Shown one piece after another: positions 1-42,977 of a stretch of DNA of 42,977 nucleotides. Source of the stretch: Octopus bimaculoides (Eukaryota). Below the pieces are notes generated by a model that saw only the letters and a list, made by a program, of their open reading frames with translations, did no database searches and had not been told where the DNA came from. A program made the translations under genes and the position numbers. The stretch covers positions 27,918,958 to 27,961,934 of the forward strand of contig NC_069000.1 of the NCBI RefSeq assembly GCF_001194135.2. Reading direction: 5' to 3'. Numbering within the stretch: the stretch's first letter is position 1; each line of letters starts with the position of its first letter.

Positions 1-762
1 CAAATATGCCGACTTCAAGTCAACGATCGTCACTGCCTTGGTCGACTGTCTCCACACACGTAACGTCTCACCGCAAACGTCCGTTGCCTCGCCTCCCGTG
101 TGGCATGATATATGGTCGTTTAGCTCCCTAAAGTCAAGCACCGGTCTGACTTTTCCTTTCGTCGGCTGCACCACCGCCATTAGAGGCAGCACTCCACTCA
201 TCACCTCCTCTTTCCACGGGACAAGGACTCCTTCCTTGATCCATCTCTCTACCTCATCGTCGAACTCGATGCCGGCATGACCTTTCAACGTATGCTGGTA
301 GCAGCTCACCCTGTTCTTTAGTAGTGGGGGCTCGTCCTTCCATCTCCACTCTATCGTCCACCTCCGACCATCAGACGCCGCCTGAAAATCTTTGTCTTCG
401 ATGGTGTAAGCGGCGCTGTCCTCGACGGGGCTCTGCTCTCCCTGGCGGTCCCGACTCACGGCGCACGATACCCCCATGCTTCCGAACGTGACCTCATCTC
501 CTGCAATCCTAACGCTACCAAGACGGTTGATGGCGTCCTTCCCCAACACCACGTCAATCTCATCCACCAAGCGGCCAACTACTATTGCTTGCAGCGTTAG
601 CTTTGCTCCCTGCACCTCAATCTGCACGTCAGTAATGCCTTCACAGCGTACCTCTCTTCCGTCGACTGCCCTCACACTGCTTTCTCCACTCCGCGTCTCT
701 ACCACTCCCGGAGTCATCAGGGTCGTTGTACAGCCCGTGTCCACAAGCGCACGCGACATCTT
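1..762 (-). CDS. Ty3/Gypsy pol fragment: aspartic protease plus N-terminal reverse transcriptase, runs off window start and into the N gap
   Basis: Manual minus-strand translation gives 254 codons with no stop: KMSRALVDTGCTTTLM (retropepsin D-T-G motif) ... KGKVRPVLDFRELN ... VTIVDLKSAYL (Gypsy RT motifs). Absent from the ORF track because it has no terminal stop. Confidence 0.92.
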
Positions 763-1662
763 CCNNNNNNNNNNNNNNNNNNNNNNNNNNNNNNNNNNNN
801 NNNNNNNNNNNNNNNNNNNNNNNNNNNNNNNNNNNNNNNNNNNNNNNNNNNNNNNNNNNNNNNNNNNNNNNNNNNNNNNNNNNNNNNNNNNNNNNNNNNN
901 NNNNNNNNNNNNNNNNNNNNNNNNNNNNNNNNNNNNNNNNNNNNNNNNNNNNNNNNNNNNNNNNNNNNNNNNNNNNNNNNNNNNNNNNNNNNNNNNNNNN
1001 NNNNNNNNNNNNNNNNNNNNNNNNNNNNNNNNNNNNNNNNNNNNNNNNNNNNNNNNNNNNNNNNNNNNNNNNNNNNNNNNNNNNNNNNNNNNNNNNNNNN
1101 NNNNNNNNNNNNNNNNNNNNNNNNNNNNNNNNNNNNNNNNNNNNNNNNNNNNNNNNNNNNNNNNNNNNNNNNNNNNNNNNNNNNNNNNNNNNNNNNNNNN
1201 NNNNNNNNNNNNNNNNNNNNNNNNNNNNNNNNNNNNNNNNNNNNNNNNNNNNNNNNNNNNNNNNNNNNNNNNNNNNNNNNNNNNNNNNNNNNNNNNNNNN
1301 NNNNNNNNNNNNNNNNNNNNNNNNNNNNNNNNNNNNNNNNNNNNNNNNNNNNNNNNNNNNNNNNNNNNNNNNNNNNNNNNNNNNNNNNNNNNNNNNNNNN
1401 NNNNNNNNNNNNNNNNNNNNNNNNNNNNNNNNNNNNNNNNNNNNNNNNNNNNNNNNNNNNNNNNNNNNNNNNNNNNNNNNNNNNNNNNNNNNNNNNNNNN
1501 NNNNNNNNNNNNNNNNNNNNNNNNNNNNNNNNNNNNNNNNNNNNNNNNNNNNNNNNNNNNNNNNNNNNNNNNNNNNNNNNNNNNNNNNNNNNNNNNNNNN
1601 NNNNNNNNNNNNNNNNNNNNNNNNNNNNNNNNNNNNNNNNNNNNNNNNNNNNNNNNNNNNNN

Positions 1663-1916
1663 GGAAGAAGACCACAAGAAGCAAAAGGACAGAATGAAGC
1701 GTTGGACCTTACCTTGCCGACCGCAGCGGGGTACACGATCGCTCCTAATCAGAACACGTCTTTCTCGTAACGTCGCTGTTTTTTCACTGGCCCCACGTGC
1801 TAGCCTTCGACTGCGTGTCCCCGACTTCCGATCTGACCCTTCCGGTTTGGCCCTTCCGGTCTGGCTTCACCTCTGTTTGCCTCACCCCTCTCCACCACAA
1901 CACATAGCTCGTCACA
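1663..1916 (-). mobile_element. Probable 5' LTR of the Gypsy element, remainder in the gap
   Basis: GC/CpG-rich block upstream of the pol ORF. It begins TGTGACG on the minus strand at 1916, where composition switches to AT-rich DNA. No PBS visible because of gap 765-1662. Confidence 0.55.
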
Positions 1917-2280
1917 GCCCATAATACCACAGAAACTATAAGATGTGCCTTTTATTTTGCTATCTTTTTGGCTCTTATCTAAATCGAAGAGGTGTTTTTA
2001 CATTCGGCAAAATAATTGACCACTAATTGCAATAATTAATTGGCCTGTATCCCAATTAAAATTGATTACTAGGAAAATAATTGATTGCAAAGGTTCCAAT
2101 CAATTATCTACAACCCCTGTGCGTATGTGAGTGTGTAAGAAAAAAAACATTCTCTAACAGAAAATTATGCTATAAAAAAAAAATCATCTTTTACATACCT
2201 TTTATTAAAATCACTCTGGATAAATTCCAGCAATAATCTTCTCAGCTCTCCAATATTTTAGAATTATAAACAGAAATAAT

Positions 2281-3475
2281 CAGAGGCAGGGAGTGAAGCT
2301 AAAAAAATCATAAATTTTCAAATTTTTCTTTTTTTTTTATAGCATAGATGTGTTTATGGGGGGAAATATTGAAAAACATTAATACATATTTGAGTGAAGA
2401 AAAAAACAAGGAGGCTGGTCTTGCGATGTGCTAGAAACAACAGCCAAATTTTCCTGAAATTGCACACTTTTTCCTCTGAAAACAAATTTTCCTTTTTTTA
2501 ACCGAAAAGGTTTCTCTCATGTTTTTTAAGTGCAGAGTGAAAAAGGAAAAAGAGAAAAAAAATGGCTAAAATCGGTCTGGACTGTGATGGTGAGGGGTTG
2601 GCAGGAGTGAAAAAAATCATAAATTTTCAAAATATTTTAATTTATTCCATGAAAAGATGCCTCCCATCATTCTGAAGAGTGTGCTGCAAAAAAAATTAGA
2701 AAAAATCCCCGTCAAAACGGAGAAATTTCAACTTACGAAGGCCGTCTGATCCGAAACTCTGCTTTCCAGAAACTCCTCTCCCTACCCCCTTCCAAAAGAT
2801 TTTGCTTACAAATTTCTTTGTAATCGTAATCTACACCGTTTGAAAGGTATTTGTATAAAATTTCATTAAAAATTACTTATTTTCCTGAAAGTTATGAGGG
2901 ATAAAATGTCAGGTCATGTGAATTTTCCGAAACTCCTGTCCCCAACCCCTCAGAAGAATTTTATTCAACAAATCTTTACATAGTGCAGGAGTGGCTGTGT
3001 GGTAAGTAGCTTGCTTACCAACCACATAGTTCCGGGTTCAGTCCCACTGCGTGGCATCTTGGGCAAGTGTCTTCTACTATAGCCTCGGGCCGACCAAAGC
3101 CTTGTGAGAGGATTTGGTAGACGGAAACTGAAAGAAGCCCATCGTATATATGTATGTATATATATGTGTGTGTATGTGTCTGTGTTTGTCCCCCTAGCAT
3201 TGCTTGACAACTGATGCTGGTGTGTTTATGTCCCCGTAACTTAGCGGTTCGGCAATAGAGGCCGATAGAATAAGTACTAGGCTTACAAAGAATAAGTCCT
3301 GGGGTCGATTTGCTCGACTAAAGGCGGTGCTCCAGCATGGCCGCAGTCAAATGACTGAAACAAGTAAAAGAGTAAAAGAGAGTAAAGAGTATACACTCAA
3401 TCTACAAGATCTAAGCGATTATTTGTTGAAAGTTTCATTAAAAAGTATCCATTTTTCTGGAAGTTATGAGGCAAC
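2281..3475. repeat. AT-rich repeat family built of ~150-160-bp monomers, interrupted by the SINE at 2985-3391
   Basis: GAAACTCCT..CCC.ACCCC recurs at 2769 and 2929 (period 160). A monomer-like segment resumes after the SINE (tttcattaaaaagtatccatttt..gaagttatgagg). Same family occurs at 10025-10340, 11405-11810, 12221-12655 and 32100-32410. Confidence 0.75.
2985..3391 (+). mobile_element. tRNA-derived SINE
   Basis: A-box-like gtggctgtgtggtaa, B-box-like ggttcagtccc, central cttgggcaagtgtcttc, internal (TA/TG)n, tail cagcatggccgcagtc..tgactgaaacaagtaaaagag with (gagtaaa)n repeats. Confidence 0.85.
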
Positions 3476-4202
3476 AAAGTGAGCAGGGTATATATCTGTA
3501 GTTATGCCATAAATCTCCTAAAATAGGTTATAAGCTGCAATGGTTAAGTCCAAAAAGAAGAAAAGTCTGTCATACGAGGTCTAGTTGCCTTTAAAAGAAT
3601 ACATAATTGTAGAAAGGAGAATTAGTTGAGGTTATTTCCAGGAAGTGACTAGTAGTAAAGATGTAAATGTGGGGTCCTGTCAGTGCTAAGAAATATAAAT
3701 AATACTGGAAGTGTTTGCGAAATTGCTGCCCACCTTAGGTACCAATCTAACTGCCAACAGTGGGAAGGAGACAATAATTTAAATCTATATCACATTATTA
3801 TTGTATTCATTCAATAAGTGTGAAAAAGTCAACGCAAAGAACTTTTGAACTTAGAAATTAAAATTACAGGATTAAAATCTTGCTAATGTATACAATCTAA
3901 CAATTTTAATGAACTTAAATTTTTTTCTGAACAATACATCTTTACTTAAGGGACAGTGCAGTAAATTCCTATTTTATCGAAACACCACCAAAATATTTAC
4001 TCTATGTTGGTTACCCCAAGGTGAATCTTAATTGAGCAGACCTATGGAAAAAAGCATTCCAGCAATGAACCTCCCACCTTATAAGATTTATGGCAATATT
4101 ATTTATTGTATCCATTACTCTTTAAGAGGATGGAATGCTATCTGAGGTACATTTGGCTGCTATTATAGCATGGCAAACACCCAAGCAGAGGCTTTATTTT
4201 AG

Positions 4203-4259
4203 CTCATTCATTTACTTCCATATGGTGTATAATAGCAATTTGTTGGATTCTAAGTCTCT
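4203..4259 (+). CDS. Candidate 57-nt host exon (unidentified, hydrophobic)
   Basis: ttattttAG acceptor and ct|GTAAGT donor; phase 1-1 frame open: (A)HSFTSIWCIIAICWILSL. Signal-based only. Confidence 0.2.
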
Positions 4260-4674
4260 GTAAGTTACATTCATATCTACTGGAGACAGTCAGTTCAACA
4301 TTACAAGCTAATGAAACACTCACTACATTTAGAAAGTAAACACTGCTTACAGCAGTGACTTGTTTAAACTCTAACTGCTAGGTACTTGAGCCATCATACT
4401 TTCATGTGATTGATCTATAAATTAACCAATCAGCATGAAGCTGTGGCATGCTATGACTTATTCAAATGTTCTAGCATTTACCCTCTGTCACCTTATAAAA
4501 ACTGTTAGATGCTTAACTCAGAACCCAGACAGCCGACAAACTGCTGATACCACAGGCCACATTGGACTTTTGCACAGACAACTCCTGGCACTTGGACACA
4601 CCACATGATGTCCCACAGTTTTCTGCATTCACAGACCAGTTTTTCTTTCCTCCCAGTTGGCAATTATTAATATT

Positions 4675-5468
4675 CATCATCATCATTTAACGTCCGCTTT
4701 CCATGCTAGCATGGGTTGGATGATTTGACTGAGGACTGGTGAACCAGATGGTTACACCAGGCTCCAATCTGATTTGGCAGAGTTTCTACAGCTGGATGCC
4801 CTTCCTAATGCCAACCACTCCAAGAGTGTAGTGGGTGCTTTTACGTGCCACCAGCACGAAGGCCAGTCAGGCAGTACTGGCAACAGCCATGCTCAAAATG
4901 GTGTATTTTACGTGCCACCTGCACAGGAGCCAGTCCAGTGGCACTGGCAACGATCTCGCTTGAATGTCTTTACACATGCCACCGGCACAAGTGCCAGGAA
5001 GGCGACGCTGTGCACAGGTGCCATCATGATTTTGCTTTCGCTTTGCAAGACGAGTTTCGTGTCCAATGAAGGAGACGACGTTAGCATGGGTGCCAGTCGT
5101 CAAATTTAGTTCGATTTCGATTTCATTTACCTCAAGCAGAGTTTAGTGTCCAATGAAGGAAAGGTACGCATAAGTGGGCTGGTTACATCCCTGGCAGAGG
5201 CCTTGGATTTAGGTCTCACTTGGCTTGCCGGGTCTTCTCACGCACAACCTATTTCCAACGGTCTCAGTCAGAAGTCATCGCCTCGGTGAGGCCCAATGTT
5301 CGAAGGTCGTGCCTCACCACCTCATCCCAGGTCTTCCTGGGCCTACCTCTTCCACAGGTTCCCTCAACTGCTAGAGTGTGACACTTTTTCACACAGCTAT
5401 CCTCATCCAATCTCGCCACATGACCATACCAACGCAATCGTCGCTCTTGCACACCACAACTGATGCTT
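4675..5468 (-). mobile_element. RTE-clade LINE, 3' fragment with modular 3' UTR and (GAT)n tail
   Basis: ORF end QERRLRWYGHVARLDEDSCVKKC..GRGRPRKTWDEVV (RTE C-terminal signature). The 3' UTR is the reverse complement of 24648-25318. Confidence 0.9.
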
Positions 5469-6547
5469 TAATATTGTTCATTGTAAATGGCCAACACCAA
5501 ATATACTATGTCCAGCAATAAATATTACAATTAAATGTTTGTGACTTTGCTTCAGTTTTTATCCATGCAGCCAGCAATGATGTTCCACACATACACTACA
5601 ACAATGATGAGATAATATTCATACAACAACAATAATTAAGCCATCCATCTAGACAATGGTGACTCAGATGTTTGAAATTAAATTTTATCTGAACAGTATA
5701 TCTTTACTTTAGGGGCAGTGCAATGAATCCTTGTTCGATCAACATTGACCAACTCAACTCAAGCAATAAGCAAACCAAGCAACACTGCTCTGTAATAATA
5801 TTTGTTTACAGCCAAGTACCTTGAGCAAGGTATTTCATTTTATATTGCTTTAGGTTACTCAGCTGTAGTGAGTGTCAGTACTCTAACTCTAGTTGTTCCA
5901 TTGGATAAAGTGGGTAGAAATCCAGAGTGTACCTCTATTTGCTTGCAACAACATGGGCACAAAAAAACAATTTATGAAAGCATCAGACATTACCAAGCTA
6001 GACTTGCAGTTAAGTGTAATCAGATATAAACAGTTAATGTAGATAAATTTCAGTTTTTGTTTGTTAATCACTTGTGGAGTGAGGTGCCTATAACCTTTGC
6101 AGGTCATCCTAGATGAGTATGACATTTGTTTCATGTTTGGTCAATTGCTGCAGGAAAGATCTGGGTTGAGAGTGAATTCCAGAGGGCACTATTTTGAAAC
6201 AAAAGAATTGAACGAAGTGTTTAGCGTGAAGAGACACAGTAAAGATGAGGCAGGGAAGAAAGATGTGTCAAGAGGACATATACTTAGTTCAGAAAAGCAA
6301 CAGCTGTTGTAGTAGAATAGAAGAGATGGAGAAGAATCACTACTGTGGTTGTAGAGTATAGGGGGAATTAATCTTGGCAATTAGATGAACAGACTTCTCT
6401 TGAATACAATGTAGATTATTTACACATGCAATGTCAGCATCATAAGCAGTACTTTAAGTTTTGTAGAGAATCAACAAATGGTCAGGGATAAAATATTTCA
6501 TCACCAGAAGAGAAAATCTAGTCTTAAGAATACAAATTTAGTAATAT

Positions 6548-6700
6548 TATATCTACTATATAAATGAGCGTATATATATTTATGTGTAACTCTGAAAGGC
6601 TCTGAGATGGTACATCCTTGACAAAAACAGATTTGACTTTTGAAATTTGCATCCCAATGAGAATGTTTTCACTAAATAAGATCAAAAAATATAATTTGAT
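6548..6700 (+). mobile_element. Possible non-autonomous Helitron/Helentron-like fragment
   Basis: Starts atctactatataaa, resembling Helitron-type 5' ends. No 3' hairpin/CTAG confirmed. Confidence 0.3.
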
Positions 6701-7002
6701 ACAAGAAATAACTCAACTTTTAAATCATTAAATTTCTTTCTGTCTGTCTATCTCTCTGTCTTGTATGCTTTCTCTCTCTATATATATATATATTTACCGC
6801 ACTCTCACTCTTTCACTGCAAATATATATCTCTCATGCATGCTACTCTCCCTCTTTCTCTTGATATGACATGTAGTTGCTTTCATTTTGTTAAAAACTTT
6901 GTGGCTGTAATGTTTGCTTTCATTTTGTGGTTGACAGCTATCACGCAGAAAATGCTATCTTCTGAATCCTGTTTTCTGACTGGGTAAAAATGATCACTTA
7001 AT

Positions 7003-7367
7003 GTGGAGGGAAATTGTGGAAGAGGATGACCTAGAAAGACATGGGATAAAATATTGAAGGCTGATCTCAAAATATTGAGCCTTACAAAGATGACAGAAAA
7101 CTGAAGTATGTGGTGCATTTCTGTATTCAAGAAGACCTGCCCACAACAACAGAATTGAAATCCTAAAACCAAGGCGCCATGTAAAAAGCATTGGTCTAAC
7201 TACTGGTGCCATGTAAAAGTACGCGGTACATCCAGTTGTAGGAACCAAGCCAAAACAGACTATGGAAACTATTGTGGCCCCCCCAACCTTGCCAGTTCCT
7301 GTCAAGCTGTTCAACCCATGCCAGTATGGAAAACAGATGTTAAATGTTGATGATGATGATGATGATG
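7003..7367 (+). mobile_element. Degraded RTE 3' fragment
   Basis: gagggaaattgtggaagaggatgacctagaaagacatggg (decayed GRGRPRKTW) and tail caacccatgccagtatggaaaacagatgttaaa(tga)n, shared with the other copies. Confidence 0.8.
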
Positions 7368-7764
7368 TAAGGAAGCCCAAAAATAATGTAAAATATCAGT
7401 GCTAGAAAAAGCAGTCAAGAGTTCATTATTTTTTCTCTTCTTAGGGAAAATGGTTTACAAATCATTTTAATGTAATAAAAAGTTATTTTCTACACAATCT
7501 TCAAGAGTTGATAAAATAAAGTACCAATCCAGTGCTGGTGGTTGTTTTAATTCATTCTACTCTGCCCACAAAATTTGTGACCATGCGGCTAATACAACAT
7601 TTGTGATTTTATAGTCTTTAGGTAATGTTTTGTGCAACATTTTAGTATTCATTTATTTTGTTGGTTTCAGTCATTGAACAGTAACTATAGCTACTATAGT
7701 TAATCATATCAATTTCAGTTGCTACTTCAATCTTAATTTAAAGGATGAAGTTCTTTCCCATGTC

Positions 7765-7988
7765 ATATAGATTCATATGGCCAGTTTCCCGGTTTCTGTG
7801 GTGTATATATTCCACCCCTGAATGGGACACTATTCTATCACAGGGTTACTTATTTTTACCAGCTGAAGGGACTGGAGCAATGTGAAATGAAGTGTTTTGC
7901 TCATGTATACAATGCATTGCCCAGTCCAGGAATTGAAACCACAAGCTTATGATCATGAGTCCAACACTCTAGCCACCAAGCCATGGTG
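7765..7988 (-). mobile_element. tRNA-derived SINE with V-domain-like body
   Basis: Minus strand: atggcttggtggctagagtgttggactcatgatc..ggtttcaattcctgg (A/B boxes), then gagcaaaacacttcatttcacattgctccag. Confidence 0.7.
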
Positions 7989-8164
7989 TCTAGAGTATTG
8001 TCTGGAGTGTTGTCTAATGCGAACCCAGAGCAATTTCTTATCTCTTACACTATTTCAGTATTACATTTCTACTCAGTCTTGATTTCTCAAACTAATGAAG
8101 TTGCAGGTGACAAAGGAACACAATATTAGTTTAAATTGAAATAAATATAAACACAGATACACAC

Positions 8165-8217
<53 letters not shown>

Positions 8218-8264
8218 ACCTGTGTGTGTGAGTGTGTGTGTGTGTTTGTATATATGGATATATC

Positions 8265-8530
8265 TATATCTATCTATATATATATATATATATATATAAA
8301 GATGAGAATGTGTTTGACTGTGTGTCTGTCTGTGTGTCTGTCTATGTGTCTGTCTGTCTGTGTGAATCCCTAAAACCTGAGAACTACACAACTGATTTCA
8401 TTCAAATTTTGCTTATGCCTTACTTAGGGTCCATGCTGTGTCATGGGCCAAAAAAAATTTTCAACTTTTTGTCTAATGCGGACCCAGAGCAATTTCTTAT
8501 CTCGTACACTATTTCAGTATTACATTTCTA
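8265..8530 (+). mobile_element. DINE/HINE-like (Helentron-associated) non-autonomous element
   Basis: tctatatata..taaagatgagaatgtg, (CTGT)n, then gaactacacaactgatttcattcaaatttt: the 5' end, microsatellite and core arrangement typical of DINE-1/Lep1-like elements. Confidence 0.45.
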
Positions 8531-9848
8531 TTGTAATGTGAGATGATACTTTCAGTTTGAAAGAAGTCCGTCCTATATATATATATTCCTTAAGCATTCC
8601 AAAACCGAGTTACCGATTTTGGCGTATGAGATATCAAAAGATTCAGTACTATTTCAGCTATAAACTAAACTTAATTTCTATTCATATATTTGCATTTCAA
8701 AAATTCAACAATATAATCTTTTCCATAAATCAACTATCAAACATTTTATACGATGATGTCACATTTTCTGTGTACCTTAAAAGACATCAGTCATCACAAC
8801 ACACACTCACTCTATCTCTTTCTCTGTTTCCCACTCTTTCTCTTTCTCACACACATATGCACATACACATCCATTTCATATACACATACATATATCTTTC
8901 ATTTTCTCATCTTCACTTTCTTTCTCTCTGTCCTTTTCGCTTTCTCTTCTTTCAATTTCTGCTCTCTTCAAATAATTTTTTACGGAATGAGTGGAAGAAA
9001 TACAAAATGAGAAAAAGACAGAGACAAGAGAAAGAAACAGAGACAGAAAACAAATTTCTATGGGAGAAGATGAAAGACAGGGATAGCGGATGACAGAGAA
9101 ATGCAGATGTTTGATACCTTATGTATGTTCTAACAGTAAGAGAGAGAGAGAGTGTGTATGTTCATTTTGCATTCCAAAATTGGGTTCCTATTTTGACGTA
9201 TGGGGTATCAAAATATTCAGTAATTGTTTTGGTTATCAAATAAACTATATTTTCATTTACATATATTCTATGTTATCTCAACAACCAGCTATAGTCATTT
9301 GAAAGCTACTGCTCCACAATGACCAGGTTTCATTAGAAAGTGAAAATAGTTTCATACTTTCAATTTCGACCAAAATTACAAAGTGTTGCATTACGAGAGT
9401 GACAATGTTTCAATAACGAAAGCAATGTTTTGCTGAATTAGTCACATCTGTACTATAATAAAGGAAGCTGCTTATCATCTATAATGTGATATGGCTATAA
9501 TATTGTTTCACTTTCATTCTTTCACTTTTAATTCTAATGTGATAACATTAAGATCATCTTATTTCTTTTATTTTTCAAATAAATGAATAATTTACATCCT
9601 AATGTGAACAACATTACGCATCGGGAACTTTCTGTCTTTACGGCCACCACAGCAGAATGGTGTGTCAGTGTATGTGCTGATTGACATAATGAATGGCTGG
9701 AGGTGAAACTCTTGACAAAAAACAATGAGGTGGATACTTAATTTATTTGTATCACAATAAGAACATGGCAAATAGTTTAATACAAATAAAATTTAAACAA
9801 ACATGCATCAACAAATAAGTATAAAAAGTGCCTACACATGTTTCAATC

Positions 9849-10545
9849 AGGACAAAAGCCCCAAGGACAAAAGCTCCTTAGACAAAAGCCCGATAGTTAA
9901 AGTGTGAAAGTGGACAAAAGCTCCACGGTTATATTTTCCGGTTATTTTTTCTTTTTTTTTCTTTTTACTGTTTGCAGTCATTAGACTGTGGCCATGCTGG
10001 GGCACCACCTTGAGAAAATTTTATTTTATAATTTCACGTAAGCAAAAATGGAAATCATAATTGTAAAAAAAGAAAAACACTTTATAGAAATACTTTTCAA
10101 ATGGCATACATTAGGATTATGAAGAAATTTGTGGGGAAAATCTTCGGAAAATTCACAAGAACTGAATTTTTCCTTTGTAACTGTTAGGAAAATGTGTTTT
10201 TTTATTGAAATTTTGGTTAAATACCTTTCAAATGACATGCATTACGATTATAAAGTAATTTGTGGAGAAAATCTTGAGGTAGGGAGAGGACTTTCAGAAA
10301 ATTCCCAAGATCTGAATTTTTCCTCATTATATTCTGAAATCACATTCAACTTTCTACAGATACCCTAGCGTAGTACTACTACACTATGTAGTGTTTATTT
10401 CTACCCACTTTTAATAATTTTTAATGTTTTGGCTTCAATTTTGTTTAATTTTAGCTTCAATTATTTTTGCACTTTCTTAACCCTTCCATCGTTATTCTCA
10501 TTCACTCGTTATTATGTTCTCTCTCTCTATCTATCTATCTATCTA

Positions 10546-10580
<35 letters not shown>

Positions 10581-12941
10581 NNNNNNNNNNNNNNNNNNNN
10601 NNNNNNNNNNNNNNNNNNNNNNNNNNNNNNNNNNNNNNNNNNNNNNNNNNNNNNNNNNNNNNNNNNNNNNNNNNNNNNNNNNNNNNNNNNNNNNNNNNNN
10701 NNNNNNNNNNNNNNNNNNNNNNNNNNNNNNNNNNNNNNNNNNNNNNNNNNNNNNNNNNNNNNNNNNNNNNNNNNNNNNNNNNNNNNNNNNNNNNNNNNNN
10801 NNNNNNNNNNNNNNNNNNNNNNNNNNNNNNNNNNNNNNNNNNNNNNNNNNNNNNNNNNNNNNNNNNNNNNNNNNNNNNNNNNNNNNNNNNNNNNNNNNNN
10901 NNNNNNNNNNNNNNNNNNNNNNNNNNNNNNNNNNNNNNNNNNNNNNNNNNNNNNNNNNNNNNNNNNNNNNNNNNNNNNNNNNNNNNNNNNNNNNNNNNNN
11001 NNNNNNNNNNNNNNNNNNNNNNNNNNNNNNNNNNNNNNNNNNNNNNNNNNNNNNNNNNNNNNNNNNNNNNNNNNNNNNNNNNNNNNNNNNNNNNNNNNNN
11101 NNNNNNNNNNNNNNNNNNNNNNNNNNNNNNNNNNNNNNNNNNNNNNNNNNNNNNNNNNNNNNNNNNNNNNNNNNNNNNNNNNNNNNNNNNNNNNNNNNNN
11201 NNNNNNNNNNNNNNNNNNNNNNNNNNNNNNNNNNNNNNNNNNNNNNNNNNNNNNNNNNNNNNNNNNNNNNNNNNNNNNNNNNNNNNNNNNNNNNNNNNNN
11301 NNNNNNNNNNNNNNNNNNNNNNNNNNNNNNNNNNNNNNNNNNNNNNNNNNNNNNNNNNNNNNNNNNNNNNNNNNNNNNNNNNNNNNNNNNNNNAAAACAT
11401 TATTACATTATTACCCAGAAACGAAATTGAAAAAAAGGTTTAGGAAACGAATATGAAAACAGAAATGCACAGAAAGCAACGGGATGGGGAAGGATTTCGG
11501 AAAATTCACAAGATCCGAGTTTTTCCTTCATAACTTTTGGGAAAATGGGTTTTTTGAAATGAAATTTTATATAAATGCCTTTCAAATGGCATACATTACA
11601 ATTATAACGAAATTTGTGGGTAAAATCTTTTCCGAAGGGGTAGGAAGAGGACTTCAGAAAATTCACACGATCTGATTTTTTCCCTCGTAACTTTAAGGAA
11701 AATGGATATCTTTTAATGAAATTGTATACATACACCTTTCAAATGGCATGCATTACGGATGCCTAATGTGCCGTAAACCCCTTATTTTCGTTCGGAAAAA
11801 TAGGGTGGGGGAGAAACCAGAATAATTGGAAAATGTTTTTCTTTTTTCGATGAATGAATTACAGTGACCTAATATGCCACAATCTGCAATCTGGGACTAA
11901 AATATCAAGCAATTTTTAAGAGGTATGTAAAAGATTTTGTGTTTAAACATTATAATTCTACTTGTTTTACACACACAAACACTAACGTGGTTTTTTTAAG
12001 GATTTTTGTATCATTCTTTCTCTCTCCTGTTCAGACTTCATTACCACTAATTTTTATAACTTCAGCATTTTCACCTATTCTTTTCAAACTTGTTTGAATT
12101 TTCAATCTAATGTAATCCACACTCTAGAAAACATATTTCTGCAAAATGGAATCTTAAAATATGGGTAAAGGAAAGTGGCTAATGCAGTTTCGCTTCTCAC
12201 CTTCAAAAACACATTTATTACCCCACCCCCTTTTCTGAACAAAAATAAGGGGTTTGCGGCACATTAGGCATCCGTAATGCCTGCCTTTTGAAAGGTATAT
12301 ATATACAATTTCATTAAAAGATATCCATATTCCTTAAANNNNNNNNNNNNNNNNNNNNNNNNNNNNNNNNNNNNNNNNNNNNNNNNNNNNNNNNNNNNNN
12401 NNNNNNNNNNNNNNNNNNNNNNNNNNNNNNNNNNNNNNNNNNNNNNNNNNNNNNNNNNNNNNNNNNNNNNNNNNNNNNNNNNNNNNNNNNNNNNCTAAAA
12501 GTTATGAGGGAAAAACTCGGATCTTGTGAATTTCCGAAATCCTCCCAACCCCTGTTGCTTTCCATGCATTTCTGTTTTCATATTCGTTTCTTACACCTTT
12601 TTTTTTACACTTGTTGCACTATTTTTTTTTTTATTTCATTTCCGGATAATAATGTCAACAAAAGACTTTAAAATTTTTAAATGCTGATTTTTCTGTGACT
12701 AAAATTTCTTCAAGCAGTGCCCCAGCATGGCTGCAACTCTAATAACCACAAGTAAAAAAAAAAAAAAATTCTGGCGTCAATACATTCAACTAAAAATTTT
12801 TCAAGGTAGTGTCCCAGCATATCCACAGTCTAATGACAGAAACATGTAAAAGGTGAAAAAAAAAACAACAAAAAAATAACTGAAAAATATAACTGTGGGG
12901 CTTTTGTCTACTTTCACATTTAACTATGGGGCTTTTGTCCT
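9849..12941. mobile_element. Non-autonomous foldback-type DNA transposon with modular TIRs and a 15-bp TSD (MULE-like by analogy)
   Basis: Left end aggacaaaagcccc, right end ggggcttttgtcct. Arms 9849-~10022 and ~12790-12941 are reverse complements. Flanking direct repeats acacatgtttcaatc (9834-9848) and acacttgtttcaatc (12942-12956), 14/15 identical. Confidence 0.8.
11405..12655. repeat. Inner long inverted repeat (11405-11810 / 12221-12655) around a 410-bp spacer
   Basis: cattacggatgcctaatgtgccgtaaaccccttatt at ~11750-11790 versus its reverse complement at ~12245-12280. Similarity continues on both sides of gap 12339-12494, whose size matches the left arm. Confidence 0.9.
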
Positions 12942-13581
12942 ACACTTGTTTCAATCTGCTCACTATGTAAGCAGTGCTTTGGATCAGCAGGGTTCGAACC
13001 ATGTTAAGAGTTTTAGATGTAAAAAAGAACACATGGCCAGATATCTTCAAGGTAGCCTCATGCAAAAGGATAATGCTTGCATCTTTTTCCACAGGAATTC
13101 AAGTTGGTGGTAAAAAAACTTACTAGACAAGATAGATGAGGACCACATATTCATATGTTAAGTATGTAAGGTACGACCGTGCGAACCAAAGGAGATGGCA
13201 ACAAACAGGAACAGGCTCCTTTTAACGCGTTGCACGGTTGACACAAAACATGTAATATAACATAAGATGGCTCGCATGTGAGATGCGAGCAAGTGCCAGC
13301 TAGGAATGAGAGAGGGAGAGACACAACCGTTAGATATATATATATAAAGAGTAAGTTTTATTAGGGTAGTCAACTGTGTGTCTGTGTGTACGTGCATGCG
13401 GCAATATAAACAATACAATATGTATGACGGACCATCGTATAAAGAATAGTATGTGTACATAATATGTGTGTGCATGTGAGTGAGAAATACAGAGCATGGA
13501 ATAAGAGTCTGTAACAGACTATAAGAGTTCTGAACACAAAGATAAGAAAGTACTAGTTCTTAGAAGAGTTACACAGTAGGT

Positions 13582-13941
13582 GGAGGCGCAATGGCCCAGT
13601 GGATTCGCGGTTATAGGATCGTGGTTTCGATTCCCAGACCAGGAGTTGTGAGTGTTTATTGAGTGAAAACACCTAAAGCTCCAGGGGATGGTGGCAAACC
13701 CTGCTGTACTCTTTCACCACAACTTTCTCTCACTCTTACTTCCTGTTTCTGTTGTGCCTGTAATTCAAAGGGTCAGCCTTGTCACACTCTGTGTCACGCT
13801 GAATATCCCCGAGAACTACGTTATGGGTACGCGTGTCTGTGGAGTGCTCAGCCACTTGCATGTTAATTTCATGAACAGGCTGTTCCGTTGATCGAATCGA
13901 CTGGAACTCTCGACGTCGCAAGCGACGGAGTGCCAATAACA
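13582..13941 (+). mobile_element. tRNA-derived SINE with 11-bp TSD
   Basis: ggaggcgcaatggcccagtgg..ggtttcgattccc head. TSD acacagtaggt at 13571-13581 and 13942-13952. Confidence 0.9.
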
Positions 13942-14317
13942 ACACAGTAGGTAGAATGTCTGTACACAAAAGGTCGTGACCGAATAGCAGAGCTGAGGTG
14001 TCACATATTGTGTGTGAAGTTGAGCGTTGATGCTTCGACCAGTTACTTGGTACAGAAGATTCTCGCAGGTTGTTCTGGCTGTTATTTTCAAGGTGGAAAC
14101 AATCCACACAAACAGTGTTGAGATGGAACCACAGTTGCTGTTGGTTATGTGTACTCTGGTGGTGGTGTTGGCACTGGTGACGACATTGTAGTAGACAGTA
14201 GATCGGTGGTGTTGACGTCGTCACTGGAAACTGGCTGGAGCTGTGTTCTGTGTGTGGTCTACGACTAGACCTGAAAAGGTCTGAGGTTGCGACAAACTGG
14301 CGTGGATGAAACAAGAC

Positions 14318-14466
14318 TATTTATAGATAAAAAGGGGCTCCCGAAAAAGCAGAAAAACTCTCTCTCACGTGACCTTAACAGAAGGCCATGATTGGACGGT
14401 ATGCACCCTGGCGCGAAATAGAACTGTTGACACACAATAATAAGAGCCACACAAATAAGAGCCAAT
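14318..14466 (-). promoter_or_regulatory. Pol II promoter-like cluster (TATA, E-box, CCAAT x2)
   Basis: Minus-strand TATAAATA 14318-14325, CACGTG 14366-14371, minus-strand CCAAT 14391-14395, plus-strand CCAAT 14462-14466. Confidence 0.45.
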
Positions 14467-15774
14467 CAGGGTGGTGGACACAGCAGTCTAAGCGGCCGAA
14501 AGTTAGATGTTAGCCGTTACGTTATCATTCGTAAATAAATACCTGAAAGAGAGGTTTCACTACAAGTATCTATGTAATGTAAACATTAATTTGTTAGAAA
14601 AGTAAGAGAGGACATCGAAGAGTAATAGGGGGACGTATTAGCTAAGCAAAACTTTCTAAAAAGCGATTAGGGATTTAAAAAATTGATGGCTATGTGTTTT
14701 GAGGGACATTATGTAATCATTTAATAAAATATATAGACGATTAGGCTGTTGTGAGGGACATTATGTGATTAGGGTAAGATATTGTGAAGACGTTAAGTAA
14801 ACAGACTGAATTAAAGAGAAGAAAAGGGAGAAAGAAGAAAAATAAAATAACAAGAATATAAAGAGAAATAAATTTGCTGAGGGAAAGAATAATGAAATGA
14901 AAATTTTAGTTAATTGAAAGAAGCTAGAAAAAGCAATAAGTGATTAGGGATATATGATATAAAGTATATGTGTAGATTTTAATAATTTAAAGTTATGGCT
15001 AAGAAAGATTAGGCTATATTGTGTACTTAGGTGATTGTAAACTAGGAATTTAAATAAGATTCACTTGTAAAGAGGCTTGTATCTGCATTGGTTAAGATCA
15101 ATTAATAGTGAAGGGTATATATGTAAAATAAAATTTAAAAATACAGCTTTATCATTCAATTATGAAGAAAATTTTTCGTTACTTATTCTAAAGAAAAATT
15201 ATTGTTATTAGTATTATGTAGCATTTCAATGCACTAACAGATACATTCAATTATGCAGAAAAACTATTAGATGGATGAAAAAAATTATACTTACTTCTAT
15301 GAGGAATTTAAACCTCGCTACTTATGCTTAAAAAAATTATAATCAAGAACAACGGGTTACCTCCCTTTATCTATCTGGGAGAATGAATTTGGATTAACTG
15401 AGAGATGAAACAAATTTAGAAAGACGTATGTGGGAGATATAGAGAAGAATAATATTTATTCTGCAAGTGAAGCATACTGAAAGTAGAGTATGTACACATG
15501 CGAGTGCAATATTTAGATGCAAGTAGAGTCTCAATTATTACTGATGTTATGGTATAAGCATATAAATCAAGAATATAAGAGGATGATAAAAATATATTTA
15601 ATAGTAGAGTGTAGTGGTAGTAAAAGAAATATTTTCAAATAGGTAATTAATGTTAGTGTTGGTACATATAATTATATGAAATGTACTTATATTATAATTA
15701 AGTGAAGCATACAGAAAGTATGAGTATAAATTGTGTGGATGATATAGATATATGTATACATGCAATTTTATGTA

Positions 15775-16733
15775 CATATGTTGGTTGCGATGCCTGACCC
15801 AAAAGCCTTGTCTAGTTTCCTAACTAAATCCCGCTTTGTTTTCTTACATTCTACTGCTAGAGCCTTACTAAATCTAATCGATTCTGCTCTAATTGCCCTC
15901 TTGAGAGCAAACCACCAGTTGTTATTGATGATTGCCCCTGTCAATGCCTGCTTAACTAATAAACTAATCCGGTCTCTATAGGCTTTGCCCATCGTTAACG
16001 AACGTTTAGCTTCCAGTAACCAGGACCCTGTCTATGGAACCTATCTAAGTCGACTATACAGATCATGAATTTGTGGTCCATGTAGCCGACTATGTGGAAT
16101 TGTGGACATCCTATCCTGTCCTTATCCGCTGGCCTACAGAAAACTCTAAGTGCGATCTAGATGACCCGATGTAATTAGTCCAAGTCCACATTGGCACATT
16201 CGGGTTGTCTAGTTGATACCTGTCAGACAGCTGAAAGTGTCTGAAGAGGTTAGCGAGGCTCTTGCACCCCGCTCTCCTATCAAATTCTCCCGCGCCCACC
16301 TGATCAAAATGTTCATTTAAGACAGCATTTCAATCCCCAACTAGCACTAAAGTGCAGGACGTGCCCAAGAAAACCTCCAGATGCTTGAAATAATCCTGTT
16401 GGAGCATAGGCAGCCAGCAGTCTGAAGGTACCACCATCACTACCATCCACACCACCTTACCCTCTGGATCCAGGAAGACTGTCTTTATTTTCAAATCCAG
16501 GCCTTTCTGAAGTAACACTGCAGTACCATTACTGCCCGCTTCCAGCTGACACGGAGATAGAAAAATCTCGTATCAGCAGAAAGGGCAGCAAGTTCCCGTG
16601 GGTCAGAGAGCCTGGTTTCACTAATGGCTGCTACATCCACACTGTAAGACCTCAGGTCGTTCAACAGGTGACCTTGTTTCCAAGGCGACCTGAGATCTTT
16701 CACATTTATACTACCGATTCTGAGCACAACCAT
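15775..16733 (-). pseudogene. LINE ORF2 AP endonuclease domain plus linker (decayed)
   Basis: MVVLRIGSINVKDLRSPWKQGHLLNDLRSYSVDVAAISETRL, LVLVGD*NA, PNVPMWTW, WWFALKRAIRAESIRFSK. Several stops and frameshifts. Confidence 0.88.
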
Positions 16734-16773
16734 GTTTCAAAAAAAAGTATTTATACAGGAAAAAAAGCTCTAC

Positions 16774-18657
16774 TTACCGCTGTTGTCTGGTGGCTTCCTT
16801 GTGCTTCTGTGTGGGTATTTCCACCAGATTTCTAAAAAGGCTTATGGAGAAACTTCTCCCTAGTGACCCAACATTGTCTGGAAGTTTGTTTTTTATTTTG
16901 TCATAGTTCTCATTTGCAATTTTCAGTGTGAGTATGTGTGCTGGTGGTGTGTTGTGTGTGGGTATTACAAAATCTGAAATTTTCATGTCTGTATTGTTTT
17001 TCAAGTATGTCACTAGGTATTCATTTTTTGTGTTTATTGTTATAACGTTGGTATTGGTGGTGGTGGTGTCTGTGTGTGTGTTGGTGTGTGCAGTGGTAGT
17101 GGTGGAGAAGGTGTTGCTAAGTGTTGTGAGTGCATGTTGTTGTTGTTGTTGTTTGGTAGCTCTACTTTCTCGTGCCTCCCCAGTTTGTCAGTTGTTTCTC
17201 TATACTTCTTTTTTCTTTTCTTTTTCGGTGGCACTATGTACTACTCCCCTTTCTCACTATCAGTACTCGCACTCTCTGAGCTGATTTGGTCAGGAAAGGG
17301 GATGTCTTTGGGGTCTGTTTCAGTATTTTTTGAAATGTAGTTTTATCTGTAGTTGTTGGTGTTATCTCTGCTGAAATTGGTGTTGTTATTGTTGGTGGTG
17401 GTGAGGGTATCATTGTCTTCTTTTGGTATCATTGTTCTTGGTGTTGGTGTTGGTCTGGTGATGATTGGAGGTGGTGTCGCTTTTGGTGGTGGTGGTGGTG
17501 TTGGTGGTGGTGGTGTTGGTGGTGGTGGTGGTGGTGTTGGTGGTGCAGAAGCTTTTGGGTTTTGCTTCTGCTGCATCTCCTGTTGGTGTTGTTGTTGTTA
17601 CTACTGCTGCTGATGCAACTTCATTTTCTTCTCTGCCTCCATTCTTTCCTTATAAATTGGGCAATCTACTTTTATATGTTTTTTGCTGCTGCAGCGGTAG
17701 CACTTTGGTCTTTGCCCCTCTACAGCAATGTGTAGTCATGTTCCATACCTAACTCTATAAATTTGCCAGATAGCAAATTTATAGAGTCGGGTATGGAATT
17801 CGTGGTTTGTTGGTTGATCTGAGCGAGAAGCTCCATCCACATACCCGACCAGTTTTGGCTGTGCAATTTATGCACTTCCAAAATAGTGGAAGTGTCTTCT
17901 ATGTCGTAGAGGACAGCTGCCACTAGCCAGCATATGTTGAGTTCGGGCGGCACTTGCTCAATTTTTATTTTGTTACGCACCAACCAAGGTATGTCAGCAT
18001 GAGTAGCAAATCCTCTGTTTTGAGAGGTGTTGTAGATTGTTCTTTGGCAATTTCTTCTGTTGGGAAGCGAACTTCTACTGTTCCAAACTGCTTCCCTTTG
18101 GTCACAAAAGATTTTTTGCCTCAGATGGGCTTCAGTGCTATCTCCAACTGTTGTGGAGATGCACCTTCCATCTTTTTGTGTTTTACATTGAAAATCTTAT
18201 AAATTATCATTCTTCTGTTTGTTTCTTGTATTATTTGTTGTAGAGTGTTAAGGAAGACATTGTTTCCATCCTTCCTTAACAACTCCTTTGCGGTTTTTAT
18301 TTCATCCATTGCAACAGTGATTTCCTCCAAGCTTTGCTTTGTTGCGGAGGCGAAACCGTTACAATGGCTTCTGTTGTTGGTCTTGGAGGTGTCGCTGGTG
18401 TTGGGTTCTTTGTTGACTGTGTTGTTTCTCTCTTCCTCCTTCTCTGGTGTACATGCAATTGTGGTGGTGAGAGCCGAGAAATGCAGATCCGAAAGGCGGT
18501 TGAAGGAACAACCTTCATTTTCATCAGTAGTGCTGCACGAGGTGGAACGCTGTTTCACTTTTTCTTCTTTGCTTTTAAGGTGCGAATTGGGTGGAGTGTA
18601 TGGACATTTGACGTTTGACTTGTCTTGTCGTCCATTGGCAAAATTTACAAGTTTCAA
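16774..18657 (-). pseudogene. LINE ORF1 with CCHC zinc knuckle and microsatellite-expanded Pro/Thr/Asn/Gln tail
   Basis: VEGQRPKCYRCSSK(K)HIKVDCP (C-x2-C-x4-H-x4-C, 17661-17702, one-base frameshift). ORF pieces at 18121-18657, 17720-17983 and 17343-17576. Confidence 0.75.
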
Positions 18658-18877
18658 AGCAAAATTTCAAAGTTTCAAACGAAAATTTCGCCCCTAAAAG
18701 GGGAAAATTCCACCTAACTGACTAGCTCCACAAGAACCTAGTCAGCTTGGCTACACAAATATACAAAAATATCAATGGGTTTAACAAATTTTCCAATAAA
18801 ATTGGCCAACAACTTATGGAGCTTCTGGAGACATGTCTGTCCACTTTCAAAACAACAACAACAACAACAATGACAAC

Positions 18878-18912
<35 letters not shown>

Positions 18913-18920
18913 TAATAAGT

Positions 18921-20921
18921 TAGTCCAGTTATTGAATGAAATTGTGAGAGATCCTACAAAAACACAGACAAGTATAAAATTTTAACATCCATCCTTGTGG
19001 AGAAAACAAATTTATAGAACAGAACAATATTTTCCCCACTGAACAAAAAGGGTGCCAATGAGGCTCATATGGATGCAAAGACCAACTCTTAATCGATCAC
19101 ATGCTCCTTGAGAATTGTAATAACAAACGCAGAAATCTCAGTTCTGTATGGATTGATTATAAAAAGGCCTTTGACAGCATACCACATTCATGGATCTTGA
19201 AATCGCTGGATGTCTTTAAAATTTCCCCAGTGATTTCAAACTTCCTGAAACACACACAACGTCAGTGTCGAATACAAATCTCCAATTATACCACTCTAAT
19301 GGAGTACTGACCACAAAAAATATTAATATCAACTGCAGCATTTTCCAAGGTGACTCACTTTACCTTTAATTTTTTGCATAGCCCTAATAACCCTTACAAG
19401 TGAACTTAACAGAACAGAGTATGGATATAAAATTGGTGACAAGAAAATAAGTCATCTATTTTATATCAATGGCTTAAAACCCTATGGTAAAGACAATAAT
19501 GAGCCTGAAGGACTACTATGTACTGTGAAAGCATTCAGTGAAGACATCAAGATGGAATTTGGTCTTGATAAATGTGCCAAGGCCACTTTCCAGAAAGGGA
19601 AATTGAAGACCTCACATTCAATGGTGTTGGATATTGATACCGTCATAAAAGAATTCAAGCAGGAACAAACTTACAAATACCTCGGAATAATGAGGGCTCT
19701 GGCATTTTGCATGCAAGCATGAAAGAGATCAGGAAGGAATATTACAGGAGAGTTCAAGCAATCCTAAAATCTGAGTTAAAAGCACATAATAAGGTGTTAG
19801 CTGTAAATTCCCTAGCAGTTCTGGTTGTTATATACAGTTTCAATGTGCTGAACTGGAATATGAGCAAAATAAGGAAGATTGACAGGAAAATCTGTAAGCT
19901 GCTGGCTTGCAATAAGATGCACCACCCAAAGGCAGATGCGGATTGTCTTTACCTACCCAGAGCTCAAGAAGGTTGAGGCTTGATCTAATTTGAAATCTCT
20001 TGCAAAACCACCACAATTGGACTGGCAAAATATCTTGAAACATCTAACAACTGGCTGCTAAAGCTCATTGAAAACCATGAAAGTCATGTAACAAGCTTCA
20101 TTCTGTTATGAAGAAGATCAAAAAATTTTCAAGTGAGTTTATGCATAATGCCTAGGTTGAACAGCATGATGGAAGTGTAGTGACTGTAGTTGCAAAGAAG
20201 GTGAAATCAATGGCAAAGCAAAATGCATTTGAACAATTGGCTGACAGGTGGGAACAAAAAACCTCTGCATGGTAAATATGTTGCCCATAGCAAACAAGCT
20301 GATGTAAACCAGAAGCACACCCATCAGTGGCTATGGAGCTCAGGGCTAAAGGCAGAGTGAAGGCTTTATCTTGGCTGCTCAAGATTAGAGCTTATTGACT
20401 CAGAACTATCAAGCCAATGTGATGAAAAATGGTGTAGACTCAAAGTGCTGATATTGCAATGATGGGATTGAAACAGTAGACCATCTAATCTCTGGGTGTA
20501 AGGTTTTAGCACCTGTAGAGTGCAAATCATGACATGACAGAGTTGGCGAATATCTACATTGGATAATGTATCAGCATAAAAAAAATTCAAAACTGCTGAC
20601 AAATGATACAAAGCACCACCAGGAGGCCGTAACTGAGGGAGAAAATGTAACAATTCATTGAGACTTCCCAGTTGGTACAGATTGGATCATCAAAGTAAAT
20701 AAACCAGATACTGTTGTGAATGACCAAAACAATTAAGTTTGTTTATTGATTGACATGGGCATACCTTGTGACCATAATATCTCAGCAAAAGAATTTGATA
20801 AGCTCAGAAAATATAAAGATTTGTCAATCGAAATCAAAAAGATGTGGCATCTCAAGACGGTTACAATACCAGTGATTGCAGGAGCACTTGGAATGATCAA
20901 AAAAGGAAATGAAAATTATTT
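18921..20921 (+). mobile_element. R4/Dong-clade non-LTR retrotransposon (RT, CCHC, restriction-like endonuclease), 5'-truncated and decayed
   Basis: WIDYKKAFDSIPHSWI, MHHPKADADCLYLPR, and PD..LLIDMGIPCD..KYKDL..IPVIAGALG (PD-(D/E)xK). The 5' junction abuts an (AAC)/(AAT)n tract. Confidence 0.92.
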
Positions 20922-21365
20922 NNNNNNNNNNNNNNNNNNNNNNNNNNNNNNNNNNNNNNNNNNNNNNNNNNNNNNNNNNNNNNNNNNNNNNNNNNNNNNN
21001 NNNNNNNNNNNNNNNNNNNNNNNNNNNNNNNNNNNNNNNNNNNNNNNNNNNNNNNNNNNNNNNNNNNNNNNNNNNNNNNNNNNNNNNNNNNNNNNNNNNN
21101 NNNNNNNNNNNNNNNNNNNNNNNNNNNNNNNNNNNNNNNNNNNNNNNNNNNNNNNNNNNNNNNNNNNNNNNNNNNNNNNNNNNNNNNNNNNNNNNNNNNN
21201 NNNNNNNNNNNNNNNNNNNNNNNNNNNNNNNNNNNNNNNNNNNNNNNNNNNNNNNNNNNNNNNNNNNNNNNNNNNNNNNNNNNNNNNNNNNNNNNNNNNN
21301 NNNNNNNNNNNNNNNNNNNNNNNNNNNNNNNNNNNNNNNNNNNNNNNNNNNNNNNNNNNNNNNNN

Positions 21366-21478
21366 AAGGATGAAAGGTAAAGTCGACCTTGGCAAAATTT
21401 GAACTCAGAATGTAGCAATGGGTGAAATACCACTAAACATTTCATCCAGCGTGCTAACAATTTTGTAAGCTCACCGTC
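21366..21478 (-). mobile_element. tRNA-derived SINE, head half (rest in gap)
   Basis: Reverse complement gives ggtgagcttacaaaattgttagcacg..ctgagttcaaatttt..ggtcgactttacctttcatcc. Paralogous to 21615-21808. Confidence 0.75.
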
Positions 21479-21512
21479 TTAAATAATAATAATGATGATG
21501 ATGATGATGATG

Positions 21513-21566
<54 letters not shown>

Positions 21567-21814
21567 GTAATTATGATAATAATAATAATTATAATAATAA
21601 CAATCATAATAATCCTTTCTACTGGAGACACAAGGAAGGTAGTTGATTACATTGACCCCAGTTTTTCCCAGGTACTTAATTTATCAACATCGAAGGATGA
21701 AAGGCAAAGTCAACCTCAGCAGAATTTGAACTCAGAATGTAATGATGGGCGAAATACTGCTTAGCACTTCATCTGGTGTACTAACAATTCTGCCAGCTCA
21801 CCACCTTAATAATA

Positions 21815-21856
<42 letters not shown>

Positions 21857-21862
21857 GTGGTG

Positions 21863-21894
<32 letters not shown>

Positions 21895-21995
21895 GATGGT
21901 GATGGTGATGGTGATGATGATGACGATGATGACGATGATGATGATGATGATAACAATAATAAGAAGAAGAAGAAGAAGAAAAAGAAGAAGAAATT
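21479..21995. repeat. Compound trinucleotide microsatellites (AAT/GAT/GGT/AAG) on both sides of the SINE
   Basis: Read directly: 21479-21612 and 21809-21995. Confidence 0.95.
21615..21808 (-). mobile_element. tRNA-derived SINE flanked by trinucleotide tracts
   Basis: Reverse complement gives ggtggtgagctggcagaattgttag..ctgagttcaaattc..gttgactttgcctttcatcc..gtagaaagg(att)n. Confidence 0.8.
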
Positions 21996-22426
21996 CAAAA
22001 ATAATATATTACTCAAATGCATAAACACACCTGTTATTGCAAAAACACAACTGAATTCAGAAATTCAAAAGTTCAACGACGTGAATATCAGTATATGNNN
22101 NNNNNNNNNNNNNNNNNNNNNNNNNNNNNNNNNNNNNNNNNNNNNNNNNNNNNNNNNNNNNNNNNNNNNNNNNNNNNNNNNNNNNNNNNNNNNNNNNNNN
22201 NNNNNNNNNNNNNNNNNNNNNNNNNNNNNNNNNNNNNNNNNNNNNNNNNNNNNNNNNNNNNNNNNNNNNNNNNNNNNNNNNNNNNNNNNNNNNNNNNNNN
22301 NNNNNNNNNNNNNNNNNNNNNNNNNNNNNNNNNNNNNNATTTTATGTTTTCATAATCTTTTCTTTTCATAAATTTTACTTTCTGTTTAAGGTGCCAAGTC
22401 ATCATCATCATCAAATTCTACTCAGG

Positions 22427-23407
22427 ATGTCAAGGCATTGCAAGAACAGACCTCATATATTTTGTCATGTCTGTGTTTGTTCTGAGAGCATGTTCCAGCT
22501 GAATGGCACTTATTCATTGATTCATCTAAGGGAAGCCTCAAAGCAGTACTACTACACAACAGCAATAAGAAACCATCCATTCCCATAGGACATTCAGTGC
22601 ACATGAAGGAGTGTTATGAAAACATGCAAGTACTTGTCAATGCCATAAAGTATACAAACTACAGCTGGAAAATATGTGGAGACTTGAAGGTGATTGGAAT
22701 GCTGATGGGAATGCAATCTGGGCTCATGAAATATTGTTGCTTTTTATGCCTATGGGACAGTCGTGCAACTAACAAACACTATGTGCAATCAGAGTAGCCT
22801 TTGCAAAAATCATGAGCCAAGAGTTTCTAGCGTCCAGAATAAGTCACTTTTAAACCCAGAAAATGTTCTCCTTCCCCCGCTTCACATAAAGCTTGACCTC
22901 AAGAAACAATTCATGAAGACACTTGTCCGGAAAAGCTCAAAAGGTTTTGAATATGTGAAGGCCAAATTTCCAAAACTGAAGGAGGGCGTATTCATAGACC
23001 CGCAGATAAAAGAACTCTTGAAGGACAACCACTTCCTCACAGCATTGGATGAGATTGAGCTTAAAGCCTGGGAATCCTTCAAATGGTTCTGTGAAAATTT
23101 TCTAGGCAACAAGAGATCTCTAGAGTTTAGAAATGGAGGGAAATGTCTTCTAGACTCCTACACTGCAATGGGTTGTCGGATGTCACCAAAAGTCCATTTC
23201 CTTGATTCACATCTGGACTTTTTTGCAGAGAACCTTGGAGCAGTGTCTGATAAGTAAGGGGAACGCTTTCATCAAGATATTGCATCGATAGAACAATGAT
23301 AACAAGGATTTTGGAATGCAAGAATTTTAGCTGACTACTGTTGAATGTTATACAGGAATGAACCTGAGACAAAACACCATAGAAAGTCCAAATCCCAAAG
23401 ATTTTAA
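22427..23407 (+). pseudogene. Chapaev3-like transposase remnant
   Basis: MSRHCKNRPHIFCHVC joined directly to EWHLFIDSSKGSLKAVLLHN, ICGDLKV, CCFLCLWDSRA, LPPLHIKL, SHLDFFAENLGAVSD*GERFHQDI, LADYC. Family assignment is from remembered motifs. Confidence 0.8.
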
Positions 23408-23509
23408 GTTGTTATGCATTCGAGTGTATTCTAACTTATTTGTACACAATAATTTTAATTTTGTACAATAAAAAACCATGAAATTATCGTATCTTGTATT
23501 CATTAGGAG

Positions 23510-25318
23510 AAGTTTCAGGTGTGGAAGCAAGGACTAGAATCGAAGGGCCTTAGAGTTAACTTAGCTAAAACCAAAGTTCTAATAAGTAGGAAGGTAGACA
23601 AAACACAAACCCCTTCAGGTAGATGGCCCTGCTCGATATGTAGAAAAGGTGTAGGTAGAAAATCTATAAGATGTACCCAGTGCAAGCTATGGACACATAA
23701 GAGGTGCAGCAATATCAAAGGCAGGTTAACTAGGAAGTTAGTTTTTGTATGTGGCAGATGTTCAGGTGCAATAAACACTGAAAATGTGCAGAAAACAACT
23801 TCTGTCATATTCCAGGGAGAAAAACTGGATGTAGTTGATAGCTTCCGATATCTGGGTGACCAAGTTAGNNNNNNNNNNNNNNNNNNNNNNNNNNNNNNNN
23901 NNNNNNNNNNNNNNNNNNNNNNNNNNNNNNNNNNNNNNNNNNNNNNNNNNNNNNNNNNNNNNNNNNNNNNNNNNNNNNNNNNNNNNNNNNNNNNNNNNNN
24001 NNNNNNNNNNNNNNNNNNNNNNNNNNNNNNNNNNNNNNNNNNNNNNNNNNNNNNNNNNNNNNNNNNNNNNNNNNNNNNNNNNNNNNNNNNNNNNNNNNNN
24101 NNNNNNNNNNNNNNNNNNNNNNNNNNNNNNNNNNNNNNNNNNNNNNNNNNNNNNNNNNNNNNNNNNNNNNNNNNNNNNNNNNNNNNNNNNNNNNNNNNNN
24201 NNNNNNNNNNNNNNNNNNNNNNNNNNNNNNNNNNNNNNNNNNNNNNNNNNNNNNNNNNNNNNNNNNNNNNNNNNNNNNNNNNNNNNNNNNNNNNNNNNNN
24301 NNNNNNNNNNNNNNNNNNNNNNNNNNNNNNNNNNNNNNNNNNNNNNNNNNNNNNNNNNNNNNNNNNNNNNNNNNNNNNNNNNNNNNNNNNNNNNNNNNNN
24401 NNNNNNNNNNNNNNNNNNNNNNNNNNNNNNNNNNNNNNNNNNNNNNNNNNNNNNNNNNNNNNNNNNNNNNNNNNNNNNNNNNNNNNNNNNNNNNNNNNNN
24501 NNNNNNNNNNNNNNNNNNNNNNNNNNNNNNNNNNNNNNNNNNNNNNNNNNNNNNNNNNNNNNNNNNNNNNNNNNNNNNNNNNNNNNNNNNNNNNNNNNNN
24601 NNNNNNNNNNNNNNNNNNNNNNNNNNNNNNNNNNNNNNNNNNNNNNNATGCTGTGCGTGAGAAGACCCGGCAAGCCAAGTGAGACCAAAATCCAAGGCCT
24701 CTACCAGGGATGTAGCCAGCCCACTTATGCGTAACATTCCTTCTTTGGACACTAAACTCCGCTTGCGAAGACCTGTTGAGGCAAGTGAAATCGAAATCAA
24801 ACTAAATTTATAGACTGGCACCCATGCCAATGTCTTCATTGAACACTAAACTTGGCTTGTGAAGACCTGTTGGGGCAAGCAAAAGCGAAATCGTGATGGC
24901 ACCTGTACCAGTAAATCACTAAGAGCACCGTCCGAACGTGATTGTTGCCAGAGCACCAGCTATCTAGCTTTCGTGCCGGTGGCATGTTACCAACGTCGCC
25001 TTCCTGGCACTTGTGCCAGTGGCACATGAAAAGATATTCGAGCGAGTTCGTTGCCAGTACCACTGAACTGGCCCTTGTGCAGGTGGCACGTAAAATACAC
25101 CATGTTGCCAGTACCTCCTGACTGGCCTTCGTGCCGGTGGCACGTAAAAGCACCCACTACACTCTTGGAGTGGTTGGCGTTAGGAAGGGCATCTAGCTGT
25201 AGAAACTCTGCCAAATCAGATTGGAGCCTAGTGTAGCCATCTGGTTTCACCAGTCCTCAGTCAAATCGTCCAACCCATGTTAGCATGGAAAGCGGACGTT
25301 AAACGGTGATGATGATGC
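23510..25318 (+). mobile_element. RTE-clade LINE, 5'-truncated, with PHD finger, modular 3' UTR and (GAT)n tail
   Basis: WKQGLESKGLRVNLAKTKV..C4HC3..VDSFRYLGD, then gap, then AVREKTRQAK* and a 3' UTR ending gcggacgttaaacgg(tga)n. Confidence 0.9.
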
Positions 25319-26125
25319 TTTACGTATCCTATAAGTTAAAACACCAGGTATTATTAACATGAAAATGTGACCTGATAGAGGAAATCGGACTTCAGATTCG
25401 TAATCAGCATCAAAAATTAACCCAGAAAAGTCAATCAGCAACTCTGATGATTAAAAAAAGTTTCATTTTGTTGACCAGTGTAATCCATTTTTAGAGCACC
25501 GATATAACATAGTTTTCCTGTACCATTTATGAGATACTAGCTGGGCAATATTTACAATAGAATGTCTTATATAAATTTTTGTTTATTCCATGTCAGACTA
25601 TGCCTTCCCCGACAGATAGGCCTCTTGATCAGGACAAATTCATGCAATATTTCACAAAAAACATCGTTGAGGATTTTTTTTCCTTTTTAAATTATTTACA
25701 TGTATGTTCAACCATTTTGAATGAGTTTATTCATTAAAACTTATTAAAACTTCAGAAGTTCTTACAACTCTGGTTGTCATAATGCTTTGCTTTCATTTGT
25801 TTAATAAAAATTCCTCCTCGTAATGATTTTGCTTTCATTTTGTGATAGACTGCTATCATGCAGAAAATACCAGTTTCCAAATCCTGTTTCTGATTAGGTA
25901 AAATTGATTAGACTTTAAACCTCAGTAACATTTTTCTGCAATTTTTCAGGAACAAATAAATAACAAAATCAGATTTAACAAGGAAAATTATTTCAATATA
26001 CTAAATTTGAAAATTTTGATCTAATTTTAAAATTTCGCAATATGTGACAATGAGGAAGACCCTACAAAAGTAGAAAGACAGACAGTTATAGGACGTCACG
26101 CACACACACACACACAATCACACAC

Positions 26126-26174
<49 letters not shown>

Positions 26175-26443
26175 TTTACAAATGTACACACAAGTAATCA
26201 TGAGTTTAAAATGGTGTATAGTAGACATATGTATGTATGTATTTATGTACGTACATATATGTGTATGTATGTATATATATGTATGCATGTGTGTGTGTCT
26301 CTGTGTGTGTGTCTGTGTGTGTGTGTGTGTGTGAGCGTTTCTTTACGATGGACAGTAGAAAAGCAACCTACCCTCTCTCCTTAAAGCTATGTATTCCTCA
26401 CGCCCACCTTTTTTTCCCTTACTCAGTGTATTAAAAGTTACTT

Positions 26444-26475
<32 letters not shown>

Positions 26476-27526
26476 ATGCATGTATCTATGTATTTACGAA
26501 AGTATGTATGCAGCACCACTTGTATATCTCTGAATGACAGCTGTATTATCGTCATCATCCCACTGCTACTCCATATCTGTCACTTACAAAATGCTGTTCT
26601 CCCCTTCCCTGATATCAGCCACACTCACTATGCCTCCACATTTCCCTCACACTAACACTCTTGCACTCTTCTCATTTTATCAAATTATAGCCCAACCCCA
26701 CCTAGCGGTGGTGGCCATTATAAATTTTTATTGAAGTCCAATTAGCCTATAAGTGAACTGAATGTTAGTTTAACATGCATGCAAATTTTCGTCAAGATTG
26801 ATTCACTGGTGTAGGGAGCAAGATAGTAACAGACAGATCGACAGACAGAAATATAAGACGTTACCCAGCAATATGAACAACAGTACATTTTTCAAAATAT
26901 GGTTATGGATTTTTTAGCAAGATTTCTCATCTATTAAAAAACTAATTAAGCAGTTTAGTATAACCAATTCTGATAGCAAAGCTGCGGGCTGGAACCAAAT
27001 AAATAAATATAATAAAAGCTAAAATAATGCATGGAAGTTTCTAAATACTGCATTGTAGAAAATTAAGAGTAGTAATTTAGTTTAACGCTGTCAAGAGAGG
27101 ACATGAGTATGATTTTATATGAGAAAAGTAATGGTTAAAGATTCTTCAGGAATGTTAAAAAATGAAATTTAGTCAATGTGATTTTCTTCTTCCTTTTTCT
27201 GTATTAAAGTCATGTCACAACCACAGCAGAAGATCATCTCAAACGTTTAATCCAGTAGGCATATCCAGTAGGTGAAAACTGTACCCAAATTTAGGGTGTG
27301 TCCAGTAACTCTATGAGCAGTTATCTTATTTGTCCAAGACATGGCAACTTTTTGGTGTCAAATATACAGATTTTCTTACGAGAATGTGCTCAAAATAGCT
27401 GGAAAAGAAAGGTTACTTTTAAAAAATCATGTGAATAAAAAATTATTATTTTCTTCCTAATTTTTCACAACACACATTTATATATATATTATATTTACAG
27501 AGAAAATAATCAAAGTAACAAACATC

Positions 27527-27569
<43 letters not shown>

Positions 27570-27571
<2 letters not shown>

Positions 27572-29525
27572 GTTTTGAGATTGGCCTTCAAAACTTCATC
27601 CCATGTCTTCCTGGATCTACCTCTTCCACAACTTCCCTCAACTTTAAGCAATTGGCATTTCTTTATGCAGCTGCCCTTATCCACCTGCATCAAGATCAAA
27701 CCAGTACAGCCTCCTCTCTTGCACACTGCATATAAATCCTCTTATGCCTGACTTTGCCCTCAGTTATCCAGTACTCTGTCACATATGCACACTGACATCA
27801 CACATCCAGCAGAAAATACCAGCTTCATTCCTCTCCAGCCTTTGCATGTCCTCTCCATTCAGGGCCCGCATTAACTGCATTACAGTTTGTACACATGCAT
27901 CATGCAATCTTCCCTTTACTCAGAGAGTGAGACCTTTGGTTGCTGATAGAGGTAAAAACTCTCTGAACTTCCTCCAACCTATTCATATTCTAGTAATTAC
28001 ACTTTCTGTATGACCTCCTCCACTGCTAATTGGGTCACCTAGGTAACAAAAAGTATCTACAGCTTCCAGGGAGCCACCAGGATATTTAAGGAAATCAGTT
28101 TCTCATGTATTTGTTGTCTTTATGGCTCCTGTACATCTTCTACATACAAACACTACTTTCTCTGTTAATCTTTCACTGCACCTCTTGTGTGTCCATTGCT
28201 TGCACTAGATACACCAAATAGAATTTCTGTCTACACCATTCCTACATATTGAGCAGGGTCATTTACCTGATGGGTGAAAGGTTGTGTCTTTTTACTTGCT
28301 TACTAGGATCTTGGTCTTTGCTAAGTTTGCTTTAAGATCCTTAGATTCCAGGTTCTGTTTCCACACCTGGAATTTCTTTTCTAATTCTGCTATGAGGGCA
28401 AGATCATCAACATACAAGAGTTCCAGTTTTAAATTCCTCTGTTATGGCCTGGAGGACAATGACAAATAGGAAGGGGGTTTAGGACTGACCCCTGGTGGAC
28501 ACCTACCTGTACACTAAATTTATCAATGTACCCATGGCCAACTCTTATCTTACTGACAGCATCCCTGTACATGGACTGTATTGCTTTTGGTAGCAATTTG
28601 TCTATCCCTAGCTTCCTCAGGGATCATCATATCCCAGAGTACAAATACCAAGTACAACAGCTTGTTCTTATTAAATACTTCTATTGCAATTACCTGACTA
28701 TGAAAATAGCATCAGTGGTACTTCTTTCCGAGACAAGCTGAACTGCATTTTGTCTAATTTAATTCTGTTCCTAATTAATTGGTCTATAACTCTCTCTGCA
28801 ACTTTCATCACCCGGTCCAGCAATTTGATGCCTCTATAGTTACTTCTATCTAAGGAATCTCCCTTGCCCTTGTAGCAGCTGATTATGATGCTGATTATGA
28901 TCAGTCACTAGGGATTACACCTTCCTGAATAACATGATTAACTTTACTGGTCACTAGACTGTATCCAATTCTACCAAACATCTTGAGTATCTTGACAGTG
29001 ACACCTGATGGGTCAGGGGCCTTCCTTGTTTTCATATCTTTAATTGCCTTATCTGTCATGCTACTGTCAACTAGGATAGCTGGTACCTCTGATGGGTTCA
29101 CATGAGGAAGACTCCCTTTCTCTCATTCATTCTCCACATTTAATAGTCTTTCATAGTAGTTCTTCCATGCCTCTTTCTTTTCAGGATCATTAAGAGCAAG
29201 CATACCATTATCTGTCCATATGTACAACATCTTGATTCTCTCTAACACACTGTTTGGCAATCCAGAACACCTCAAATCTCTGATTGTCATGCTGTAAGAC
29301 ATTGGCAAACCTCTTCCTTTCCACTTCTGCCCTAGCAAGACATACCTGACACTTAGTTTCTTTTTTAGCTATCTGATATGGTTCTTTGCTACCCCCACTC
29401 TTCCAGTTTTGTCTCTTTTCTTTTATAGTTCTATCTACCTTCCTGTTCCACCACCACGTCACACTCGGTATGGTAGAAGCTTTGCTTCAACCACAGATTG
29501 GGTCACTCTTGAGTACTATTGGTAA
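27570..29525 (-). mobile_element. RTE-clade LINE fragment, decayed
   Basis: TWWWNRKVDRTIKEKR, KKEAWKNYYERLLNVENE, KAIKDMKTRKAPDPSG, PHD remnant, GRGRSRKTWDEVL. Confidence 0.9.
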
Positions 29526-29559
29526 GCTCAACAAAAAAGTACTCCAGTGTGAGATAAAT

Positions 29560-31210
29560 ATCATTTAATAAACACAGGATTTAAATGAGAGCTATTATAA
29601 GTTTCATGCTTGGATAATTGGATAGGCATGTGTGCTATTCTGCAATCGTTCAGGCTTAAAATAAACATGTTTGCTCTCACAGAAAAATTGAGAAAGAATG
29701 AAAAGAAAAGGGAAAAAAATGAGAAAAGGAAGATAAGAGTTGAGCTCCTTTGGTCCATTAGAAAGGGAATTAACAATGATTGGTGGGGTTAATCTGATGC
29801 GGAAAGGCTTTAATTTTTGTAAATCTCTGTGTTAAATCTGAAGAGGGTGGTCTTCTCTCCAGTTTGATAGCATTTGTGAAAATTTATGATCTCTACTTCA
29901 GTAAGTCAGCAGAGTTCTTAATTTGAACAGGATATGCAGGCTATACAAAGCCTGCACCGCCTTGTAATGTATAATGTAGCTCGCTCTATGAAGCTCAACT
30001 CAATGGCTTGCAGGGTATTTTTTTGGCATTCAGATCTCGGATATGGCCACATAGCTGAGTGGTTTTCTTCTTGTTCATGTGTTGGAAAGGAAACTAGTGG
30101 TTGGCATCTCTTGTTTTTGAAGTCATTTTCACATACGTAACCATGCATGCCTGGTCAAGTGGGTAAGTAATCGGGTTACTGAAGTTACATTTTGGAGAGG
30201 GTGCCTGGTGTGACTTACATGCAATAATGTATCTGTGTTGAGGCAGCAGCTATAAAAAACTTTCACAGAACATCTATCAAAGATTTTCTTGTAACCTTTT
30301 GCAATCAGGGAAATGCTTATCCATCAAAGCTAGGAATTTTTTACCTATGTTAATCTTAACATTTGAAGAGGAAAGGTGGGTGGTGATCCATACAATCTTC
30401 CTCGGTTTATTTTTAGGCTTCATTCTTTTCATGGTTGAAGTGTAAGTTATCTTCCCTTTGACACAACTGTTTTCCAGGGCATTAGTATTGTAGGGGTCTG
30501 CCTTGTAAAATATTTCTTTAGAAGGAGAGAGATTAGATATCTTATTACTAATATTGGCTACAAGGTTTTTAAAGGTGATAGTTGGGGTGGTGACAAAACT
30601 GTTGATGTATATATGTAAACTTTTCCTAAGGTTTATGGTTAAGCTTGTAAGAATTAAAGTTTCAGTCCAAGGAAGCATCTAAGAAATCAGCTTTGTGGTT
30701 ACCTTGTTTACTGTGATTTTGAGACCTAATTTGCAAAAGGTAGATACGAAATTTTTCTTAAATGTATCTGTGGTATGGCCATCACAGCTATGGGATATAC
30801 CTAATCCATCATCACAGTATTGACCAATATCATGAGAGAGAACTTAGGTCTTAGATATCTAATATAAAGAAACCTACTAAATCATACATTTCAGCAATAT
30901 CAAATGAACCCATTGATGCATCAGACAATTCTTCTAGATCAGATTCTTTTTACCCATGCTGAACCTTTACTAAAGAGGAGGGTTTTTACTGAAAAAGCTG
31001 TTCTAAAAATACAGGGAATTGTTGATGTAATAATATGTGCAGTAATATCCATCAAACTAGTAGAAAATATTAACATGTAAGGATGATACATTAATATGAT
31101 CCAGGTGGATCATTTTCATGTCAAAATACATTTTCCCTGTGGAAAGTTCTGGATGTGAACTTTCTTTTCATATAGTTATGATCAAAATCCAACACTTACA
31201 TATCATGCCT
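29560..31210 (-). mobile_element. Penelope-like element (RT plus GIY-YIG), decayed
   Basis: PMGSFD, GQYCDDGLG (YxDD), RKIVWIT..NVKINIGKKFLALMDKHFP, and a Cys-containing GIY-YIG region (RCRLC). Degenerate hammerhead-like motif at 29591-29654. Confidence 0.85.
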
Positions 31211-32099
31211 GATATTTCCATCCATTCACAAAGTGTGTCCAGTCTTTTTTTTTTGTGTGTGTGTGTGTGTGGGGGGGGGTTTTGACTGTAGAACAGAGGC
31301 CTTTACTCTTGTTCAATTCACTGGAGCACTATAACTCAATTTGTGTTGAAAATTATAGTCATGAAGAAAACTTTTTTTTGCTTTATGTTGATATTGATGG
31401 AGATAGGTCAGATAATTGTTATGAAATATAAAAGTGAGAATTTTATCATTAATTTTCTCTTAGAAAAGAACATATTTTCTTTAAGATTTTTATATCATAA
31501 GAAAAAAATTATTTGTAAATTCAGTATTCANNNNNNNNNNNNNNNNNNNNNNNNNNNNNNNNNNNNNNNNNNNNNNNNNNNNNNNNNNNNNNNNNNNNNN
31601 NNNNNNNNNNNNNNNNNNNNNNNNNNNNNNNNNNNNNNNNNNNNNNNNNNNNNNNNNNNNNNNNNNNNNNNNNNNNNNNNNNNNNNNNNNNNNNNNNNNN
31701 NNNNNNNNNNNNNNNNNNNNNNNNNNNNNNNNNNNNNNNNNNNNNNNNNNNNNNNNNNNNNNNNNNNNNNNNNNNNNNNNNNNNNNNNNNNNNNNNNNNN
31801 NNNNNNNNNNNNNNNNNNNNNNNNNNNNNNNNNNNNNNNNNNNNNNNNNNNNNNNNNNNNNNNNNNNNNNNNNNNNNNNNNNNNNNNNNNNNNNNNNNNN
31901 NNNNNNNNNNNNNNNNNNNNNNNNNNNNNNNNNNNNNNNNNNNNNNNNNNNNNNNNNNNNNNNNNNNNNNNNNNNNNNNNNNNNNNNNNNNNNNNNNNNN
32001 NNNNNNNNNNNNNNNNNNNNNNNAACTAAAGCAAAGAACTAGTTTTGAGATTTTTTTGTTTTTTTAATCTAGGTATACATGCAATACTTAGAAAGGTAC

Positions 32100-32410
32100 G
32101 AAGTGGTCGTGGAATGTCCTAGAAACAACAGCTAAATTTCCCTTAAAACACAACTTCATATTTGAAAATATTTTCCATTTTTTTTTTTAACCAAAAAGGC
32201 TCCTCCCATCTTTTTTAAGTGCACAGGGCAAATCAAAAAAATATTGGGTGGAGGGTGGGGGTGGAAAAAATCATAAATTTTCAAAAAATTTTTCATAAAA
32301 AAGCATCCCCCCATCATTTCCAAGTCCATGGAAAAATCACTGTCAAAACAGAAAATTCAATTTATGTATGCACCCTAATCTGAAGCCATTTGTAGCCATT
32401 TTTTTTATTG
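32100..32410. repeat. Copy of the AT-rich repeat family seen at 2410-2760
   Basis: Collinear ctagaaacaacagc.aaattt, tttaacc.aaaagg, aaaaaatcataaattttcaaaa. Confidence 0.75.
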
Positions 32411-32804
32411 TCCTTTAAAATTTTATTGAAATCGTATCATGTCTCAAAATCTTTATACCTACTACAAATGTGCCAAAACTCAAGTCCTTATTGCTTGTAC
32501 TTTTCTGAGAACACTGCAAAATTGACTGCTTGTTACACATAACAAAATAGGCTTTACATAGATATTTTAGAAATTGCCAAAAAAAAAGTTTCCTTTCCAA
32601 GAACCTGAAAAAAAAATAGGTAACTGCTATACCATGGTCACAATTAATTTGTGTAATTTAAAGATGATTATCACCTCAGTTTCAAAGGTATGACATCCCA
32701 AATATGGCTAATTATTCATTTAGGCCAACTAGACAAGATTTCAGCCAATCTGCTGGTCATTCAAATTGTTATATTTTCTAAGATATTCATCCAAATTTAA
32801 CAAA

Positions 32805-34303
32805 TGAAGTGGGTGGAGTTCTTCACGTACGATGTTGACTTTCCTGCTAATGGATTCATCATATCCACAAGGAAGTGGCTCAGTGGATGACATGCTGAAC
32901 CTCTACAGCTCACTAAAGGTCTTAATGGAATACTATCCTATAGTGAGCTGTAGAGGTTCAGCATGTCATCCACTGAGCCACTTCCTTGTGGATATAATCA
33001 GTCCATTAGCAGAAAAGTCAACATCATTTGTGAAGAATTCCACCCACTTCACAAAATTGATCAAGGATACCCCCATTGAATCCAACCAGATAGTGAGTCT
33101 AGATGTGATAAGTCTGTTCACCAAAATCCCAACTGGTGAAGCACTATCAGTGATTCAATAGAAACTGGTGACAAACACCAATCTAAAAGAATGCACTAGT
33201 ATACCAAAAAGAAACTTGATGGAAATGTTGACCCTCTGTGTAGAAACTATCTACTTCAGTATGGACACTCATATATATCAACAAGAAGAGGGTTCAGCTA
33301 TGGGTTCACCATTATCTCAATAACAGCCAACATATACAAGCAATACTTTGAGAATTTGGCTTTAGGATCAACACCACTAAAACCAACCCTATGGCTGCGA
33401 TATGTTGATGACACCTTTATACTCTGGCCCCACCAGGAAGATGTCCAAGTGCTGTTAGATCATGTGAACTCAATAAAGCCATTCATACAGTTCACAATGG
33501 AAAAGGAAAAAGACAATCAGCTAGCATTCCTGAATGTTATAATAACACACACCAAGCATAGATTCAGGACATCAGTATACTGCAAGCCAACCTTCACCAG
33601 ACGATACCTCAACTTCAATTTCCACCATCCATACAGTGTAAAGAGAGGGATTGCTCAGTGCCTAAAACATCAAACAAAGAATATAAGTAGCGATCGTGAT
33701 ACCTACCATGAAGAAATGATCAAGCTCAGTAACAATCTATTATGCAACAACTACCCCAAAAACATACTATCCACTCCAATTATGAAGAAAAGAGAGGATG
33801 AAACCAATAAACTGTCCACAGTCTGTCTACCCTATGTGAAAGGCCTCTCCGAAAAGATACAAAAGATATGTGGCCCATATGACATCAGGACAGTATTCAA
33901 GAGTAATACAACACTTTGCAAATATCTTCTTCGAGTAAAACTACCAATAGAAGAGAATATGACCAAAGACTGCGTGTACTCCATCCCATGCAGTTGTGGT
34001 AGGTTATACAAAGGTGAAACATGTTGCCCCCTCAAAATAAAGGTAGCGGAACATCACAAAGCTGTGACACAAGGAGATATTGATAAATTGGATATAGCTG
34101 ATCATGTATGGAAAAATGGAGACCACCTCTCTCTGTGGGACGAAGTTAAAATAATAGACAGAAGACACCACAGGAACATACGAAAACTTAAAGAAGCAGC
34201 ACATATGCTAGGACACAATAACCTCCTAAGCAGACTGAGTGCAGATATGAATAGCATATGGGAACCGATATTAAGGAAGGATAGAAAAATATTAGATTTA
34301 TAA
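32805..34303 (+). mobile_element. Penelope-like element (Poseidon-type RT plus GIY-YIG) with inverted 5' duplication
   Basis: RPIVS-like YPIVSC, SLDVISLFTKIP, MGSPLS, WLRYVDDTF, VYSIPCSCGRLYKGET. 32805-32915 is the reverse complement of 32941-33051. Confidence 0.92.
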
Positions 34304-34329
34304 GCCCTAAAATTCACTCCATAATTGCC

Positions 34330-34398
34330 CACAGGCATATGGCATAGTGATTAAGAGTGCAGGCTACTAACCCCCAAATTCTGAGTTCAATTCTAGGC
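34330..34398 (+). mobile_element. SINE head fragment (tRNA-like)
   Basis: atggcatagtgattaagagtgc..ctgagttcaattc A/B boxes, followed by (AAC)n. Confidence 0.6.
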
Positions 34399-34557
34399 AA
34401 CAACAACAACAACTATTGATTTTTATCAAAAGAATACATATATGTCTATAGAGTATATCTGTGTGCATGTATGTGTATATCTGCATGCATACATATGTAA
34501 GTATATTTCTGTAGATGTATATTTCTCACTGTATTTGTATCCATATACAGTCAATGT

Positions 34558-34762
34558 GAATACCCGTCAGAGTGTAAGTATCTTGAGAGAAAAGCTGAAC
34601 ATTAGAAGCATCAGTTGTGGCGTGCAAGAGAGACGATTGCGCTGGTATGGACATGTGGTGAGAATGGAGGAGGATAGCTGCGTGAAAAAGTGCCACACCC
34701 TAACAGTTGAGGGAACCCGTGGAAGAGGTAGGCCCAGGAAGACCTGGGCTGAGGTGGTGAGG
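34558..34762 (+). mobile_element. RTE 3' ORF fragment running into gap
   Basis: LREKLNIRSISCGVQERRLRWYGHVVRMEEDSCVKKC..GRGRPRKTWAEVV. Confidence 0.9.
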
Positions 34763-35578
34763 NNNNNNNNNNNNNNNNNNNNNNNNNNNNNNNNNNNNNN
34801 NNNNNNNNNNNNNNNNNNNNNNNNNNNNNNNNNNNNNNNNNNNNNNNNNNNNNNNNNNNNNNNNNNNNNNNNNNNNNNNNNNNNNNNNNNNNNNNNNNNN
34901 NNNNNNNNNNNNNNNNNNNNNNNNNNNNNNNNNNNNNNNNNNNNNNNNNNNNNNNNNNNNNNNNNNNNNNNNNNNNNNNNNNNNNNNNNNNNNNNNNNNN
35001 NNNNNNNNNNNNNNNNNNNNNNNNNNNNNNNNNNNNNNNNNNNNNNNNNNNNNNNNNNNNNNNNNNNNNNNNNNNNNNNNNNNNNNNNNNNNNNNNNNNN
35101 NNNNNNNNNNNNNNNNNNNNNNNNNNNNNNNNNNNNNNNNNNNNNNNNNNNNNNNNNNNNNNNNNNNNNNNNNNNNNNNNNNNNNNNNNNNNNNNNNNNN
35201 NNNNNNNNNNNNNNNNNNNNNNNNNNNNNNNNNNNNNNNNNNNNNNNNNNNNNNNNNNNNNNNNNNNNNNNNNNNNNNNNNNNNNNNNNNNNNNNNNNNN
35301 NNNNNNNNNNNNNNNNNNNNNNNNNNNNNNNNNNNNNNNNNNNNNNNNNNNNNNNNNNNNNNNNNNNNNNNNNNNNNNNNNNNNNNNNNNNNNNNNNNNN
35401 NNNNNNNNNNNNNNNNNNNNNNNNNNNNNNNNNNNNNNNNNNNNNNNNNNNNNNNNNNNNNNNNNNNNNNNNNNNNNNNNNNNNNNNNNNNNNNNNNNNN
35501 NNNNNNNNNNNNNNNNNNNNNNNNNNNNNNNNNNNNNNNNNNNNNNNNNNNNNNNNNNNNNNNNNNNNNNCCACCACC

Positions 35579-35609
<31 letters not shown>

Positions 35610-36073
35610 TGTCCTATGTTATTGTTGATGAATATACTTAATGAATCTCTTTAACAATATAGGTTATAAAGCAGCCTACAACTAGACATTTTCAATTTGA
35701 ATGCTAAAAGTTTAAAGTATGGCATTATATTAATTGAATGAAATAAAAAAAATGAAATAACAAATAAAAAGATAATTAAAATTTAATGAAATACAGTTAT
35801 CTTACATCAGAAACTAATACAACAGACTCATCAATAAATCCTGTAAAACCTTCCTTCTGCAAACTATTTATTTATCATGAATTTTTATTCAAAATCTCTG
35901 TTTAAAATGCTTTTTCATTGCAATCATATTCTTAATCTTGGTCCTCATTCTTCATAAAACAATTATATACATTCCATTGTCCTGTTATGCAGTTAAGGTA
36001 AAAACTTATGATCAATAGAATTCTGTCACTGACTTTCAATGTTTTATCCTTTTGTTCTTTTTTTCTTTTTTAG

Positions 36074-36113
36074 ATATAATATATGTAGACTACATTATCC
36101 AATTAAGATGATA
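36074..36113 (+). CDS. Candidate 40-nt host exon (unidentified)
   Basis: Branch-like cactgac ~40 nt upstream, >25-nt polypyrimidine tract, TAG acceptor, ata|GTGAGT donor. Only one frame is open: YNICRLHYPIKMI. Confidence 0.4.
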
Positions 36114-36184
36114 GTGAGTGACTCGAAAATTTGGTTTATATTTATAGTAGACTGAATGATCATTTATAGGCTGTCTGCTATTTA

Positions 36185-36913
36185 CAGGGTCTGCCATAAG
36201 AAACTATATATTTTCTTTTGCTTGTAACCTTGTTGATACTTATTCAATTTTTCTATTTCATATGTCATTTGAAAACTGAAATCTTATATTTTTATTTCTT
36301 TTTTTTTCCCCCTATTTCAGATATACTGTTATATCGATTGTATCCACCCGATTAACAAAAGAACAAAAGATTGCGGTTTTGAAATGATTCTGCACAATGT
36401 AACCTGGCTATGTTACAGAAGCTGGTTTTGCCGTTATTACAAGAGCAGGATGGAGCAGAGGGTCTGTACTTTCAGCAGGATGGGGCACTAGCCCATTATG
36501 CTACGCTTGTGCAAGACTGGCTGGACACCAACCTGCCCTGTCGATGGATTGGCAGGCGAGGACCGCTTGAGTGGCCGTCTCATTCGCCGGATTTGACCCC
36601 ACCCAACTTTTTCCTGTGGGGCGTTCTCAAAGAGAATCTACTCAACAAAGCCCCGCAACATTGCTGAACTTAAGGAACAAATTCGAGCTGCCATTGCAGC
36701 TGTGCGCCAAAGTATGCCACTCCGTCCCTGAAAGATTAGCAAAGTGCATTGAGCTCCACGGAGAGCACACAGAGCTTTAATAAACATCACGTTTTATGTT
36801 GCAACAAACTTTAGTGTACCCTGTGTTACTTTCTGTATTGTAGTAGCTTATTTCTTCTATGTTACATTTATCATGTTGAAATAAAAATATATAGTTACTT
36901 TTGGCGGACCCTG
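36185..36913 (+). mobile_element. Tc1/mariner DD41D (rosa) internal-deletion derivative
   Basis: TA|cagggtctgccataagaaactata ... tatagttacttttggcggaccctg|TA TIRs. FQQDGALAHY..RWIGRRG..WPSHSPDLTPPNFFLWG with 41 residues between the second D and the third position (now N). Confidence 0.9.
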
Positions 36914-37401
36914 TATATAATGTAGAACATATTCCGGTATTGTATATTTAATTGCAACTGTTGTTGTTATGTGTCATCTAGTTTTAATTAAATAGATTAT
37001 CCAATGTCTCCTCTTTCAAAGAATTTTGAGTGAGATATGAAGAAAATATGGCTGCTTAGCAAGTTTTGAATTGGTGGGGAAAATTTGATTACAGATTAAC
37101 AGATGTAAATTAGCTAATCTTTATTAGGGGAATAATACTATGGTTCCTCATGTCAAATTAAATTATTTCTCTGTTTAACATTCCAAAGATGGATGACATT
37201 CCTCACCATTATAGTTCACAGTATCAATAGAGCGCTTCATTTTCTGAACTATAGACCTGTTAACAAATTGCAGAATATCATTACAAGTACATGAAATGTT
37301 AAGAAATGCATAAATACATACACTCACACACATGATATATGATATATGTGTATGTATGTATGTATGTATGTATGTATGTGTATAACAACAACAACAACAA
37401 C

Positions 37402-37445
<44 letters not shown>

Positions 37446-37447
<2 letters not shown>

Positions 37448-37973
37448 GCCCTGATGCAGTACCAGGCAGTGGCTCTCTTCTGATCTTAACTGATTGGAAG
37501 TGTTTTCATGTACATTGTTTTGTCTTAAAATGGGCTACAGCAAATATTTTGCTCAATACCACAGATTTCCTTGTCAGTTGTTTGACTTTCACTAGTTGAG
37601 CATATCCCTTAGTGGCTGACGACATGTGCATCCCTGATCATGAGCAGAAGTAGTGGGGGAACATCATAGCTATGTGCTGAGAGGAAGTCTTTGGGGTTTG
37701 AATAATTCACCTTTGGAAACATGAGTGTTCATCATCCTTAAACAGGAGTTCTTGAGCAGGATAGGTCACTCAACCTGAGGAAAACTCTAACTGGGTCCCA
37801 CCTGCAACGTCATGCACTGTTTATCTTGATATAAGATCACCATGTTGTACACATATGGTTGTGATGCATGTGCCTCACATACCCTTATCAGACGGGTGCT
37901 TATGATTAGTTTATTGGGTTTCGTATATTTATACCCCAGTGTCACTTTGATGGCATGTGCTGCTCTTTCACTC

Positions 37974-38007
<34 letters not shown>

Positions 38008-38086
38008 GGTAGTCATGATGGGTATATTGGGTTTCATATATTTGTACCCCAGTGTCACTTTGATAGCATGTGCTACTCTCTCACTC
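37446..38086. repeat. Unclassified interspersed repeat embedded in (AAT)n, with partial tandem copy 38018-38086
   Basis: ~530-bp moderate-GC block flanked by (AAT)n on both sides. Its last ~70 bp (ggtttc..taccccagtgtcactttgat.gcatgtgct.ctct.tcactc) is repeated after another (AAT)n. Confidence 0.7.
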
Positions 38087-38171
38087 AATAATAATAATAA
38101 TAATAATAATAATAATTTAAATGTGGGAAAGGACTTGATCCTTGCTTTTCAAACTGTATATTACTACATAG

Positions 38172-38237
38172 GTGCAACATTGTACTATTTCAAGGCTCAA
38201 CATCAGAATCATTTACTTGAGTTTAGAACTTATATAA
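38172..38237 (+). CDS. Candidate 66-nt (or 43-nt from 38195) host exon (unidentified)
   Basis: catAG acceptor and aa|GTAAGG donor; phase 1-1 open frame GATLYYFKAQHQNHLLEFRTYI. Confidence 0.25.
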   Translation: MQHCTISRLNIRIIYLSLELI

Positions 38238-38356
38238 GTAAGGCTAACTAGACATCACTATCCAAGTTAATTTGGAGTCTTAAACAGCAACATAAAGACT
38301 TTTAGAAATAATACATTTCTAAATCTCTCAGAGAGATTTATGCAGTAGTGATACAA

Positions 38357-38659
38357 TGAAGTAGTTGTATGCTGTCAACTTAATGTGACAGTCCCCTGAA
38401 GGGAATAATACTGCTGTTGGTTAGACCTAGGAAGCTGCAAATTTGAAATCAGTGAATGATGACGAGCAAAGACTCAGAAACATGTCTCTGGATGCAGACT
38501 TAGCTGGGTGGAGGTGCTTGTCTCCCCCTTGTAAACATAAGGACACAGGAAATGTGTCAAGGCCGACAGGAAGCGGTGCAGCTTCCTAGGTCTAACCAAC
38601 AGCAGTATTATTCCCTTCAGGGGACTGTCACATTAAGTTGACAGCATACAACTACTTCA
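38357..38659. repeat. Perfect 83-bp inverted repeat with 137-bp spacer carrying a hammerhead-like motif
   Basis: 38357-38439 is the exact reverse complement of 38577-38659. The spacer has tgatga-c-gag-caaaga-ctc-a-gaaac-at-gtc. Confidence 0.9.
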
Positions 38660-39310
38660 ACATANNNNNNNNNNNNNNNNNNNNNNNNNNNNNNNNNNNN
38701 NNNNNNNNNNNNNNNNNNNNNNNNNNNNNNNNNNNNNNNNNNNNNNNNNNNNNNNNNNNNNNNNNNNNNNNNNNNNNNATGATGACGAGCAAAGACTCAG
38801 AAACATGTCTCTGGATGCAGACTTAGCTGGGTGGAGGTGCTTGTCTCCCCCTTGTAAACATAAGGACACAGGAAATGTGTCAAGGCCGACAGGAAGCGGT
38901 GCAGCTTCCTAGGTCTAACCAACAGCAGTATTATTCCCTTCAGGGGACTGTCACATTAAGTTGACAGCATACAACTACTTCAACATAAAGACTCCTTAAT
39001 CATTTGATCTTTAGTGCAAATGCTTTATACTGGAGGTGGCAGTTTTTGCAGATTATGCAATAATGAGGTGCCAACTATTTTGTACTGCAAAGATAACTTG
39101 ATAAACAGATTTGATGAAATCATAGTGAGGTACTTGCATCTTATAAAGTGAACATACTTTTTGATCAATAGGATTAGCTCTTTGGCCAGTTGTGGGGATT
39201 TAGTTTTGATTGGATTTTCTTTCTCTTCAGACTTTCACTGTATTTTATGTTATACTTTATATTTTATTTTGTGTTTGTATCTGGTTTGCAAGATTTTTTA
39301 ATGTGAATTC

Positions 39311-39807
39311 GTGTGTTTCTAGGGAGAGTCATTATGCCAATATAATTAACACACTCACTGGTTCAGTTTCACTCCTTTATTAGTCAATTGGTTAACTATC
39401 CAACTAAATAATTGTTTAATTTGTTTTGGGGAACTGTAATATGAGGAACAAAGTGTAATTCACCTACCTCCCAGTGTCGACTGTCCAGCTGGGTTAAATC
39501 CAAGACATGCCCTACTCATCTGATCTATCACTAGAACCTATGGCTAATTCCCTTTCTAGCTCCAACATCTACACGTGTCTGTCCACTCCCACTACTTAAG
39601 ACCAAAGAGGCCCATGCTGGTCCTACTTCTGCCCACTTCCTCACTCACTCTTCCTCTTATGGTAGAGCCCCTCACTGACCCTTTCCTTCTGGTTCTCTTC
39701 ATCCCCACATTTGTCAAAGCACTTCTGTTGCTACTTGCAATCTTTTCAATGACTATTGATTTAGTCCATTATAGAAGCCGCGCTTGTCCGTTTGAGATTT
39801 TGTTGCA

Positions 39808-39849
<42 letters not shown>

Positions 39850-40150
39850 CATGCCAGCATGCATGTGTGCTTGTGTATGTATGTTTGTATTCTGCATATT
39901 CACGTGTTTGTGTGTGCATGCTTGTGTTTGTGTATGTATGTGTGTGTGTGTGTGTTTGTGTCTATGTGTATGAGTTTGTGTATGTACATGTGCCTGTTGT
40001 ATATGCTTGTGTGCCTATATGTGTCTGTGTGTGTATGTGTGTGGAGTGTATGTGTATATATATGGTCATGCATTTCTGTCTACGTATGCATGTGTGTGTG
40101 TGTGCTTGTCTATCTGTATTACCTATGTACCTACATACCTATGTATGTAC

Positions 40151-40200
<50 letters not shown>

Positions 40201-40627
40201 ATCTATCTGTATATATATCTGTCTACCTACTTATTTACCTATTTATCTACCTACTTACATACCTATCTGTCTACTTGCCTACTTATCTACCTATTAGCTT
40301 GCTTATCTTCCCACCTATCTACCTATCTACATAATTAAATAAGTAACTAACAATCTATATAACTGACCTAACCACCTAAAATCTATCTACTAAATCTATC
40401 TACCTCTTTGACTGCCTACCTAGGAATGTACCTTTGTATGTATACACTGTGGGTAGTATCTGTGACATTGGTGTATCCCTATCTTCTATGTGTATTTCTT
40501 ATTTAGTACAAATTAAACAATTGATTAATTAGTTGGATATTTAACAAATTGGCTAATAATAAAGGAGTGGAATTGAACCAGTGCATGTGTTAATTATACT
40601 GGTATAATGACTCTCCTTAGACACAAC
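39311..40627. repeat. Inverted pair of ~115-bp repeats (39311-39424 / 40508-40627)
   Basis: ggagagtcattatgccaatataattaacaca..ctggttca..tcactcctttatt matches the reverse complement of aataaaggagtggaattgaaccagtg..gttaattatactggtataatgactctcc. Confidence 0.8.
39460..39790 (+). mobile_element. Possible decayed CR1/L2-type LINE 3' end
   Basis: FIPTFVKALL..IFSMTIDL..YRSR loosely resembles the FxPRTxxLWNxLP..F..YDL..FK.R terminus. Confidence 0.3.
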
Positions 40628-41328
40628 AAAATTTATATGTATATTTGTATGTATATGCATGTATCAACATGCATATACATGTGTGTGTATGTATTTATGT
40701 GTATATAAGTATATTTATATTGATACATATATGGGGGTGCATATTTATTTATGTGTATGTAAGTATATCTATACATGGGTGTGTGGTTTAAAATATGTAT
40801 GTACACATATGTTAGTGCATGTGTGTTTAGATGGCTATTCCTTCTTTGCTGAGTGTATGTATTAGTATATATGTTTCTAAGTCTGTAAAGGTATATATAT
40901 ACAAGCATATGTACTTTTGTAAACAGTTATGGACTATTATTTTTACTTTGTATATATTATGTAGGTATATATATGTATTCATATTATTGTTTATATGAAT
41001 ACTTGTGTGTGTACCAAAGTGAATGCTGTCTTTATGTATACATGTGTATGTACATATCTGTTTGGTTGCTTGTATATTGTTATATGTAAATGTATTTTGA
41101 TGTAGGTATGAATATTTATATATGTATATATATATATATATATGTTTTATATGTATGAGTATTTATGTATACTCATGTGTTTATATTTATTTGATAAGTT
41201 ATAGACAGCAAAAATTACATTTATGTGTATATGTGTGTATAAATGTGTGTGTGTGTATTTATTTATATATTTATATATATGTAAGTTTGTACATGAACGA
41301 GTAACTGACTGTGAGTTTATGTATATAT
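39800..41328. repeat. Degenerate (GT)n/(CT)n/(CTAT)n/(AT)n microsatellite field
   Basis: Read directly; accounts for the many low-complexity ORFs in the track. Confidence 0.9.
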
Positions 41329-42838
41329 CATCATCATTTAACCTCTGTTTTCCATGCTGGCATGGATTAGACAGTTTGATATGGAGCTGACCAGATTCCA
41401 ATTCTCTGTTGTGGCAGAGTTTCTATGGCCGGATGCCCTTCCTAATGTCAACCACTTAGTATGTGCTGGGTGCTTTTTACAGCATGGGTGTGTTTACACA
41501 ACATCAGCACAAGTGCATTTATGCAGTACCAGCATGGGTGCTTTTTATGTGACACCAGTACCTGAAAGGACAAGCCTGTATGTGTGGAAGACAGCGATTT
41601 TACTTAGCTTGACATGTCTTCAAGTACATCAAATCGCCACATCTTCCAGTCCCTTGTCATTTTCTCAGCGAGGCCCAGTGTCCAAAGATCCTTTTTCACT
41701 ACTTCATCTCATGTCTTTCTGGATCTACCTCTTTTACAGGTTTCCTCTACAATTAGAGCTTGGCACCCATTTATGTAGCTGTCCTCATCCATACACATCT
41801 GCATTTCACCCTTAGTTACCAACAAAGGTAGCAACTCTCTGAACTTTTCCCAGCTCGTTCTTATTCTAGTAACTACACTTTCAGAACTTCCTCCACCACT
41901 GCTACCTTGGTTGCCTAGATAACAGAAGCTATCTACTATTTCTAATGATCCCCCCAAGCATTTGAGAGAGTCTATTGTCTGTGCTTTTTTAGTGCTTAGT
42001 ACACTTACATATCTGCCACACACAGACTATATTCTCCGTTACCCTTCCTGCGATACCACAACACCTCTTATGTGTCCAAAACTTGCACTGAGTACAATGT
42101 ATGGAGTTTCTACCAAAATCCTTCTTACATATCACACAGGACCATCTCCCAGAAGGGACTTGTGATTTGTCTGTTTTCCTACTTACTAGGACTTTGGTTT
42201 TTGCTAAATTAACTCTAAGGCCTTAAATTCTAGGCCTTACTTCCACACCTGAAATTTCTTTTCTAGGTCAGGTAGTGATTCAGCTATAAGACAAGATCAT
42301 CAGTGTAGAGGAGCTCCCAAGGATAGCAGGTCTTGAATTTCTCTGTTAAGGCCTGGAAGACTAAGATAAATGGGGATGGGGATTGCTGAGAACTGATCCT
42401 TGGTGAACTCCTACCTGTACACTGAATTCATTGCTATACTTATTGCCAACCTTCACCTTACTGGCAGCATCCTGTACATGGCTTGTACAGCTCTCACTAA
42501 CCACTTATCTATCCCTAGCTTCTGTATTGACCACCAAATAAAGGAGCTGGGGACCCAGTCAAAGGCTTTCTCCATGTTGACAAAAGCCAGGTACAGAGGT
42601 TTATTTTGGGCTAAATACTTCTGCTGTTGTTTAATCAAGAATATAGTATCAGTCATGCTCCTACTCGGCACAATTCCAAACTGCATCTCATCTACGCTAA
42701 CTCTCTTCCTACTTAATTGAGAAATGGTCATCACTTGGTCGAGCAATTTGATGCCTCTGTAATATACCTGTCTTCTAGCCTCCTTTCTGGCTATCTGATA
42801 CAGTTTCCTGCTACCACCACACTTCCAATCCTTCCAAT

Positions 42839-42840
<2 letters not shown>
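41329..42840 (-). mobile_element. RTE-clade LINE fragment with internal deletions
   Basis: DEMQFGIVPSRSMTDTIF..LYLAFVNMEKAFDWVP, PHD remnant, IVDSFCYLG..WEKFRELLPLL, and the shared 3' tail ccatgctggcatgg..(cat)n. Confidence 0.9.
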
Positions 42841-42884
<44 letters not shown>

Positions 42885-42977
42885 TTAGGGAAAATAACCA
42901 AGTTTCAAGAACTCATCGATGAAAATCCACTATCACATATAGAAAAATTAATAATTAAAAGCACAATAAATGAGTAT

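What the first reader, a model, noticed from the sequence alone, without database searches (positions are those of the whole stretch)
9834..12956. 3.1-kb nested foldback transposon with an unusually long 15-bp target-site duplication
Seen: termini made of repeated GGACAAAAGCCCC units (four left, two right) in inverted orientation, then inverted SINE-tail modules, then inverted arrays of 150-160-bp monomers, around a 410-bp unique core. A 14/15 direct repeat sits flush against both ends (up to 18 bp if the shared cct is counted). Established: Foldback/MULE-type elements have modular TIRs but TSDs of about 9-11 bp, and most other eukaryotic DDE families have 2-9 bp. Inference: a non-autonomous member of a DNA transposon family with an atypical staggered cut, possibly undescribed. 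This is the strongest novel-system candidate in the window.
Basis: partly seen in the sequence, partly recalled or inferred. Interest (0 to 1): 0.75.

Follow-up and report, generated by a model that had tools for sequence, protein, structure and literature searches.

The report
Old octopus Foldback transposon, ordinary 9-bp duplication
This is a decayed, non-coding Foldback-type jumping gene in an octopus genome; its apparent 15-base flanking duplication is the usual 9-base one plus the element's own conserved end motif, so it does not point to a new kind of transposon.

Summary
The observed structure is real. There are GGACAAAAGCCCC units in inverted orientation (4 left, 2 right), nested inverted arms, about 157-bp monomers, a 397-bp core and a flush 17/18 direct repeat.

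The 15-bp TSD reading does not hold. A scan for the 15-bp-spaced unit found over 120 metagenome contigs carrying animal genes. They hold MITE-like relatives in which every end is an 8-nt terminal motif, GGTATCCG (34 ends) or GAGTGTAG (27 ends), abutting the first unit. The TSD is 9 bp in 11 complete copies and 10 bp in 2.

The window's right end reads AAGTGTAG|GAC on the reverse strand, so CTACACTT (12940-12947) is the family's terminal motif, not target DNA. The real TSD is GTTTCAATC (9840-9848 / 12948-12956, 9/9).

The architecture matches published Foldback/Mutator families (Tm1, Tetris). No transposase could be found, so the superfamily is inferred.

Two oddities remain:
- The left terminal motif is missing; only AG is left.
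- The left flank carries an 8/9 copy of the right terminal motif just before the TSD. This is a one-off and unexplained (chance, templated repair or pseudo-end targeting).

Verdict: a new member of a known kind, of low interest.

The parts
9831..9839 (+). Left flank: C+CTACACAT, an 8/9 direct copy of the element's right terminal motif. It lies outside the element, and its origin is unexplained.
   Evidence: Direct reading; repeat family D10. None of 61 canonical ends in relatives has such a motif at this offset.
9840..9848 (.). Left copy of the 9-bp target-site duplication, GTTTCAATC.
   Evidence: 9/9 identical to 12948-12956 once the right terminal motif is counted as element.
9849..9924 (+). 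Left terminus. Only AG remains of the expected 8-nt terminal motif. It is followed by three 15-bp units (GACAAAAGC cores at 9851, 9866, 9881) and a fourth at 9913.
   Evidence: Relatives always have 8 nt ending in G (often AG) before the first GAC.
9925..10026 (-). Left outer arm, inner part. It has an A-rich stretch and a module like the 3' tail of the SINE-like repeat, with the 3' end pointing outward.
   Evidence: Alignment A1; BLAST 9947-10014 vs 3386-3318 at 81%.
10081..10324 (+). Monomers of about 131-150 bp in the left arm, related to the 157-bp monomers.
   Evidence: Repeat families D1, D4 and D6; BLAST 10132-10323 vs 11485-11683 at 80.5%.
10325..11393 (.). Left-arm-only stretch: unique sequence, a (TCTA)n(TA)n microsatellite (10518-10580) and assembly gap 10581-11393. 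The content is unverified and may be a later insertion or a scaffolding problem.
   Evidence: There is no counterpart in the right arm.
11394..11816 (+). Left inner arm, including 1.9 copies of the 157-bp monomer (11491-11777).
   Evidence: Inverted repeats I1, I3 and I10; BLAST at 91% to the right inner arm; TRF.
11817..12213 (.). Non-coding middle domain (unique core, 397 nt).
   Evidence: Lies between the arms of I1. ORFs are 52 aa or shorter. No Rfam family reached a meaningful score.
12214..12655 (-). Right inner arm, with gap 12339-12494. The size and position of the gap fit one missing monomer.
   Evidence: 153 nt in the left arm mirror the 158 nt (156 of them N) in the right arm.
12700..12939 (+). 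Right outer arm: two SINE-tail-like modules (12700-12768, 12788-12868), an A-rich stretch, and two units (reverse-strand GACAAAAGC cores at 12900-12908 and 12931-12939).
12940..12947 (-). Right terminal motif CTACACTT (reverse strand AAGTGTAG), the conserved 'End B' of the family.
   Evidence: Identical to L119 and 7/8 to GAGTGTAG, which is found at 27 ends in relatives. Chance per position is 5.8e-4.
12948..12956 (.). Right copy of the 9-bp target-site duplication, GTTTCAATC.

Best explanation
Window 9849-12947 is an old, non-autonomous Foldback-type cut-and-paste DNA transposon in an Octopus genome.

Its design is that of published Foldback/Mutator-related families: a short terminal motif, then a variable number of about 15-bp tandem repeats (here GGACAAAAGCCCC, the presumed transposase-binding sites), then long internally repetitive inverted arms around a non-coding middle.

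Inferred history: a transposase supplied in trans bound the repeats, cut at the 8-nt terminal motifs, and integrated the element with a 9-bp staggered cut. That cut produced the TSD GTTTCAATC.

The copy is now probably immobile. Its arms are only 83-91% alike and the left terminal motif is reduced to AG. One speculative cause is a transposase-made break at that end repaired with a 6-nt loss.

Shown: the anatomy, the terminal motif and the 9-bp rule in relatives. Inferred: the superfamily (Mutator/Phantom-like), the transposase and the history of the left end.
For: 1. The units sit only at the two ends, in inverted orientation.
2. The scan for GACAAAAGC-N6-GACAAAAGC returned over 120 metagenome contigs that carry animal genes (7tm_1, NACHT, cadherin, myosin). 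In them the units form the ends of elements from about 100 bp (L109) to 1,300 bp.
3. In these relatives the 8 nt before the first unit are GGTATCCG at 34 ends and GAGTGTAG at 27 ends. The preceding base is variable, so the element starts there.
4. With those boundaries the TSD is 9 bp in 11 complete copies (five at 9/9 including L109, six at 8/9) and 10 bp in 2.
5. The window's right end is AAGTGTAG|GAC, and the 9 nt after it equal 9840-9848 exactly.
6. Published families show the same design:
- Tm1 has asymmetric 7-bp outer motifs, 13-15-bp tandem repeats in variable number, 8-10 bp (mostly 9) TSDs, MITE-like derivatives, some truncated TIRs, and a Phantom/MULE transposase (PMC3169594).
- Tetris has arms with internal tandem repeats that also form arrays elsewhere, and 8-10-bp TSDs (PMC4079207). 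The window likewise has the same monomers outside the element at 2763-3478.
- MULE TSDs are 8-11 bp (PMC6446971).
Against: - No autonomous copy or transposase was found in 134 fetched loci, so the superfamily is unproven.
- The relatives share only the terminal repeats and end motif with the window, not the internal sequence, and they come from other, unidentified animals. No second copy from an Octopus genome could be examined.
- The left end lacks the terminal motif.
- The left flank's C+CTACACAT directly before the TSD is an 8/9 match to the right terminus. It is expected by chance only about 1e-4 to 6e-4 per site and is absent at 61 ends of relatives. Under this explanation it is either a coincidence surfaced by the scan's selection, or needs an extra event.
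Confidence: 0.8

Rival explanations
1. One reading: integration really duplicated 15-18 bp of target (ACAC[A/T]TGTTTCAATC, or with CCT). The ends are then the symmetric AGGACAAAAGCCCC / GGGGCTTTTGTCCT, implying a transposase with an unusually long staggered cut.
For: The 17/18 direct repeat is flush with a perfect 14-bp terminal inverted repeat on both sides. This would explain at once why the left flank and the right end share CCTACAC.T.
Against: - The target would by chance have to begin with the family's conserved terminal motif: 8/8 to L119 and 7/8 to the consensus, at 5.8e-4 per position.
- Both ends would lack the 8-nt motif that precedes the first unit at 61 canonical ends of relatives and at both ends of 11 of the 13 complete copies with a TSD (6-7 nt at one end in L005 and L091).
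- The TSD would be twice the 9-10 bp seen in all 13 complete relatives and in published Foldback/MULE families.
Confidence: 0.04
2. The insertion was a normal 9-bp-TSD event, but the left junction was later rebuilt by break repair. A break at the left end, for example an abortive transposase cut, lost the terminal motif. It was then patched with a short stretch copied from the right junction, which the paired foldback arms hold nearby. That would create the direct copy CCTACAC.TGTTTCAATC.
For: - It accounts for both oddities together: the missing left terminal motif (only AG) and a direct copy of right terminus plus TSD.
- It also fits the absence of such copies at 61 normal ends.
- Templated filler at transposon-break repair sites is established knowledge (from memory, not checked here).
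Against: - No microhomology is visible at either edge of the 18-nt copy (GTG|CC and ATC|AG).
- It rests on a single locus and cannot be told apart from coincidence without an empty site.
Confidence: 0.12
3. The element belongs to a superfamily other than Mutator, with TSDs of 8-9 bp (hAT, Merlin, P-like as for Galileo). The Foldback look is then convergent.
For: - No transposase was seen.
- Four relatives have the single TSD mismatch at the base next to a terminal motif, compatible with 8-bp events.
- Galileo shows that Foldback-like arms occur in the P superfamily (title and abstract of PMC3573991).
Against: - In the register fixed by the conserved 8-nt motifs, 9 bp gives 0-1 mismatches in 11 copies and 10 bp gives 0 in 2. 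hAT makes 8 bp. Galileo's TSD is 7 bp from memory, not checked here.
- The asymmetric outer motifs plus 13-15-bp repeats match Tm1, whose transposase is Phantom/MULE.
Confidence: 0.15
4. It is not a DNA transposon at all. Two 5'-truncated retroposon copies (SINE/LINE-tail or Penelope-like) were inserted head-to-head by twin priming, with a retroposon-type 15-bp TSD.
For: - SINE-3'-tail-like modules and A-rich stretches point outward in both arms.
- TSDs of 15 bp are typical of target-primed reverse transcription.
- Penelope-like elements are present in the window and form head-to-head pairs.
Against: - The same terminal repeats bound elements from about 100 bp to 1,300 bp with two inverted ends and 9-bp TSDs in other animals, with no retroposon tail.
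- No hammerhead or other RNA family was found.
- The outermost sequence is the repeat array plus the terminal motif, not the A-rich tail.
Confidence: 0.02

Closest known systems
Tm1 (Mutator/Foldback family of root-knot nematodes; PMC3169594)
   Same: - Asymmetric short outer motifs just inside the TSD.
- Then a variable number of 13-15-bp tandem repeats making up the TIR, so the two TIRs differ in length.
- TSDs of 8-10 bp, mostly 9.
- MITE-like non-coding derivatives, and some copies with a truncated TIR.
- One outer motif even starts alike: Tm1 A1 is CGGTTAA-GGA, and relatives here often read CGGTATCC-GGA.
   Different: - The repeat unit sequence differs (CGATTCAGTATCCGC vs GGACAAAAGCCCC).
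- Outer motifs are 8 nt rather than 7.
- The host phylum differs.
- No transposase-bearing copy is known here.
- The window copy has much longer arms filled with 157-bp monomers and SINE-tail-like modules.
Drosophila Foldback elements: FB, and Tetris/DAIBAM of D. virilis (PMC4079207)
   Same: - Long, internally repetitive inverted arms with an outer domain, internal tandem repeats and an inner domain, around a non-coding middle.
- TSDs of 8-10 bp.
- The internal monomers also occur as arrays outside the element (window 2763-3478).
   Different: - Monomers are 157 bp vs 220 bp, with no sequence similarity.
- Tetris's own superfamily is likewise only inferred from TSD length.
Phantom / Muta MULEs (PMC6446971)
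   Same: TSDs of 8-10 bp, long TIRs (18-613 bp), and an invertebrate host range. This is the transposase type linked to Foldback-like ends in Tm1.
   Different: Membership rests on a DDE MULE transposase, often with FLYWCH, which could not be looked for in an Octopus genome here.
Galileo (P superfamily, Drosophila)
   Same: Foldback-like long, internally repetitive TIRs that carry extra transposase-binding sites.
   Different: It has a P-type transposase with THAP. Its 7-bp TSD is from memory and does not fit the 9-10 bp measured here.

Membership tests
Foldback-type elements (structural class: FB, Tm1, Tetris) | Long inverted arms that are internally repetitive, with variable numbers of short tandem repeats at the termini. 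| tested here: met
   4 vs 2 terminal units. Arms are 83-91% alike and contain 157-bp monomers. Relatives have 2-7 units per end.
Foldback-type elements (structural class: FB, Tm1, Tetris) | Non-coding or variable middle domain between the arms. | tested here: met
   397-nt core at 11817-12213. No ORF longer than 110 aa anywhere in the element and none with a family hit. No Rfam family reached a meaningful score.
Foldback-type elements (structural class: FB, Tm1, Tetris) | Target-site duplication of 8-10 bp, typically 9. | tested here: met
   Window: GTTTCAATC, 9/9. Relatives: 9 bp in 11 copies and 10 bp in 2.
Foldback-type elements (structural class: FB, Tm1, Tetris) | Short conserved outer motif at both extreme ends (Tm1: motifs A1/A2). 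| tested here: inconclusive
   Present at the right end (CTACACTT, 12940-12947). At the left end only AG remains.
Mutator superfamily (MULE / Phantom) | Autonomous copies encode a DDE transposase with the MULE domain (often FLYWCH or SWIM zinc finger). | not testable with these tools
   No autonomous copy among 134 loci; Pfam scans of their ORFs found only host genes and retroelement domains. No DNA search of Octopus genomes is available.
Mutator superfamily (MULE / Phantom) | TSD of 8-11 bp. | tested here: met
   9-10 bp; literature range from PMC6446971.
hAT superfamily | 8-bp TSD. | tested here: not met
   In the register set by the conserved 8-nt terminal motifs, 8 bp gives 1-7 mismatches (only the low-complexity GT-repeat copy L025 gives as few as 1), while 9 bp gives 0-1 mismatches in 11 copies and 10 bp gives 0 in the other two. 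An 8-bp reading is possible in 4 copies only if one end motif is taken as 9 nt.
   Six of the 15 nt are the conserved terminal motif. No relative has a TSD above 10 bp.

The most novel reading that the evidence does not exclude
The 17-18-bp duplication was produced by the integration reaction itself. For example, a transpososome docked on a pseudo-end (CTACACAT) in the target and cut with a much longer stagger, or integrated an end-less foldback. In that case this Octopus lineage would reveal an alternative integration mode for Foldback elements.
Probability: 0.05. Interest if true: 0.6.

Novelty: new member of a known kind. Interest (0 to 1): 0.22.

Why it matters
For the scan, this removes a false 'novel system' candidate. 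The long TSD comes from placing the element boundary 8 nt too far in.

Two modest points remain of interest:
- The same about 15-bp GGACAAAAGCCC repeat, with an 8-nt terminal motif and a 9-bp TSD, bounds Foldback/MITE-like families in an Octopus and in at least five lineages from other, unidentified animal hosts. This suggests an old, widespread transposase lineage with a conserved binding site, whose autonomous member is still to be named.
- The window's 157-bp monomers occur both inside the arms and as a free array. This parallels the Foldback-to-satellite route described for Tetris.

Tried and rejected
- Retroposon or twin-priming origin. I considered it first because SINE-tail-like modules point outward. 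I rejected it after the relatives showed two-ended elements with 9-bp TSDs and Rfam found no hammerhead or other family.
- Sequence strings in papers: only unrelated primers.
- Spurious-ORF trick to pull other copies from the protein database: the 53-aa ORF across the left terminus found nothing. An exact look-up of a flanking ORF also found nothing.
- Autonomous partner. ORFs of all fetched loci were scanned against Pfam and showed only host genes, RT and integrase. Viral-contig scans with the unit pair and with end-motif-plus-unit patterns gave only chance matches without repeat arrays. A Phantom query sequence could not be obtained from the supplement of PMC6446971.
- More Octopus DNA. Two loci reached through Penelope-like proteins (L122, L123) hold no copy and no paralogous empty site.
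- Pseudo-end targeting as a family trait: none of 61 ends shows it.
- Assembly artefact for the 18-nt repeat. This is unlikely, because each copy lies inside a contig with unique sequence on both sides and the copies differ by one base.
- Deliberately left unused for low expected yield: one protein search, nine contig look-ups and five viral scans.
Full report
**Observation**

The region was read directly. The motif GGACAAAAGCCCC occurs six times in the 43-kb window with at most 2 mismatches, against 0.44 expected. All six are at the two ends of the feature:
- four on the + strand, at 9850, 9865, 9880 and 9912;
- two on the - strand, at 12897 and 12928.

TRF sees the 15-bp period at 9849-9891 and a 157-bp period at 11491-11777.

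The repeat finder and a self-BLAST give the following:
- outer inverted arms, 9881-10026 vs 12939-12788, 83% over 154 nt;
- inner inverted arms, 11430-11538 vs 12604-12497 and 11692-11810 vs 12338-12221, both 91%;
- a 397-nt core, 11817-12213;
- a direct repeat CCTACAC[A/T]TGTTTCAATC at 9831-9848 and 12939-12956, 17/18.

A module in both arms resembles the 3' tail of a roughly 400-bp SINE-like repeat at 2986-3390, and it points outward on both sides.

**Gaps**

The window has nine gaps, two of them inside the feature.
- Gap 12339-12494 (156 N). The two matched blocks of the left inner arm are separated by 153 nt (11539-11691, one monomer). Their mirror images in the right arm are separated by 158 nt, of which 156 are N. 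Order and orientation are colinear, so this gap most likely hides one monomer.
- Gap 10581-11393 (813 N). This one cannot be checked. It follows a (TCTA)n(TA)n microsatellite. The left arm has 1,367 nt (10027-11393) where the right arm has 132 nt, so the element's size and that stretch are uncertain.
- The two ends lie in different contigs of the scaffold. The flush repeat on both sides is the evidence that they belong to one insertion.

**What it is**

Because SINE-tail-like modules point outward, I first considered a head-to-head retroposon. Rfam found nothing, including no hammerhead ribozyme.

The decisive result came from scanning public metagenome contigs for two units at the 15-bp spacing (GACAAAAGC-N6-GACAAAAGC).
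- Most have 38-50% G+C and carry animal genes: rhodopsin-type receptors, NACHT, cadherin, myosin, kinases.
- In them the units form the two inverted ends of elements from about 100 bp (L109) to 1,300 bp.
- The search pattern did not require any of the following, yet all were found. The 8 nt before the first unit are conserved: GGTATCCG at 34 ends and GAGTGTAG at 27 ends. The base before them is variable. Each end has 2-7 units.
- Other lineages have other 8-mers: GAGTCCAG/GGGCAACG, GGGAACAG/GGGTCTAG, GGTGACCC and more.
- With the boundary set by these motifs, the flanking duplication is 9 bp in 11 complete copies. Five are 9/9 (AAGGACTGC, GCTGGTCGC, AGGAACGCC, GGCAAAACT, CTATTATTT) and six are 8/9. 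It is 10 bp in two copies.

As a control, 17-nt end-plus-unit patterns scanned against viral contigs gave only isolated chance matches without arrays.

**The window in that light**

Read on the reverse strand, the right end of the window's element is AAGTGTAG|GACAAAAGCCCC.
- It is identical to the end of locus L119 and 7/8 to the consensus.
- In this window an 8-mer within one mismatch of the consensus occurs at 5.8e-4 of positions.

So CTACACTT (12940-12947) is the element's terminal motif, not duplicated target. The 9 nt that follow, GTTTCAATC (12948-12956), equal 9840-9848 exactly.

**Comparison with the literature**

- Tm1 of root-knot nematodes has asymmetric 7-bp outer motifs just inside 9-bp TSDs. 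These are followed by a variable number of 13-15-bp tandem repeats, so the two TIRs differ in length. It also has MITE-like derivatives, some truncated TIRs, 8-10 bp (mostly 9) TSDs in 45 of 53 complete copies, and a Phantom-type Mutator transposase (PMC3169594).
- Tetris of D. virilis is a Foldback element with internal tandem repeats in its arms that also form free arrays, and 8-10-bp TSDs. Its superfamily is inferred from the TSD alone (PMC4079207).
- MULE TSDs are 8-11 bp, and Phantom TSDs are 8-10 bp (PMC6446971).
- The window matches this architecture point by point. That includes monomers related to those in its arms lying outside the element at 2763-2975 and 3400-3478, where they are interrupted by the SINE-like repeat.

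**What could not be shown**

- No autonomous copy or transposase was found in any fetched locus, so Mutator/Phantom membership is inferred, not tested.
- The relatives share only the terminal repeats and end motif with the window, and their hosts are unidentified animals.
- The window itself is from an Octopus. Its Penelope-like ORF has its best named match in O. sinensis. The corresponding DNA is 86.5% identical, and the SINE-like repeat 80-90% identical, to O. sinensis chromosome CM016859.1.
- No DNA search of Octopus genomes is available. The 42 kb of cephalopod DNA reachable through proteins hold no copy and no empty site.

**Two oddities**

First, the left end lacks the 8-nt terminal motif. 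Only AG precedes the first unit, and in relatives the motif usually ends in AG or CG. A 6-nt loss starting exactly at the element boundary, with the TSD intact, would fit a transposase-made break repaired with resection of the element side. This is speculative.

Second, the 9 nt just upstream of the left TSD copy (C+CTACACAT, 9831-9839) match the right terminus (C+CTACACTT) 8/9 in direct orientation.
- None of 61 canonical ends in relatives shows an end-like 8-mer at that offset, so it is not a family trait.
- Both the 9-bp and the 15-18-bp readings predict the same empty-site sequence, with the motif already in the target. Each therefore needs one coincidence of the same size.
- The long-TSD reading additionally requires both ends to lack the conserved motif and a TSD twice that of every relative.
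- A short templated repair copying the right junction would explain both oddities at once, but it leaves no microhomology to support it.
- Because the scan selects for long flanking repeats, a chance case is not implausible genome-wide.

**Verdict**

This is a decayed Foldback-type non-autonomous transposon with an ordinary 9-bp TSD: a new (Octopus) member of a known kind.

The claim of an atypical staggered cut does not.

Residual probability that the long duplication is a real integration product is about 5%.

Noticed in passing
window 2763-3478: A SINE-like repeat of about 400 bp (2986-3390) is inserted into a short array of the same ~157-bp monomers that fill the foldback's arms. Three more copies at 80-90% identity lie in O. 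sinensis locus L123. ARAGORN and Rfam see no tRNA in its head.
   Followed up: partly
window 33356-34303; L122 8409-11350: An ORF of a Penelope-like retroelement; its homologues carry RVT_1 and HTH_animal. In ENA contig L122 two 449-aa copies sit head-to-head, 243 bp apart.
   Followed up: partly
L001-L120 (metagenome contigs): Foldback/MITE-like families built on GACAAAAGC repeats occur in over 120 contigs that carry animal genes. They have at least five different pairs of 8-nt terminal motifs and 9-10-bp TSDs. The host animals and the autonomous element are unidentified.
   Followed up: partly
L109 2063-2163: A complete element of only about 100 bp. Its ends are GGGAACAG|GAC and GTC|CTAGACCC, and it is flanked by a perfect 9-bp TSD, CTATTATTT. 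It comes from a 32% G+C genome.
   Followed up: yes
window 23519-23866: An ORF fragment with a PHD finger (E = 1.3e-6) that runs into assembly gap 23869-24647.
   Followed up: no
window 9881-10026 / 12788-12939 vs 11394-11816 / 12214-12655: The outer arms are 83% alike but the inner arms 91%. Either the inner palindrome is a younger nested insertion or the arms are homogenised unevenly. Its left boundary lies in gap 10581-11393.
   Followed up: no
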